This document shows, piece by piece, positions 1 to 64,000 of a stretch of DNA of 64,000 bases (the first letter of the stretch is position 1; the number at the start of each line of letters is the position of its first letter). A program made the translations under genes and the position numbers. The DNA is taken from the NCBI GenBank assembly GCA_045810225.1, contig JBJMWI010000080.1, positions 23 to 64,022 on the forward strand, in the 5' to 3' direction. This DNA is from Burkholderiales bacterium. GTDB taxonomy: Bacteria; Pseudomonadota; Gammaproteobacteria; Burkholderiales; JACQAP01. The notes under the pieces are model-generated. The model searched no databases, had not been told where the DNA came from, and saw only the letters and a program-made list of their open reading frames with translations.

Positions 1-175
1 TGACAAGCTGGGCCACGTCTTTTGCCTCATTGGCTCCGCGCTTGACCAGATCTTCCACCGGCACCCGATTCCGGTGGCCAAGCACGATCGTCTGAAAACC
101 TTTTTCGACCAGATTTTTCGCCATCCCGTGGCCCATCAGTCCGACGCCGATGAAACCGATCTTTTTGTTCGCCAT
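1..175 (-). CDS. NAD(P)-dependent oxidoreductase, 3-hydroxyisobutyrate dehydrogenase/6-phosphogluconate dehydrogenase family (N-terminal part only; runs off the window)
   Basis: Not in the ORF track; translated by hand from ATG at 175: MANKKIGFIGVGLMGHGMAKNLVEKGFQTIVLGHRNRVPVEDLVKRGANEAKDVAQLV. It has a Rossmann GxGxxG motif (GVGLMG) and an AAAGGA RBS upstream. Confidence 0.85.
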   Translation of the reverse strand, partial: MANKKIGFIGVGLMGHGMAKNLVEKGFQTIVLGHRNRVPVEDLVKRGANEAKDVAQLV

Positions 176-245
176 TTCGCTTTCCTTTGCAGCAATAATT
201 CAATCTTTACGTCGCGGTAATCGCCGCGAGGCAGCGACCGCGCTG

Positions 246-1433
246 TTAGCTGACAAGTTCGATGGCCATCGCGGTGGCTTCCCCGCCACCGATGCAAAGG
301 GACGCGACGCCGCGTTTGACGCCGCGCTTTCGCAGCGCGCCGATCAGTGTGACCAGGATGCGGGCGCCCGAGGCGCCGATGGGGTGTCCCAGCGCGCAAG
401 CGCCGCCATGCACATTGACTTTTTCATGCGGCACCTTGTGCTCGCTCATTGCGGCCATGGTCACCACAGCGAACGCTTCGTTGATTTCGTAGAGATCGAC
501 CCGATCGGCCGCCCAGCCAGTACGGTCGAACAATTTACGAATTGCCCCAACCGGCGCAGTCGTGAATAACCCCGGTTCCTGCGCATGTGTCGCGTGCCCG
601 ATCACCGTCGCCAGCGGCTTGAGCGCGAGTTTATCGGCGGTTGAACGACGCATCATGACCATGGCAGCAGCGCCGTCCGAGATGGAACTTGAATTCGCGG
701 CCGTCACGGTACCGTCTTTGCGAAACGCGGGTTTCAGCAGTGGAATCTTGTCGAAGTTGGCCTTGAAGGGCTGTTCATCATGCTCGATGAAGCGCTCGTC
801 CTTGCCCGCCTTGACCGCAATCGGCACGGTTTCCCAAGCGAATGAGCCATCGCGGTTTGCTTGTTGTGCGCGCTCCAGAGAGGTAATCGCGAAACGGTCC
901 TGTTGCTCGCGCGTGAAGCCGAATTTTATTGCGCAGTCTTCGGCGAAGCTGCCCATCAGGCGGCCTTTGTCGTAGGCATCCTCCAGTCCGTCCAGGAACA
1001 TATGGTCGATGACCTGGTGGTGCCCCATGCGGTAGCCGGTGCGCGCCTTTGGCAACAGGTAAGGTGCGTTGGTCATGCTCTCCATGCCGCCGGCCACCAT
1101 AATTTCACTGCTGGAGGCCCTGAGCAGATCGTGCGCAAACATGGCCGCTTTCATGCCGGATCCGCACATCTTGTTGACGGTCGTGCACCCGGTTGACAGC
1201 GGCAGTCCGGCGCCAAGAGCGGCCTGGCGCGCCGGCGCCTGTCCTTGGCCCGCAGCAAGCACGCAGCCCATGATGACTTCCTGCACTTGCTCCGCCTTGA
1301 CGCCGGAACGCTCGACGGCCGCGCGCACAGCTGCAGCGCCAAGCTGGGGCGCTGTGAACTCCTTGAGATCACCTTGCATCGCTCCCATCGGGGTGCGTGC
1401 GGCCGAAATGATTACGATCGGATCGGTTGTCAT
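246..1433 (-). CDS. acetyl-CoA C-acyltransferase (thiolase)
   Basis: Thiolase motifs NKMCGSGM (catalytic Cys), [13 protein letters not shown] and LCIGGG; 395 aa. Confidence 0.96.
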
Positions 1434-1448
1434 GATTTAGTCTCCTCG

Positions 1449-3215
1449 TTACGGCTTGGCGCCGGAAGCGAAACGCGGGCGAAAACGCAGCGTCTCTGGG
1501 TACGGGAATACGTCGTCGACGTGTCCAGCGGCGATGCGCCGTTGCGTGGCCATCCAGAAGTCGGCATCGAGCAATTCGCGATGATGCTCTAGAAATACTT
1601 CTCGCACGTGCGGATTGCCCAGCAGGAATGCCGCAAACTCCTCGGGAAATACATCCGCGGCCCCAACCGGATACCACGGCTCTGCGGCGATCTCGTCCTC
1701 GGGAGTACGCGCCTTCGGCATGCGCCGGAAATTGCAGTCCGTCATGTATGCAATTTCATCGTAATCATAGAACACCACGCGGCCGAAGCGAGTCACGCCA
1801 AAATTCTTGAACAGCATGTCGCCAGGAAAAATATTGGCAGCCGCCAGTTGCCGGATGGCGTCGCCGTACTCGCGCACGGCGTGCGCAAGCTGCTCGCCAC
1901 TCGCCCGATCGACATACATGTTCAGCGGAATCATGCGCCTCTCGATATAAACGTGTTTGATAATCACGGTATCGCCCTCTTCATCCACCATGGAGGGCGC
2001 CAGGCTACGCAGTTCCGCGATGAGTTCGGGCGAAAAGCGATCGGCCGGAAATGCCACGTTCGCATATTCAAGCGTATCGGCCATCCGACCAACGCGATCG
2101 TGATACTTGACCAGGAGGTACTTGTTCTTGACTTGCTCGCGCGTGATTTCCTTCGGAGGCGAAATGACGTCCTTGATGACTTTGAACACATACGGGTAGG
2201 ACGGGAGCGTGAACACCAGCATGACGAGTCCGCGTATTCCCGGCGCAATTACAAAGCGATCGCTGGAATGTTTTAAATGGTGCAGAAAATCGCGATAGAA
2301 GAGCGTTTTGCCCTGCTTCTGTAAACCCAGCACGGTGTAGATCTCAGCGGCCGGCTTGTTGGGCAGCAAGCCTTTCAAGAACTCAACATAACCCGAGGGA
2401 ACTTCCATATCGACCATGAAGTACGCCCTGCTGAATCCGAACAGGACGGCCAGATGCTCGGGCGCAAGGAGCATGGTGTCGAGATACAGGCTGCCGTCCG
2501 CATTGCGCAGAATCGGGATTGCAAAAGGAACTTCCTGGCTGCCATTGATAATCTTGCCAACGGCGTAGGTTCCCTTGTTGCGAAAGAACAGCGACGTCAG
2601 AACCTGAATCTGGTGATTTGCTTCCAGCAGAATTGGTCTGCCGAGGTGCTCGCGCACGGCGCGCAGCAACCAGCGGGAATCGCGATTGAGGTCGCGGAAT
2701 GGGTTGCGCAAGCCGAAATCTCTGAGCACTTGAGCGATGGTGGCGCGCACGCCGTCCCTGGATGGATAGTAGCTTCGATAGGTAGGCGGGTCGGAATCGA
2801 TATGTTCGGTGGACAGTGCAGGACGTACGAACAAAAAGTCGTTGTGATAATAATTTCGGTGGAGAATGCGGCAGCTTACCGAATTGAAGAAACTCTCTGC
2901 GAGTTCCGGTTGCTTGTGGTTGGTAAGCAATCCGATGTAGTGCTGTTTGACCTGTTGCCAGATCGCGTCCGGGAGCTGGTCCGTGTGGAAGCGCCGTTGC
3001 AGGTATTGAACGGTCTCGCTAATACGCCGATCGTAGAACTGGATGCGCTCGCGCGAAATACGCTGTATTTCCGCCCATTGTCCCCTTTCGAATAGCGATT
3101 TTGCGTAGCGACTGGTCTCACGGAATAACCGGTAATGGCGATTGAAACCGTCAAGCGTCCCCTGTGCAATCAAGAAAGCAACTTCTTCTTGGGTTTCTGC
3201 CGCCAGGATCGTCAT
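1449..3215 (-). CDS. aceK: bifunctional isocitrate dehydrogenase kinase/phosphatase
   Basis: Motifs APGIRGLVMLVFTLPSYPYVFKVIKD, KYHDRVGRMADTLEY and NIFPGDMLFKNFGVTRFGRVVFYDYDEI. Start placed at ATG 3215 (MTILAAE), 7 nt after the ivd stop. Confidence 0.96.
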   Translation of the reverse strand: MTILAAETQEEVAFLIAQGTLDGFNRHYRLFRETSRYAKSLFERGQWAEIQRISRERIQFYDRRISETVQYLQRRFHTDQLPDAIWQQVKQHYIGLLTNHKQPELAESFFNSVSCRILHRNYYHNDFLFVRPALSTEHIDSDPPTYRSYYPSRDGVRATIAQVLRDFGLRNPFRDLNRDSRWLLRAVREHLGRPILLEANHQIQVLTSLFFRNKGTYAVGKIINGSQEVPFAIPILRNADGSLYLDTMLLAPEHLAVLFGFSRAYFMVDMEVPSGYVEFLKGLLPNKPAAEIYTVLGLQKQGKTLFYRDFLHHLKHSSDRFVIAPGIRGLVMLVFTLPSYPYVFKVIKDVISPPKEITREQVKNKYLLVKYHDRVGRMADTLEYANVAFPADRFSPELIAELRSLAPSMVDEEGDTVIIKHVYIERRMIPLNMYVDRASGEQLAHAVREYGDAIRQLAAANIFPGDMLFKNFGVTRFGRVVFYDYDEIAYMTDCNFRRMPKARTPEDEIAAEPWYPVGAADVFPEEFAAFLLGNPHVREVFLEHHRELLDADFWMATQRRIAAGHVDDVFPYPETLRFRPRFASGAKP

Positions 3216-3222
3216 TGAAGGC

Positions 3223-4413
3223 TCAAGCAGTTTCCCGGAACAACTCACGGCCAATCAACATGCGCCTGATCTCGGAAGTCCCGGCACCGATTTCATAGAG
3301 TTTGGCATCGCGCCACAGCCGCCCGGTCGCGTATTCGTTGATGTAGCCATTGCCACCGAGCGTTTGGATTGCTTCGCCGGCCATCCACGTGGCTTTTTCG
3401 GCCGCATACAGAATGGCGCCCGCCGCATCTTTGCGCGTGGTGTGGCCGCGGTCGCATGCCTTGGCTACCGCGTACACATAGGCTTTGCAGGCATTCAGGG
3501 TCGTATACATGTCGGCGATCTTGCCTTGCATGAGCTGAAACTCGCCAATTGGTTGTCCGAACTGTTCCCGCTGGTGCACGTACGGCATCACGATATCCAT
3601 ACACGCTTGCATGATGCCTAGCGGGCCCCCGGCCAGTACGGCGCGCTCGTAGTCCAAGCCGCTCATCAGGACTTGGGCCCCACGTCCGACCTCCCCTAGT
3701 ACGTTATCCGCCGGAACCTCGCAATCCCGGAACACCAGCTCGCTCGTGTTCGAGCCACGCATGCCAAGCTTGTCTAGCTTCTGCGCCGTGGAAAAACCTT
3801 TGAACGATTTTTGGAGGATGAAAGCGGTAATGCCTTTCGGCCCCGCCGCGACATCAGTCTTGGCGTACACCACCAGCACATCGGCGTCCGGGCCGTTCGT
3901 GATCCACATCTTGTTGCCATTGAGAAGATAGCGATCACCCTTTCGGTCCGCGCGCAGCTTCATGCTCACGACATCCGAACCGGAGTTCGGTTCGCTCATC
4001 GCCAACGCGCCGACGTGTTCGCCGGAAATCAGGCGCGGCAAGTAGCGGCGCTTTTGCGCTTCGGTACCGTTGCGATTGATCTGGTTCACGCACAGGTTGG
4101 AATGTGCGCCATATGACAGGCCGACTGCCGCGCAGGCCCGCGAAATTTCCTCCATGGCAATCACGTGCGCGAGATAGCCCATCCCGGTTCCACCATAACT
4201 CTCACCCGCAGTAATGCCAAGCAGACCCAGGCCGCCGAACTTGCGCCACAGATCCATGGGGAATTCATTGCGCCGATCCATTTCCGCGGCCCGCGGCGCG
4301 ATTTCCTTCGCAGCGAAATGCTGCACGCTATCGCGCAGCATTTCGATGTCTTGACCGAGATCAAAATCAAGCGAGGGAAAGGAGGGCATCGAAACGTTGT
4401 CCGGACTATTCAT
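3223..4413 (-). CDS. ivd: isovaleryl-CoA dehydrogenase
   Basis: Acyl-CoA dehydrogenase motifs [40 protein letters not shown] and [14 protein letters not shown] are typical of IVD. ATGA overlap with the paaI-like stop; alternative start 4389. Confidence 0.92.
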
Positions 4414-4859
4414 TGGTCGGGTCGTCCAAGCATTATCATCAGGGTCTGCAGCAACGTCGCGCAGAGCGTTTCACGGCCGGCCTTCACGACAAATGCGTCG
4501 ACTTGCGCTACCACCAGTGTCCGTCCCGATTTCAGCACCCGCCCACGCGCGATAAGCAATTCACCGTCGCCGGGGGCAAGCAAGTTCATCTTGTATTCGA
4601 CTGTCAGAACGCTCGAGTCCAGGGCCATCAGGGTAAACGCAGCATAACCGCCTGCCGAGTCCGCGATGGTACCGATGATGCCACCGTGAAAATAGCCATG
4701 CTGCTGGGTAACTTCAGGCTTGTAGGGAAGCTGGATCTCGCATGCGCCCGGAGCGAGGCGAGTCAGCTGCGCGCCCAGCAACGCCATGGCGTGCTGGCGC
4801 TTGAAGCTGTCTTGAACGCGCTCGGCATAGGCCGGGTTGCTCGGTTGAAAGCCAGTCAT
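4410..4859 (-). CDS. PaaI-family hotdog thioesterase
   Basis: [20 protein letters not shown] and [13 protein letters not shown]; GGAG RBS; first gene of the ivd-aceK operon. Confidence 0.9.
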
Positions 4860-4884
4860 GGTCGTCTCCGTATTGATTTCGCGA

Positions 4885-4913
4885 ACTGTAGTTGACGTTT
4901 ACGTTAACGTCAA
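4885..4913 (-). promoter_or_regulatory. sigma70 promoter of the paaI-ivd-aceK-thiolase operon, overlapped by a LiuR-type operator
   Basis: The minus strand reads TTGACG-17 nt-TACAGT (-35 at 4913-4908, -10 at 4890-4885). The near-palindrome TTGACGTTTACGTTAACGTCAA (4892-4913, perfect 8-bp arms) covers the -35 and spacer and resembles the LiuR consensus TTTACGTwwACGTAAA. Confidence 0.8.
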
Positions 4914-4985
4914 TCATGTTGTCAGGCCCAAATGACGGGACATCGTGACGAAATTGCTGCGCAACAAATACGTGGATTCAGAATA

Positions 4986-5405
4986 TTAGGGGCATTTGCC
5001 AGACAATCGCGGCACCTCGGGACGTTCCGGATTGCTCTCCAGGAATTCGCGGCACTGCTGTTCGAATGCCGCAATTTCTCCCAATACCACTTCGATGTCC
5101 TCGCGTTGCTGCTCAAGAATACTGCGCCGCTTTTGCAGCACCTGCTGCAGACGCTCGACTTGCGCCCGCTCATCCTTGGCCGCATCGTACATATCGATAA
5201 GCTCACGTATCTCGGACAAAGACAAACCGAGTCGCTTGCCTCGCAACGCCAGTTTGAGCCGCACCTTGTCGCGGTTGCGGTACACCCGGTTACGCCCCGC
5301 CCGACTGGGCGCAATCAATCCATGGTCCTCGTAGAAACGGATCGCGCGCGTCGTCAGTCCAAACTCGCGTGCCAGGTCGGTAATGGTGTAAGTGGTTTCG
5401 GTCAT
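4986..5405 (-). CDS. liuR: MerR-family transcriptional regulator, LiuR-like
   Basis: MerR HTH (YTITDLAREFGLTTRAIRFYEDHGLIAPSR, LALRGKRLGLSLSEI); directly upstream of the ivd operon with matching operators on both sides. Confidence 0.82.
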   Translation of the reverse strand: MTETTYTITDLAREFGLTTRAIRFYEDHGLIAPSRAGRNRVYRNRDKVRLKLALRGKRLGLSLSEIRELIDMYDAAKDERAQVERLQQVLQKRRSILEQQREDIEVVLGEIAAFEQQCREFLESNPERPEVPRLSGKCP

Positions 5406-5413
5406 CAGGCCAG

Positions 5414-5429
5414 TTTACGTAAGCGTCAA
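5414..5429. promoter_or_regulatory. second LiuR-type operator in the liuR/MBL-hydrolase divergent region
   Basis: TTTACGTAAGCGTCAA is a close match to TTTACGTwwACGT(A/C)AA. It lies 8 nt from the liuR ATG and next to a plus-strand TAGAAT (5431-5436). Confidence 0.65.
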
Positions 5430-5475
5430 GTAGAATCCCACTATAGCGTTCGCCTTTCTTGCTGGTATCCGCCAA

Positions 5476-6534
5476 ATGCAGACTGTTGTTGTTCCACCGA
5501 ACCTCGACGCCCGGATAAGTTTCCCGTTCGCCGAGCCGCCCGCGCCAGGAGGCGTCTTCGAGGTCGCACCAGGCGTGTACTGGCTGCGCATGCCGCTGCC
5601 GTTCGCGCTGAACCACATCAACCTCTGGCTGGTGCGGGAAGAAAACGGGTGGACCGCGGTGGACTGTGGCATAGCGTTGCCGGATACGCGCGCCCATTGG
5701 GAGCGCATTTTTTCCGAAGTGCTCGGCACTACGACTTTGACGAGGGTGCTGGTAACTCATTTCCATCCCGACCATTTCGGCAACGCCGGGTGGTTGATGC
5801 AGCGCTTCGCTGCTCCGCTATGGATGACCGAAACCGAATTTCTAACCGCCCATGCGCAATACCAGACTCTTGCCGGTTTTGGTTCGGATGCAACAGCGGA
5901 TCTGTTTGCCGAGCACGGGCTCGACGCGAAACGCGTCCGCGACATTGCCAGCCGGGGCAATTCATACCGCAAGATCGTGGGAGAGCCGCCCACCCGCTTC
6001 GTGCGCATGCTGGATGGCGACGAAATCAGCATGGGCGGTAACCTGTGGCGCGTCATCATCGGCTATGGGCACGCGCCCGAACATGCTGCGCTGTACTGCG
6101 AGGCGCTTGGCGTGCTCATCTCAGGTGACATGCTGTTGCCCAAGATCAGCACGAACATCAGCGTGTGGCCGAACAAGCCGGAAAGCGATCCGCTGGATCT
6201 TTTCCTGCGCTCCATCGACCGCTTTACCGAACTTCCCATCGATACACTGGTGCTGCCCTCTCATGGCTTGCCCTTCCGCGGCGCCCATCACCGCGTGAAG
6301 ATGCTGCATGATCACCATACGGATCGCCTGGCGGAGGTCATGGAAGCCTGCCGTCGCCCACAATCCGCCGCGGATCTGCTGTCTGTCCTGTTCCGCCGCG
6401 AACTGGACACTCACCAGATTTTCTTTGCCATGGGAGAATCGATCGCGCACCTTAATTACCTGTGGCTCAAGGGGCTGCTGTCCCGAACACGGGACGCCGA
6501 CCAGGTCTACCGTTTCCAGAGCGAGGGCGCATGA
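5476..6534 (+). CDS. MBL-fold metallo-hydrolase
   Basis: Metal ligands THFHPDH (HxHxDH), GHAPEH, SGDMLL and PSHG; 352 aa. Confidence 0.9.
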   Translation: MQTVVVPPNLDARISFPFAEPPAPGGVFEVAPGVYWLRMPLPFALNHINLWLVREENGWTAVDCGIALPDTRAHWERIFSEVLGTTTLTRVLVTHFHPDHFGNAGWLMQRFAAPLWMTETEFLTAHAQYQTLAGFGSDATADLFAEHGLDAKRVRDIASRGNSYRKIVGEPPTRFVRMLDGDEISMGGNLWRVIIGYGHAPEHAALYCEALGVLISGDMLLPKISTNISVWPNKPESDPLDLFLRSIDRFTELPIDTLVLPSHGLPFRGAHHRVKMLHDHHTDRLAEVMEACRRPQSAADLLSVLFRRELDTHQIFFAMGESIAHLNYLWLKGLLSRTRDADQVYRFQSEGA

Positions 6535-7613
6535 AAGTCGCGGGCGTGCCTTATCGCAGCGTCTGGCGGGAAGCGGAGCGAGTCGCCATCATCGATCAGA
6601 CCCGCCTGCCGTTTGAGTTCCATACGCTGCGGCTCGGTAGCTGCGAAGAGACTGCGCATGCAATCCGTTCGATGCAGGTCCGCGGCGCTCCGCTTATCGG
6701 CGCGACGGCCGCGTACGGCATGGCGCTGGCAATGTCAGCCAATGCGTCCGACCAAAACCTTGCGCAGGCCGCGGATCTTCTACTCAAAACCAGGCCGACG
6801 GCGATCAATTTGTGCTGGGCGCTCAAGCGCATGACGCGTGCTTTAGGAGCGCTGGGTCCGTCGGCGCGCGCCGATGCCGCGTGGAAGGAAGCGCAGGCGA
6901 TCGCCGACGAAGACATTGCGCTGAATCTCGCCATCGGTCAGCACGGATTGGCGCTGCTGCGCGAAGTGGCCAGGCGCAAGACCGAGGTCAATGTACTCAC
7001 GCATTGCAATGCTGGCTGGCTGGCGACTGTCGACGTAGGCACCGCCTTGGCGCCAATCTATCTGGCGCACGACGCCGGCATCCCGCTGCATGTATGGGTG
7101 GACGAGACGCGACCGCGCAACCAGGGGCTGCTTACCGCGTGGGAACTTTCCGAGCACGGCGTGCCTAACACGCTGGTCGCGGATAACGCAGGGGGCCACC
7201 TGATGCAGCGTGGCCAGGTCGATCTGGTTATGGTCGGCGCGGATCGCGTTACCGGTAGTGGCGATGTGTGCAACAAGATCGGCACTTACCTGAAAGCGCT
7301 GGCTGCCAAAGACTGCGGAGTGCCGTTCTACGCCGCGGTGCCCTCGCCGACCATCGACTGGGAAGTCCGGGACGCGGTCGCAGACATACCGATCGAGGAA
7401 CGTGGCAGCGATGAGCTTCTAGTGGTTCGCGGACAGCAGGCAGCCGAACATCGTATTATCCAAGTTCGCATCGCCCCGCTGGACGCGCGTGCGACAAACC
7501 CGGCATTTGACGTAACCCCTGCGCGCCTTGTAACCGGAATCATCACCGACCTCGGCGTCGCGACCCCGACCCGCAACGGACTGGACAAACTGTATCGGAC
7601 CCGAGCGGCCTGA
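6531..7613 (+). CDS. mtnA: S-methyl-5-thioribose-1-phosphate isomerase
   Basis: Motifs MQVRGAPLIG, TRPTAINL, LTHCNAGWLATVDVGTA, DETRPRNQG, GDVCNKIGTY and NPAFDVTPARL. Start ATG 6531 overlaps the upstream stop (ATGA). Confidence 0.93.
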   Translation: MKVAGVPYRSVWREAERVAIIDQTRLPFEFHTLRLGSCEETAHAIRSMQVRGAPLIGATAAYGMALAMSANASDQNLAQAADLLLKTRPTAINLCWALKRMTRALGALGPSARADAAWKEAQAIADEDIALNLAIGQHGLALLREVARRKTEVNVLTHCNAGWLATVDVGTALAPIYLAHDAGIPLHVWVDETRPRNQGLLTAWELSEHGVPNTLVADNAGGHLMQRGQVDLVMVGADRVTGSGDVCNKIGTYLKALAAKDCGVPFYAAVPSPTIDWEVRDAVADIPIEERGSDELLVVRGQQAAEHRIIQVRIAPLDARATNPAFDVTPARLVTGIITDLGVATPTRNGLDKLYRTRAA

Positions 7614-7615
7614 TC

Positions 7616-8254
7616 GTGACCGAATTGCAACTCAGAAAACAAGTTATCGCGACTGCGCTACGCATGAACACCCTGGCAATCAACCGGGGCAAATCCGGCA
7701 ATGTCAGCGCACGCTGGAAGGCAGGCTTTCTGGTGACCCCCTCTGCATTGCCCTACGAAGACATGCAACCGGCGGATATCACCTTCATCGATGCAGAAGG
7801 CCCGAAAGGACTGCGCAAACCATCTTCGGAGTGGCGCTTCCATTTCGATATTTACCGCCACAAGCAAGAGTGCCAAGCGGTGGTCCATACGCATTCCAGT
7901 TTTGCAACGACACTGGCTTGCCTGGGCATGGGGGTGCCTGCGTTTCACTACATGGTTGCGGTTGCGGGCGGCAATGACATCCGTTGCGCGCCTTACGCGA
8001 CCTTTGGCACGCAAACGCTGTCTGACCATGCGATCAGGGCGCTTGAGCGGCGCGCGGCCTGCCTGCTCGCTAACCACGGCATGATTGCCACAGGCAGCAA
8101 TTTGACAAACGCATTGGCGCTCGCCGTGGAAGTGGAGGCGCTATGCGAGCAATACTGGCGCGCATTGCAGATCAGAACTCCAAACCTGTTGAGCGACGAA
8201 GAAATGGCGCTGATCGTGGAGAAATTTGCGGCCTATAACAACCTGGGCCATTGA
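7616..8254 (+). CDS. class II aldolase/adducin family protein (Ald2/FucA-like; probable methylthio- or 5-deoxy-ribulose-1-phosphate aldolase)
   Basis: SGNVSAR, PSSEWRFH, Zn ligands VVHTHS and LLANHG; GTG start 2 nt after mtnA. Confidence 0.85.
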   Translation: MTELQLRKQVIATALRMNTLAINRGKSGNVSARWKAGFLVTPSALPYEDMQPADITFIDAEGPKGLRKPSSEWRFHFDIYRHKQECQAVVHTHSSFATTLACLGMGVPAFHYMVAVAGGNDIRCAPYATFGTQTLSDHAIRALERRAACLLANHGMIATGSNLTNALALAVEVEALCEQYWRALQIRTPNLLSDEEMALIVEKFAAYNNLGH

Positions 8255-8294
8255 ACGACTTGCACCTCGTCTGACTTCGAACTAGTTTAGCCAC

Positions 8295-10202
8295 ATGACT
8301 GAGAAACCGAACGGCGCTCCCGCCGCTGCTGATGCCACCGAATTTGCGCGGACTTTCGCGGAAATTGCCCTGCGCAGCAAACACCTGGTCGAAACCCACC
8401 TCACCGCGCATGCGAGACAGGCGGGCGAAGAGGCTAACGATGAACTAGGGGTAGGCAAAGCCTTCTCCGAACTCGCCGGGCGGCTGATGACCGATCCGTT
8501 CAAGCTGGCGGAGATGTCGATGCGCATGTGGCATGACTATTTCAATCTTTGGCAGAACACGTTCCTCAAGGCGGCTGGAGCCGAAGCCCCACCGGTTGCC
8601 CAGCCATCCAAGGCCGACAACCGCTTCCGAAGCGAGTTATGGGAAAACAATCTGCTTTTCGATTACATCAAGCAGTCGTATCTCATCGCCGCGCAGAACA
8701 TCCAGAAATCGGTCGCGGAAGTAGACGGACTGGATCCGGTCACCGCGCGCAAGGTGAAATTTTTTACGCGTCAGTATATCGATGCCCTGGCGCCGACCAA
8801 CTTCGTTTTAACCAACCCCGAAGTACTGAAGGCGACTATTGAGAGCGGGGGCAAGAACCTGTTTGACGGACTGAATCACCTGCTCCAGGACATGGACCGC
8901 GGCGATGGCAAGCTTGCCATCAGCATGACCGATCCAAAAGCATTCACGATGGGCAAAAACGTCGCGAGTACGCCGGGCAAGGTGATATTCCAGAATGATC
9001 TGATGCAGCTGATCCAGTATCAGCCAACCACGAGCACGGTGTACAAGACACCGTTGTTGATCGTGCCACCCTGGATCAACAAATATTATATTTTGGATCT
9101 GCGCGAAAAAAACTCCTTCATCCGCTTTGCGCTGGACCAAGGCATCACTGTGTTTGTAATTTCATGGGTCAATCCGGACCGCAGGCACGCAGCCAAGACC
9201 TTCGAGGACTATATGCTGGAAGGGCCGCGGGCGGCAATGGATGCCATCGAGAAGACGACCGGAGAACATGACATCAACATGATCGGTTATTGCCTCGGCG
9301 GTACGCTGACTGCATGCCTGCTCGCGTGGATGGCAGCCAAGGGCGAACGCCGTGTGAAGAGCGTGACATTCTTCACCACGCTGATCGATTTCTCGGAGCC
9401 TGGAGAATTGGGCGTTTTCGTCGACGAAGAGGTGGTCAGCAAACTCGAGAAGAAAATGGCCGAGCGCGGCTATCTTGAAGGTTCCGAAATGGCTTCAACG
9501 TTCAACATGCTGCGCGCCAACGATCTGATCTGGTCGTTTGTCGTCAACAATTATCTGCTCGGCAAGGAACCCTTTCCGTTCGATTTGCTGTACTGGAATT
9601 CGGATGCAACGCGCATGCCCGCGAAGATGCATACTTTTTATCTGCGCAACATGTACATCAAAAACAAATTGCGCGAACCCGGCGGCATCACTCTGGCAGG
9701 CGAAGCCATCGACGTTTCCAGGATCAACATACCGGCATATTTCATTTCCACGCTCGAAGACCATATCGCTCCGTGGAAGACGACCTACTTGAGCGCGCAG
9801 CTGTTGAAAGGTCCCGTGCGTTTTACACTGGGCGGATCAGGCCATATCGCCGGCATTGTTAATCCGCCTTCGGCCAACAAGTATTGGTACTGGACCAATG
9901 ACCAATTGCAAGACACCGCCGAGGGCTGGCTGGCGGCCGCGGACAAACGGCCGGGGTCGTGGTGGACTGACTGGGGCAACTGGATAGCGCGCTTCGGCGG
10001 CGAAAAGGTGCCGGCCCGCGCTCCCGGGCAGCACATTAAAATTATCGAGGATGCGCCAGGTAGTTACGCCAGTCTGCGCCTCGACGCGCCGGCCTCCTCG
10101 ACGCCGCAGAAAGCAAGGCCGCCCGCTGTTGCGGCCAGGAAGCAACCTGCCGCAGCGAGCGCACCCAAAATTGCCGTGCTGAAAAAAAAGGAAGCCCGAT
10201 GA
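8295..10202 (+). CDS. phaC: class I poly(R)-hydroxyalkanoic acid synthase
   Basis: Lipase box GYCLGG, VPPWINKYYILDL, DLLYWNSD, EDHIAPW and GSGHIAG; 635 aa with an Ala/Pro/Lys-rich C-terminal tail. Confidence 0.95.
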   Translation: MTEKPNGAPAAADATEFARTFAEIALRSKHLVETHLTAHARQAGEEANDELGVGKAFSELAGRLMTDPFKLAEMSMRMWHDYFNLWQNTFLKAAGAEAPPVAQPSKADNRFRSELWENNLLFDYIKQSYLIAAQNIQKSVAEVDGLDPVTARKVKFFTRQYIDALAPTNFVLTNPEVLKATIESGGKNLFDGLNHLLQDMDRGDGKLAISMTDPKAFTMGKNVASTPGKVIFQNDLMQLIQYQPTTSTVYKTPLLIVPPWINKYYILDLREKNSFIRFALDQGITVFVISWVNPDRRHAAKTFEDYMLEGPRAAMDAIEKTTGEHDINMIGYCLGGTLTACLLAWMAAKGERRVKSVTFFTTLIDFSEPGELGVFVDEEVVSKLEKKMAERGYLEGSEMASTFNMLRANDLIWSFVVNNYLLGKEPFPFDLLYWNSDATRMPAKMHTFYLRNMYIKNKLREPGGITLAGEAIDVSRINIPAYFISTLEDHIAPWKTTYLSAQLLKGPVRFTLGGSGHIAGIVNPPSANKYWYWTNDQLQDTAEGWLAAADKRPGSWWTDWGNWIARFGGEKVPARAPGQHIKIIEDAPGSYASLRLDAPASSTPQKARPPAVAARKQPAAASAPKIAVLKKKEAR

Positions 10203-11041
10203 AACTCGACAACGCACAAATTGCGCAGTTTGAGCGTGATGGTTATCTGTTCTTCCCCAGTCTGTTCACGCCGCAGGAAGTCGATATTCTGTTAAACGAA
10301 GTTCCAGCGCTGTATGCGCAGCATCGCGCCGAGAACGTGCGCGAAAAAGGCAGCGATGCGGTGCGCACGAATTTCGCCGCGCATATGTACAACCGGCAGT
10401 TTGCGAAACTCGCGCGCCACCCGCGCATGGTGCACCCGATCCAGCAGCTGTTCGGTGAAGCGGTGTACATGCATCAGTTCAAGATCAACGGCAAGATGGC
10501 TTTCGACGGCGATGTCTGGCAATGGCACCAGGATTACGGCACCTGGAAAAACGACGATCAGATGCCGGAGCCGCGTGCCATGAATGTCGCGATCTTCCTG
10601 GGCGAGGTCAACGAATTTAACGGGCCCCTGATGTTCATTCCCGGCAGCCACAGACTCGGCGTGCTGCAGGCCGAACACGATACCTCCACCACAAGTTATC
10701 CGTTGTGGACAATCAATCACGATACCATCCGCAAGCTGGTGGAACGCGGCGGCCTGGTCGCCCCGAAAGGCCCTGCGGGATCGATGATTTTGTTTCATTC
10801 ATGCCTGGTGCATGCCTCGAACTGCAACTTGTCGCCCTGGGATCGCATCAACGTGTACTTAAGCCTGTGCGCGGTGTCCAATCACATCCGCCGCTTCAAA
10901 CGGCCCGAGTACATCGCGCATCGCGATTTCACGCCAATCCAATGCCTGCCGGACGATTGCCTGGTCCAGGACTACGATGTGCCATTGCCCTGGAAAGACG
11001 GGACGCCCGCAGAAGCGCTTACGCCCTTGGCGGCTGCGTAA
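10199..11041 (+). CDS. Fe(II)/2-oxoglutarate dioxygenase, PhyH family (L-proline trans-4-hydroxylase/EctD-like)
   Basis: VYMHQFKINGKMAFDGDVWQWHQDYGTW (HxD), NGPLMFIPGSH and distal His in LVHAS. From recall it resembles Dactylosporangium trans-P4H (VYVHQFKINAK...GDVWPWHQDY). Confidence 0.82.
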   Translation: MKLDNAQIAQFERDGYLFFPSLFTPQEVDILLNEVPALYAQHRAENVREKGSDAVRTNFAAHMYNRQFAKLARHPRMVHPIQQLFGEAVYMHQFKINGKMAFDGDVWQWHQDYGTWKNDDQMPEPRAMNVAIFLGEVNEFNGPLMFIPGSHRLGVLQAEHDTSTTSYPLWTINHDTIRKLVERGGLVAPKGPAGSMILFHSCLVHASNCNLSPWDRINVYLSLCAVSNHIRRFKRPEYIAHRDFTPIQCLPDDCLVQDYDVPLPWKDGTPAEALTPLAAA

Positions 11042-11049
11042 CCGGCAAC

Positions 11050-12417
11050 ATGAACCTGTACGCGAAGCTTCGTGAGCGTGCCGCACAGGGCAGGCCCCTG
11101 CGCGTAGGTTTGATCGGGGCCGGGAAATTCGGTGCAATGTATCTTGCCCAGGTCCCGAAAACGCCTGGTGTGCATTTGTGCGGCATTGCCGACCTCTCGC
11201 CTGCGGCTGCCAAAGAGAACCTGCGAAAAGTCGGCTGGCAACCGGAACGCCACGCGGCTGCGACGCTGGATGCCGCGCTATCGTCAGGCTTGACCCACGT
11301 CAGCGACGATTGGCAGGCGCTGGTGGCGCATCCGCTGATCGATATCATCGTCGAAGCAACCGGCAATCCGATCGCAGCGGTGGAACATGCGTTGGCCGCG
11401 TTCAAGCATGGCAAACACATTGTCATGGTGACGGTGGAGGCGGATGCGATGTGCGGGCCGTTGCTCGCGCGCCGCGCAAAAGACGCCGGTGTCGTGTACA
11501 GCCTTGCCTACGGCGATCAGCCGGCATTGATCTGCGACCTGGTGGATTGGGCGCGCGCTTCCGGATTCAGCGTCGTTGCCGCGGGCCGCGGCCACAAATG
11601 GTTGCCGCATTTCGCACAGTCGACACCGGAAACGGTGTGGGGTTACTACGGTTTGACGCCCGAACAAGCGAAAACCGGCGGACTTAATCCGAAGATGTTC
11701 AATTCGTTTCTGGATGGTTCGAAACCGGCGATCGAAAGCACGGCGGTGTGCAATGCGACCGCATTGACACCCGCGCCCCAGGGCTTGTTGTTTCCGCCTG
11801 CCAGTGTCGATGACATTCCGAATGTGATGCGCCCAATTGCAGAAGGCGGCCATCTACACCATAAAGGCCAGGTCGAAGTAATTTCCTCGCTCGAGCCCGA
11901 CGGGCGCGTCATTCCCTACGATATTCGCTTCGGGGTATTTGTCGTGTTCGAAGGAGACACCGAATACATCCGCAACTGTTTCAAGGAATATATGGTCCGC
12001 ACCGATGCGTCGGGGCGTTACGCATGCCTGTACAAGCGCTGGCATTTGATCGGGCTGGAAGTCGGCATTTCGGTGGCATCGGTAGGTTTGCGCGGCGAGC
12101 CCACCGGTTGCCCGACCGGTTTTCGTGCGGACGTGGTCGCCACTGCAAAGCGCAACCTCAACGCCGGTGAAATCCTGGACGGTGAAGGCGGATATACCGT
12201 CGTAGGCAAACTGATGCCGGCCGAAGCGTCGCTCAGCATTGGCGCCTTATCGCTCGGGCTTGCGCATGGCGTCAAAGTGCTGCGACCAGTTATGGCGGGG
12301 CAGCCGCTGCGATGGACCGATGTCGCGGTCGACGAATCCAGCCACGCGGTCAAAATACGACGCGAGATGGAGAAACTGTTTGCCCCCGCTACTGAACCCG
12401 CATTAGCAGCACGCTAG
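11050..12417 (+). CDS. NAD(P)-dependent oxidoreductase with C-terminal SAF domain (COG4091, homoserine dehydrogenase-like)
   Basis: Rossmann motif VGLIGAGKFG, IIVEATGNP, NVEAD-like VTVEAD, YGDQP, and SAF-type C-terminus VVATAKRNLNAGEILDGEGGY. Confidence 0.85.
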   Translation: MNLYAKLRERAAQGRPLRVGLIGAGKFGAMYLAQVPKTPGVHLCGIADLSPAAAKENLRKVGWQPERHAAATLDAALSSGLTHVSDDWQALVAHPLIDIIVEATGNPIAAVEHALAAFKHGKHIVMVTVEADAMCGPLLARRAKDAGVVYSLAYGDQPALICDLVDWARASGFSVVAAGRGHKWLPHFAQSTPETVWGYYGLTPEQAKTGGLNPKMFNSFLDGSKPAIESTAVCNATALTPAPQGLLFPPASVDDIPNVMRPIAEGGHLHHKGQVEVISSLEPDGRVIPYDIRFGVFVVFEGDTEYIRNCFKEYMVRTDASGRYACLYKRWHLIGLEVGISVASVGLRGEPTGCPTGFRADVVATAKRNLNAGEILDGEGGYTVVGKLMPAEASLSIGALSLGLAHGVKVLRPVMAGQPLRWTDVAVDESSHAVKIRREMEKLFAPATEPALAAR

Positions 12418-12438
12418 GGTTGAACGACGATTGAAATT

Positions 12439-12464
12439 GGCCGCGCACGCGGCCTTCTTATTTT
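12439..12464 (+). terminator. probable intrinsic terminator after the COG4091 gene
   Basis: GGCCGC-GCAC-GCGGCC hairpin followed by TTCTTATTTT. Confidence 0.7.
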
Positions 12465-12525
12465 GGCGCGTACCGGCCGGACTCGCCGGTACAATGCGGG
12501 TCCCATCCCCACCAAGGACGCCGGC

Positions 12526-13809
12526 GTGATCCACAAACCGCCCCGCACGAGGCAAATCGTCGCCGCCGTCATCGGCAACGCCCTCGAGTGGTACGACTTC
12601 GTCGTTTACGGATTCCTGACCGTCATCATTGCGCGTTTGTTCTTTCCGGCGCAAAGCGAATACGCGTCTCTCCTGTTGACCATGGCGACTTTCGGGGTTG
12701 GATTTTTCATGCGACCCGTTGGCGGCATCGTGCTCGGCATGTATGCCGACCGCAAAGGTCGCAAGGCGGCGCTGCAACTGATCATCGGACTGATGACCCT
12801 GGCGATGGCAATGATTGCATTCGCGCCCCCGTATGCGGCAATCGGTATCGCTGCGCCGTTGATTATTCTTTTGGCGCGCCTGCTGCAAGGCTTCTCGGCA
12901 GGCGGCGAATTCGCAAGCGCAACGGCGTTCCTGGTTGAAACCGCGCCCCCTAACCGGCGCGGGTTCTATGGTTCGCTGCAAATGGTCGGGCAAAGCCTCG
13001 CCGCGCTGTCGGGCGCCGTTGCGGGCACGCTCATCACGCGTGGACTTGAAGCCGGGCAAATCGACTCTTGGGGATGGCGCCTGCCTTTTCTGTTCGGACT
13101 CATCATTGGGCCGGTCGGACTGTATATCCGCCGCTACCTGGAAGAGACCGACGCCTTCCTTGATTCACGCCGCGTTGGCGCAGTACGCAATCCCTTCGGG
13201 ACCGTATTTGTGCGAAACAAGCGCAGTCTGGCGGTCACCTTCGGGCTGGTGATCTGCGGCACTATTTCGTATTACGTCGTGCTGGTGTATATGCCCACGT
13301 TTGCGAAGACGCAACTTGGCATGCCTCTGACGGACGCATTCGTGGCCCAGGTCATTGGTCTTGTGTGCCTGACCGCAACCATTCCGCTGTGCGGGGCGCT
13401 ATCCGATCGAATCGGTCGCCGGCCGATCCTGGTTGCTGCGACGATCGCCTATTTTATCTTGCTCTATCCGCTGTTCGACTGGGTGTACGCCGCTCCGAGC
13501 CTGCTCAGGCTCACGATCATGCAAGGCATCTTGTGCACGCTCGTCGGTGTATTCTTCGGGCCGATCTCGACCGCGATCGCGGAACAGTTTCCGACCGGCG
13601 TACGGTCCACCGGCCTGGCAATTGCCTACAATTTTGCGGTGATGCTGTTCGGTGGCTTCGCACAGTTCATTGTGACGTGGCTAATTCGGGAAACCGGGTC
13701 GCCGATCGCGCCTGCTTATTATGTGATGTTCGGTGCGGTCGTGGGCTTCGTCGCTTCCGTTTCTCTGGTGGAACGCTATCGCGACCAGCAATTACCGAAC
13801 GCAGTGTGA
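12526..13809 (+). CDS. MFS transporter, metabolite:H+ symporter family (ProP/CitA-like)
   Basis: IGNALEWYDFVVYG, FFMRPVGG, ADRKGRK, RLLQGFSAGGE and WGWRLPF; GTG start with an AAGGA RBS. Confidence 0.9.
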   Translation: MIHKPPRTRQIVAAVIGNALEWYDFVVYGFLTVIIARLFFPAQSEYASLLLTMATFGVGFFMRPVGGIVLGMYADRKGRKAALQLIIGLMTLAMAMIAFAPPYAAIGIAAPLIILLARLLQGFSAGGEFASATAFLVETAPPNRRGFYGSLQMVGQSLAALSGAVAGTLITRGLEAGQIDSWGWRLPFLFGLIIGPVGLYIRRYLEETDAFLDSRRVGAVRNPFGTVFVRNKRSLAVTFGLVICGTISYYVVLVYMPTFAKTQLGMPLTDAFVAQVIGLVCLTATIPLCGALSDRIGRRPILVAATIAYFILLYPLFDWVYAAPSLLRLTIMQGILCTLVGVFFGPISTAIAEQFPTGVRSTGLAIAYNFAVMLFGGFAQFIVTWLIRETGSPIAPAYYVMFGAVVGFVASVSLVERYRDQQLPNAV

Positions 13810-13850
13810 GCGACTAGACGGCTTTACATAACTAATCAGGGAGGCACGCA

Positions 13851-14309
13851 ATGACAACATGGCACAGGCGACTCGGTACGATGCTGATGCTCGCTGCGAC
13901 TTTTGGAGGGGTTACGATGAAATCGAACACGTTTGCTGCCGATACCGGCGAGAAAACCATGACGGTCGTGCGCATCTACACCGGCAGCGACAACCAGTCC
14001 CATTTCGAAGACGTCAAAATCCCGCTCAAAAGCACGGGGAAGGTTGGATTCCTCTCCGATCTCATGAAAGCCACTGGCATCGTGTTCCGTGAAACCGGCG
14101 GCGACTACAACTACGACTTTCACACCGCGCCGCGGCGGCAATACGTGGTGAATCTGGAGGGAGAAGTAGAAATCGAAGTCGGCGATGGAACCAAGCGCAT
14201 CCTGCGCAGCGGCGATATTCTGCTCGCGGAAGATACTACCGGGCAGGGACACATCAGCCGCGCGGTCGCCGGCAAACCGAGGAAATCGCTGTTCATCACG
14301 CTGGACTAG
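13851..14309 (+). CDS. small cupin-like protein with an N-terminal extension
   Basis: RIYTGSDNQSHFED, DFHTAPRRQYVVNLEG and LAEDTTGQGHISR; GGAGG RBS. Confidence 0.75.
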   Translation: MTTWHRRLGTMLMLAATFGGVTMKSNTFAADTGEKTMTVVRIYTGSDNQSHFEDVKIPLKSTGKVGFLSDLMKATGIVFRETGGDYNYDFHTAPRRQYVVNLEGEVEIEVGDGTKRILRSGDILLAEDTTGQGHISRAVAGKPRKSLFITLD

Positions 14310-15168
14310 TTCGTTCGCCGGTGCGAAACCGGGACAAGTATTTCATGCCTTCGATTGCCCGGCTGCCGTACCAGGACGTCATTTCTCCGTCGATCAGGGA
14401 TACCCGCATCGGCGCATCGTATTCTTCCATCGGCGTCGGAACGAAATAGTGGGTGGTGGCCCCCAACATCTGGCGAATCTCCTCGAGATGGCGTTCGCGG
14501 AACGCATACGGTTCGGACGAAAGCAGTATGCGGTCGACATTGCTAAGCAGTGCTGGCGTGAGCTCGAGGGTTGGATATCGAACAGTGCCATCTGCCGGCA
14601 CGGTATCCCAGCCGACTGCGGCCAGCGTTCTGGAAACATACGTATCGCGCGCTACGGTCATCCAGGGTGACTTCCAGATAAGGTAGAGCACGCGTTCGCG
14701 TGGCAGCCCGGCGCATGCTGCAACAGCGTTCGCATAAGCCTTGCGGAACGCCGCACATAATTGCTCTGCCTTGTCTTCGCGATCAAAGATGCTGCCGAGC
14801 AGCCGGTACAACGGTGCATTATCGAGCGGGCCCAACGGATGCGTCACGATCACGTTCGGGACGAATCTGGCGAGTTCCTCGACCGTGGACTTTTCGTTCT
14901 CATCGATATTCACAATCAGGTGCGTTGGCGCCAGCGTGCGGATTTTTTCGATGTCGACGCTTTTCGTGCCGCCCACTTTCGGCACGGTTCTGATGTTGTC
15001 TTTGGGATGAATGCAGAAACCGGTCCGGCCGACGAGCCGATCGCCGACGCCCAAATGGAACAACAGTTCGCTGATGCTGGGTACGAGGCAGACGATGCGA
15101 GCATCGGCGCGCGCGACGGCATGTGCCCTGCCAATGGCGTCAATCAAGTGTGAACGCGGACTGTTCAT
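14296..15168 (-). CDS. helical-backbone metal receptor (BtuF-like cobalamin/siderophore-binding fold)
   Basis: RIVCLVPSISELL, LVGRTGFCIHP, VPKVGGTK, LYLIWKSPWM, ILLSSEPYAF and IDGEMTSWYGSR. Start uncertain (15168 or 15177). Confidence 0.8.
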   Translation of the reverse strand: MNSPRSHLIDAIGRAHAVARADARIVCLVPSISELLFHLGVGDRLVGRTGFCIHPKDNIRTVPKVGGTKSVDIEKIRTLAPTHLIVNIDENEKSTVEELARFVPNVIVTHPLGPLDNAPLYRLLGSIFDREDKAEQLCAAFRKAYANAVAACAGLPRERVLYLIWKSPWMTVARDTYVSRTLAAVGWDTVPADGTVRYPTLELTPALLSNVDRILLSSEPYAFRERHLEEIRQMLGATTHYFVPTPMEEYDAPMRVSLIDGEMTSWYGSRAIEGMKYLSRFRTGERTSPA

Positions 15169-15190
15169 GATGGCCAACGATAGGCTCGGT

Positions 15191-15718
15191 TTACTTGCGC
15201 TTGCCTGGTCTTCTTTTTTTGCTACCAGACACGGGCGAGACCGAGACCGCTAATGGGGCGGCAGAAAGAGGAATCACGCTTTCCTTCAACGTGCGCAGCA
15301 CGAAGCTTGACTTGCTATGCCGTATACCGGGAATACGGTACAGCCGCTCGCGCAACAGTCGTTCATAGTCGCGGGTGTCTTTGACGGCTATACGGATGTA
15401 GTAATCATAATCTCCGGAGACCAGATAGGCTTCCACGACTTCCGGAATCTGCTCCAGCATTTTGCCGAACGCGTTCAGCGTTTCATCCGTATGGCTCTCC
15501 AGTGTCACCTGCACGATGACGGTTTCTGAAATGCCGATCGACGGTGCATCGACCCGGACTGTGTACCCCCGGATTACGCCCTCGTTCTCCATGCGTTTGA
15601 TGCGTGTCCAGCACGGGGTCGAAGATAGCCCCACCTGTTCGCTGATAGCCTGGAGACTGGCGCGAGCGTCATCCTGCAGCACCTGCAATATCGCCAGATC
15701 AAATTTGTCGATGTTCAT
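15191..15718 (-). CDS. Lrp/AsnC family transcriptional regulator
   Basis: IDKFDLAILQVLQDDARASLQAISEQVGLSSTPCWTRIKRMENEGVI and YLVSGDYDY; divergent from the acetolactate synthase gene. Confidence 0.93.
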   Translation of the reverse strand: MNIDKFDLAILQVLQDDARASLQAISEQVGLSSTPCWTRIKRMENEGVIRGYTVRVDAPSIGISETVIVQVTLESHTDETLNAFGKMLEQIPEVVEAYLVSGDYDYYIRIAVKDTRDYERLLRERLYRIPGIRHSKSSFVLRTLKESVIPLSAAPLAVSVSPVSGSKKRRPGKRK

Positions 15719-15817
15719 TCTAAAATTTAGTGCTTTGGTAGAACGATTTTCCGATCTTGGTGCATTATTGCAGAATATAAGATGCTTTTTCTGCGACGTC
15801 ACGCGTACGATATATTC

Positions 15818-17611
15818 ATGACCAATCTCGTAGTGCCCGGCACGCCGGTGCCGCCATCACAGGCCGCGGGTGACATTGTCAAAAACGGTGCCAAATGCCT
15901 GCTTGATACTCTGGTGTCGCTAGGCGTCGATACGATTTTCGGGTATCCGGGCGGGGCCGTGCTGCCAGTTTACGATGCGCTGCATGCCGAGCCGCGCATC
16001 CGGCACATCCTCGTCCGGCATGAGCAGGCGGCAGTTCATGCGGCCGAGGGCTATGCCCGTTCCACGGGCAAGCCCGGCGTGGTCGTTGTCACATCCGGTC
16101 CCGGCGTAAGCAATACGATTACGGGCTTGCTGGATGCAATGTGCGACTCGATTCCGGTGCTCTGCATCAGCGGCCAAGTCGCCACAAACGCGATCGGCAC
16201 GGATGCATTCCAGGAATGCGACGCACTGGGCTTATCTCGGCCGGTCACAAAATGGAATGCGCAGATCCGTAGCCCAAATGAGGTGGCGGCACTGGTGCGC
16301 AAGGCGCTGCTGGTCGCGACAGGCGGGCGCCCGGGCCCTGTGCTGCTGGACTTTCCCAAAGACATCCAACTGGCCAGCCTGGATCCCGCTTTCGAGGCTG
16401 CTGTCGCATTCCAGGAATCGCCGCGCAGATCGCCGCGCCGTGGTCCGCTGCGCGAGGCGGCGACCTTGTTGAAGCAAGCACAGCGGCCCATATTTTATGG
16501 TGGGGGCGGGTTGATCAACGCCGGCCCGGGAGCATGTGCCGCATTCGCTCGCCTCGTGCGACACACCGGTGCACCCTGTACGTTGACATTGATGGGTTTA
16601 GGGGCGTATCCGGCCTCGGATGGCCAGTTTCTCGGAATGCTCGGGATGCACGGCACCCTGGAAGCCAACCTGGCCATGCATTACGCCGATCTGGTCGTCT
16701 GCGTGGGCGCCCGCTTCGATGATCGGGTGACCGGCAAGTTAAGCGAGTTCTGCCCACATGCGCAGATAATCCACCTGGACATCGATCCATCATCGATCAA
16801 TAAGGTCGTAAAGGCCACGGTGGCACTGGTTGGCGACTGCGGGGAGACGCTGGATGACTTGCACGCTGAGCTTGATGGGCATGTACCTGAGCCGGCGCGG
16901 CTCGCTGAATGGTGGCAACAGATCGGACATTGGCGCGCAGTGAATTCGTTGGGATTCGAACCGCGATCCAATTCCATCGTTCCTCAACAACTCATGCGCT
17001 CGCTGCAGCAGGCAATCGATGGAGCCGATGCAATCGTATCCACTGACGTCGGCCAGCACCAAATGTGGGCGGCGCAACATTTGCGCTTTGAACAGCCCGG
17101 TCGATGGCTGACCTCGGGCGGTGCCGGGACTATGGGTTACGGACTGCCCGCAGCAATCGGCGCGCAGGTTGGTAATCCGGACCGGCTGGTAGTGTGTGTT
17201 AGCGGAGATGCCTCGGTACTGATGAATTTGCAGGAGATGTCCACGGCGGTCCAGCATCGCTTGCCGGTAAAAGTATTGTTATGCAATAACGGCTACATGG
17301 GCATGGTGCGCCAATGGCAGGAACTCAATCATGGTAGCCGTTACAGCCATAGCTACACCGCTGCATTGCCCGATTTCGTAGCTGTCGCCAAGGGTTTTGG
17401 CTGGGGCGCGCGCCGCGTCAGCGACCCGGCAGAACTTGCCGCTGCGATCGCGGAATGCCTTGCCTGGGAGGGCCCGTTTTTTCTCGATGTGGCCGTCGCA
17501 CCGCAGGAAAACTGTTTTCCCATGATGGCAGCCGGCAGTGGGCATCACGAGATCATGTTGGACAAGACCACGCTGTACTGCGCCAAGCCAGGTGATCAGG
17601 CTACGACTTGA
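15818..17611 (+). CDS. acetolactate synthase large subunit-like ThDP enzyme
   Basis: [60 protein letters not shown] and the ThDP motif GDAS...CNN. No small-subunit gene is adjacent. Confidence 0.9.
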
Positions 17612-17688
17612 ATTACGCGGCTAACGGCCGGTCCAACGTCTATCGGCGGCCTTTACCGGCGCACATGTAAAGATCACAGGAGTTGGCA

Positions 17689-20600
17689 ATGCGGCAAGTT
17701 TCCCTCGAAGACAAGTACGTGTCGGACTACGACCGGGTTTATCTGACTGGCATTCAGGCGCTGGTGCGTCTGGCGCTGGTCCAGCGCCGGCGCGATGCTG
17801 CTAACGGTCTAAATACTGCGGGTTTCATCTCCGGCTATCGCGGCTCGCCGCTCGGCGGGCTGGATGAAGCGCTCTGGAAAGCGAAGCCACACCTTGAAGC
17901 GCACCATATCAAATTCCAGCCCGGCATCAACGAAGAGCTGGCCGCCACCGCGGTCTGGGGTTCGCAGCAGGTTGAGATGCTGGGGGATTCGAAATACGAC
18001 GGCGTGTTTGCAATGTGGTATGGCAAGGGGCCAGGGGTCGACCGCTGCGGCGACGTGTTCAAGCACATGAATTTCGCCGGCACTTCCAAACATGGTGGCG
18101 TTTTGCTGGTAGCCGGCGATGATCACGGCGCCTATTCATCCTCCTTGCCGCATCAGAGCGATCACCTGTTTGCCGCTTCCATGATTCCGGTGCTCTATCC
18201 CTGCAACGTGCAGGAATACGTCGAACTTGGCTTGCACGGCTGGGCCATGTCGCGTTTTTCCGGGTGCGCAGTAGGCTTCAAGGCGCTGTCCGATACCGTG
18301 GAATCGTCCGCTTCCATTGAAGCGGATCCTTTCCACGTAAAGACCTTAGTGCCAAAGGATTTCGCAATGCCGGAAGAAGGGCTGAACTACCGGCTGTCCA
18401 ATGAACCACTTGGCCTGCAGGCGCGCAAGCAGGAAGCCTTGCTGCAGGATTACAAGATCTACGCGGCAATGGCGTACGCGCGCCTGAACAAGATAAACCG
18501 CACGACAATAGATTCTCCCCAGGCGAGGCTCGGCATCATCGCTTCGGGAAAATCGTACATGGACGTGCTGGAAGCGCTGGAAGAACTCGGCATCACTGAG
18601 GAAAAGGCAGCGCAAATCGGCATCCGAGTGTTCAAGGTCTCTATGCCGTGGCCGCTGGAACCGGACGGCGTTCGGGAATTTTCCAAAGGCCTGGATGAAA
18701 TTCTGGTGGTCGAGGAAAAGCGCCAGGTCGTCGAATATCAGCTAAAGGAGCATCTATACAACTGGCATCCTGATGTGCGTCCGCGCGTGATCGGCAAATT
18801 TGACGACCAGGGCGAATGGGTGCACCCGCGGGGCGAGTGGCTATTGCCAGCCAAGGCCGATTTCTCAATCGCCCAGATCGCGCGCGTAATCGCCGGGCGC
18901 GTCGCACGCTTTCATCAAAGCGATCTCATCAAGGCACGTCTGAGTTTTCTGGAAGCCAAGGAAGCGGTATTGAAAAAAGCAGTCGGCACGCCGCCGCGGC
19001 CGGCTTACTACTGTTCGGGTTGCCCGCACAATACCTCGACCAAGGTGCCGGAAGGAAGTTTCGCGCTGGCCGGAATCGGCTGCCATGTCATGGCGACTGC
19101 GATCTATCCCGAGCACACCAAGACCACCTGCCAGATGGGGGGAGAGGGAGCCGCTTGGATAGGCCAGGCGCCGTTTTCGAAAGTGCCGCATGTATTCGCG
19201 AACCTCGGCGACGGGACCTATTTCCACTCCGGCCACCTCGCCATACGCGCGGCGCTCGCAGCCAACGTTAATATCACTTATAAAATCCTGTACAACGATG
19301 CCGTAGCCATGACCGGGGGCCAACCGGTGGATGGCCAGATTTCCGTTGCATTGATCGCACAACAAATGGCTGCGGAAGGCGTCAAGCGCATCGCTGTCGT
19401 GACTGAGGACCTGGCGCGCTACGAAGACCGGTCGCAGTTGCCGGCGAATGTGACGATCAATGATCGCAAGGATATGGAAGCCGTGCAGCGCGAATTGCGC
19501 GACATTCCTGGCGTTTCGGTATTGATTTACGATCAGACGTGCGCCGCCGAAAAGCGCCGACGCCGCAAGAAAGGCGAGTATCCGAAGGCGACGCAACGCG
19601 TGTTCATCAATGAAGCTGTCTGCGAGGGCTGTGGCGATTGCAGCGTGCAATCAAATTGCGTTTCGATCCTGCCGCTGGAAACCGAGTTCGGACGCAAGCG
19701 CGCAATCGATCAGTCTTCCTGCAATCAGGACTATTCCTGTCTGAAGGGATTCTGTCCAAGCTTTGTCACCATCGAAGGCGGAGTGCCAAAAAAGTCGCGC
19801 GCGGGCAAGCAGGCGCTTCCTGCAGCATTGGAATCGCTCCCCGAGGTATCCGTCCCGGAACTTGGCCAAGCACCGTATAACATTTTGATCACCGGCATCG
19901 GTGGAACAGGAGTGATCACGATTGGCGCTTTGCTGGGGATGGCCGCGCATCTGGAAAGCAAGGGCACCTCCGCGCTCGACATGACTGGCATGTCGCAGAA
20001 AAACGGAGCCGTCACGTCGCATGTGCGCATCGCGCGCGCTCCGGAGGATATTCGCGCACAGCGCATCGCGACCGGTGAAGCAGATCTGATCTTGGGCTGC
20101 GACATGCTGACCGCCGGCGCGCACGATGCTATCGCAAAGACGCGACCCGGTCGCACGGTGGCGGTCATCAATACTCACCAGCAGCCGCCCGGGCAGTTCA
20201 CGCAGAATCCTGAATGGCAGTTTCCGGCCGAACAGATTCGCGCGCTGATTGAGGAATCCGTCGGCGGCCGCTGCCACTTTATCGATGCGACTTCGCTGGC
20301 GACTGCGCTACTGGGCGATTCGATTGCGACCAATCTGTTCATGTTGGGCTACGCGTTTCAAAAGGAACTCATCCCGGTCAACGAGCAATCCATTCTCAAG
20401 GCAATCGAGCTCAACGGCGTCGCCATCGACGCCAACAAGCAGGCGTTTACCTGGGGTCGACGTGCTGCCGTTAGTCTGCAGCAGGTCCAGGCCATTGCCA
20501 CTCCAGCGCAACCGGTCATCATGCAAATGCCGCAGAGTCTGGAAACCATGATCCGCCGCCGTACAGCGTTCCTGAGCGACTATCAAAACCGTGCCTACGC

Positions 20601-21186
20601 CAGGCGTTACGAGCAGCTGGTGGACCGAGTGCGTCAGGCCGAAAGTCGCTTGGGCGCCGGAGATGCCTTAAGCAAAGCCGTGGCCAAATACTTTTTCAAG
20701 CTGATGGCATACAAGGATGAATATGAAGTCGCGCGCCTTTACACCAACGGGCAATTCGATAAGCGGCTCAAGGATTCCTTCGAAGGTGACTTCAAGGTTT
20801 CTTATAACCTTGCCCCACCGCTGTTCGCCAAGCGCGACGCGCACGGGCATCTCGTCAAAGCTCGCTTTGGCCCCTGGATGAAGACGGCATTCAGGCTGCT
20901 GGCAGGTCTCCGAGGTCTCCGAGGCACGGTATTCGACGTGTTCGGATACAGCGCCGAAAGAAAGCTGGAGCGTCAGTTGATACGCGAATACGAAGGATTG
21001 GTCGACGAGATCCTGCGCAGTCTGACGCCTGAAAACTATCAGGCAGCCGTTGATCTGGCGGCATTGCCGGAGCGCATTCGCGGCTTCGGCCACGTCAAAC
21101 AGCGTCACATTGATGCGGTCAAGCCGGAACGCGAGAGGCTGCTACAGCAATTCAGACATGGCAAGGGTGTCGGGCTGGCTGCATGA
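17689..21186 (+). CDS. indolepyruvate ferredoxin oxidoreductase family protein (fused IorA-IorB)
   Basis: SGYRGSPLGG, WYGKGPGVDR, YCSGCPHN, GDGTYFHSG, Fe-S motifs CEGCGDC and CNQDYSCLKGFCPSF, ITGIGGTGV and KLMAYKDEYEVARL; ATG 17689 with an AGGAG RBS. Confidence 0.93.
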   Translation: MRQVSLEDKYVSDYDRVYLTGIQALVRLALVQRRRDAANGLNTAGFISGYRGSPLGGLDEALWKAKPHLEAHHIKFQPGINEELAATAVWGSQQVEMLGDSKYDGVFAMWYGKGPGVDRCGDVFKHMNFAGTSKHGGVLLVAGDDHGAYSSSLPHQSDHLFAASMIPVLYPCNVQEYVELGLHGWAMSRFSGCAVGFKALSDTVESSASIEADPFHVKTLVPKDFAMPEEGLNYRLSNEPLGLQARKQEALLQDYKIYAAMAYARLNKINRTTIDSPQARLGIIASGKSYMDVLEALEELGITEEKAAQIGIRVFKVSMPWPLEPDGVREFSKGLDEILVVEEKRQVVEYQLKEHLYNWHPDVRPRVIGKFDDQGEWVHPRGEWLLPAKADFSIAQIARVIAGRVARFHQSDLIKARLSFLEAKEAVLKKAVGTPPRPAYYCSGCPHNTSTKVPEGSFALAGIGCHVMATAIYPEHTKTTCQMGGEGAAWIGQAPFSKVPHVFANLGDGTYFHSGHLAIRAALAANVNITYKILYNDAVAMTGGQPVDGQISVALIAQQMAAEGVKRIAVVTEDLARYEDRSQLPANVTINDRKDMEAVQRELRDIPGVSVLIYDQTCAAEKRRRRKKGEYPKATQRVFINEAVCEGCGDCSVQSNCVSILPLETEFGRKRAIDQSSCNQDYSCLKGFCPSFVTIEGGVPKKSRAGKQALPAALESLPEVSVPELGQAPYNILITGIGGTGVITIGALLGMAAHLESKGTSALDMTGMSQKNGAVTSHVRIARAPEDIRAQRIATGEADLILGCDMLTAGAHDAIAKTRPGRTVAVINTHQQPPGQFTQNPEWQFPAEQIRALIEESVGGRCHFIDATSLATALLGDSIATNLFMLGYAFQKELIPVNEQSILKAIELNGVAIDANKQAFTWGRRAAVSLQQVQAIATPAQPVIMQMPQSLETMIRRRTAFLSDYQNRAYARRYEQLVDRVRQAESRLGAGDALSKAVAKYFFKLMAYKDEYEVARLYTNGQFDKRLKDSFEGDFKVSYNLAPPLFAKRDAHGHLVKARFGPWMKTAFRLLAGLRGLRGTVFDVFGYSAERKLERQLIREYEGLVDEILRSLTPENYQAAVDLAALPERIRGFGHVKQRHIDAVKPERERLLQQFRHGKGVGLAA

Positions 21187-21285
21187 TGAGAGGTAAACCC
21201 GGGCGATTTGCGATAACGTTCGCTAGATACCAAAAATATTCACCTTGGGACGGCCGGGGTGGACACTGATCCGGGAGCCCAGACC

Positions 21286-24200
21286 ATGACTGATTTAAGC
21301 GAGCAGCCGGCCGATCACAAAAGCCGCGCTCCTTACAGAATCCGCTTCGTCACCGCGGCCAGCCTGTTCGACGGCCACGACGCTTCCATCAACATCATGC
21401 GCCGCATTCTCCAGGCCAGCGGCGTGGAAGTCATTCATTTGGGGCATAACCGCTCGGTCGACGAGATTGTCAATGCCGCGATCCAGGAAGACGTGCAGGG
21501 CATTGCGATTTCCTCCTATCAGGGTGGACATGTCGAGTATTTCAAATACACGCTTGACCTGCTGCGCGAACGGGGTGGCCAAAACATCAAGGTTTTCGGC
21601 GGTGGTGGGGGGGTCATTGTCCCCTCGGAAATTGAGGAACTGCATCGGTATGGGGTCGCCCGGATCTATTCGCCAGAGGACGGCGCAAGGATGGGGCTGC
21701 AAGGCATGATCAGCGACATGATCCATACCGCGGACCGCAACCTTGCGGAGGTGTTGCCCGCCAGTCTGCAAGATTTGTTTCGGGGTCAGTTCCCCGCACT
21801 CGCGCGCATCATTACCGGACTAGAAAACGCGACGCTGCCCGAGCCGTTGCGCAAGCAGTTGACTGCGCATGCTGTCCGGAACGATCGGGTACCCGTCCTC
21901 GGCATCACCGGCACGGGCGGCTCAGGCAAGTCGTCGCTGACAGACGAACTGATACGGCGTTTCCGCATAGATCAGGCAGACGCTCTCAAAATCGCCGTCA
22001 TTGCTGTCGACCCGTCGCGGCGCAAGACGGGTGGCGCGTTGCTCGGCGACCGCATACGCATGAACTCGATCAACCATCCCCATATCTACATGCGCTCGCT
22101 TGCCACGCGCGATGCGGGCAGCGAAATTGCGACGTGCTTGCCCGAAGCCATTGCTGCCTGCAAATGCGCCGGCTTCGATCTTGTGCTGGTCGAGACTTCC
22201 GGTATCGGGCAGGGTGACGCGGCGATTGTTCCGCATGTCGATTGTTCGCTCTACGTCATGACGCCGGAATTCGGTGCCGCAAGCCAGCTTGAAAAAATTG
22301 ACATGCTGGATTTCGCCGACTTTGTTGCTATCAACAAATTCGACCGACGTGGCGCGCAAGATGCTCTGCGGGACGTGCGCAAGCAATTCCAGCGCAACCG
22401 CGGTGCATTCAATGTCGCCCCCGATACGCTGCCGGTATTCGGCACCATTGCATCGCGCTTCAACGACGACGGCGTCACCGCGCTCTACCAGAACATTGCC
22501 GGCGAACTCGAAAAACGCGGGCTTAAGCTTACGCAGGGAAAACTCAAGCCAGTCGGCACAAAATGTTCGTCCGGGCAGAATGTCATCGTGCCACCCGCGC
22601 GTTCACGCTACCTTGCGGAGATTGCGGAAGCCGTGCGCGCTTACCACGCGGATGTAAGCCGGCAAACAGAAATTGCGCGGGAGCGACAACAGTTACGCGA
22701 AGCCAGGCGAATGTTGCAGGCAGCCAGTAAGCCGTCCCGCGACGTCGATGCACTGCTCGCCGAACGCGATACGGCACTAAGCGCTGAAGCTAAGACATTG
22801 TTAACCGAGTGGCCGCAGATCAGGCAGGCTTATTCCGGCGATGAGCTAGTCACCAAAGTACGAGAGCGCGAATTCCGTACGACGCTCAAGACGACTACGC
22901 TGTCCGGAACAAAGATTTCCAAGGTATCACTGCCAACATTCGAAGACGAAGGCGAAATACTGAAATGGCTGATGCGCGAGAATCTGCCCGGTTATTTCCC
23001 GTACACAGCCGGTGTATTCGCCTTCAAACGCGAAAATGAAGATCCGACGCGCATGTTTGCCGGGGAGGGCGATCCATTCCGCACCAACGCACGTTTCAAG
23101 TTCCTGTCCCGGGACATGCCGGCCAAGAGACTGTCAACGGCGTTTGATTCCGTTACGCTGTATGGCTTCGACCCGCACGAGCGGCCGGACATCTATGGCA
23201 AGGTCGGAAATTCCGGCGTGTCCATCGCTACGCTGGACGACATGAAAGTGTTGTACTCCGGCTTTGATTTGTGCGACCCGGCCACTTCTGTGTCCATGAC
23301 GATTAACGGGCCTGCACCGACTATCCTGGCCATGTTCATCAATACCGCGATTGATCAGCAAATCGACAAGTTCGTCCAGCAGCATGGCCGCGCGCCGAAC
23401 GAGCAGGAGACGGCGAAAATCAGGATCTGGGCACAGGAAAATGTACGCGGTACAGTTCAGGCCGATATTCTGAAGGAAGATCAGGGCCAGAACACCTGCA
23501 TTTTCTCTACCGAGTTCTCGCTCAAGGTCATGGGAGACATCCAGGAATATTTCGTCAAGCATAAGGTGCGCAACTTTTATTCGGTGTCGATATCCGGTTA
23601 CCACATTGCCGAGGCCGGCGCCAATCCGATCTCGCAGTTGGCTTTTACGCTGTCCAATGGCTTTACGTTCGTCGAAGCCTATCTGGCGCGCGGGATGCAT
23701 ATCGACGATTTCGCGCCAAACCTTTCATTCTTTTTTTCGAACGGCATGGATCCGGAATATGCGGTTCTTGGGCGCGTAGCCCGGCGCATCTGGGCCACCA
23801 CAATGAGAGCCAAATACGGCGCGAATGAACGCAGCCAGAAGCTCAAATACCATGTGCAGACGTCCGGGCGTTCACTGCATGCGCAGGAAATTGCCTTCAA
23901 TGACATTCGCACCACCCTGCAGGCGCTAATCGCGATCTACGACAATTGCAACTCGCTTCATACCAACGCGTACGATGAAGCCATCACGACCCCGACAGCG
24001 GAATCCGTGCGGCGCGCGCTTGCCATCCAGCTAATCATCAACCGCGAATGGGGCCTTGCGAAGAATGAGAATCCCAACCAGGGCGCGTTCATCATTGATG
24101 AGCTGACGGATTTGGTCGAAGAAGCGGTGTTGCAGGAATTCGAACGTATTTCCGAACGAGGCGGTGTGCTAGGTGCCATGGAAACCGGTTATCAGCGTGG

Positions 24201-24546
24201 CAAGATCCAGGAAGAGTCGATGTACTACGAACACAAAAAGCATGACGGTTCCTACCCGATCATCGGGGTGAACACTTTTCGCAACGCCGAAGCGGCGCAC
24301 ACGGGTGGCGGTATTCCCCTGCAGCGCTCCACCGACGAGGAGAAGCAGAGCCAGATTCGCCGGCTGCGCGAATTCCAGGCGCGCCATGCGAACGAGGCGC
24401 CCGCTGCGCTGGCACGCCTACGCCAAAGTGTTATCGACAACAGCAACGTGTTTGCCGAACTGGTCAATGCGGTGCGCGTCTGCTCACTTGGACAAATCAC
24501 AGACGCACTGTTCGAGGTTGGAGGCCAGTACCGCCGCAGTATGTAA
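21286..24546 (+). CDS. icmF: fused isobutyryl-CoA mutase / MeaI GTPase chaperone (AdoCbl-dependent)
   Basis: N-terminal B12-binding domain ([13 protein letters not shown]), central GTPase ([20 protein letters not shown]) and C-terminal mutase ([27 protein letters not shown]); 1086 aa. Confidence 0.95.
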
Positions 24547-24563
24547 GCTAACGGAAACCAGAT

Positions 24564-24887
24564 ATGTTTGATCTTCAGCTTAATCACTTGAACATCCCGG
24601 CCCGCGATCCCGAGGGCCTGGTACGTTGGTATGCAAGCACGTTTGGTCTGCAAGCCGACGGCAACAAGGTGCGCGGTCCGGGCGTGCTGATCGCGTTTCA
24701 AGCGGGCGAGCCGGTAAAACGCGCACCGGAGCTACACTTGGGTTTCCAGGTACCAAACAATGAAAAGCTGGCCGACTGGGCGCGTAAATTTGGCGCCACG
24801 GTCAAGCAAGGCGGTGAGTTCAACGCATTCAGGATGTTCGATCCGGAAGAAAATTGCCTCGAGATTTACTGCAAAGCCGAAAGCTGA
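24564..24887 (+). CDS. VOC (glyoxalase-like) family protein
   Basis: LNHLNIPARD...WY...FG, LHLGFQV and FDPEENCLEI. Confidence 0.8.
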   Translation: MFDLQLNHLNIPARDPEGLVRWYASTFGLQADGNKVRGPGVLIAFQAGEPVKRAPELHLGFQVPNNEKLADWARKFGATVKQGGEFNAFRMFDPEENCLEIYCKAES

Positions 24888-25061
24888 CGGCGAACAAGAA
24901 CTAACATAAGCAGTCACCGGCGCAACCGCTTGCACTTCACGCCGCGCTCGGCAGCTTCGCGCAGCGCCGCTCGGCATCGTGCCCGAGACACCGCGTCGCG
25001 AAGGTGATACAACAACGGCATCCGGACAAAGCACTAGTGGGCAAATTTGCGGGGAGCTAAA

Positions 25062-27026
25062 TTGAACGGCCAGGACACGAACAGCGCACCGGCAAATCAG
25101 AGCTTCCCGGCACTGCTATTGGAGCACGCGACCAGGCAAGGGAACCGAACCGCCATCCGCGAGAAGGACCTCGGCATCTGGCAAAGCTGGACCTGGGCGC
25201 AGGTCGCGGATGAGGTGCGCGCCCTGGCATGCGGGCTAGCGGCGCAAGGCTTCCGACGCGGCATGAACCTCGCCATCATCGGCGACAACCGGCCGAGGTT
25301 GTACTGGTCGTTCGCGGCGGCGCAATGCCTGGGTGGCGTGCCGGTGCCCATGTACCAGGATGCAGTCGCCCAGGAAATGCTGTTCGTCCTGGAAAACGCC
25401 GAAATCGAATACGCCATCGTCGAAGATCAGGAGCAGGTCGACAAGTTGCTCGAGCTGCTGCCGAAGTATCCCAATCTGAAGCACATCTTTTACGATGATC
25501 CGCGTGGGTTGCGCCATTATGTCCAGCGACAGCTGATGCCTTATGAGCGGCTGCGCGAGCTTGGGGTTCAATACAATCGCGATCACTCCGGCTTCTTTGA
25601 CGGTGCCGTAGGGGCAGTCCGGGCGGAAGATGTCTGTGTCATGCTTTACACGTCTGGCACGACCAGCAAGCCCAAGGGCGTTTGCCTGACGCATGCTGCG
25701 CTAATTGCCGCAGCGAGCGGCGACGTCGCATTCGATGGCTTCGGCCCTTCGGATGAAATTTTGTCCTATCTGCCCATGGCCTGGGTTGGAGATCACCTGT
25801 TTTCTTATGCGCAGGCACTCGTGGCTGGATTCACGGTAAATTGTCCTGAATCTTCGGAAACCGCGATGAACGACTTGCGCGAGATCGGCCCGACCTATTA
25901 CTTCGCACCGCCGCGCATTTTCGAGAACCTGCTGACCACGGTAATGATTCGCATGGAAGATGCCGCGCGCATCAAGCGCGGCCTATTCCACTATTTCATG
26001 GCGATTGCGCGCCGCTGCGGGGCCGAACTTATGGACGGCAAGCCGGTTGCGTTTGCCGATCGCATGCTTTACCGGTTGGGTGATGTGCTGATCTACGGCC
26101 CGCTACGCAATATCCTCGGCATGAGCCGGCTGCGAGTGGCGTACACGGGCGGTGCGGCCATCGGACCTGACCTGTACCGTTTCTATCGCTCGATCGGCAT
26201 CAATCTGAAACAACTGTACGGCCAGACGGAAACGGCCGCCTACGTCTGCAAACAACCCAATGGTGAAGCGAAACTCGATACGGTGGGCAAGCCGATGCCT
26301 GGTGTCGAAGTCCGTATTGCCGAGAACGGAGAAATCTGGGTCAAGACGCCCAGCATGCTTAAGGAATACTACAAGCGCCACGATGCGAGCGCGGATTCGA
26401 TTTCGCCGGATGGCTATTTCATGACCGGCGATGCAGGTTTCTTTGACGAAGACGGCCACCTCAAGATCATTGACCGCGCAAACGATGTCGGCAAGCTGGC
26501 TAACGGAGCGCTCTTCGCGCCGCAGTTCATCGAAAACAAGCTGAAATTCTATTCCTATGTCAAGGAGGCGGTTTGCTTCGGTGATCGCAGGGAAATGGTT
26601 TGCGCTTTTATCAACATTGATCTGCAGGCCGTCGGCAACTGGGCCGAAAAACGCAATCTGGCTTACAGCGGCTATCTCGATCTGACCAGGCGGTCCGAAG
26701 TCTATGCCCTTATCCTGAGCTGCATTCAACAGGTGAATGCGGATCTTGCGCGTGAAGCAGCGTTGGCGAGCTCCCAGGTGCGACGTTTCCTGATCCTGCA
26801 CAAGGAGCTGGACGCTGACGATGATGAGCTTACGCGCACGCGCAAGGTACGCCGAAGCTTTGTGGCTGAAAAATATGCACCGCTTGTCGAGGCTTTGTTC
26901 GCAGGGAAAACGCACTGCCGTATCGCCACCGAAGTGAAATTCGAAGATGGCCGCCGCGGCACGATTGAAGCGGATATCAAAATCCAGGACGTGATGGCTT
27001 CCAAAGCGGGACGAGAAGCGACGTAG
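25062..27026 (+). CDS. long-chain acyl-CoA synthetase (AMP-binding protein)
   Basis: YTSGTTSKPKG, YGQTE, TGDAG and IIDR; TTG start at 25062 preceded by GGAG (the ORF track starts at 25047). Confidence 0.92.
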   Translation: MNGQDTNSAPANQSFPALLLEHATRQGNRTAIREKDLGIWQSWTWAQVADEVRALACGLAAQGFRRGMNLAIIGDNRPRLYWSFAAAQCLGGVPVPMYQDAVAQEMLFVLENAEIEYAIVEDQEQVDKLLELLPKYPNLKHIFYDDPRGLRHYVQRQLMPYERLRELGVQYNRDHSGFFDGAVGAVRAEDVCVMLYTSGTTSKPKGVCLTHAALIAAASGDVAFDGFGPSDEILSYLPMAWVGDHLFSYAQALVAGFTVNCPESSETAMNDLREIGPTYYFAPPRIFENLLTTVMIRMEDAARIKRGLFHYFMAIARRCGAELMDGKPVAFADRMLYRLGDVLIYGPLRNILGMSRLRVAYTGGAAIGPDLYRFYRSIGINLKQLYGQTETAAYVCKQPNGEAKLDTVGKPMPGVEVRIAENGEIWVKTPSMLKEYYKRHDASADSISPDGYFMTGDAGFFDEDGHLKIIDRANDVGKLANGALFAPQFIENKLKFYSYVKEAVCFGDRREMVCAFINIDLQAVGNWAEKRNLAYSGYLDLTRRSEVYALILSCIQQVNADLAREAALASSQVRRFLILHKELDADDDELTRTRKVRRSFVAEKYAPLVEALFAGKTHCRIATEVKFEDGRRGTIEADIKIQDVMASKAGREAT

Positions 27027-27068
27027 CCATCAAACCGGATGCTGCCATACAGGACGACAACAAAAACC

Positions 27069-27857
27069 ATGGCAGATGCGAATAAGACTGGCGCCGTTTT
27101 GCTGGCCGTCGAAAACATAGCCCTCGCCTTTGGCGGCGTGCGCGCGCTCTCTGATGTGAGTTTCGAGGTTCGCGAAGGCGAGATTCGCGCGATCATCGGA
27201 CCCAATGGCGCTGGCAAAAGCTCGATGCTGAATGTCATCAATGGTGTCTATCGTCCCCAGCAAGGACTTGTCCGCTTTCGCGGTGAAATACGCAGCCGCA
27301 TGGACCCGTATTACGCAGCAGCGAACGGTATCGCGCGCACATTTCAGAACATCGCATTGTTCAAGGGCATGACCGTGCTCGACAACATCATGACCGGGCG
27401 CAATTTGAAAATGCACGCCAGCCTGCTCGAGCAGGCGCTCTATATCGGACGCAATCGAAGGGAAGAACTCGCGCACCGCGCAAAAGTGGAAGAGATCATC
27501 GATTTCCTGCAGATCGAACATATCCGCAAGACACCGGTCGGCCGGCTGCCGTACGGCTTGCAGAAGCGCGTGGAGCTAGCCCGCGCGCTGGCCGCGGAAC
27601 CGGCGCTGCTGCTGTTGGATGAGCCGATGGCCGGGATGAATGTCGAAGAAAAGCAGGACATGTGCCGCTTCATTCTGGACGTTAATGATGAATTCAGCAC
27701 CACAATCGTGCTGATCGAGCATGACATGGGCGTGGTGATGGATATCTGCGACCGCATCGTCGTGCTCGACTATGGTCGCAAGATCGGCGATGGCACTGCG
27801 GACGAGATTCGCAAGAATGAGAGCGTCATCGCTGCTTACCTGGGTGTTTCGCATTGA
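27069..27857 (+). CDS. ABC transporter ATP-binding protein (LivG-like)
   Basis: Walker A GPNGAGKS, LPYGLQKR, LLLDEP and IEHDM. Confidence 0.93.
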   Translation: MADANKTGAVLLAVENIALAFGGVRALSDVSFEVREGEIRAIIGPNGAGKSSMLNVINGVYRPQQGLVRFRGEIRSRMDPYYAAANGIARTFQNIALFKGMTVLDNIMTGRNLKMHASLLEQALYIGRNRREELAHRAKVEEIIDFLQIEHIRKTPVGRLPYGLQKRVELARALAAEPALLLLDEPMAGMNVEEKQDMCRFILDVNDEFSTTIVLIEHDMGVVMDICDRIVVLDYGRKIGDGTADEIRKNESVIAAYLGVSH

Positions 27858-27948
27858 TGACACGAAACACATATAGGGAGAGACACGCACCCAGGCAGCG
27901 CAGTGCGATTGATATTCCCGGCGCTCGACGCATTCAGGCGCTTGCCGA

Positions 27949-28845
27949 ATGAGTTTTTTCTTCGAGGTATTGATCGGCGGATTACTGGCGGGGGTCATGT
28001 ACTCGCTGGTTGCGCTCGGGTTTGTGCTGATTTACAAGGCGTCCGGCGTGTTCAACTTCGCGCAGGGCGCGATGGTATTCTTCGCGGCGCTGACGTTCGT
28101 CGGCCTGCAGGAAAGATTCGGTCTGCCGTTCTGGGCCACCTTCATGCTGTCATTAGCGGCCATGGTGGTGCTAGGTACCCTGATTGAACGTATTGTGCTG
28201 CGGCCGCTTGTCAATCAACCCCAGATTACCTTGTTCATGGCGACCATTGGCTTGTCGTTTTTCATTGAAGGCCTTGCGCAATTGATCTGGGGCACCAATG
28301 TGCGCCGCCTCGATATCGGCATCAAGGACGAGCCCATCGCCGCGGTACTTCAGCATTTCGACATGGCGATCAGCAGCTTCGATCTGACCGCTGCGGTGGT
28401 CGCCGGCATATTGGTCACGGTGCTAGCCGTTTTCTTTCAGGTGACCCGGGTAGGCCGGGCGTTGCGCGCAGTCGCAGATGATCATCAGGCGGCACTTGCA
28501 GTTGGCATTCCGCTGAAGCAGATCTGGGCGATCGTATGGTCTGTTGCCGGCTTCGTGGCGCTGGTCGCCGGGCTAATGTGGGGAGCGCGCAACGGCGTGC
28601 AATATGCGTTAACGTTTGTCGCATTGAAGGCGCTGCCTGTGCTTATTCTGGGCGGCTTCGAATCCGTGCTCGGCGCCATCGTCGGCGGGCTGCTGATCGG
28701 CGCGCTTGAAAAACTTGCCGAGGTGTATCTCGGGCCATACATCGGCGGTGGCATCGAAGGATGGTTCGCCTACATGATGGCGCTGCTGTTTTTGCTCGTG
28801 CGCCCGGAGGGTTTGTTCGGAGAAAAAAGAATCGATCGTGTATAG
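27949..28845 (+). CDS. branched-chain amino acid-type ABC permease (LivH-like)
   Basis: YSLVALGFVLIYKASGVFNFAQG; multiple transmembrane segments. Confidence 0.93.
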   Translation: MSFFFEVLIGGLLAGVMYSLVALGFVLIYKASGVFNFAQGAMVFFAALTFVGLQERFGLPFWATFMLSLAAMVVLGTLIERIVLRPLVNQPQITLFMATIGLSFFIEGLAQLIWGTNVRRLDIGIKDEPIAAVLQHFDMAISSFDLTAAVVAGILVTVLAVFFQVTRVGRALRAVADDHQAALAVGIPLKQIWAIVWSVAGFVALVAGLMWGARNGVQYALTFVALKALPVLILGGFESVLGAIVGGLLIGALEKLAEVYLGPYIGGGIEGWFAYMMALLFLLVRPEGLFGEKRIDRV

Positions 28846-28919
28846 CGTTTAATTTCGAGACTAAGCCTGCGCAAAAACGCGCTTCGCCTTAACCAAACAG
28901 CCCGTCCGCCAAAACTGAC

Positions 28920-29996
28920 ATGTTCTACCGCGAAACAGGCCAATTCAAAACCACGTACGCCGCAGACCAGGCGTTGTTCCCCATACGCCAGGACCGCCAT
29001 GCGATGGTCGCAATGGTGGTTATTGCCTTCATCGGCATTCCACTGTTTTTCAGCGACTACTGGCTCACCGCGCTGCTGATTCCGGTTCTGGTGTTCGCCC
29101 TTGCCGCGCTTGGGTTGAACATCTTGACCGGGTACGCGGGACAGCTATCGCTGGGGACGGCCGCGTTCATGGCCGTGGGCGCAGTTGCCGCTTATAACTT
29201 CCAGCTCCGCATCCCCGGCATGCCGATCCTGTTGAGTTTTCTGCTTGGCGGTCTGTCAGCTGCAGTGATCGGCATGCTGTTCGGGCTTCCGAGCTTGCGC
29301 ATCAAGGGGTTTTACCTTGCGGTTGCAACGCTTGCCGCGCAGTTCTTCATTCCCTGGCTGGTCACCAAGGTAGGCTGGTTCTCCAACTACTCGGCGTCGG
29401 GCGTCATCACTGCGCAGCCCATCGTGATCCTGGGCATGGCGTTTAATTCGCCGCAAAAAAAATATCTGCTGGTACTGGTTATTGTCGCGCTGCTCGCCCT
29501 GCTGGCGAAAAACCTGACGCGCAGCCGCATCGGTCGCGCCTGGATGGCGGTACGCGACATGGATGTCGCCGCCGAGGTGATCGGCATTCGCATCTTGCAG
29601 ACGAAATTGACCGCTTTTGCGGTCAGTTCATTTTATTGCGGCGTTGCGGGCGCGCTGTATGCATTTGCGTACCTCGGCAGCGTGGAGCCGGACGGCTTCA
29701 ACCTGGACCTGTCTTTCCGCATTCTGTTCATGGTCATCGTCGGTGGCGTGGGCAGCATCCTGGGCTCCTTCCTGGGCGCCGCTTTCATTACGCTGATGCC
29801 TATCGTGATTGAGGTGCTGTTGACGCGGGCAGGCCATGCGTTCAACCTGACTCTGGAACCGGGGGTTACATCCATGGTGCAACTCCTGGTGTTCGGTGGG
29901 CTGATCATTTTTTTCCTGATCGTCGAACCGCACGGACTGGCGCGTTTGTGGCAAATTACAAAAGAGAAGCTGCGGCTTTGGCCTTTTCCCTATTAG
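28920..29996 (+). CDS. branched-chain amino acid-type ABC permease (LivM-like)
   Basis: GLNILTGYAGQLSLG, LRIKGFYLAVATLA and AWMAVRD. Confidence 0.93.
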   Translation: MFYRETGQFKTTYAADQALFPIRQDRHAMVAMVVIAFIGIPLFFSDYWLTALLIPVLVFALAALGLNILTGYAGQLSLGTAAFMAVGAVAAYNFQLRIPGMPILLSFLLGGLSAAVIGMLFGLPSLRIKGFYLAVATLAAQFFIPWLVTKVGWFSNYSASGVITAQPIVILGMAFNSPQKKYLLVLVIVALLALLAKNLTRSRIGRAWMAVRDMDVAAEVIGIRILQTKLTAFAVSSFYCGVAGALYAFAYLGSVEPDGFNLDLSFRILFMVIVGGVGSILGSFLGAAFITLMPIVIEVLLTRAGHAFNLTLEPGVTSMVQLLVFGGLIIFFLIVEPHGLARLWQITKEKLRLWPFPY

Positions 29997-30027
29997 CACG
30001 ACAGAAAATCTGATCTGGAGGAACACG

Positions 30028-31350
30028 ATGAGAACCTGGACGAAAATTGCAATCGCGCTGGTGGCATTGGCCGGCGGCGCGGTTACCGTGCTGCCGGTAG
30101 CAGCGCAGCAGGCGGGCACGCAGTTCATGGGCATACTGGGATATCGGGTCGGCCCCTATGGCGCGAACGGGGCCGCCTTCTTCACTGGCTTTCTCGATTA
30201 TCTCGCGCTGGTCAATGAGCGTGACGCCGGCATAAATGGCGTGAAGCTGTCATGGGAAGAATGCGAAACCGAATACAACAATGCCAAGGGCGTGGAGTGC
30301 TATGAGCGCCTCAAGACCCGTAGCGAAAGCGGTCCGACGGCAATCCATCCGATGTCCACGGGCATCACCTACGGGCTGATCGACAAGGCACCTATCGACA
30401 AGGTGCCGCTGATTACTCTGGGCTACGGACGCACGGATGCGACCGACGGCCGCGTGTTTCCGTGGGTATTCCCGCTGCTGTCCAATTATTGGGACGCCGC
30501 AACCGCCATCGTGAAGTTCATCGCGGACAAGGAAGGCGGCAGCGACAAGCTGAAAGGCAAAAAGATCGTGCTGCTCTATCATGATTCTGCCTACGGCAAA
30601 GAACCTCACCCGGTGTTGGAAGCGGAGGCCGGGAAACTTGGCTTTGAGCTCAAACTTATCCCCGTCCCTCATCCGGGCAATGAACAGCAGTCTCAGTGGC
30701 TGCAGATACGACAATACAAACCGGACTGGGTAATCCTGTGGGGCTGGGGCGTAATGAGCGCAACGGCTTTGTCGACCGCGCAAAAAGTCGGCTTTCCCCG
30801 CGACAAAATGGTTGGCAACTGGTGGGCAGGCTCGGAGATCGACACCGAGGCCGCAGGCCCCGCATCCGAGGGTTATTACGCAGCCAGCTTGAACCTGGCC
30901 GGCAAGGATTTTGGCGTGGTCAAGGATGTTGAAAAATTCGTCTACGCCAAGGGAAAGGGTGGTGATCCAAAGCTGGTGGGCACAGTGCTGTGGAATCGTG
31001 GTCTCGCAGCAGCCATGTACACCGTGGAGGCGGTCCGTACCGCGCAAGCCAAGTTTGGCAAAAAGCCCATGAGCGGCGAACAGACGCGCTGGGGAATCGA
31101 AAATCTGAACGTTGACCAGAAGCGCCTCGACCAACTCGGCTTCGGCACCATGGTTCCTCCAGTCAAATTGTCCTGCTCGGACCACGGCGGCAGTGGTCTG
31201 GTGCGCTTCCAGAAGTGGGAAGGCGCCAAGTGGAAACCCGCATCTGAATGGATGAGCGGGGATAAGGCGCTAGTGCGCAAGATGGTCGAGGAGTCGGCTG
31301 CGAAGTACGCCACCGAAAAAAGCATCACGGCTGGATGCATGAAGAGCTGA
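30028..31350 (+). CDS. ABC transporter substrate-binding protein (Liv-type, periplasmic)
   Basis: Signal peptide, GINGVKLSWEECETEYNNAKGVECYERLK and GYGRTDATDGRVFPWVFP. Confidence 0.92.
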   Translation: MRTWTKIAIALVALAGGAVTVLPVAAQQAGTQFMGILGYRVGPYGANGAAFFTGFLDYLALVNERDAGINGVKLSWEECETEYNNAKGVECYERLKTRSESGPTAIHPMSTGITYGLIDKAPIDKVPLITLGYGRTDATDGRVFPWVFPLLSNYWDAATAIVKFIADKEGGSDKLKGKKIVLLYHDSAYGKEPHPVLEAEAGKLGFELKLIPVPHPGNEQQSQWLQIRQYKPDWVILWGWGVMSATALSTAQKVGFPRDKMVGNWWAGSEIDTEAAGPASEGYYAASLNLAGKDFGVVKDVEKFVYAKGKGGDPKLVGTVLWNRGLAAAMYTVEAVRTAQAKFGKKPMSGEQTRWGIENLNVDQKRLDQLGFGTMVPPVKLSCSDHGGSGLVRFQKWEGAKWKPASEWMSGDKALVRKMVEESAAKYATEKSITAGCMKS

Positions 31351-31431
31351 ACGACGATTGCGAAGTGTGCAAGTTGTGACGGATGACCGGACTAAACCTG
31401 GCGGCAGCAGCTCGTTCAGCCATTCAGGACA

Positions 31432-32265
31432 ATGAATCAGGCTTCACCCGATATGAATACGCAACCGGTCCTGCTTGCCGTCAACAATGTGGAAGTCATT
31501 TACGACCACGTCATCCTGGTCCTCAAGGGCGTTTCGCTGGAAATCCGGGAAGGCACCATTGTGGCGCTGCTGGGTGCGAACGGAGCCGGCAAGACCACGA
31601 CCCTGAAGGCAGTTTCCAATCTGCTTGCTTCTGAGCGTGGCGATGTCAGCAAGGGCTCCATTGAGCTGCGCGGACAACGCATCGACCGCCTCACGCCGTG
31701 GGAGCTCGTAAAACTCGGCGTGGTACAAGTCATGGAAGGCAGGCACTGCTTCCAGCATCTGACTGTTGAAGAGAATTTGCTGACTGGCGCCTTTACGCGC
31801 AGCGCAAACCGCGCCGCGATCCGGCGCGACCTCGAAATGGTTTACCAGTACTTTCCACGCCTGAAGCAACGACGCAAGAGCCAGGCAGGCTATACCTCGG
31901 GCGGAGAACAGCAGATGACCGCGTTGGGCCGTGCACTGATGGCCAAACCGAGCATGATCCTGCTCGATGAGCCTTCGATGGGGCTGGCGCCGCAGATCGT
32001 CGATGAAATTTTCCAGATCGTGCGCGGGCTCAACAAGAATGAAAAAGTCAGCTTTCTGCTGGCCGAGCAGAACACCAACGTCGCTTTGCGCCATGCCGAT
32101 TACGGCTACATTCTGGAAAATGGCCGCGTGGTGATGAATGGACCGGCTGCAGACCTGGCCGGCAATGAAGATGTCAAAGAATTTTACCTCGGCATGTCCG
32201 CCGCGGGTCGCAAGAGCTTTCGCGACGCCAAGCACTACCGGCGCCGCAAAAGATGGCTCGCGTGA
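31432..32265 (+). CDS. ABC transporter ATP-binding protein (LivF-like)
   Basis: GANGAGKTT, TSGGEQQM, LLDEPSMGLAP and AEQN. Confidence 0.93.
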   Translation: MNQASPDMNTQPVLLAVNNVEVIYDHVILVLKGVSLEIREGTIVALLGANGAGKTTTLKAVSNLLASERGDVSKGSIELRGQRIDRLTPWELVKLGVVQVMEGRHCFQHLTVEENLLTGAFTRSANRAAIRRDLEMVYQYFPRLKQRRKSQAGYTSGGEQQMTALGRALMAKPSMILLDEPSMGLAPQIVDEIFQIVRGLNKNEKVSFLLAEQNTNVALRHADYGYILENGRVVMNGPAADLAGNEDVKEFYLGMSAAGRKSFRDAKHYRRRKRWLA

Positions 32266-32353
32266 AAGGCGAGGCACGTTCTAATGGCGCGGCCGGCATT
32301 CCTGCGAATCTTAATTCAAGGTGTTTATAGCTGATGGTTGTGGACGCCGCGTG

Positions 32354-33589
32354 ATGGACTACTACGACGACCTCGAGACCCGCGACCCGGAACAACGCGA
32401 ACGCGCGCTGTTCGACGCACTGCCCGGACACGTACGTCATGCAAAAGACAACACGGCATATTTTGCGCGCTTACTTGCCGGGATCGATGCCGATGCGATC
32501 TGCAATCGCACGGCGCTCGCAGATCTGCCGGTCACGCGCAAATCGAGCCTGATTGCCTTACAGAAGGACGCGCCGCCGTTCGGTGGGATGTTAGCGCTTG
32601 GCGTCGGCCAGCTTGGCCGGGTCTTTTCCTCTCCCGGCCCCATCTACGACCCGCAGGGAGCGCGCGGGGATGTGTGGCGCTTTGGACGCGCGCTGTTTGC
32701 TGCGGGATTCCGGCGCGGCGATCTGATCCACAATACGTTCTCGTATCACTTCACGCCGGCCGGTTTCATGATTGACCTGGCGGCACAGGCGATCGGATGT
32801 GCCGTATTTCCGGCCGGCACCGGTCAGACGGAATTGCAGGTTACCGCTGCTGCAGATCTGAAACCGACCGGCTATGCCGGCACGCCGTCGTTCCTGAAGC
32901 TTCTTCTGGAAAAAGCTGATGAGTTGAAAGCCGATGTCAGCAGCCTTGCCAAGGCGAGCGTGTCGGGGGAAGCATTGCTGCCGCCGGTGCGCGAATGGAT
33001 TGAGCGTCGCGGCATTACGCTGCGCCAATGTTACGGTACGGCGGACCTTGGACTGATTGCGTATGAAACCGAACCGATGGGCGGTCTGGTGGTGGATGAA
33101 GGCGTCATCGTGGAAATTGTGCGGCCGGGAACCGGCGACCCGGTGGTTGCTGGAGAGGTCGGCGAAGTCGTCGTCACAAGCTTGTGCATGGAGTATCCGC
33201 TGATCCGTTTCGCCACAGGGGACTTGTCGGCCGTCACAACCGGCGCTAGCGCTTGCGGACGAACCAATATGCGCATCAAGGGCTGGATGGGGCGCGCGGA
33301 CCAAACGACCAAAGTCAAAGGCATGTTTGTTCACCCTTCGCAGATAGACCAGGTCGTCAAACGCCATGCCGAAATTTTGAAGGCGCGCCTGTCGGTCGAA
33401 CATGATGCTGAGGGCAACGATCGCATGCGCTTGCGCTGCGAAGTGCGCGACCGCAGCGACACGCTATCGAAGGCAATAGCGGAAAGCTTGCGCGACCTCT
33501 GCAAGTTGCGCGGCGAGGTGGAATTTGCAGAAGTCGGCTCGTTGCCGAACGACGGCAAGATCATCGAAGACCTGCGTAAATTTGTTTAA
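32354..33589 (+). CDS. phenylacetate-CoA ligase family protein
   Basis: LPVTRKS, FSYHFTPAG, YAGTPSFL, YGTADLG, PLIRFATGDLS and GRADQTTKVKGMFV. Confidence 0.85.
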   Translation: MDYYDDLETRDPEQRERALFDALPGHVRHAKDNTAYFARLLAGIDADAICNRTALADLPVTRKSSLIALQKDAPPFGGMLALGVGQLGRVFSSPGPIYDPQGARGDVWRFGRALFAAGFRRGDLIHNTFSYHFTPAGFMIDLAAQAIGCAVFPAGTGQTELQVTAAADLKPTGYAGTPSFLKLLLEKADELKADVSSLAKASVSGEALLPPVREWIERRGITLRQCYGTADLGLIAYETEPMGGLVVDEGVIVEIVRPGTGDPVVAGEVGEVVVTSLCMEYPLIRFATGDLSAVTTGASACGRTNMRIKGWMGRADQTTKVKGMFVHPSQIDQVVKRHAEILKARLSVEHDAEGNDRMRLRCEVRDRSDTLSKAIAESLRDLCKLRGEVEFAEVGSLPNDGKIIEDLRKFV

Positions 33590-33635
33590 GGCCAGTCCTT
33601 CGCGCTGCGACGGACGATAACTTCACGGAGTTCCA

Positions 33636-34223
33636 ATGTCGCGTAGCGCTATCAGCAAATATCCGGTTCCGAAACTCGAAGACTTGCCGGAAGACATCCG
33701 CGCCAGGATGATTGAGGTGCAGCAGAAGGCGGGCTTCATTCCGAACGTGTTCACGACCCTGGCACACCGACCCGAGGAGTTTCGCGCCTTCTTCGCGTAT
33801 CACGACGCGCTGATGCTGAAGCAATCCGGATTGTCAAAGTCCGAGAAGGAGATGATTGTCGTCGCCACCAGCGGGCTGAGCCAGTGTCCGTACTGTGTGA
33901 TCGCGCACGGCGCAATCCTGCGCGTTTACGCGAAGGACCCGCAACTCGCAGATCTGGTGGCCATCCATCATCGCAAGGCCAATCTGACCCCCCGCCAGAC
34001 TGCGATGCTGGATTTTGCATGCAAGCTTTCGCGCACTCCCGAAGCCGTTACCGAGGCCGACCACGAGACATTGCGCAGCCATGGATTCAGTGAAGAAGAC
34101 ATCTGGGACATCGGCGGCATCACGGCATTTTTCGCGCTGTCGAACCGCATGGCACACCTGATCGACATCCGTCCCAATGACGAGTTTTATTCGATGGGCC
34201 GCCTCCCGCCCCTATCCAGATGA
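33636..34223 (+). CDS. AhpD/CMD-like peroxidase-related enzyme
   Basis: GFIPNVF, KEMIVVATS, the CxxC motif CPYCVIAHGA and ALSNRMA. Confidence 0.88.
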   Translation: MSRSAISKYPVPKLEDLPEDIRARMIEVQQKAGFIPNVFTTLAHRPEEFRAFFAYHDALMLKQSGLSKSEKEMIVVATSGLSQCPYCVIAHGAILRVYAKDPQLADLVAIHHRKANLTPRQTAMLDFACKLSRTPEAVTEADHETLRSHGFSEEDIWDIGGITAFFALSNRMAHLIDIRPNDEFYSMGRLPPLSR

Positions 34224-34268
34224 CGCACCGCAACGCCTTACCAGAGGCAAAGCTGCCCTGTCTCGCGG

Positions 34269-34277
34269 TGCTATAAT
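34269..34277 (+). promoter_or_regulatory. extended -10 promoter element upstream of aceE
   Basis: TG-C-TATAAT (perfect TATAAT at 34272-34277) about 80 nt upstream of the aceE ATG; no clear -35. Confidence 0.55.
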
Positions 34278-34355
34278 TTTTTGACACAACGGGAACCGCG
34301 CCACGAACGCTTGAGTCCCTCGCATCATCACTTGCAACCTTATCAAGGTAAAGCC

Positions 34356-37016
34356 ATGGCAGCACTTCCGGATGACGATCCGCAAGAAACAAACGAGTGG
34401 CTGGATGCGCTCGACGGCGTTTTGCAGCATGAAGGTCCCGAGCGGGCCCACTACATCCTCGAGCAACTTATCGAAAAAGCGCGGCGTTCGGGCGCTTATC
34501 TTCCGTATAGCGCCAATACCGCCTACATCAACACCATTCCACCCGGGCAGGAAGAGCGTTCGCCGGGCGATCATGAACTGGAACACCGCATTCGGTCCTA
34601 CGTACGCTGGAACGCAGCGGCCATGGTATTGCGCGCCAACAAGCAATCATCCGAGCTCGGTGGCCATATCGCCAGCTTCGCGTCGGCCGCAACCCTGTAT
34701 GACGTAGGGTTCAATCATTTCTGGCATGCGCCCTCCGCAAACCATGGCGGCGACATGATTTTTGTGCAGGGACACTCGGCACCGGGCGTTTACGCGCGTG
34801 CCTTCATGCTTGGGCGGCTGTCTCGCGAGCAAATGGATAACTTTCGTCAGGAGGTTGATGGGAAGGGCTTGTCTTCCTATCCACATCCATGGCTGATGCC
34901 GGATTTCTGGCAATTCCCGACTGTATCGATGGGATTGGGCCCGATCATGGCGATCTATCAGGCCCGCTTCATGAAATATCTGCAGGATCGCGGCGTGGCC
35001 GATACTGCCGGCCGCAAGGTATGGTGTTTCCTCGGCGACGGCGAAGTGGACGAGCCGGAATCCATGGGCGCGATTGGTGTGGCCGCACGCGAGAAACTCG
35101 ACAACCTGATTTTCGTCGTGAACTGCAACCTGCAGCGCCTCGATGGCCCGGTGCGGGGCAATGGCAAAATCATCCAGGAACTGGAAGCCGATTTCCGCGG
35201 CGCGGGCTGGAACGTGATCAAGGTTATCTGGGGCTCGTATTGGGATCCGCTGCTGATGAAGGACAAAAACGGCACGCTGGTCAAGCGCATGGAGGAAGCC
35301 GTCGACGGCGAGTATCAGACGTTCAAGTCCAAGGATGGCGCGTACGTGCGCAAGCATTTTTTTGGCAAATATCCAGAGCTGCTGGAAATGGTCGCGAATA
35401 TGTCCGACGACGATATCTGGCGGTTGAATCGCGGCGGGCACGACCCGCACAAGATCTATGCCGCCTACGCGTCTGCAGTGAAAACTGAGGGACAACCTAC
35501 GGTAATCCTCGCAAAGACTATCAAGGGTTACGGAATGGGCGAAGCTGGCGAAGCGCAAAACATCACGCACCAGCAGAAAAAAATGGGCACGATTTCACTG
35601 CGAGCATTTCGCGATCGCTTTAATCTGCCGGTGCCCGACGACAAGCTCGAAGACATGCCTTATCTGACATTCGAGGAGGGTTCGCCGGAACTCGACTACA
35701 TGCGCAAGCACCGCGAGGCGCTAGGCGGCTACTTGCCGGCCCGCAGGGGTAAAGGCGACACGCTCGACATCCCGCAGTTATCGGCGTTCGAGCCATTGTT
35801 GAAATCCTCGGAGGAGCGCGAATCCTCGACCACCATGGCATTCGTGCGCATTTTGAATATCCTGGTCAAGGACAAAAACATCGGCAAGCGCGTGGTACCC
35901 ATCGTGCCCGATGAGTCGCGCACGTTCGGCATGGAAGGCATGTTTCGCCAGCTCGCGATTTGGTCGTCGGTCGGCCAGCTGTATACCCCGCAGGACGCCG
36001 ATCAGCTGATGTTCTACAAGGAAGACAAGCACGGTCAGATTTTGCAGGAAGGCATCAACGAGCCGGGCGCAATGTCCTCGTGGATTGCTGCGGCGACATC
36101 GTATTCGAACCACGGCGTGTCGATGATTCCGTTTTATATCTATTACTCGATGTTCGGATTCCAGCGGGTAGGCGACCTTGCCTGGGCCGCAGGCGATCAG
36201 CGCGCGCGAGGCTTCATGCTGGGCGGGACATCGGGACGCACGACGTTGAACGGCGAAGGCCTGCAGCACGAAGACGGCCACAGCCATATTCTGTCATCGA
36301 CCATCCCGAACTGCATCTCGTACGACCCGACCTACGCATACGAAGTCGCCATCATCATTCAGGACGGCCTGCGCCGCATGTTCAAGGAGCAGCAGGACGT
36401 CTTCTATTACATCACGCTACTGAACGAAAATTACGTCCAACCCGCGATGCCAAAAGGAGTGGAAGAAGGCGTCATCAAGGGCATGTACCGGCTCTCGGAA
36501 GGCAAGGGCAAAAAGAATGCGCCGCGCATACAGTTGCTCGGCAGCGGTGCCATCCTGCGCGAGGTTGTGGCGGCGCAGGAATTGCTGGAGAAGGACTTTG
36601 GTATCGCAGGCGATGTGTGGAGCTGCCCCAGCTTCAACGAATTACGCCGTGAGGGCTTGGCAGTGCAGCGCTGGAACCTGCTGCATCCGGAACAAAAACC
36701 GCGCGAGACTTATGTTGGCAGCTGTTTGAACAGCGCTCCGGGTCCGGTGGTGGCAGCAACCGACTACGTTAAATTGTTTGCCGACCAGATTCGGCCTTTC
36801 ATTTACAAGCATTATGTAGTCCTTGGCACGGACGGTTATGGCCGCTCGGATTACCGCCGGCAGTTGCGGAAATTTTTTGAGGTAGACCGTTACTATGTGA
36901 CCGTGGCCGCGCTGAAAGCACTGGCGGACGAAGGAAGCATTCCCGCTGCTACCGTCACCGAGGCAATCAAGAAGTACGGTATCGATCCCGACAAGCCGGA
37001 TCCTGTGACCGTATGA
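34356..37016 (+). CDS. aceE: pyruvate dehydrogenase E1 component (homodimeric)
   Basis: DPQETNEWL, LGGHIASFAS, PTVSMGLG, the ThDP motif GDGEVDEPE...NCN, GRTTLNGEGLQHEDG and LGTDGYGRSD. Confidence 0.97.
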   Translation: MAALPDDDPQETNEWLDALDGVLQHEGPERAHYILEQLIEKARRSGAYLPYSANTAYINTIPPGQEERSPGDHELEHRIRSYVRWNAAAMVLRANKQSSELGGHIASFASAATLYDVGFNHFWHAPSANHGGDMIFVQGHSAPGVYARAFMLGRLSREQMDNFRQEVDGKGLSSYPHPWLMPDFWQFPTVSMGLGPIMAIYQARFMKYLQDRGVADTAGRKVWCFLGDGEVDEPESMGAIGVAAREKLDNLIFVVNCNLQRLDGPVRGNGKIIQELEADFRGAGWNVIKVIWGSYWDPLLMKDKNGTLVKRMEEAVDGEYQTFKSKDGAYVRKHFFGKYPELLEMVANMSDDDIWRLNRGGHDPHKIYAAYASAVKTEGQPTVILAKTIKGYGMGEAGEAQNITHQQKKMGTISLRAFRDRFNLPVPDDKLEDMPYLTFEEGSPELDYMRKHREALGGYLPARRGKGDTLDIPQLSAFEPLLKSSEERESSTTMAFVRILNILVKDKNIGKRVVPIVPDESRTFGMEGMFRQLAIWSSVGQLYTPQDADQLMFYKEDKHGQILQEGINEPGAMSSWIAAATSYSNHGVSMIPFYIYYSMFGFQRVGDLAWAAGDQRARGFMLGGTSGRTTLNGEGLQHEDGHSHILSSTIPNCISYDPTYAYEVAIIIQDGLRRMFKEQQDVFYYITLLNENYVQPAMPKGVEEGVIKGMYRLSEGKGKKNAPRIQLLGSGAILREVVAAQELLEKDFGIAGDVWSCPSFNELRREGLAVQRWNLLHPEQKPRETYVGSCLNSAPGPVVAATDYVKLFADQIRPFIYKHYVVLGTDGYGRSDYRRQLRKFFEVDRYYVTVAALKALADEGSIPAATVTEAIKKYGIDPDKPDPVTV

Positions 37017-37143
37017 AGCGATCCAACAGCCATAACGCGCGAGGACTGGAGCGTGGAGATTCGGCAGATATGCTGATTATCTCGCGCGTACACTTACTCA
37101 GCCGTCATCATTCATCAGACGATCAAGCAAAATAAAATAAAAC

Positions 37144-38469
37144 ATGGGCAGCCTCAGAGACGTCCTCGTCCCCGACATCGGCGACTTCAAAAACATCCCC
37201 GTCATTGAAGTACTGGTCAAACCCGGCGATAGCGTCAAGGCAGAAGATTCGCTGATTACGCTGGAGTCCGACAAGGCGACCATGGAAGTGCCAGCGCCGT
37301 TTTCGGGTGTCGTCAAGGAACTCAAAATCAAAACCGGCGACAAGGTGTCGGAAGGCGCAGCAATCCTGAGTCTGGAAGTGAGCGAAGCCGGCGCTGCCGC
37401 CCCCGAGAAACCGGCGCCAGTCGCAGCTGCTGCCCCGGCTCAGGCGCCATCTTCCTCTACTCAGGCGCCATCTTCTGCTCCGGCTCAGGCGCCATCTGCT
37501 GGTCCGGCAACCCAACGGCCCCAGCCTGCCGCGCCGGCAATCTTCAACGAAGAGGGCTTGTCGCGCGCGCATGCCAGCCCCTCGGTACGGCGATTCGCAC
37601 GTGAGCTGGGCGTAGATCTTGGCAGCGTAAAGGGAAGCGGTCCGAAAGAGCGCATCCTCAAGGAAGATGTCGCCGGCTTCGTAAAGTCTGCATTGGCGCA
37701 CACCCCCACCGCGGGTGGCTCGGGGCTGCAGATGGGCCTGCCTGCGTGGCCGCAGGTGGATTTTGCAAAGTTCGGCCCCGTGGAAAATCTGCCGTTGTCC
37801 CGCATCAAAAAGATTTCCGGTCCCGCCCTGCATCGCAATTGGGTTTCCATTCCGCATGTCACCCAGAACGACGAAGCCGACATTACGGAGCTTGAGGCAT
37901 TCCGCAAAAGCATGGCGGATGAAGCGCAAAAGCAAGGGGTTAAATTAACGCCGCTGGTGTTCATCATGAAGGCGGCCGTTGCCGCGCTGAAGAGCCATCC
38001 CGAATTCAACGCCTCCCTTGCTGCTTCGGGTGATGCGCTGGTTTTGAAGCGCTATTACCACATCGGCGTGGCCGTCGATACACCGGGCGGCCTGGTTGTC
38101 CCGGTCATCCGCAACGTTGATCAGAAGGGCATTCTGCAGTTGGCGAAGGAACTCGCAGAAACGAGCGCCAAAGCCCGCGATGGCAAGCTGGGTCCGGCGG
38201 ACATGCAGGGGGGCACATTTTCCATCTCCAGCCTGGGCGGCATTGGCGGAAGCCACTTCACGCCCATTATCAATGCACCCGAGATCGCCATTCTGGGCGT
38301 TTCCAAGTCGGCCATGAAGCCAGTCTGGAAAGACGGACAATTTGTGCCGCGGCTGATCATCCCGTTGTCGCTTTCCTACGATCATCGAGCGGTGGATGGC
38401 GCCCAGGGTGCGCGCTTCATTACCAATTTGACGACCATCCTGTCGGATATCCGGCGCGTGCTATTGTGA
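37144..38469 (+). CDS. aceF: dihydrolipoyllysine-residue acetyltransferase (PDH E2), single lipoyl domain
   Basis: Lipoyl motif LESDKATME, binding domain [17 protein letters not shown] and catalytic DHRAVDG. Confidence 0.95.
37441..37497 (+). repeat. short in-frame tandem repeat in the aceF linker
   Basis: CAGGCGCCATCT occurs at 37441, 37462 and 37486, encoding [19 protein letters not shown]. Confidence 0.8.
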
Positions 38470-38533
38470 TGCATGCGCGTGCAACACAGGGCGCAACGCC
38501 CTTGATGGATCACCGGTCACCGTCCATCCACGA

Positions 38534-39205
38534 TTGAATTCCGCCTCCCCCATCGGCGTGTTGGGCGGGACGTTTGACCCTGTCCATATGGCGCATCTGC
38601 GCGTGGCCGAGGAGTTCGCGGACGCCATTGGGCTGACGCAAGTGCGCTTCATCCCGACCGGCATGCCACCTCATCGCGGCATCCCACGCGTAGCCGGGCT
38701 GCACCGTCTAGAGATGGTGCGCCTGGCCATCAATGGCAATCCCCGTTTCCAAGCCGATGACCGGGAAATCCGCAGGGCGGGAATCTGCTATACGTTCGAT
38801 ACGCTCAATGAGCTAAGGGCTGAACTTGGTACCCGTCCGCTGTGTCTCTTGATGGGGTCGGATGCATTTTGCGCGCTGACCGGCTGGCATCGCTGGGAGG
38901 AATTGTTCGATCTTGCACATATCGTCATCGCCCATCGGCCGGGTTTTTCGCCGCAGCAGCTACAGTCTTCCTTGCCGGGGCCGCTTCGCAAAATTTATCT
39001 GCAGCGACTGACCGCCTCGCCCGGCATCCTGCGGCGGGACAGCGCGGGGGCGGTATACGTCAGGGAAGTTACGGCGCTGGATATCGCAGCGACCCAAATC
39101 CGGGGACTGCTCGCAGGCGGAGGCAGTGCACGCTATCTGGTCCCGGAAGCCGTTCTCGATTACATTGACCGCAATCGTTTATACAAGGAACGCGATGCAC
39201 GTTGA
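38534..39205 (+). CDS. nadD: nicotinate-nucleotide adenylyltransferase
   Basis: GVLGGTFDPVHMAH, YTFDTL, LLMGSDAF and IAATQIR; first gene of the nadD-rsfS-rlmH-maf-rng cluster. Confidence 0.92.
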   Translation: MNSASPIGVLGGTFDPVHMAHLRVAEEFADAIGLTQVRFIPTGMPPHRGIPRVAGLHRLEMVRLAINGNPRFQADDREIRRAGICYTFDTLNELRAELGTRPLCLLMGSDAFCALTGWHRWEELFDLAHIVIAHRPGFSPQQLQSSLPGPLRKIYLQRLTASPGILRRDSAGAVYVREVTALDIAATQIRGLLAGGGSARYLVPEAVLDYIDRNRLYKERDAR

Positions 39206-39581
39206 AGCTGTGAAACAAGCCGCCATCCAGGCGCTGGAAGAAATCAAGGGAAAGGACATTACCGTCCTCGACGTTAGAAAAATGACCTCCCTGTTCGATT
39301 ACATGATTGTGGCGACGGCCGAATCAGCCCGCCAGACAAAGGCGCTGGCAAGAAACGTACAGGAGAAACTCAAGGAGTTGGGCGTACGCGTCCAGGGACT
39401 GGAAGGGGAAAAAACTGGGGAATGGGTTTTGGTGGACCTGGGCGACATAATCGTGCACGTGATGCAGCCCGCGATACGGACGTACTACAACCTGGAGCAG
39501 TTGTGGGGAGGTAGGCCGCCATCGCCCCATTCGACCAATTGGAGAAATGCCCCCGGCGCTGAACCGCCCGCGCCGCTGTAG
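39195..39581 (+). CDS. rsfS: ribosome silencing factor
   Basis: ALEEIKGKDITVLDV, GEWVLVDLGDIIVHVM and YYNLEQLW. Confidence 0.93.
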   Translation: MHVEAVKQAAIQALEEIKGKDITVLDVRKMTSLFDYMIVATAESARQTKALARNVQEKLKELGVRVQGLEGEKTGEWVLVDLGDIIVHVMQPAIRTYYNLEQLWGGRPPSPHSTNWRNAPGAEPPAPL

Positions 39582-39596
39582 TTCTGACCGCAGCCG

Positions 39597-40079
39597 GTGA
39601 AGCTGCATATTGTCGCTGTCGGTCACAAACCGCCAGCCTGGGTTGCGACCGGCTTCGAGGACTATGCACGGCGCATGCCGCGCGAGGCGCGCATCGAACT
39701 TACCGAGATCAAGCCAACCCCGCGCAGCCATCAGGCGGCGTCCCCGGCCTCCGTCTCCCGTATCCTGAAGGCTGAAAAACTACGCCTGGTTGCTGCCATT
39801 CCGCCTGGCTGTGTAAGAATAGCGCTGGACGAACGCGGTAAGCCGCTGACTACGGCGGATCTGTCCCGCAAACTGGCCGCATGGATGGAACAAGGAAAGG
39901 ACGTCGCCTTTGCGATTGGCAGCGCGGATGGGTTGGACCCGGAATTCAAAGCCGGCGCTGACTTCCTGTTGAGCCTATCGTCAATGACCTTGCCGCATGC
40001 CATGGTTCGGGTGTTGCTGATCGAGCAGCTTTATCGCGCCATGTCGATAATTCAGAATCACCCTTATCACCGGGAATAA
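39597..40079 (+). CDS. rlmH: 23S rRNA (pseudouridine1915-N3)-methyltransferase
   Basis: [37 protein letters not shown] and HPYHR. Confidence 0.95.
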
Positions 40080-40126
40080 CGAATGGCGCCAATCCGGCGC
40101 GAACCAACCTAAGAAACTGAGCACCC

Positions 40127-40747
40127 GTGCCCTCGCTGGAAAAACATATTTACCTCGCTTCGCGCAGTGCGCGGCGTCGCGATTTGCTCAAGCAGATGGG
40201 TGTAAATTTTGAGATGCTGCTACTGCGGGAGGGCGCCGGCCGTGATGCGGATTTCGATGAAAAGCAGCTCGAAAATGAGTCGCCTCGCGACTATGTCGTC
40301 CGCGTCGCCCGGCTGAAAGCAGAAGCAGGCTGGCTGCGACTGGAACAGCGTCGGCTGATGCGCCATCCTGTACTGGCCGGCGACACCACGGTCGCCCTCA
40401 ACAACACCATCTTGGCCAAACCGAAGGACCGCGAAGATGCGGTGGCCATGCTTAAGAAGCTCTCCGGCACGGAGCACCAGGTGTTTACCGGCATAGCGGT
40501 CAAATTTCACGACGCGCTGCAGGAAGCCCTGTCCGTAACTGAAGTGAGGATGCGCGTTCTGACCGACGACGAGATCAGGCGCTATGTTGCCAGTGGTGAC
40601 GCCATGGACAAGGCGGGTGCGTACGGCATCCAGGGCAAAGCTTCGATGTTCATCGAATCCATCAATGGCAGCTATAGCGGCGTGGTCGGACTGCCGATGT
40701 ACGAAACCTCGCAACTGCTGGCACATTTCGGCTTTCAGTTGCTGTGA
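40127..40747 (+). CDS. maf: Maf family nucleotide pyrophosphatase (YhdE-like)
   Basis: YLASRSARRRDLL, LAGDT, KPKD and DKAGAYGIQG. Confidence 0.93.
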   Translation: MPSLEKHIYLASRSARRRDLLKQMGVNFEMLLLREGAGRDADFDEKQLENESPRDYVVRVARLKAEAGWLRLEQRRLMRHPVLAGDTTVALNNTILAKPKDREDAVAMLKKLSGTEHQVFTGIAVKFHDALQEALSVTEVRMRVLTDDEIRRYVASGDAMDKAGAYGIQGKASMFIESINGSYSGVVGLPMYETSQLLAHFGFQLL

Positions 40748-42198
40748 ACGAAGAAATACTCATCAACGTCACCCCGCAAGAAACCCGGGTTGCGGTGATG
40801 CAGCAGGGTGTCGCCCAGGAATTGCATGTTGAGCGCAGTGCCAGCCGCGGCATCGTCGGCAACATTTATGTCGGAGAAGTAAGCCGCGTATTGCCCGGCA
40901 TGCAATCTGCGTTCATCCAGATCGGTTTGGATCGCGCCGCCTTCCTGCATGTGGCCGACATCTGGTCGCAACGCCAGAACCATGAAGAATCCAAGCCGAT
41001 TGAGCGCATCCTGCACGACGGCCAACGCTTGCTAGTGCAAGTCATCAAGGATCCGATTGGCACCAAAGGCGCGCGGCTGTCGACGCAGATCAGCATTGCC
41101 GGACGCCTGTTGGTTTATTTGCCGCAGGAGTCGCACATCGGCATATCCCAGCGCATTGAGGACGAGAACGAGCGTGCGCTGCTGCGCGAAAAACTGCAGC
41201 ACCTGGTTCCACCGGAAGAACGCGGCGGCTATATCGTGCGGACCATGGCCGAGACCGCCAGCGAAAAGGAACTTGCCGCCGACATCAGTTATCTGCGCAA
41301 GCTTTGGTCGGATATAGAGGAAAAGTCACGCACCATCGCGGCGCCGGCTTTGCTTTACCAGGACCTAAGCCTTTCCCAACGCGTGCTGCGGGATTTCGCC
41401 AACGATGAAAGCGGGCGCGTTCTGGTGGATTCGCGCGAAACCTATCTGCGCATGCAAGCCTTTGCCACTGAGTACACCTTGCCCTTTGCCGATCGCATAC
41501 ATCACTACACCGGCGAGAGGCCTTTGTTCGACCTCTACGGAGTAGAAGAAGAAATAGAACGCGCGCTCGCGCGCCGCGTGCCGCTCAAATCCGGCGGTTA
41601 TCTGATCATCGACCAGACCGAAGCGTTGACCACCATCGATGTGAACACGGGCGGTTTCGTCGGTGGACGGACATTCGATGACACCATTTTCAAAACCAAC
41701 CTTGAGGCGGCGCAAGTCATCGCCCGGCAACTGCGCTTGCGCAACCTCGGTGGCATCATCATTATCGATTTCATCGACATGGACAACGAAGTACACCGCA
41801 ATGCCGTCATTTCGGAATTCAAGAAAGCATTGCTGCCCGACCGCACGCGCATGACGATCAACGGCTTTACGCAACTCGGGTTGGTTGAAATGACCAGAAA
41901 ACGCACTCGCGAAAGTCTTGCACATATCCTCTGCGAACCCTGCCCGACCTGCCAGGCCCGCGGCGAGATCAAGACTGCGCAAACCGTCTGCTATGAAATC
42001 CTGCGCGAGTTGGTGCGCGAATCCCGTCAGTTCGATGCCCGGGAATTCCGTATTCTCGCTTCACAGAAGGTCATTGACATATTTCTCGACGAGGAATCGC
42101 AAAGTCTGGCGTTGCTGGAGGAATTCATCGCCAAGCCGATCTCACTGCAAGTCGAAAGTATTTATACGCAGGAACAGTACGACATCGTACTGATGTAA
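40744..42198 (+). CDS. rng: ribonuclease G
   Basis: GNIYVGEVSRVLPGMQSAF, QVIKDPIGTKGARL, TTIDVNTG, LRLRNLGGIIIIDFIDM and CPTCQARG. Confidence 0.96.
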   Translation: MNEEILINVTPQETRVAVMQQGVAQELHVERSASRGIVGNIYVGEVSRVLPGMQSAFIQIGLDRAAFLHVADIWSQRQNHEESKPIERILHDGQRLLVQVIKDPIGTKGARLSTQISIAGRLLVYLPQESHIGISQRIEDENERALLREKLQHLVPPEERGGYIVRTMAETASEKELAADISYLRKLWSDIEEKSRTIAAPALLYQDLSLSQRVLRDFANDESGRVLVDSRETYLRMQAFATEYTLPFADRIHHYTGERPLFDLYGVEEEIERALARRVPLKSGGYLIIDQTEALTTIDVNTGGFVGGRTFDDTIFKTNLEAAQVIARQLRLRNLGGIIIIDFIDMDNEVHRNAVISEFKKALLPDRTRMTINGFTQLGLVEMTRKRTRESLAHILCEPCPTCQARGEIKTAQTVCYEILRELVRESRQFDAREFRILASQKVIDIFLDEESQSLALLEEFIAKPISLQVESIYTQEQYDIVLM

Positions 42199-42226
42199 GT
42201 CTTCTCGGACCACTCCCAGGCTTGGT

Positions 42227-43666
42227 TTAAGTTTCCCGCACGTGCGATGCGCTGAGTGGTGCGGCCACTTCCTCCAGGGACTTCCGTTCCGCATCCACGG
42301 CATGGCGTGATGCGACTGCTGCAGCGGCAATGACGAGAATGGCACCAATGGCATAGCCGATGAACACACTGTCGCGGCTGCCGGTGGCAATGAGCATGCC
42401 AAAAAAAGCCGGCGCAATGAAGCCGCCGATACCTGTACCGACAGCGTAAAACACCGAAATGGATAATGCCCTCATTTCAAGCGGGAACACCTCGCTCACT
42501 GTCAGGTAAGCCGAGCTGGCAGCAGCGGAGGCCAGGAAAAATACCGCCGACCAGCATACGGTTTGCGTCATGGCATTGAGCCAACCCTGCATGAAGCCAA
42601 ATCCGGTCGCAGCCAATGCCACACCGGAGAGCCCATAGGTCAGCGCGATCATTCTTCGGCGCCCAAAGCGGTCGAATAGCGGGCCCAACAGCAGTGGACC
42701 TAGGAAATTCGCAATCGCGAACGGGAAAATATAACGTCCTACTTGCGACTCCGATACGCCTTGAAAGCGGGTCAAGACCAGCGCGTAGGTGAAAAATATC
42801 GCGTTGTAGAAGAACGCCTGCGACACCATCAACGACAAGCCAAGCAGCGTGCGACTGGGATAGCGGCGCAGCAACAGATGCGCAAACTCGCGCAGCGACG
42901 GCTGTGGCCTGATGGTAATCGACAGCGTTCCCGCGGGCGGTTGCAAAGGGCCATGCTGCCTGGCAACTGCGAGCTCGATGCCGGCAACCTCTCGTTCCGC
43001 ATCGTCGCGGCGGCCACGAATCAGCAGCCAGCGTGGACTTTCGGGCACGTCCCGGCGTACCAGCAGAATCGCTACTGCGAGCAGCGCGCCCAGCCCAAAA
43101 CCGATTCGCCAACCGACGTCGGCATGGAATAGCCGCGTGTCCAGCAGCACGAGGCTCAGTCCTGCGCCCACTGCGGCGCCGACCCAAAAGCTGCCATTGA
43201 TTGCAAGGCTCACCTGTCCGCGCACGCGTGCTGGAACCAGCTCATCTATCGCCGAATTGATTGCCGCGTATTCTCCGCCGATGCCAAATCCGGTAAAGAA
43301 TCGGCACACGAGGAAAGTCGTAAAGTTGTACGAAAACGCGCTCGCCAGAGTGGCCGCAACGTAGACCACGAGCGTAAGCAGGAACAAGCGCTTGCGACCA
43401 GAAGAATCCGCAAGTCGGCCGAAAACTAATGCGCCGATGACGGCACCCCCGACGTAACCCGATCCGGCCCAGCCGATCTGCTGCGCGGACAAGCCTAACG
43501 TATCGGGTCGTTCCAGAACGCTGCCGATCGACCCAACCAAAGTCACTTCGAGCCCGTCCAGCATCCAGGCGATGCCGAGGGCAATTACGACGCGCCAATG
43601 CCATGCCGACCAGGGCAACCGATCAAGCCGGGCGGGAATGTTGCTGCTCAGGCGTTGCTGCACCAC
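42227..43666 (-). CDS. MFS transporter (sugar-porter-like)
   Basis: ARLDRLPWSAWHW, WMLDGLEV, GFGIGGEYAAINSAIDEL, VPESPRW and AYLTVSEVFPLEMR. Confidence 0.9.
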   Translation of the reverse strand: MVQQRLSSNIPARLDRLPWSAWHWRVVIALGIAWMLDGLEVTLVGSIGSVLERPDTLGLSAQQIGWAGSGYVGGAVIGALVFGRLADSSGRKRLFLLTLVVYVAATLASAFSYNFTTFLVCRFFTGFGIGGEYAAINSAIDELVPARVRGQVSLAINGSFWVGAAVGAGLSLVLLDTRLFHADVGWRIGFGLGALLAVAILLVRRDVPESPRWLLIRGRRDDAEREVAGIELAVARQHGPLQPPAGTLSITIRPQPSLREFAHLLLRRYPSRTLLGLSLMVSQAFFYNAIFFTYALVLTRFQGVSESQVGRYIFPFAIANFLGPLLLGPLFDRFGRRRMIALTYGLSGVALAATGFGFMQGWLNAMTQTVCWSAVFFLASAAASSAYLTVSEVFPLEMRALSISVFYAVGTGIGGFIAPAFFGMLIATGSRDSVFIGYAIGAILVIAAAAVASRHAVDAERKSLEEVAAPLSASHVRET

Positions 43667-43793
43667 GTTCGCTCCGAATCCGAAATCCGGCCAGCCGCGG
43701 AATCAGAGCGCACTCCTAGAATTGTCCTCCTGCGTGCAAGGCGCATCTTTCCGAGTCAGTTCGACTCGCTGCCGCCGGATAGGTTTCTGTGTC

Positions 43794-44960
43794 TCAGGTC
43801 GCTCGTGTGCGCAATATCCCCAACGTTACACCTCCTGCAACCAGGCCCCAGAACGCCGAACCGATTCCCAGCAGCGTTACGCCCGATGCTGTCACCAGGA
43901 ACGTAAGGAGCGCGGCTTCGCGTTCGCGTTCGGCAGCCATCGCAACCGATAGGCCATTGCCAATGGTGCCGATGAGCGCAAGACCCGCGATCGCCGCGAC
44001 CAACTCATGGGGAAAGGCCGCAAACACCGCGCTGACCGTAGCGCCAAACAAGCCGATCAGCAGGTAGAAGAAGCCCGCAGACATGGAGGCAACATAGCGG
44101 CGTTGGGGATCTTCATGCGCTTCGCGTCCCATGCAGATTGCAGCGGTGATGGCCGCGAGATTAATTGCAAAGGCACCGAACGGCGCCAACAGAAAGTTAG
44201 CCACTCCAGTCCAGCCAACCACTGGCGATATTGGTATGGCATAACCCGAAGCGCGAATCACCGCGACGCCGGGAACATTTTGCGATGCCATGGTCACGAC
44301 GAACAAGGGCACTGCCACGCCGACCAGTGCACCGAGCGAGAGTGCGGGCATCACCCAGACCGGCCTGGCCAATTCGACACTCACCGATTCCATGTGCAGC
44401 GTGCCCTGCGTAGCGGCAATCGCAATGCCCAGTGCAAACGCCGTGATTACCGCGTAGCGCGGATACGTGCGCCGCATGATCAAGTACGCCATGAACATTG
44501 CAAAAGCCATTATGAATTGCGCTTTCATGACAACAAACAATTCCAGTCCAAAACGCAGCAGCACGCCCGCCAGCATGCCGGAAGCGATGGACACCGGAAT
44601 ACGATTCATGGCGCGTTCGAACCAGCCTGAAAATCCCGCCAGCGCAATCATCAGCGCAGAAACCAAAAACGCGCCGGTCGCTTGCGCCAGCGAAATACCT
44701 GCAGCCGACGTGATGAGCATCGCCGCGCCCGGCGTAGACCAGGCGGTGACAATCGGCATGCGATAACGCAGCGATAGGGCTATGCAAGTGAACCCCATGC
44801 CCAGGCCAAGAGCCCACATCCAGGAAGCAATTTCATGGGTGGCCGCCCCGAGCGCGTGGGCCGCCTGAAACACGATGACGCCTGAGCTGGTAAACCCGAC
44901 CAGCACCGTCACGAAGCCCGCCACGACGGCAGACAGGGATACATCTTTAAGAAATGGCAT
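43794..44960 (-). CDS. benzoate/H+ symporter BenE family transporter
   Basis: YRMPIVTAWSTPGAA, VTMASQNVPG, AINLAAITAAIC and GIGSAFWGL. Confidence 0.92.
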   Translation of the reverse strand: MPFLKDVSLSAVVAGFVTVLVGFTSSGVIVFQAAHALGAATHEIASWMWALGLGMGFTCIALSLRYRMPIVTAWSTPGAAMLITSAAGISLAQATGAFLVSALMIALAGFSGWFERAMNRIPVSIASGMLAGVLLRFGLELFVVMKAQFIMAFAMFMAYLIMRRTYPRYAVITAFALGIAIAATQGTLHMESVSVELARPVWVMPALSLGALVGVAVPLFVVTMASQNVPGVAVIRASGYAIPISPVVGWTGVANFLLAPFGAFAINLAAITAAICMGREAHEDPQRRYVASMSAGFFYLLIGLFGATVSAVFAAFPHELVAAIAGLALIGTIGNGLSVAMAAEREREAALLTFLVTASGVTLLGIGSAFWGLVAGGVTLGILRTRAT

Positions 44961-45071
44961 GTCAGCCGAAATCGCTTTGCGCGTCAGCGCGCATACAAGA
45001 CCGGTACGGCGCATGCGTAGCGCTGAAGGACTCCAGCGACGTTCCCGGCGACTGCCAGTAGCCGGGCAGGC

Positions 45072-47012
45072 TCAAGCTACTTTTGCGATTTTTATCTGCG
45101 CCGGATCGCGTTGCAGGGTATCGCGAATGTGCATGAGCTCTTCCACTTGCTTGCCAAACTGTAGCTTTTGCTGCTCGAGTTGCCGGACGCGCTCCTGCAG
45201 CGTATTGATATCGCCTGCGACCTTGCGCAGGTTTTCAACCCTGCGTTCCAGCAATTTTTGATGCTCCTTCAGCTGGACGGACAGCGGCATCAATGCGGAA
45301 TTGACCCACGCATCGAGTTCCAGGCGCAACTGCGTGAATAATTCGCGCGCGTGTGCGACCAGCCCGCTGTAGAAGCGGCGAACGAGAAAATGTTTCTCGG
45401 TCATCACATTGACCGGGTCCTTGCAGAAGCGCTCGGTATTCTGGTGCAGCGAGTGCATGCGCAGGATATGCCGCTCCAGGTTCAGTGCGGGCGGCGTCAT
45501 TTTTGGGAAGCCGTACATTTTATGGAACTCGCTGTAGATGCCGTCAACGTAGTTGCGCGTTTCCGTAGCGAACTCCAGAATTTTTTCAGCCTGCCGTGAA
45601 AACGTATCGAATAACGCCTGCATGCTGCGCATGAGTCCCGCCGTAGTCCAACTGCCTTCGATCGACGCAAGACTGCGGCTCATCATTTCGTCGAGCCGCT
45701 CATCGGCCAGCGTGCCGACCAGTACATTCCCCTGCTTGAACACCGTGGCGCTGGACCGCTTGAAGCTCTCCATGTGCCGCATGTAGTTTGCCTTGTCTTC
45801 CTCAAGCTTGGCGAGCAGCAATCTCGCAAGATCGCGGTTTTTGCCAGACAGCTTTGACATTTCCTGCAATTCGCTGCGCGTACTGATGAGCTGAGCCGTG
45901 GCGCTCTGCAGGGACGTCTCCAGCATATTGCCAATTTCGCGCGACACGGCAGCCCGCAGTATTTGCTGTTTCGACGGGATGACTTCCTCGGCCAACAGGC
46001 GCTCAAGCACTTCGATCCTGCTTCTTGCCAGCAAAGGCCCATCGCCGCGTATGCGCCCGATCAAACCCTTCTGCGCAGACAGGGCGATGACATGATCGCG
46101 TGGCAATCCCAGTATCCTGGAGGTCTCGATTAGTTGGCGTTCAATTCCGACTTCAATTTGTTCATCAGTTTTCAGATCGTCCCACATCAAATCGATCTTA
46201 TTCAGCACGGCAATGCGCCGCGTCACGTAGTTCTGCACATACTTTTGCCAGACGTCGAGATCGGACTTGGTTACGCCAGTGTCCATGGCGAGCAGGAACA
46301 GGACGGCATGTGCGCTCGGGATCATGGACAGTGTCAACTCCGGTTCTGTGCCGAGCGCGTTCAGACCAGGCGTATCAAGAATGACCAATCCCTTCTTGAG
46401 CAAAGGATGCGGGTAGTTGATCAGCGCGTGGCGCCAGCATGGAATTTCCACTTTGCCGCCTTGCTTAACGACCACCGTGGTCGTCACGAAGTCTGCTTCA
46501 TCGAGCAGTCCGAGCCGGCTGGCCTCTTCCACGGTCACTGACTTGACCTGCGCGAGGCTGCACATCGCTGCCGCCATCTCTTCCTGTGAAGACAGGTTGA
46601 GTTTTATTTTGACCCACTCAACCGGCTTGTGCTTGAGTGCCGCGATGCTTTCGTCGCCCTTGCGGGACTCAATCGGCAGCAGCTTGATGTAGGGTTCTTC
46701 GGCTGCATCGAAAAAAATTTCGGTCGGACACATCGTCGTGCGGCCGACATCCGATGGCAGCAGCCGTTGCTTGAAATCCGAGAAGAACATTGCGTTGATC
46801 AACTCGGTTTTTCCGCGCGAAAATTCGGCGAGGAAAGCGAGGATCATGCGATCGTTGCGCAGGCTTTCGACTAAATCATAGATGCGCAGGCTGCGCTGGA
46901 TGTCGGCGTGACCATGGTCCTCCAGCCAATTCTGGTAGGACTGTATGCAATCGCGCAATTCGTCGCGCCATTGCTGGTATGCCGTGACCTGGTTTTCGAG
47001 ATCGCTGGTCAT
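45072..47012 (-). CDS. bacterial dynamin-like GTPase
   Basis: G1 variant AEFSRGKT, G2 region GRTTMCPTE, G3 ILDTPG and G4 NKID, followed by long helical/coiled-coil regions; 646 aa. Confidence 0.85.
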   Translation of the reverse strand: MTSDLENQVTAYQQWRDELRDCIQSYQNWLEDHGHADIQRSLRIYDLVESLRNDRMILAFLAEFSRGKTELINAMFFSDFKQRLLPSDVGRTTMCPTEIFFDAAEEPYIKLLPIESRKGDESIAALKHKPVEWVKIKLNLSSQEEMAAAMCSLAQVKSVTVEEASRLGLLDEADFVTTTVVVKQGGKVEIPCWRHALINYPHPLLKKGLVILDTPGLNALGTEPELTLSMIPSAHAVLFLLAMDTGVTKSDLDVWQKYVQNYVTRRIAVLNKIDLMWDDLKTDEQIEVGIERQLIETSRILGLPRDHVIALSAQKGLIGRIRGDGPLLARSRIEVLERLLAEEVIPSKQQILRAAVSREIGNMLETSLQSATAQLISTRSELQEMSKLSGKNRDLARLLLAKLEEDKANYMRHMESFKRSSATVFKQGNVLVGTLADERLDEMMSRSLASIEGSWTTAGLMRSMQALFDTFSRQAEKILEFATETRNYVDGIYSEFHKMYGFPKMTPPALNLERHILRMHSLHQNTERFCKDPVNVMTEKHFLVRRFYSGLVAHARELFTQLRLELDAWVNSALMPLSVQLKEHQKLLERRVENLRKVAGDINTLQERVRQLEQQKLQFGKQVEELMHIRDTLQRDPAQIKIAKVA

Positions 47013-47329
47013 GAGTGCAGAAGCTGTTTCACCCGCGCCATGAGGATTTCGCCCTGGCCGTAGATATCGACGATCTTGGTGCGCCCGTGACTGCCACAGC
47101 GAATCATAACCCGGCCGCCCGGCAGATCAAACTCGTCCGCGAGGAATCGAAGCAGACACTCGTTTGCTTTGCCGTCTACAGCCGGGGCATTAAGCCGCAC
47201 CTTAAGCTGCCCCGCATGGAGACCTCCGAATTCGGATCGCTTGGCATTGGGCTGCACATGCAGATTCAGTGTCAGCAGCCCGCGCTCCGGATAGTAGCGA
47301 TACCAGGAACTGGTCACTGGCAGCGTCAA
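47009..47329 (-). CDS. yggU: DUF167 (YggU) family protein
   Basis: LHVQPNAKRS and LKVRLNAPAVDGKANECL; TTG start overlaps the yggT stop. Confidence 0.88.
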   Translation of the reverse strand: MTLPVTSSWYRYYPERGLLTLNLHVQPNAKRSEFGGLHAGQLKVRLNAPAVDGKANECLLRFLADEFDLPGGRVMIRCGSHGRTKIVDIYGQGEILMARVKQLLHS

Positions 47330-47898
47330 AGCATGCGGGTGATGGCCTGTTCCAACGCGGTCACCGGCCACATCAGTAAAATCTGGCAAATCACCAGCAC
47401 AAACAGCGGCGAAAGATCCACGCCCCCGATGGGCGCTACGCGGCGTTGGAACACCGAGAGAAACGGCCGAGTCAGGCTGGCAAGAACCGCGGTCGCCGGT
47501 CCGCGTGGGGCGACGAAAGACAAAATCGCTTGCGCGAACACCGCGACCATGAGTATGTAGAGGAAGAGCTTCAGCAGATTCAGGGTTGACAGTAGCATAA
47601 GTCCGACCACGGCCGACCCTACGCCTGGCCCGAGCTGGTAGCCTTTTAGGGCAAGCACACTGCTGACCAGAACCAATTCCGTCACCCAGGCCAGCAATAG
47701 CGTGGAAAGGTCATATCCCCACAAGCCGGGGATGACGCGGCGGGTCGGGCGTACCATGAAATCCGTCAACGCTGTGAGGAACTGCGACAGTGGGTTGCGA
47801 GCGGGCGCTCGTACCGCCTGCAGATAAAAACGCATCAGCAGCGCCAACGAAAACAGGCCAAGAAAAGTTTCGAGCAGGAATATCAGCACCTGATTCAT
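47326..47898 (-). CDS. yggT: YggT family membrane protein
   Basis: NPLSQF...LTDFMVRPTRRVIP, repeated motif LTRPFL...PIGGVDLSP. Confidence 0.92.
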   Translation of the reverse strand: MNQVLIFLLETFLGLFSLALLMRFYLQAVRAPARNPLSQFLTALTDFMVRPTRRVIPGLWGYDLSTLLLAWVTELVLVSSVLALKGYQLGPGVGSAVVGLMLLSTLNLLKLFLYILMVAVFAQAILSFVAPRGPATAVLASLTRPFLSVFQRRVAPIGGVDLSPLFVLVICQILLMWPVTALEQAITRML

Positions 47899-47931
47899 GT
47901 TTATCGCGGCCCTATTGATCCGTCTGCGTTT

Positions 47932-48741
47932 TCACATTTTGCCAAACTGGTCGCCAAGCTCGCTTGCTCTTCTGGCTGCGGCATGCACGGCTTCCACGAT
48001 CCTGCTTTTAATCTGATGCGCTTCCATGGAAAGCAATGCTGCTTCCGTGGTCCCTGCCTTTGATGTTACGCGCGCGCGCAGAACGGCCGCCGGGTCGTCA
48101 CTGCCGGCCACAAGCGCGCCAGCTCCAACAAAGGTCTGAACGGCCAACTCGCGCGCCTGCCTGTCATCAAGGCCCAGTTCCAGCGCCGCCTGTTCGAGTG
48201 CTTCAATGAAGTAAAAAACATAGGCCGGTCCGCTACCGGATACTGCCGTCACTGCATCTATATCGGGCTCATTAGCCACCCAAACTACGCCACCCACGGC
48301 GCCAAGAATCTTCTGCGCGCAATCCCTGTCCTCCTGGCCAATTGCGGCCGAAGCGAATAGCCCGGACACGCCAGATCCGATCAGTGCAGGCGTATTGGGC
48401 ATGGCACGCACGATGCGATCGTGCCCACCGAGCCAGCGTGCAAGGTCATGAGTCCGGATTCCGGCTGCGATGCTGATGACCAACTGTCCGCGCAAGTAGC
48501 TTCGCAATGCCAGCGCCATCTCGTGCATATGCTGCGGTTTGACCGCCAGCAGAACCACGTCCTCCGCGATTTCATTGGTGAGTTCTGCGTTCGCGCGTAC
48601 GCCAAATCGCTGCGCAAGCTGCTCGCGCGCGGACTGCATGACATCCACGGCGCGAAGGTCGCCGGGGTGGAAGCCCCGCTGTAACATCCCGCCGATCAGA
48701 GCGGACGCCATGTTGCCGCCGCCTATGAAAAGTATGCGCAT
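47932..48741 (-). CDS. proC: pyrroline-5-carboxylate reductase
   Basis: FIGGGNMA, LAVKPQ, VRAMPNTPALIG, AVSGSGPAY and VTSKAGTT. Confidence 0.96.
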   Translation of the reverse strand: MRILFIGGGNMASALIGGMLQRGFHPGDLRAVDVMQSAREQLAQRFGVRANAELTNEIAEDVVLLAVKPQHMHEMALALRSYLRGQLVISIAAGIRTHDLARWLGGHDRIVRAMPNTPALIGSGVSGLFASAAIGQEDRDCAQKILGAVGGVVWVANEPDIDAVTAVSGSGPAYVFYFIEALEQAALELGLDDRQARELAVQTFVGAGALVAGSDDPAAVLRARVTSKAGTTEAALLSMEAHQIKSRIVEAVHAAARRASELGDQFGKM

Positions 48742-48774
48742 CGCTTTAAAGGCGCCGTTGTGCCAAGCGTGACG

Positions 48775-48800
48775 CGCGGCGCGGAAACACCCGCGCCGCG
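48775..48800. other. perfect 10-bp GC-rich hairpin between the SRPBCC gene and proC
   Basis: CGCGGCGCGG-AAACAC-CCGCGCCGCG. No U-tract follows on the transcribed (minus) strand; a T-run follows on the plus strand. Confidence 0.7.
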
Positions 48801-48809
48801 ATCACTTTT

Positions 48810-49346
48810 TTACTTCGTTTCCGCCATCTTCTTGACGTTCTGCAGGCCCGCTTGATATGCGCCGCTAATGGCCTTTTTGACGCTTGCATCGTCCTGTCCA
48901 GCCGGCGGATTGTCGGCCACCTTGCGCTTGAATTTGCCTTTCCAGACCATGGTCGACGTGCCTTTGGTTTTGCCGGACTTGACTTGAATAGTGGAAGAAT
49001 AATCCGCTACGGGCAGCGGCGAATCGGTGATGATCCGGTAACTGTACTTTTTCTGCTTGTCACTGAATCCGTCCAGTTCTTCGTTGAACGTCGCTCCGCC
49101 ATTAGCCATGGTTAACGTACGCACCGCGCCGACCTTATTATTCGTACCGGATTTGATTTCGGTGTTAGAGAAAGCCGGATGCCATTTGTGCAGGCCGTTC
49201 CAGTCCTTGACCAGGCTCCAGACTTTTGCAACAGGCGCGTTGATTTCAACGCTTTCGGTTACGTGCAAATATCCCGGCTTTGCCGCCGATGCGATGCCCG
49301 ACAACCCCAACAGCAGCCCTGCCGCGACCATATTGCTTATGTTCAT
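48810..49346 (-). CDS. exported SRPBCC/polyketide-cyclase family protein (MxaD-like)
   Basis: Signal peptide ending ASA, VEINAPVAKVWSLVKDWNGLHKWHP, GAVRTLT, YSYRI and PVADYSSTIQV. Confidence 0.82.
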   Translation of the reverse strand: MNISNMVAAGLLLGLSGIASAAKPGYLHVTESVEINAPVAKVWSLVKDWNGLHKWHPAFSNTEIKSGTNNKVGAVRTLTMANGGATFNEELDGFSDKQKKYSYRIITDSPLPVADYSSTIQVKSGKTKGTSTMVWKGKFKRKVADNPPAGQDDASVKKAISGAYQAGLQNVKKMAETK

Positions 49347-49479
49347 TCCTTTTCTCCCTTGTTCATGTCAGTAAACTTTGATACCGGTCGGCGAACCGGC
49401 ACGATTGTTCGGCCGGAAATCGCTGTCGCGTCCGGCGGGCCAGTATAGGTGGGCCGCGCCATCGCGGGCAAATAAGCGA

Positions 49480-50472
49480 TCAGGCGCGAGCAGGCGACCG
49501 TTCCCCGAAGATCGCACGCCCGACCCGTACCAGCGTAGCGCCCTCCGCAATGGCGGCTTCCAGATCGTCGGACATGCCCATAGACAAGGTATCCAGTTCG
49601 ATGCCGTGGCGAGTAATTTCCTCCTTAAGCTGCCGCACCACTCGGAAACGCGCCCGCTGCACGGCGCTATCGTCGGTAGGCTCGGGAATCGCCATGAGTC
49701 CTCTCAGCCGCAAAAGCGGTAGCTGGCTGACGGCCTGAGCCAGCCGGACAACGTCCTCGGGCTGAACACCGCTTTTGCTCTGTTCACCGCTGACATTGAC
49801 CTGGAGGCAGATTTGCAGCGGCCCCTTATGCGCAGGTCGTGCAGCGGAAAGCCGTTCGGCTATTTTGATGCGGTCAACCCCATGCACCCAGCTGAAGTGC
49901 TCTGCAATCTGACGCGTTTTGTTGCTCTGGATCGGACCGATGAAGTGCCACTCCAGAGGCAGGAGCAGGGGACCCGCTTGCGGGGATGCGACCCCGGCGG
50001 TGTGGCGCATGTCGCCCGCCTCTTGTTCTCCTTGCCGCTGTCCGGACGCGTCATGCCACTCCAGAGGCAGGAGCAGGGGCCCCGCTTGCGGGGATGCGAC
50101 ACCGACGGAGGGGCGCATGTCGCCCTCCCGTTTTTCTGCGTCCTGCGGTCCTGAGGCGTCATGCCACTCCAGAGGCAGGAGCAGGGGCCCCGCTTGCGGG
50201 GATGGCTCTTGCCGCTGCACTGCGACGTCACCCAATTTAGCGGTCGCAATGCCCGGCATAAGAGCCAAAGCCTGCATTTTTCCCAGCGCTTCCTGCAAAT
50301 AGTTCTCTCCAAACGCACATTGGCCTGCGGCGTGCGCTTCTGCCACGGCAGCTGGCGAGAACGTCTTGCTGACCGCAAGCAGCCCGATGTCATCCGGGCA
50401 TCTGCCCGCGCTTAGGGCCGCTGCGCGTATGCGGTCGCGTACGGCTTGCAAGCGGGCCGCTATTATGGTCAT
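49480..50472 (-). CDS. yggS: YggS family PLP-homeostasis protein carrying an in-frame repeat insertion of about 100 aa
   Basis: LLAVSKT (PLP Lys), FGENYLQE, WHFIGPIQSNK, VNVSGEQSKSG, LRGLMAIP, LSMGMSDD and VRVGRAIFG; 330 aa versus about 230 aa typical. Confidence 0.92.
   Translation of the reverse strand: MTIIAARLQAVRDRIRAAALSAGRCPDDIGLLAVSKTFSPAAVAEAHAAGQCAFGENYLQEALGKMQALALMPGIATAKLGDVAVQRQEPSPQAGPLLLPLEWHDASGPQDAEKREGDMRPSVGVASPQAGPLLLPLEWHDASGQRQGEQEAGDMRHTAGVASPQAGPLLLPLEWHFIGPIQSNKTRQIAEHFSWVHGVDRIKIAERLSAARPAHKGPLQICLQVNVSGEQSKSGVQPEDVVRLAQAVSQLPLLRLRGLMAIPEPTDDSAVQRARFRVVRQLKEEITRHGIELDTLSMGMSDDLEAAIAEGATLVRVGRAIFGERSPARA
49946..50230. repeat. in-frame tandem repeat with a 108-bp period inside yggS
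   Basis: The core TGCCACTCCAGAGGCAGGAGCAGGGG(A/C)CCCGCTTGCGGGGATG starts at 49946, 50054 and 50162. Two 61-bp linkers are 46/61 identical by hand alignment, and a shortened third linker lies at about 50205-50230. Confidence 0.95.
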
Positions 50473-50582
50473 AATCCTCTTGCATTCTTCATTGTAACCA
50501 TCGAATGCAGCGAGCATTTTTGTTCTGGGCCGAAGCCGCCGGCATAGGTTGTTCCCATACTCTTGTGGCCGGAGAACCGTTG

Positions 50583-51623
50583 ATGGACATTGCTGAGCTC
50601 CTCGCGTTTGTGGTTAAAAACAAAGCTTCCGACTTGCATCTATCCGCCGGTCTTCCTCCAATGATCAGGGTGCATGGCGACATCAGGCGCATCAATTTGC
50701 CGCCCATGGAACACAAGGACGTGCATGCCATGGTCTACGACATCATGAACGATGGTCAACGCAAGTTCTACGAAGAGAACCTCGAGTGCGACTTTTCCTT
50801 TGCGATCCCAAATCTGGCCCGTTTTCGCGTCAATGCCTTTGTCCAGAACCGCGGAGCCGGCGCGGTAATGCGGACCATCCCGTCCAAGGTGTTGACCCTT
50901 GAGGAGCTTAAGGCGCCCGTCATCTTCAAGGAAATTGCCCAGTACCCGCGCGGCGTGGTGTTGGTGACCGGCCCCACCGGTTCAGGCAAGTCCACCACGC
51001 TTGCAGCCATGGTCAATGACATCAACGAGAACGAAATGGGTCATATTTTGACGGTGGAGGACCCGATCGAGTTTGTGCACGAAAGCAAAAAATGCCTCAT
51101 CAACCAGCGCGAAGTCGGCCCGCATACGCTGTCGTTCAATAATGCGCTTCGCAGTGCGCTGCGCGAGGACCCCGATATCATCCTGGTGGGTGAACTTCGC
51201 GATCTCGAAACCATCCGCCTCGCCTTGACGGCAGCCGAAACCGGCCACCTGGTGTTCGGGACATTGCACACCAGTTCTGCCGCAAAGACGGTGGATCGCA
51301 TCATCGACGTGTTTCCCGCGGCGGAGAAGGAAATGGTGCGGGCGATGCTTTCAGAATCGTTGCGTGCCGTCATTTCGCAGACACTGTGCAAGACCAAGGA
51401 TGGCACTGGCCGGGCCGCGGCACACGAGATCATGATCGGCACTCCGGCCATTCGAAATCTGATCCGCGAAGCCAAGATCGCACAAATGTATTCTGCAATC
51501 CAGACCGGCCAGGGGCTCGGGATGCAGACGCTGGATCAGAATCTGACTGAGCTGATCAAGCGCAACATCATCACCAAGGAAGAGGCGCGCGGGAAGGCTG
51601 CGAATAAGGACGCTTTCAACTAA
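50583..51623 (+). CDS. pilT: type IV pilus retraction ATPase
   Basis: ASDLHLSAG, GPTGSGKSTT, EDPIEFVH, LREDPDIILVGELRD, TLHT and AIRNLIRE. Confidence 0.96.
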   Translation: MDIAELLAFVVKNKASDLHLSAGLPPMIRVHGDIRRINLPPMEHKDVHAMVYDIMNDGQRKFYEENLECDFSFAIPNLARFRVNAFVQNRGAGAVMRTIPSKVLTLEELKAPVIFKEIAQYPRGVVLVTGPTGSGKSTTLAAMVNDINENEMGHILTVEDPIEFVHESKKCLINQREVGPHTLSFNNALRSALREDPDIILVGELRDLETIRLALTAAETGHLVFGTLHTSSAAKTVDRIIDVFPAAEKEMVRAMLSESLRAVISQTLCKTKDGTGRAAAHEIMIGTPAIRNLIREAKIAQMYSAIQTGQGLGMQTLDQNLTELIKRNIITKEEARGKAANKDAFN

Positions 51624-51662
51624 CGAGGACGGCGGACTTCACGAAACCACCGGGAACAACAC

Positions 51663-52799
51663 ATGGAACGAGATCAGGCGGTCAAATTCATTCATGAACT
51701 ATTGCGTGCCATGGTGGCGAAAAGGGCTTCCGACCTTTTCATCACCGCCGGTTTTCCGCCAGCCTTCAAACTGGACGGAAAAATGACTCCGGTATCGAAC
51801 CAGAGCCTTACACCGCAGCACACTCAGGAGCTGGCGCGCTCGCTCATGAACGACAAGCAAGCACAGGAATTCGAAGCCAGCAAGGAATGTAATTTCGCGA
51901 TTAACCCGCCTGGCATCGGACGCTTTCGCGTCAACGCTTTTGTACAGCAGGCCCGGGTCGGGATCGTGCTGCGAACCATCACCACGGCGATCCCGAAAAT
52001 GGAGGATCTGGGCCTGCCACCGGTGCTGAAGGATGTGGCAATGACGAAGCGCGGCCTGGTGATTCTGGTGGGCGGCACGGGCTCCGGTAAATCAACCACA
52101 TTGGCCGCCATGATCGGCTACCGCAATGAGAACAGCCACGGCCATATCATCACGATTGAAGATCCCATCGAATACGTCCACGATCACAAGAACTGCCTGG
52201 TGACCCAGCGCGAAGTCGGTGTCGATACCGAATCTTGGGAGTCGGCGCTGAAGAATACCTTGCGCCAGGCGCCCGACGTTATTCTGATCGGCGAAGTGCG
52301 GGAACGCGAAACCATGGAACATGCGATTGCGTTCGCGGAAACCGGGCACTTATGCATGTGTACCCTGCATGCCAACAGCGCCAATCAGGCACTGGACCGC
52401 ATCATCAATTTCTTCCCGGAAGAACGCCGGCCGCAATTACTGATGGATTTGTCGCTCAATCTGAAGGGCCTGGTGTCACAACGATTGATTCCACTGAAAG
52501 AAACAAAGGGCCGTGCAGCGGCGATAGAAATTCTTCTGAATTCTCCACTGATTTCCGATCTGATTTTCAAAGGCGAAGTCCACGAGATAAAGGAAATAAT
52601 GAAAAAATCCCGGGAAATGGGCATGCAGACCTTCGATCAGGCGTTGTTCGATTTGTACGAGGGCGGCAAAATCGGCTACGAGGATGCCATGCGTAACGCC
52701 GACTCGATGAACGAGCTACGCCTGCAGATCAAGCTGCACGGCAAGGAGACTCGCGATCGCGACCTGACCACCGGCGTGGATCATTTGAACATCGTGTAA
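51663..52799 (+). CDS. pilU: type IV pilus ATPase PilU
   Basis: ASDLFITAG, GGTGSGKSTT, LRQAPDVILIGE and GMQTFDQAL; follows pilT. Confidence 0.95.
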   Translation: MERDQAVKFIHELLRAMVAKRASDLFITAGFPPAFKLDGKMTPVSNQSLTPQHTQELARSLMNDKQAQEFEASKECNFAINPPGIGRFRVNAFVQQARVGIVLRTITTAIPKMEDLGLPPVLKDVAMTKRGLVILVGGTGSGKSTTLAAMIGYRNENSHGHIITIEDPIEYVHDHKNCLVTQREVGVDTESWESALKNTLRQAPDVILIGEVRERETMEHAIAFAETGHLCMCTLHANSANQALDRIINFFPEERRPQLLMDLSLNLKGLVSQRLIPLKETKGRAAAIEILLNSPLISDLIFKGEVHEIKEIMKKSREMGMQTFDQALFDLYEGGKIGYEDAMRNADSMNELRLQIKLHGKETRDRDLTTGVDHLNIV

Positions 52800-52847
52800 T
52801 GCCAGCACATTGTGAAGAAGGACGCGATGCCTGGTTTGCTCCAAGCT

Positions 52848-54023
52848 TCAGTGTTTTTTCTCGGCTTTTTTCTCCCGTCGCATCGCACCCGAGACCATTT
52901 TGAATTCGTATAAGCGGCACTCCAGCGCGCCGTTATAGAGGGGCGTGCGTCTCGACGGCGATAGTCCGATAAGTTTCGGCAGGCGCAGATCGGCCGTGAA
53001 CAGATAGGCGCGCCAGCCAGCAAACTTCCGCTTCAGGACGTCCCCTATCTGCGGGTATAAAATCTCCAGTTCCTTTTGCTCGCCCAAGCGTACACCGTAT
53101 GGCGGATTCATAACCAGCATGCCGTCGGCAGCAGGCGCAGAGAGCTCCAGAAAATTAGCCTGCTTGAGATTAACCTCATCGGCCAGGCCCGCGGCCTCGA
53201 GGTTCGAACGCGCGAGTTTTAACGCATCGCCATAGAGATCGCTGCCGAAGATTGCTGCCGGGTGCTGGCCCTGACGCGCTTGGGCCGCCGCCTTGATGGC
53301 GTGCCAGGCCGCCGCATCAAAGTTGCGCAATTTTTCAAACGCAAACCCGCGGCGCGAGCCAGGTGCAATTCCACGCGCAATTTGCAGCGCCTCGATCAGG
53401 AAGGTACCACTGCCGCACATTGGATCGAGCAGCGGTACATCGGGCGTCCAGCCGCAAAGTTTGAGGATGCCCGCGGCAAGGTTTTCGCGCAACGGTGCCT
53501 GGCCGCCGCTCTTTCGCGCACCGCGCTTGAACAGCGGTTCCCCGGAAGTATCCAGATATAAGGTAAAACGATCCATCTCCAAAAAAGCATGAATACGCAC
53601 ATCGGGCTGGGCCGTGTCCACATTCGGTCGCTTGCCGGTATGCAGGCGAAAGCTGTCGCAGACCGCGTCCTTGATGCGCAGCGTGATGAAATCAAGACTT
53701 TCCAGCGGGCTGCGTATGGCAGCGACGTTGACCCGTATCGTCAGCGCGCCGTCGAACCACTGCGGCCAATCCAACACGTTGATACCTCGGTAGACATCTT
53801 CTTCGCTGTGGTAAGGGCCAGATCCGATTTGCCATAGAATCCGGCTGGCGATGCGGCTGTGCAGATTGGTGGCGTACGCCAATGTCATTGAACCGGAAAA
53901 GCCTACCCCGCCGTCCGTATTAGTTATTTCTTGCGCGCCCAATTCGGCCAGTTCGTCAGCAAGAACTGTCTCGAGCCCGCGTGGGCAAGGCGCAAAAAAA
54001 TTTTGCATCTCTGGGTCGGTCAT
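52848..54023 (-). CDS. THUMP-domain class I SAM-dependent RNA methyltransferase (stand-alone RlmL-like)
   Basis: FAPCPRGLE, SRIASRIL, LDTSGEPLFKRG, LRENLAAG, DPMCGSGT and NPPYG. Confidence 0.9.
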   Translation of the reverse strand: MTDPEMQNFFAPCPRGLETVLADELAELGAQEITNTDGGVGFSGSMTLAYATNLHSRIASRILWQIGSGPYHSEEDVYRGINVLDWPQWFDGALTIRVNVAAIRSPLESLDFITLRIKDAVCDSFRLHTGKRPNVDTAQPDVRIHAFLEMDRFTLYLDTSGEPLFKRGARKSGGQAPLRENLAAGILKLCGWTPDVPLLDPMCGSGTFLIEALQIARGIAPGSRRGFAFEKLRNFDAAAWHAIKAAAQARQGQHPAAIFGSDLYGDALKLARSNLEAAGLADEVNLKQANFLELSAPAADGMLVMNPPYGVRLGEQKELEILYPQIGDVLKRKFAGWRAYLFTADLRLPKLIGLSPSRRTPLYNGALECRLYEFKMVSGAMRREKKAEKKH

Positions 54024-54068
54024 TGGTCGTAATTCAAAACTTAGGCGGAAGTAAAAAGTAAGGCAACG

Positions 54069-54458
54069 CTACAGGCGCAGGAAAACCTCGAATTCGATGC
54101 GCTTCCAGGGATCACGGTGTTTCGTCAGCCGCACGATACGCGCTTCTAGCTTGTTGCCGCGATCGAGTTGTCGCGCCACCGCGTCGTTTTGTGCTCGTGG
54201 CACATAGCCCAGCAGGTGGCCATTCCAGTGCACGCGCACGGCGCGCGCATCGTGGGGATTGTCTGGTTCACGTACCAGCATCAGGACATCGCCCACCTTC
54301 AGTTCATTCCATAGCTGCTTGCCTTCGTGGAACTGGAATCCGGCTACCGGCGAACTTTGAATCAGGATGCGCGTGGTCGGCTGGGCCGCGTGCGGCAATG
54401 TGCACGCGAATGCAGCAATGACAAAAACAAGCGGTGCCGTTGCCTGCTTGATCCCCAT
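54069..54458 (-). CDS. stand-alone HIRAN domain protein with a signal-peptide-like N-terminus
   Basis: PVAGFQFH, LVREPDNPHDARAVRV and LGYVPR are HIRAN hallmarks; hydrophobic N-terminal segment ending PHA-A. Confidence 0.85.
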   Translation of the reverse strand: MGIKQATAPLVFVIAAFACTLPHAAQPTTRILIQSSPVAGFQFHEGKQLWNELKVGDVLMLVREPDNPHDARAVRVHWNGHLLGYVPRAQNDAVARQLDRGNKLEARIVRLTKHRDPWKRIEFEVFLRL

Positions 54459-54871
54459 CAGAATGGCTGCAGTTCCACCAGCAGAATGATCGCTATCAAA
54501 ACAATCACCGGGAATTCGTTAAACAGGCGGTAGAACACGTGACCATGATGATTGCGGTCATGTTTGAAATCATTCATCAGCTTGCCGCAGTAAATGTGAT
54601 AGCAGACCAGCGCTCCGACCAGCCCGATCTTGGCATGCAGCCACTCGCCATTAAAACCATAACCCAGCCAGAGCCAGATACCAAACCCGATCGTCAGCGC
54701 GGCCCCAGGGGTCATGATTCCGTAGAACAGTTTGCGTTCCATAATCTTGAAACGCTCACGGCTCACCGTGTCCGTGCTCATGGCGTGATAGACAAACAGG
54801 CGCGGCAGATAGAACAAGCCGGCAAACCACGTGACCATGAAAATGATGTGAAACGATTTGATCCACAACAT
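54458..54871 (-). CDS. hemJ: protoporphyrinogen IX oxidase HemJ (CopD family)
   Basis: WIKSFHIIFMVTWFAGLFYLPRLFVYH, MERKL, WLHAK and FNEFP. Confidence 0.93.
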   Translation of the reverse strand: MLWIKSFHIIFMVTWFAGLFYLPRLFVYHAMSTDTVSRERFKIMERKLFYGIMTPGAALTIGFGIWLWLGYGFNGEWLHAKIGLVGALVCYHIYCGKLMNDFKHDRNHHGHVFYRLFNEFPVIVLIAIILLVELQPF

Positions 54872-54950
54872 GGGTTAGCTCTTCAGGAACCCAGTTGGAA
54901 CCCGACAGCCGCTGCCGAAGCCATATTTTTGTGGGTGTAGACCAGCGGAG

Positions 54951-55565
54951 TCATTCGGCGCGGCAATGCCGCTCAACAACGCGCTGCAACTGGACCAGAC
55001 TGCCATGGAAAAAATGGCCGGCACCCGGAAACACAATCACCGGCAATGCCTGTGGTCTGGCCCAGTCGAATACTTCTTTCAGGGGCGCGACGTCGTCTTC
55101 CTCTCCATGGATCACGAGCGTATTGACCGGAACGCTGCCGAGCGGAAAGCGCCCAACGGCAGGTGCGGCCAACACCAGGTGCCTCGGCGCGAGCGCTTGC
55201 ACCACAGAGGCTGCGATAAATGCCCCAAACGAAAATCCACCGATTGCGAGCTCGCGTTCGCCGTAGGTACGCCGCCCATAATCGGCGAGCGCCAGAAAAT
55301 CGTCGACTTCGCCACGTCCCTCATCGAATACGCCGCTACTGGATCCAACGCCGCGGAAATTTAACCGCAGCGCACAGTAACCCAGCGCTACAAACGCTTT
55401 CGCCAGTGTCTGCACGACCTTGTTATCCAGCGTGCCTCCATACAGCGGGTGGGGATGGGCGAGCAACGCGAGGCCGCGCGGCTCTTCGACCGATTCATTG
55501 ATGGCGATCTCCAGGCTTCCTGCTGGCCCGTCGATGGAAAGCTTTCGGGCCGGTGGGGCTTTCAA
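54951..55565 (-). CDS. alpha/beta hydrolase
   Basis: HPHPLYGGTLDNKVV, NFRGVG, nucleophile GFSFG, HGEEDDV and GAGHFFH. Confidence 0.92.
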   Translation of the reverse strand: MKAPPARKLSIDGPAGSLEIAINESVEEPRGLALLAHPHPLYGGTLDNKVVQTLAKAFVALGYCALRLNFRGVGSSSGVFDEGRGEVDDFLALADYGRRTYGERELAIGGFSFGAFIAASVVQALAPRHLVLAAPAVGRFPLGSVPVNTLVIHGEEDDVAPLKEVFDWARPQALPVIVFPGAGHFFHGSLVQLQRVVERHCRAE

Positions 55566-55870
55566 ATGCGTAGGCGATCGACGATGCGGCCATTCACCAG
55601 ATGTTGCTCGATGATCTCGTCGATGTCATCCTGATCGACGTAGGTGTACCAGACCTCCTCGGGATAGACCACGATCACCGGCCCCTCTTCGCAACGATCA
55701 AGGCAACCCGCCTGATTGATGCGCACCTTTCCCCGTCCTACGAGTTGCAGTGACTTAACTTTCGATTTGGCATAGTCGCGCATTTTCTGCGCGTCATGGT
55801 TTGCGCAACAAGCCTCCCCGTTCTTGCGCTGGTTACAGCAGAAGAACACATGATGTTTGTAGTAGCTCAA
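55562..55870 (-). CDS. thioredoxin-like [2Fe-2S] ferredoxin
   Basis: HVFFCCNQR, GCLDRCEEGPVIVVYPEEVWY and EQHLVNG; TTG start. Confidence 0.92.
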   Translation of the reverse strand: MSYYKHHVFFCCNQRKNGEACCANHDAQKMRDYAKSKVKSLQLVGRGKVRINQAGCLDRCEEGPVIVVYPEEVWYTYVDQDDIDEIIEQHLVNGRIVDRLRI

Positions 55871-55894
55871 CTGAAGTCCTCGTCAGATATTCAA

Positions 55895-56245
55895 TTATAA
55901 ACCCCGTGACACGGGGTACTTTTGCGCGTTCAGCGCTATTTTTTCCCGAGCCGCGGAGGCCAAATCGATATCAAGCACATCGGCCAGTCTAACAAGGTAT
56001 AGCAGCACGTCCGCCATCTCATGCGCAACTTCGCGGCGCGCCTGCTGACTTAATTCGCTGCTTTGCAATGGCGTGAGCCATTGGAAGTGTTCCATGATTT
56101 CCGCTGCTTCGATGGCGACGGACATGGCCAGGTTCTTCGGTCCATGAAATTGGTTCCAGTCGCGTTCGGCTGCGAAATGCCGCAGTCGTTCGCGCAGCTC
56201 CTGCAGGCTATCCATCCCGGCAGTCGCCTGCGCCGGTTTTCTCAT
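55895..56245 (-). CDS. MazG-like nucleotide pyrophosphohydrolase
   Basis: FAAERDWNQFHGPKNLAM, EAAEIMEHFQW, EMADVLLYL and KIALNAQKYP; ATG 56245 with a GAAGGAG RBS. Confidence 0.9.
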   Translation of the reverse strand: MRKPAQATAGMDSLQELRERLRHFAAERDWNQFHGPKNLAMSVAIEAAEIMEHFQWLTPLQSSELSQQARREVAHEMADVLLYLVRLADVLDIDLASAAREKIALNAQKYPVSRGL

Positions 56246-57384
56246 AATGTATTCTCCTTCGCATGCGCAACGTCGCCCGGGCCGGTTTTGCGAACGGCCG
56301 CGCCGGTCCGAAGCCAGAACACGCAGTACACCAGTACCAGTGCCGGCCACCAGGACGACACAAGTCCAATCATGGCGTTTAGCGGCAGCAAGTGACCGCG
56401 CTGCAGAACCCTGAGCGCCGCGATCAGATACGGATTTTCCGGCGCCAGATTGACCAGAACGACCCCCGCGGCAAAGCAAAACGCCGAAGCGCGCATCAAC
56501 TGCACGGGCGTGCTTCTCGACAGTAGCGGCCATACCGTCAGACCGGCCACCAACCCAAGCGCCGACCCCGGCGTTAGCCACGCGCCGGGGTTACCCGGGA
56601 CAAACAACGCCATGGCAGCGATCGTTTTCAGCGCAAGCGCTGTAAGCATGACAACTGTGACGGCCACGGCTGTTGCGGCGAAGGATCGCGCGACCGTCCC
56701 AACCAGGCAAGCCACACCAACGAGATTGACCGCCGTGACGCTGGCTTCAAGCAGCAGGTAGGCTTCCGCAGAATAGTGCCACCCGAAATTCAGTGGAACA
56801 AAATGCCGCAGGCTGCCGTTGCCGAACAGCAGGCTGTCGGCGTTGAATTGCGTCAGTAACCACAAGAAGAGCAGCAAGAACGCCAGGTCCGTGCGCGCAC
56901 CGGCCTCAAAGTGACGTTCCCGCAGTCGATGCAATTCTCCCGACAGCAGCCAGCGTTCCCCCCAAGCGTACGCGGCCGTGGCTCCCCACAAGCCACCGAT
57001 GGAATTGGTTAGCACGTCAACGTTCGAGGGAATGCGCGTCGGAACATACGCCTGCGCGAATTCGATAGCGAAGCTCAGCAGTGTCGCAATGCCTACGCCT
57101 AATGCCATTGCCCGCAAACGCGGCAGATATCCCATCCACAGCAAGGTCAGTAGTAGTCCAAGCGGAAAGTACGCAAGAACATTCACGACCACGTCCGAGG
57201 CACCAATGTACGGAGGCCAGCCGGCAAACAGAAAACGCGCAGCTTCGTAACTTGGAATGCGCCAATCCGAGAAGGGATACAAGCTGGCATACCCCACCAG
57301 CAGCAGGTAAGCTACTGTCAGATAGGCTACCAGTTTCGAGTTGCGCGCGTAGCGCGCGCGCGGAAAAGCAAGCGAACCGCTCAT
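56242..57384 (-). CDS. VanZ family membrane protein
   Basis: YASLYPFSDW, DVVVNVLAYFPLG, IEFAQAYVPTRIPSNVD and APENPY; start uncertain. Confidence 0.85.
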   Translation of the reverse strand: MSGSLAFPRARYARNSKLVAYLTVAYLLLVGYASLYPFSDWRIPSYEAARFLFAGWPPYIGASDVVVNVLAYFPLGLLLTLLWMGYLPRLRAMALGVGIATLLSFAIEFAQAYVPTRIPSNVDVLTNSIGGLWGATAAYAWGERWLLSGELHRLRERHFEAGARTDLAFLLLFLWLLTQFNADSLLFGNGSLRHFVPLNFGWHYSAEAYLLLEASVTAVNLVGVACLVGTVARSFAATAVAVTVVMLTALALKTIAAMALFVPGNPGAWLTPGSALGLVAGLTVWPLLSRSTPVQLMRASAFCFAAGVVLVNLAPENPYLIAALRVLQRGHLLPLNAMIGLVSSWWPALVLVYCVFWLRTGAAVRKTGPGDVAHAKENTL

Positions 57385-57432
57385 GTTGTCGTGTGTGCGC
57401 GCTGGGGCCATCCATTCACCGCGGACGGCAGC

Positions 57433-58395
57433 ATGAGATTCTATGACATCTTCAATGGCGATGCCGATGGACTCTGCGCGCTGCACCAGCTTCGGCTAGA
57501 CCAGCCGCGCGAGGCAACGCTGATTACGGGCGTCAAGCGCGACATCAGGTTGCTTGGTCAAATTTCCCCGACGTCGGGCGACGAAGTCGTGGTGCTGGAC
57601 GTTTCGCTGGATTCGAATCGCGAGGCGCTGCTGCAAGCGTTGGCAGCTGGGGCGCGCGTTCGCTATTTCGATCATCATTTCGCCGGAGAAATCCCGGATC
57701 ATCCCTTGCTGGAACCCCACATCGATGTTTCGGCCGACACCTGCACGAGCCTCATCGTTGATCAATATCTTTCCGGCAGCCATCGCATGTGGGCGATTGT
57801 TGCTGCTTTCGGAGATAATCTGCCCGCACAGGCTTACGCCGTGGCAGCTGAACTGGGCCTTGGCAAGGGTGATATCGAAACCCTTAAAGATCTTGGCGAA
57901 AACCTAAACTACAACGCTTACGGCGCAAATTTGGCCGAGCTTCACTTCCATCCCGCAACGCTGTACCTACGCATGCGGCCGCATGCGGATCCACTTGCAT
58001 TCTGCGCACAGGCCCCTGAACTGGATACGTTGCGCCGCGCCCGCCAAGACGATCTACGACGGGCGCGGGACTTGCCACTCGAGAATGTAGGCCAGCATGC
58101 AGTGCTGGTTTGCTTGCCAGAAGCGGCATGGAGCCGGCGCATTATTGGCAGCTTTGCCAATGAACTGGCGCGGCAGTATGCAAAGCGGACCGTGGCGTTG
58201 CTGTTACGCAGTGGATCCGGCTATCAGGTCAGTTTGCGCGCGCCAGAACAGGGTGAAGCAGCCATACATTTGCTGGCGCAGCAATTCGAATCCGGAAGCG
58301 GCAGGGCTCGCGCTGCAGGTATCGCGTTCCTGCCGGACTCGGAGGTCGCAAGATTGCGCGCCTTGCTCAAAAAACCGGCAAGCCATAGCGCCTGA
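57433..58395 (+). CDS. DHH family phosphoesterase
   Basis: FNGDADG, VLDVS, YFDHH, AAFGDN, NYNAYG and the C-terminal GSGRARAAG. Confidence 0.85.
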   Translation: MRFYDIFNGDADGLCALHQLRLDQPREATLITGVKRDIRLLGQISPTSGDEVVVLDVSLDSNREALLQALAAGARVRYFDHHFAGEIPDHPLLEPHIDVSADTCTSLIVDQYLSGSHRMWAIVAAFGDNLPAQAYAVAAELGLGKGDIETLKDLGENLNYNAYGANLAELHFHPATLYLRMRPHADPLAFCAQAPELDTLRRARQDDLRRARDLPLENVGQHAVLVCLPEAAWSRRIIGSFANELARQYAKRTVALLLRSGSGYQVSLRAPEQGEAAIHLLAQQFESGSGRARAAGIAFLPDSEVARLRALLKKPASHSA

Positions 58396-58442
58396 ACTGA
58401 CGCAACAACCTCCCAAAAACAGAACGAGCTGGGGCGCGAGCG

Positions 58443-59498
58443 CTATTTCGCCTTTATTTCCGTCCAGATTTTGTTGAGCAGCTGGCGTTCTTTTTTGTTC
58501 ATGTCCTTCAGCTGTTCCAATCGCTTGGCAGACTGGGCATCCGGAAACACCGCCTTGATGGATTTTATTTCCGGTTTGATGTATTGGATGGCCTCGGCAT
58601 TCGGATTGCCGGAACCGGTAATGTTAGTCAGCGCCGCGGAGTTCTTGCCCTCCAGCATAAAATTGATGAACTGGTGAGCCAGGTCCGGACGTGGTGCCGT
58701 TTTTGCAATGACCATCGCATCCAATGCCAGCACGGCGCCTTCCTTCGGCAACGCATGGCGGATGCGGAATTTCTGCTTGGCTTCCTGCGCGCCGGCATCG
58801 GCCTGGAAAATGTCGTTCGAGTAACCGTGCACCACCCAGATGTTGCCGGTGGAAAGTTCCTTGATGTATCCCTGCGCCATGAAGGCTGCCCAGTACGGCT
58901 TGGCCTTCAGGATGACTTCCTTGGCTTGATTCCAATGTGCCGGATCGCGGTCATTTACCGAGTGACCCAGATACTTGAGTGCGGCGGCCATGACTTCCGC
59001 CTGGCTGTCCAGCACGGTGATCTTGCCTTTTATTTTTTGCAGGATCTTGGGATCGAAAATCACCGCCCAAGAGTCCACCGTGATGCCTAGTTCCTTCATC
59101 TTCTGATCGTTGTAGCCGATCAGCGTAATCGACATGGCGTAGGGAACGGAATACTTGTTGCCTGGATCGAATGGAGTATTCAGATAAGCCGGCATCAGAT
59201 TCTTGAAATTGGGCAGCTTGCTCTTGTCGAGCGGCTGCAACCAGCCGGCCTTGGCCATGCCGGCTACATAATTGGAAGTCGGCACCATCACGTCGTAGCC
59301 TTTGGCCCCCGCCGCCAGCTTGGCGACCAGTTCTTCGTTATCGCCATAGAAATCCTGCACCACTTTGCACTTGCATTGCGCCTCGAATTCCTTGACCGAT
59401 TCCGGGGCGATGTAATCGTTCCAGTTATAAAGATGCAGTTCATCTGCGGCAATTGCCGGAAGAGCGGCTAACAACAACAGGCACAACAACTTTCTCAT
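58443..59498 (-). CDS. spermidine/putrescine ABC transporter substrate-binding protein (PotD/PotF-like)
   Basis: Signal peptide, LHLYNWNDYI, NEELVAKL, GYDVMVPT and PKEGAVLALD. Confidence 0.92.
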   Translation of the reverse strand: MRKLLCLLLLAALPAIAADELHLYNWNDYIAPESVKEFEAQCKCKVVQDFYGDNEELVAKLAAGAKGYDVMVPTSNYVAGMAKAGWLQPLDKSKLPNFKNLMPAYLNTPFDPGNKYSVPYAMSITLIGYNDQKMKELGITVDSWAVIFDPKILQKIKGKITVLDSQAEVMAAALKYLGHSVNDRDPAHWNQAKEVILKAKPYWAAFMAQGYIKELSTGNIWVVHGYSNDIFQADAGAQEAKQKFRIRHALPKEGAVLALDAMVIAKTAPRPDLAHQFINFMLEGKNSAALTNITGSGNPNAEAIQYIKPEIKSIKAVFPDAQSAKRLEQLKDMNKKERQLLNKIWTEIKAK

Positions 59499-59598
59499 GG
59501 TGGTCTCCGTGATTTGGCGAAGCACGTTGTTCTTGGTCCTGCGCTAGCTTAGGCAAAGCCGGCTGGTGCGTCCAGAGCCATTGCTCCAGCGGACGCCG

Positions 59599-60372
59599 TT
59601 ATTGGCTGCGTAATGACCCGGGCGCGAGTCGCGACGCAATCAGGATCAATGCCAGCGTGAGCATCATCAGCAAGGTGGAAACGGCGTTGACTTCGGGCGT
59701 GACGGCGATTTTCACCATCGTATAGATCTGCAGTGGCAAGGTGGTCGACCCCACTCCCGCAGTAAAGAACGTAATGACGAAATCGTCGATCGAAAGCGTA
59801 AACGCCATTAGTGCGCCTGCCACTACGCCGGGCATGATCAGTGGCAGGGTAACCAGCCGAAAGGCATTCCAGGGCGTCGCTCCCAGATCGCGCGCCGCCT
59901 CGGTCAGGCTTTCATCCATGCCGGCCAGGCGCGAGCGAACGACGATGGCGACGAAACCAATGCAGAAAGCGATGTGCGACAGCACGATTGAAACCATGCC
60001 GAGCGAAATATTCAGCAGCACGAAAAAGATCAGCAGCGAAACGCCCATGAGTATTTCAGGAATCGCGATCGGCGCAAGTATCAACACGGGCAACAACCGC
60101 ATTCTGAAGCGATACATCGCATAGCCGGCCATCGTACCGAACACCGTGGATACGGCACTCGCCGTGACACCGATCAGCAGCGAATTCCAGGCCGCCTGAA
60201 GCATTTTTTCGTTATGAAAAAGTTTTTCATACCAGGCAAGCGTAAAACCAACCCATTCGGCATTGAGCCTGGAATCGTTGAAGGAATAGACCACCACGAT
60301 CGCCAGCGGCGCATAGAGAAACATATAGGCGAGGATGGCAGCCACCCAAAGAGCCAGGGCGCGCTTGTTCAT
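59599..60372 (-). CDS. polyamine ABC transporter permease (PotC-like)
   Basis: YSFNDSRL, EAARDLGATP and SIDDFVITFF; ATGA overlap with the PotB-like stop. Confidence 0.93.
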   Translation of the reverse strand: MNKRALALWVAAILAYMFLYAPLAIVVVYSFNDSRLNAEWVGFTLAWYEKLFHNEKMLQAAWNSLLIGVTASAVSTVFGTMAGYAMYRFRMRLLPVLILAPIAIPEILMGVSLLIFFVLLNISLGMVSIVLSHIAFCIGFVAIVVRSRLAGMDESLTEAARDLGATPWNAFRLVTLPLIMPGVVAGALMAFTLSIDDFVITFFTAGVGSTTLPLQIYTMVKIAVTPEVNAVSTLLMMLTLALILIASRLAPGSLRSQ

Positions 60373-61259
60373 GTGCGCGCCCGCTTCGCAATCCAGGCGG
60401 CCGCGCCGGCAAGAACCACAGCCAGGACAGTCAAGACCATCGACAGTACGCTGCCGAACGGCCAATCGCGTGTGTCCAGAAATTGTTGCTTGATGACGTT
60501 GCCGATCATGATGCCTTCGGTGCCGCCCAGAATATCCGGAATCGCAAAGATGCCAAGCGCGGGAATGAAAACCAATGCCGCACCGGCATACACTCCCGGC
60601 AGTGACAACGGAAATGTGACGCGCCAGAAACGCCGCCACGCGTTGGCGCCCAAATCCTGCGCGGCATCCAGCAAAGCCGGATCGTGCTTTTCGAGATTGG
60701 CGTACAACGGCAATACCATGAATGGCAGATGCACATAAACCAAGCCGATGATGACCGCGAAAGGCGTGTACAGCAGCGTAAGGGGTGCTAACCCAAGCCA
60801 GCCGACGATATGGTTCAGTGCGGTCACAAATACTGATTGCGGGCCAAGGATGATCATCCATGCGTACACCCGAATCAGAAAATTCGACCAGAACGGCAGG
60901 ATAACGAGCAGCACCAGCAGATCGCGATGTCTCTTGGGGCTACGCGCAATCAACATCGCCAGCGGATAAGCAATCAGCAGGCACACGAGCGTCGTGACCG
61001 CCGCGTAAGCCAGTGACTTGAGGAACAGCTCCGTATAAAGAAAATCGCCAAAGAAGCGCCCATAGTTCTCGGTGGTCAGATCGAGTGGCAGTCCACCGGA
61101 TTCTTCATTCAGAAGCGGCGCCAGCCCGCCGAACTCCCCTGGATTGCGGAAGGAGGCCAGTACCATGATGAGCACTGGTATGGCAAAGAACACGATCAGG
61201 TACGCCAGCGGCGGCCCGCTGATCAGCCACTTGTGCAGGCGGTTATGGGGTGCCGCCAT
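60369..61259 (-). CDS. polyamine ABC transporter permease (PotB-like)
   Basis: LPFWSNFLIRVYAW, DAAQDLGA and RDWPFGS. Confidence 0.93.
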   Translation of the reverse strand: MAAPHNRLHKWLISGPPLAYLIVFFAIPVLIMVLASFRNPGEFGGLAPLLNEESGGLPLDLTTENYGRFFGDFLYTELFLKSLAYAAVTTLVCLLIAYPLAMLIARSPKRHRDLLVLLVILPFWSNFLIRVYAWMIILGPQSVFVTALNHIVGWLGLAPLTLLYTPFAVIIGLVYVHLPFMVLPLYANLEKHDPALLDAAQDLGANAWRRFWRVTFPLSLPGVYAGAALVFIPALGIFAIPDILGGTEGIMIGNVIKQQFLDTRDWPFGSVLSMVLTVLAVVLAGAAAWIAKRART

Positions 61260-61263
61260 CGTT

Positions 61264-62349
61264 TCAGTCGTTCAGAAAATGGCCGGCGTCATGGCGCCAT
61301 GCAATCTGTACCTCGTCGCCCGCCTCGAAGAATTTGGTGCGACCGGCCGCCGAATTCGGCAGTAGCGCTTCAATGCGCATGCCGCCGGCGAGTTCGACGA
61401 GGTAGATCGTTACATCGCCGAGATACAGCAGATCATGCACCTTGCCGGTAAAGCGGTTGGTTTCGGGATCCAATGGAAGTTCACGCCCGCTTGCCACTTT
61501 TTCCGGTCGCAACGCCAGTGCGCCTTTCAGCCCCGGCGCATCGCCTTCCATATTCATTGCCACCACATCACCCATGCCGGATAACGCCACTGTCATGCGC
61601 TCGCCGGCACAGGCCTTGATTTGTCCCTCAAGCAAATTGCACTGGCCGATGAAGTCCGCGACGAAACGATTCTTGGGGAATCCGTAGATTTTAGAGGGCT
61701 CGTCCACCTGTTCCACTCGCCCCTGGTTCATGACCGCAATCCGGTGTGACAGGGCTAGCGCCTCGCTCTGGTCGTGGGTCACGTAAACAAACGTTATGCC
61801 GATTTCCTTTTGCAGCGCGATCAATTCCAGCTGCACGCTTTCCTTGAGCTTGGCATCCAGCGCGGCGAGCGGCTCATCCAGCAATAGCAATTTCGGGCGA
61901 TTGATCAGCGCGCGAGCTACGGCCACGCGCTGCTTCTGGCCACCAGATAATTCGTTTGGATAGCGTTTGCCGAGGCCGGTCAAACGCACGTCCTCAAGGG
62001 TTTCCTCCACACGCTGTGCGATCCGTTCCGGGTCGACATTGGCCATCTTGAGCGGAAATGCAACGTTGCTTTCCACGCTCATGTGCGGAAACAGTGCATA
62101 GCTCTGGAACACAGTGTGAACATTACGGGCTTCGGGAGGAATTCCAACCATGTCCCTGCCGTCGAGCAGGATGCTGCCACCATCCGGCACGTCGAAGCCG
62201 GCAATCATGCGCAGCAGCGTGGTTTTTCCGCAGCCGGACGGGCCCAGCAAAGTGAAGAATTCGCCCGCCTCGATGTTGAGACTGACCTGGTCGACCGCCG
62301 CGAACGTACCGAAGCGCCGCGTGACATTGCGAATTTCGAGAAGCGGCAT
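61264..62349 (-). CDS. polyamine ABC transporter ATP-binding protein (PotA-like)
   Basis: GPSGCGKTT, LSGGQKQRVAVARAL, LLLDEP, VTHDQ and a C-terminal TOBE region; start MPLLEIRNV. Confidence 0.94.
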   Translation of the reverse strand: MPLLEIRNVTRRFGTFAAVDQVSLNIEAGEFFTLLGPSGCGKTTLLRMIAGFDVPDGGSILLDGRDMVGIPPEARNVHTVFQSYALFPHMSVESNVAFPLKMANVDPERIAQRVEETLEDVRLTGLGKRYPNELSGGQKQRVAVARALINRPKLLLLDEPLAALDAKLKESVQLELIALQKEIGITFVYVTHDQSEALALSHRIAVMNQGRVEQVDEPSKIYGFPKNRFVADFIGQCNLLEGQIKACAGERMTVALSGMGDVVAMNMEGDAPGLKGALALRPEKVASGRELPLDPETNRFTGKVHDLLYLGDVTIYLVELAGGMRIEALLPNSAAGRTKFFEAGDEVQIAWRHDAGHFLND

Positions 62350-62600
62350 CCGGCCGGCCCAAGTAAACGGGCATTCTAGCAAAAGGCGCGCCTCGGGAAA
62401 CCGTGACGCGGAGTCACGATTACGCAAGAATTCGATTGAGTGGTAGTAGCAGACGGTGTCCGTCGCCGCAAACGCGATGAATGTCATTGCGGCTTTCTCG
62501 GCATTGTTGCTGTTAAAGCCGCGGCGCTCCGCCGTGAGAAAATAGCGCGTCAGCAGCCTCTCTAACCAATACGCGTGAAGCATCGTCCAGGAACTTTGCC

Positions 62601-63605
62601 ATGAGAATCGCAATCGTCGGCGCAGGAGCCATCGGCGGCTACCTGGGCGCAAAGCTCGCTGCGTCCGGCGAGGACGTGACTTTCATCGCGCGCGGGGCAA
62701 ATTTTGACGCCATCCGCCGCCACGGAATGAAGCTGATCCTGGAGGATGGCTCGGAACTGCAGGCCAGCCGGGCGCGGGCCAGCGAAAAAATCAGCGAAGC
62801 GGGCGTGCAGGATGTCGTGCTGCTGACCGTAAAGGCGCACCAGGTTTCCGCCGTCGCGCCCGAGCTGGGAACACTGTTTCATGAGCAAACCAGCGTCGTC
62901 ACCATGCAGAACGGTATCCCGTGGTGGTATTTCCAGAAACACGGAGGCGAATACGGAGGCAAACCCGTTGCAGCTGCAGACCCCGACGGCACCATCGCCC
63001 GCCATATCGACCCGGCGCGAATCATCGGTTGCGTCGTCTATCCGGCAGCGAACCTGGTCGCGCCAGGCGTCGTGCAAGTAGTGGAAGGAAACCGCTTCAC
63101 GCTCGGCGAACTCGACGGCACCAGCACCCCACGGCTTCAGGCGATCGCGGCAAGCCTGATCAAGGCCGGCTTCAAGGCGCCCATCACCCATGAAATTCGC
63201 AGCGAAATCTGGCTGAAGCTATGGGGCAATCTGAGCTTCAATCCAATCAGCGCGCTGACCCATGCAACATTGGTAGATATCTGCCAGTTTGCGCTCACGC
63301 GCGATCTCGCCACTAAGATGATGACCGAGGCCGAGACGATCGCGCAGAAGCTCGGCATCGCGTTTCGCGTCAGCATCGAGCGACGCATCGCGGGCGCGGA
63401 AAAAGTAGGTGCTCACAAAACCTCGATGCTGCAAGACATCGAACAGGGCAGGCCGATCGAGATCGAAGCACTGGTCGGTTCGGTCGTAGAACTCGGTCGC
63501 TTGACCGGCACGCCGACCCCGCATATCAGCGCGGTGTTTGCGTGCGCCAGTCTGTTGGCGAAGACATTGAACGCGCGGCACGGCCGGCTCAACGTCGCCA
63601 GCTAG
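62601..63605 (+). CDS. ketopantoate reductase family protein (PanE2-like; probable oxalyl-CoA reductase)
   Basis: IVGAGAIGG, LTVKAHQV, MQNGIPWWYF, KLWGNLSFNP and HKTSMLQD; followed by an oxalate-CoA-ligase-like gene. Confidence 0.85.
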   Translation: MRIAIVGAGAIGGYLGAKLAASGEDVTFIARGANFDAIRRHGMKLILEDGSELQASRARASEKISEAGVQDVVLLTVKAHQVSAVAPELGTLFHEQTSVVTMQNGIPWWYFQKHGGEYGGKPVAAADPDGTIARHIDPARIIGCVVYPAANLVAPGVVQVVEGNRFTLGELDGTSTPRLQAIAASLIKAGFKAPITHEIRSEIWLKLWGNLSFNPISALTHATLVDICQFALTRDLATKMMTEAETIAQKLGIAFRVSIERRIAGAEKVGAHKTSMLQDIEQGRPIEIEALVGSVVELGRLTGTPTPHISAVFACASLLAKTLNARHGRLNVAS

Positions 63606-63644
63606 ACGGCCACGATCACAACTTTATTATGCGAGGACATTAGC

Positions 63645-64000
63645 ATGAGCGCTGCTGCTGCAACCGTAATGGAATTGCTGGAACAGGGGGCCGACGATGC
63701 GACTGCGCTAAGCTCCCCTGGCGGCGCGCCGTTGTCGTACCGGTCGCTGCGCAAACTCGCAGCCGATACAGTTGCCGCGCTCAACTCGCGCGGAGTCGGC
63801 CGCAACGACCGCATTGCCATCGTGCTCGACAATGGCCCCGAAATGGCATCGGCGTTCCTGTGCGTCGCCGCCGGTGCGACTGCGGCGCCGTTGAATCCGG
63901 CATATCGTGCCGATGAGTTCGAGTTTTACCTGACCGATCTGAAGGCCAGGCTGTTAATCGTCGGCTCAGAGCTGTCCTCGCCGGCCGTCGAGGTTGCGAG
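63645..64000 (+). CDS. acyl-CoA synthetase, oxalate-CoA ligase-like (N-terminal part only; runs off the window)
   Basis: Translated by hand: MSAAAATVMELLEQGADDATALSSPGGAPLSY...RIAIVLDNGPEMASAFL...APLNPAYRADEFEFYLTDLKARLL; GAGGA RBS. Confidence 0.8.
   Translation, partial: MSAAAATVMELLEQGADDATALSSPGGAPLSYRSLRKLAADTVAALNSRGVGRNDRIAIVLDNGPEMASAFLCVAAGATAAPLNPAYRADEFEFYLTDLKARLLIVGSELSSPAVEVA

What the first reader, a model, noticed from the sequence alone, without database searches (positions are those of the whole stretch)
49946..50259. In-frame 108-bp tandem element with palindromic cores expands YggS by about 100 aa
Seen: three near-identical cores (47 bp with one mismatch between copies 1 and 2; 43 bp identical between copies 2 and 3) at an exact 108-bp period. 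They are separated by 61-bp linkers only 46/61 identical, plus a deleted third linker that keeps CTTGCCGCTG...CGTCA. The core carries a REP-like palindrome CCCCGC-AA-GCGGGG, and linker 2 has an imperfect hairpin (ACGGAGGGGCG...CGCCCTCCCGT). The protein reads [D...SPQAGPLLLPLEWH] three times, triplicating the native LEWH strand just before FIGPIQSNK, and all PLP motifs stay in frame. Inference: near-identical cores with diverged linkers are not expected from one simple duplication. Repeated insertion of variants of a small palindromic element with target duplication (comparable to Rickettsia palindromic elements), or gene conversion of the cores, fits better. This could be an undescribed coding-compatible repeat family.
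Basis: partly seen in the sequence, partly recalled or inferred. Interest (0 to 1): 0.75.

Follow-up and report, generated by a model that had tools for sequence, protein, structure and literature searches.

The report
Hairpin repeat array inside yggS gene
The yggS gene of this uncultured soil betaproteobacterium carries three in-frame tandem copies of a 108-base unit built around a small hairpin repeat that is scattered through related genomes. The copies add a floppy loop of about 100 residues, and their number changes between close relatives, which is known behaviour for REP- and BRE-type bacterial repeats.

Summary
YggS (minus strand, 330 aa against about 231) holds 2.4 to 3 units at an exact 108-bp period.

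The conserved core, TCGCATCCCC-loop-GGGGCCCCTGCT, belongs to a REP-like hairpin family:
- The own genome has only the yggS copies and one intergenic relic.
- In congeners and many uncultured Burkholderiales it is dispersed: inside a 365-bp MITE, between genes, in frame in pirin, dnaE2-like and rlmN genes, and often in tandem arrays of 107-116 bp.
- 63 loop variants keep the stem complementary.

The yggS insert is old and always sits at the same site. At least 74 YggS protein clusters carry it. Copy number runs from 0 to 3 among near-identical backbones, and a same-species variant has one unit.

The linkers occur only in yggS, so the array grew by local duplication and loss, not by repeated insertion. 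The cores stay alike through nucleotide-level constraint or conversion: synonymous-site identity is 0.80 in the core against 0.44 in the gene.

AlphaFold2 predicts a disordered loop with the last LEWH as the barrel strand.

No Y1 (RAYT-type) transposase link, Rfam family or BRE similarity was found. Intragenic and tandemly reiterated REPs, and BRE repeats that vary in copy number, are already published. This is therefore a new family of a known kind.

The parts
49480..50472 (-). yggS (PLP-binding protein of the YggS/PROSC family), 330 aa from MTIIAARL. An upstream in-frame ATG at 50517 would give 345 aa.
   Evidence: ORF list. Pfam PF01168, E 6.5e-22, residues 8-325. Single copy in the genome. 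AlphaFold2 gives a confident TIM barrel outside the insert.
49946..50053 (-). Tandem unit nearest the conserved FIGPIQSNK. It encodes DASGQRQGEQEAGDMRHTAGVASPQAGPLLLPLEWH, and its LEWH is the working beta-strand.
   Evidence: AlphaFold2 places a strand at residues 175-178.
50054..50161 (-). Middle tandem unit, encoding DASGPQDAEKREGDMRPSVGVASPQAGPLLLPLEWH.
   Evidence: Its linker resembles the only unit of the same-species variant P0054.
50162..50230 (-). Shortened first unit (in coding order). The core is kept and the linker has lost 39 bp. It encodes DVAVQRQEPSPQAGPLLLPLEWH.
   Evidence: (family D3). Relatives P0012, P0015 and P0019 have longer versions of this unit.
49964..49991 (-). Family core, copy 1: TCGCATCCCC-GCAAGC-GGGTCCCCTGCT, with one G-to-T change in the 3' half.
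50072..50099 (-). Family core, copy 2: TCGCATCCCC-GCAAGC-GGGGCCCCTGCT. With one further base on each side, the 31-mer is found 100% identical at many dispersed loci in congeners.
50180..50204 (-). Family core, copy 3, lacking the 5' TCG: CATCCCC-GCAAGC-GGGGCCCCTGCT.
50104..50130 (-). Linker hairpin (GGGAGGGCG-ACATG-CGCCCCTCC on the coding strand). Together with the core it forms the roughly 63-nt stretch that also occurs in the pirin gene and other loci of congeners.
   Evidence: (hits covering query positions 30-92), and the fold.
49946..49956 (-). CTGGAGTGGCA (LEWH) direct repeat, also at 50054-50064 and 50162-50172. It bounds each unit and offers homology for gaining and precisely losing units.
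   Evidence: families D5-D7. The insert-free allele L012 sits next to the insert-bearing P0061 and P0063 in the tree.

Best explanation
A REP-like hairpin element settled long ago, in frame, in the loop between helix alpha2 and strand beta3 of YggS, just before LEWH-FIGPIQSNK. This happened in an ancestor of a group of uncultured soil Burkholderiales. The element has an invariant TCGCAT-CCCC, a variable stem extension and loop, and an invariant GGGG-CCCCTGCT.

Since then the segment has behaved as a variable-number tandem repeat. Whole 105-108-bp units (linker, core and a copy of the LEWH codons) are duplicated and deleted by slippage or unequal recombination between the repeated core/LEWH blocks. 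The result is 0 to 3 units in close relatives and three in this genome.

The linkers drift freely because they encode a disordered loop. The cores are held nearly constant by a nucleotide-level force: either constraint on the hairpin and its flanking motifs, or gene conversion.

The protein tolerates the roughly 100 extra residues as a floppy surface loop, and only the last LEWH copy serves as the barrel strand.

Shown: the anatomy, the family, the copy-number turnover, the synonymous-site conservation and the predicted disorder. Inferred: the recombination mechanism, neutrality for the enzyme, and what maintains the core.
For: 1. The core is dispersed in relatives.
- It occurs in 32 of 37 genus genomes, up to 20 hits each, many 100% identical over 31 nt.
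- At least 120 stretches were found in uncultured Betaproteobacteria across the species-representative genome collection.
- Contexts: a 365-bp MITE, intergenic clusters, and in-frame inserts in pirin, dnaE2-like and rlmN genes.

2. The hairpin is selected.
- There are 63 distinct loops.
- They add 2.37 Watson-Crick pairs beyond CCCC/GGGG, against 0.42 +/- 0.10 in shuffles.

3. Tandem arrays with a 107-116-bp period are typical of the family. Examples lie at nuoA-nuoB, ftsE-ftsX, rplI-dnaB, accC-prmA and downstream of fabI.

4. The linkers are specific to yggS.
- No copy exists elsewhere in the own genome.
- In the genus, hits that reach query positions below 30 are all in yggS.
- Linkers of different species are homologous.

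5. Copy number turns over.
- 74 YggS clusters carry the insert.
- Pairs with near-identical backbones differ by one or two units: P0067/P0023, P0031/P0004, P0029/P0005, P0017/P0009 and P0044/P0010.
- P0054 has an almost identical backbone to the window's YggS but only one unit.
- L012 has no insert but sits next to P0061 and P0063, which do.

6. The core is conserved at synonymous sites: 56/70 against 277/629 in the rest of the gene, p = 1e-8.

7. AlphaFold2 gives pLDDT below 50 and no secondary structure for residues 77-176, a strand at 175-178 and a confident barrel elsewhere.

8. Published precedent. [quoted passage not shown] BRE repeats are tandem and vary in copy number between strains (PMC3110155).
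Against: - The own genome holds almost no other family member, so dispersal is inferred from relatives.
- No transposase or other partner was found. Y1_Tnp genes are not next to cores and their counts do not track core counts.
- How the first unit arose, with its LEWH duplication and 77-nt linker, is unresolved. My test for a local origin of the linker was flawed because the windows overlapped.
- Some arrays show the opposite pattern: near-identical linkers with different core loops (SPEGP and SPQAGP in P0002, P0010 and P0014). This needs core-specific conversion or mutation on top of plain unit duplication.
- A nested 99-nt palindromic piece in other yggS alleles is also more conserved than the gene although it is not dispersed. 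Conversion from dispersed copies therefore cannot be the whole story.
- No reads were available.
Confidence: 0.7

Rival explanations
1. Repeated independent insertions. Variants of a mobile palindromic element of about 95-108 bp inserted three times next to one another, each time duplicating the LEWH target.
For: - The core family is dispersed and sits in frame in other genes.
- The pirin insert is also 36 aa long and flanked by a direct repeat (RGPAR...RGPAR), in the same reading frame VASPQAGPLL.
- Different core-loop variants occur within single arrays.
Against: - The linkers are mutually homologous (46/61) and specific to yggS. No donor copy exists in the own genome or outside yggS in 37 genus genomes.
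- Only about 63 nt (linker hairpin plus core) are shared with other loci.
- Insert lengths in other genes differ: about 45-46 aa in dnaE2-like and rlmN.
- Arrays elsewhere have near-identical units, which points to recent local duplication.
Confidence: 0.1
2. A selfish cassette spread by recombination. The insert-bearing yggS segment moves between strains and species by homologous recombination through the conserved flanks (FGENY... and ...FIGPIQSNK). The palindromic modules then look younger than the gene around them.
For: - The core and the nested 99-nt piece are 0.80-0.90 identical between species and families whose flanking yggS DNA is 0.68-0.74 identical.
- The insert is patchy within the genus and present in another family, G027.
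- The own array combines unit types that occur singly in relatives.
Against: - The linkers immediately beside the modules are as diverged as the gene (0.71-0.74). Transfer of the whole segment would have carried them along.
- Constraint on the hairpins explains the same pattern.
- No recombination breakpoints were mapped.
Confidence: 0.12
3. The repeat is functional. It could be an mRNA or DNA structure regulating yggS, proC or the divergent pilT. Alternatively the repeated PLLLPLEWH peptide could add a useful property such as binding or localisation.
For: - The core is conserved at the nucleotide level across families.
- The array as RNA folds somewhat better than shuffles (z = -2.7).
- The insert has persisted in at least 74 YggS clusters.
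Against: - The same core sits in both orientations relative to transcription (51 against 20) and in unrelated genes and spacers.
- Single units do not fold better than shuffles (z about -0.5).
- Copy number varies from 0 to 3 among close relatives.
- The insert is predicted to be disordered.
- There is no Rfam match.
Confidence: 0.06
4. Assembly artefact. The metagenome assembler created or inflated the array.
For: The genome is a 205-contig metagenome bin. Reads could not be examined.
Against: - The exact repeats are only 43-47 nt and the three linkers are distinct.
- The reading frame is intact.
- Arrays of 2 or 3 units occur at the same site in many independent assemblies.
Confidence: 0.02

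Closest known systems
REP / BIME sequences, including intragenic REPs and REP clusters (Di Nocera, De Gregorio and Rocco 2013, PMC3733652)
   Same: - A short GC-rich hairpin with compensatory stem variation and conserved unpaired bases.
- Mostly just downstream of genes in operons.
- Some copies lie in frame inside genes, at loops or domain linkers, including a dnaE2-type polymerase.
- Clusters are reiterated in tandem together with flanking DNA.
- Abundance is patchy between species.
   Different: - The conserved motifs are TCGCAT (5') and CCCCTGCT (3'). There is no terminal GTAG or CGTC. GAGCAG could at most be a degenerate GW-GYAG set 4 nt away from the stem.
- No flanking RAYT gene was found.
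- The 22 invariant bases are shared across several families of uncultured Burkholderiales.
- Head-to-tail arrays predominate. That paper reports head-to-tail dimers as rare.
BRE, the Beta-proteobacterial repeat element (Hot et al. 2011, PMC3110155)
   Same: - Found in Betaproteobacteria, about 75-91 bp, GC-rich.
- Usually lies between genes, sometimes entirely within coding sequences.
- Organised in tandem, with copy number varying between strains (VNTR).
   Different: - There is no sequence similarity. Local alignment of the BRE consensus with the yggS and nuoA-nuoB units is no better than shuffles, and the own genome has no BRE hit.
- BRE units are bounded by T-runs, and these are not.
- Here each tandem unit carries a piece of duplicated host sequence.
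Rickettsia palindromic elements (RPE; as summarised in PMC3733652 and PMC10969869)
   Same: Palindromic elements of about 100-150 bp inserted in frame in housekeeping genes, translated and tolerated as surface loops.
   Different: - The sequence and the taxon are unrelated.
- RPEs are single insertions of a whole element. Here only about 30-63 nt are shared between loci and the rest of the unit is specific to the locus.
- Here there are tandem arrays with changing copy number.
REPIN / RAYT systems (from my own knowledge: Bertels and Rainey 2011; summarised in PMC3733652)
   Same: Inverted doublets of the core exist (L084-L086, and the MITE interior), and Y1_Tnp genes are present in most genus genomes.
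   Different: - The yggS units are direct repeats, not inverted doublets.
- No core lies within about 1.5 kb of seven Y1_Tnp genes.
- No gene resembling the own genome's Y1 transposase lies within 0.7 Mb of core-bearing loci.
- Y1 gene counts and core counts do not correlate.

Membership tests
REP-like dispersed hairpin repeats (broad sense) | A short palindromic unit present at many unlinked loci of a genome | tested here: met
   Relatives have up to 20 hits per genome on different contigs, and at least 120 stretches were found in the species-wide genome collection. This does not hold for the own genome, which has only yggS x3 and C28:76307.
REP-like dispersed hairpin repeats (broad sense) | A hairpin maintained by compensatory changes | tested here: met
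   63 loop variants add 2.37 Watson-Crick pairs, against 0.42 +/- 0.10 in shuffles. Outer flanks also pair more than mismatched controls.
REP-like dispersed hairpin repeats (broad sense) | Predominantly extragenic, close to gene ends | tested here: met
   Of 104 copies, 69 are intergenic and 24 have no confidently called gene within 400 nt. Of the 11 inside open frames, 7 lie within about 21 nt of the frame's upstream end, which puts them ahead of the real start codon.
GTAG- or CGTC-tagged REP superfamilies (PMC3733652) | A terminal unpaired GTAG (or degenerate GYAG) or CGTC tetranucleotide directly next to the stem | tested here: inconclusive
   There is no GTAG or CGTC. The invariant flanks are TCGCAT and CCCCTGCT. 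On the other strand GAGCAG fits GW+GYAG but is separated from the stem by GGGG.
REP/RAYT (REPtron) systems | A Y1 (RAYT) transposase gene flanked by the REP | tested here: not met
   There is no core within about 1.5 kb of six genus Y1_Tnp loci or of the own C21 gene. tblastn finds nothing resembling the own genome's Y1 transposase in 0.7 Mb of core-bearing loci. Other transposase types were not examined.
BRE (Hot et al. 2011) | Sequence similarity to the roughly 90-bp BRE consensus | tested here: not met
   Local alignment scores fall within the shuffle distributions, and the own genome has no BRE hit at E of 0.1 or below. BRE sequences were taken from the paper's List S1.
BRE (Hot et al. 2011) | Tandem organisation with variable copy number at a locus, in Betaproteobacteria | tested here: met
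   This is a likeness in behaviour, not membership.
MITE | Terminal inverted repeats and a short fixed-length target-site duplication | tested here: not met
   The 108-bp unit has no terminal inverted repeats. Its flanking direct repeats are long and differ in length from locus to locus: an 11-nt LEWH repeat in yggS and about 14-20 nt in pirin. A true 365-bp MITE with 23-bp terminal inverted repeats merely carries the core inside it.
YggS/PROSC PLP-binding protein (host gene) | PF01168 fold with the conserved lysine and the FIGPxQSNK motif intact | tested here: met
   Pfam match, invariant columns including K36 and G179-K185, and the AlphaFold2 barrel.

The most novel reading that the evidence does not exclude
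The TCGCAT-CCCC...GGGG-CCCCTGCT hairpin marks an undescribed REP-like superfamily that spans the order in uncultured soil and groundwater Burkholderiales.

A still unknown enzyme that reads the conserved unpaired bases would cut and rejoin at the hairpin. This would copy the adjacent host sequence each time. It would explain three things together:
- the head-to-tail arrays of about 110 bp at stop/start junctions, each unit with its own Shine-Dalgarno sequence and start codon;
- the hypervariable disordered loops in housekeeping enzymes such as YggS, pirin, DnaE2 and RlmN.

The extra conservation of the palindromic modules would then reflect ongoing activity rather than passive drift.
Probability: 0.25. 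Interest if true: 0.6.

Novelty: new member of a known kind. Interest (0 to 1): 0.35.

Why it matters
- It documents, with many natural alleles carrying 0 to 3 units, how a hairpin repeat can live inside a conserved single-copy enzyme gene and expand and contract without breaking it.
- It defines a repeat family shared by many uncultured Betaproteobacteria. The family can break assemblies, inflate predicted proteins and mislead annotation.
- The strong conservation of 22 bases around a freely varying hairpin suggests a trans-acting partner worth looking for.
- For YggS itself the insert is probably neutral.

Tried and rejected
- Exact-protein look-ups: the DNA for P0054 could not be fetched, and P0001 is not on record.
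- Rfam: nothing on the MITE loci or on window 49300-50700, apart from a sub-threshold P31 hit at E 0.59.
- RAYT link: not found.
- REPtron-like pair in L155: the 4.9 kb between two inverted cores holds ppsA, ppsR, a SpoU methylase gene and rnhB, and no transposase.
- CRISPR-repeat likeness of GTCGC...CCCCGC: rejected, because copies are dispersed singly or in arrays with near-identical 'spacers'.
- Thermodynamic folding of single units is not better than shuffles, so the case for the hairpin rests on covariation.
- Test for whether the linker derives from upstream yggS sequence: invalid, because my upstream window overlapped the unit.
- Text search for the motif in papers: only unrelated hits.

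Full report
**1. What is there**

Window 49480-50472 (minus strand) is yggS.
- An in-frame ATG at 50517 is an alternative start.
- The protein matches Pfam PF01168 over residues 8-325.
- It is the only yggS in the 3.9-Mb, 205-contig genome.
- It is 330 aa long. Insert-free orthologues in the same genus are 226-232 aa.

The extra length is a tandem repeat.
- TRF reports a period of 108, 2.4 copies and no indels at 49946-50204.
- The first 47 nt of units 1 and 2 differ at one base, and units 2 and 3 share 43 identical nt.
- The 61-nt linkers of units 1 and 2 match at 46 of 61 positions.
- The third linker is shortened by 39 bp but keeps both ends.
- The contrast of 1/47 against 15/61 mismatches is significant.

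**2. The core is a dispersed hairpin element, but not in this genome**

In the own genome neither the core nor the linkers recur. The one exception is a core variant in a 380-bp block between two ABC permease genes at C28:76307.

In the other 36 genus genomes the picture is different.
- The 31-mer GTCGCATCCCCGCAAGCGGGGCCCCTGCTCC occurs 100% identical on many contigs, up to 20 hits per genome.
- Most identical copies lie inside a 365-bp MITE with 23-bp terminal inverted repeats.
- The own genome has no copy of this MITE.
- Other copies lie in intergenic clusters, in inverted doublets, inside long ORFs, and in tandem arrays in other genes.

- Nearly all hits come from MAGs of uncultured Betaproteobacteria. 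The labels include Casimicrobiaceae, Usitatibacteraceae, Thiobacillaceae, Sulfuricella, Gallionella and Nitrosomonadales.
- A few records labelled Klebsiella, Enterobacteriaceae or Streptomycetaceae also appear. These labels look doubtful.

Anatomy of the core:
- The invariant parts are TCGCAT-CCCC and GGGG-CCCCTGCT.
- Between them lie 63 different loops, which extend the stem by 2.37 Watson-Crick pairs on average. Shuffled loops give 0.42 +/- 0.10.
- The outer flanks also tend to pair.

This is the signature of a selected hairpin with conserved unpaired bases, as in REP elements.

**3. Where family members sit**

My rough gene calls for 104 copies give the following.
- 69 are intergenic.
- 24 have no confidently called gene within 400 nt.
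- 11 lie in open frames. Seven of these are within about 21 nt of the frame's upstream end, so they lie ahead of the real start codon.
- Orientation relative to neighbouring genes is biased 51 to 20 but not fixed. The yggS copies are in the minority orientation.

Head-to-tail arrays with a period of 107-116 bp are common. Examples:
- nuoA-nuoB
- ftsE-ftsX
- rplI-dnaB
- accC-prmA
- downstream of fabI
- gmhB-plsC

At stop/start junctions each unit repeats a Shine-Dalgarno-like GGAGG and an ATG or GTG (my reading of the sequences).

True in-frame inserts occur in three other genes. Each lies between Pfam domains.
- Pirin: 36 aa, flanked by an RGPAR direct repeat.
- A DnaE2-like polymerase: about 45 aa.
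- RlmN: about 46 aa.

Upstream of kdsA a displaced copy of the gene's first codons is fused to the element.

**4. History of the yggS insert**

The site is always the same, just before LEWH-FIGPIQSNK.
- Genus members carry 0, 1, about 1.5, 2 or 3 units. G045 has three 105-bp units.
- A genome of another family (G027) carries the insert with a nested extra piece of about 30 aa.

A search with the insert region found 74 protein clusters at 90% identity, all PF01168. Their linkers follow one pattern, VA(H/Q)G...GD(V/M)R(P/H)S(A/S)GVASP, so they are homologous.

On a tree of the backbone with the insert removed, unit number changes between near-identical sequences.
- Pairs differing by one or two units: P0067/P0023, P0031/P0004, P0029/P0005, P0017/P0009, P0044/P0010 and P0056/P0007.
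- The insert-free L012 sits beside the insert-bearing P0061 and P0063. That fits precise loss between the two LEWH repeats.
- P0054 has flanks almost identical to the window's YggS but a single unit. Its linker resembles the window's middle unit.
- The window's last unit resembles the last unit of P0012, P0015 and P0019.

The array therefore evolves by birth and death of local units. It does not grow by fresh insertions. In the genus, hits that include the linker part of the query are all in yggS.

**5. Why the cores stay alike**

Between the window and six more distant yggS genes:
- third-codon positions of conserved residues are identical at 56/70 sites in the core;
- they are identical at 277/629 sites in the next 150 codons (p = 1e-8).

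Between L003, L004 and L009:
- the core is 0.82 identical and the nested 99-nt piece 0.80-0.90;
- the adjacent linker is 0.71-0.74 identical and the gene 0.68-0.74.

So the palindromic modules are held constant at the DNA or RNA level, or they are renewed. Renewal by conversion is suggested by arrays whose linkers are nearly identical but whose core loops differ (SPEGP and SPQAGP in P0002, P0010 and P0014). Conversion from dispersed copies cannot explain the nested piece, which occurs only in yggS. I cannot separate constraint from conversion or horizontal spread.

**6. Effect on the protein**

AlphaFold2, run with a 46-sequence alignment, gives a confident barrel.
- Residues 77-176 have pLDDT below 50 and no secondary structure.
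- The last EWHF (residues 175-178) is a strand.

All 74 clusters keep the reading frame and the conserved residues. The insert is most simply a tolerated, disordered loop.

**7. Comparison with what is known**

- Di Nocera et al. 2013 (PMC3733652) describe intragenic REPs, including in dnaE2, and clusters encoding 43-82 aa in Thauera and Rickettsia conorii. [quoted passage not shown]
- Hot et al. 2011 (PMC3110155) describe BRE, a betaproteobacterial tandem repeat of variable copy number, sometimes inside ORFs. Its sequences show no similarity to this family.
- There is no GTAG or CGTC tag and no RAYT association.
- There is no Rfam family.
- The motif is absent from the searchable literature.

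The behaviour is known. The sequence family appears to be new.

**8. Verdict**

This is a real array that is very unlikely to be an artefact. It is a new family of a known kind of element, REP/BRE-like, caught in frame in yggS and behaving as a variable-number tandem repeat.

It is wrong about how the array grew.

Open points:
- what conserves the core and the nested module;
- how the first unit arose together with its host-sequence duplication;
- whether a dedicated enzyme exists.

Limits: no reads, gene contexts from rough ORF calls, and a biased sample of YggS because the search was seeded with the insert.

Noticed in passing
L071-L078 (e.g. G051:C18:392600-400600), element about 365 bp: A MITE with 23-bp terminal inverted repeats, TAGTGTCCTGTTCCGCTAATTCG. 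Copies are 91-93% identical within and between congeners, and many lie at contig ends. Its interior holds the core plus an inverted partner, GGGGCCCCTCTGGGGATCTGAC (REPIN-like). It is absent from the own genome and has no Rfam match.
   Followed up: partly
own genome C28:76190-76570 (outside the window): A block of about 380 bp between two ABC permease genes. It carries the core variant GTCGCATCCCCGATGAACCGGGGCCCCTGCTCC, GGGGATC motifs and a duplicated Shine-Dalgarno/ATGA junction.
   Followed up: partly
L003, L004, L009 and many P-proteins (e.g. L004 within 1288-2181): A nested palindromic piece of 99-105 nt (RQRDVDGA...SSVARAEAPRSGA) inside the yggS unit of some alleles. It has three inverted-repeat pairs. 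It occurs only in yggS in the genus, yet it is 0.80-0.90 identical across species whose yggS is about 0.70 identical.
   Followed up: partly
L168, L170, L112, L123, L166, L117, L133, L098: Head-to-tail arrays of the family (107-116 bp) at conserved housekeeping junctions: ftsE-ftsX, nuoA-nuoB, rplI-dnaB, accC-prmA, downstream of fabI, and gmhB-plsC. Many units carry GGAGG plus ATG or GTG. In the ftsE-ftsX case the mini-ORFs are chained by ATGA overlaps.
   Followed up: partly
L089 and L091 (G023:C137, G048:C164): Upstream of kdsA, a displaced duplicate of the first kdsA codons (GFDVGLDRPLFLIAG...) is fused to the hairpin element and followed by the intact gene.
   Followed up: no
own genome C21:12594-13553 (outside the window): The single Y1_Tnp (RAYT-like, YHITSRG motif) gene of the genome, in a 320-aa open frame. 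Its downstream flank shows a different short repeat, translated repeatedly as ...GQALPFACS.../...GLAFCLL.... That repeat may be its own REP family.
   Followed up: no
window 50472-50590: The starts of yggS and the divergent pilT are ambiguous. The longest ORFs (yggS from 50517, pilT from 50505) would overlap head to head. The conserved N-termini suggest MTIIAARL (50472) for YggS and MDIAELLAF for PilT.
   Followed up: no
L119, L152, L160, L167, L174: A few core-bearing contigs are labelled Klebsiella pneumoniae, Enterobacteriaceae or Streptomycetaceae MAGs. Given the high-GC betaproteobacterial look of the flanks, these are probably binning or labelling errors.
   Followed up: no
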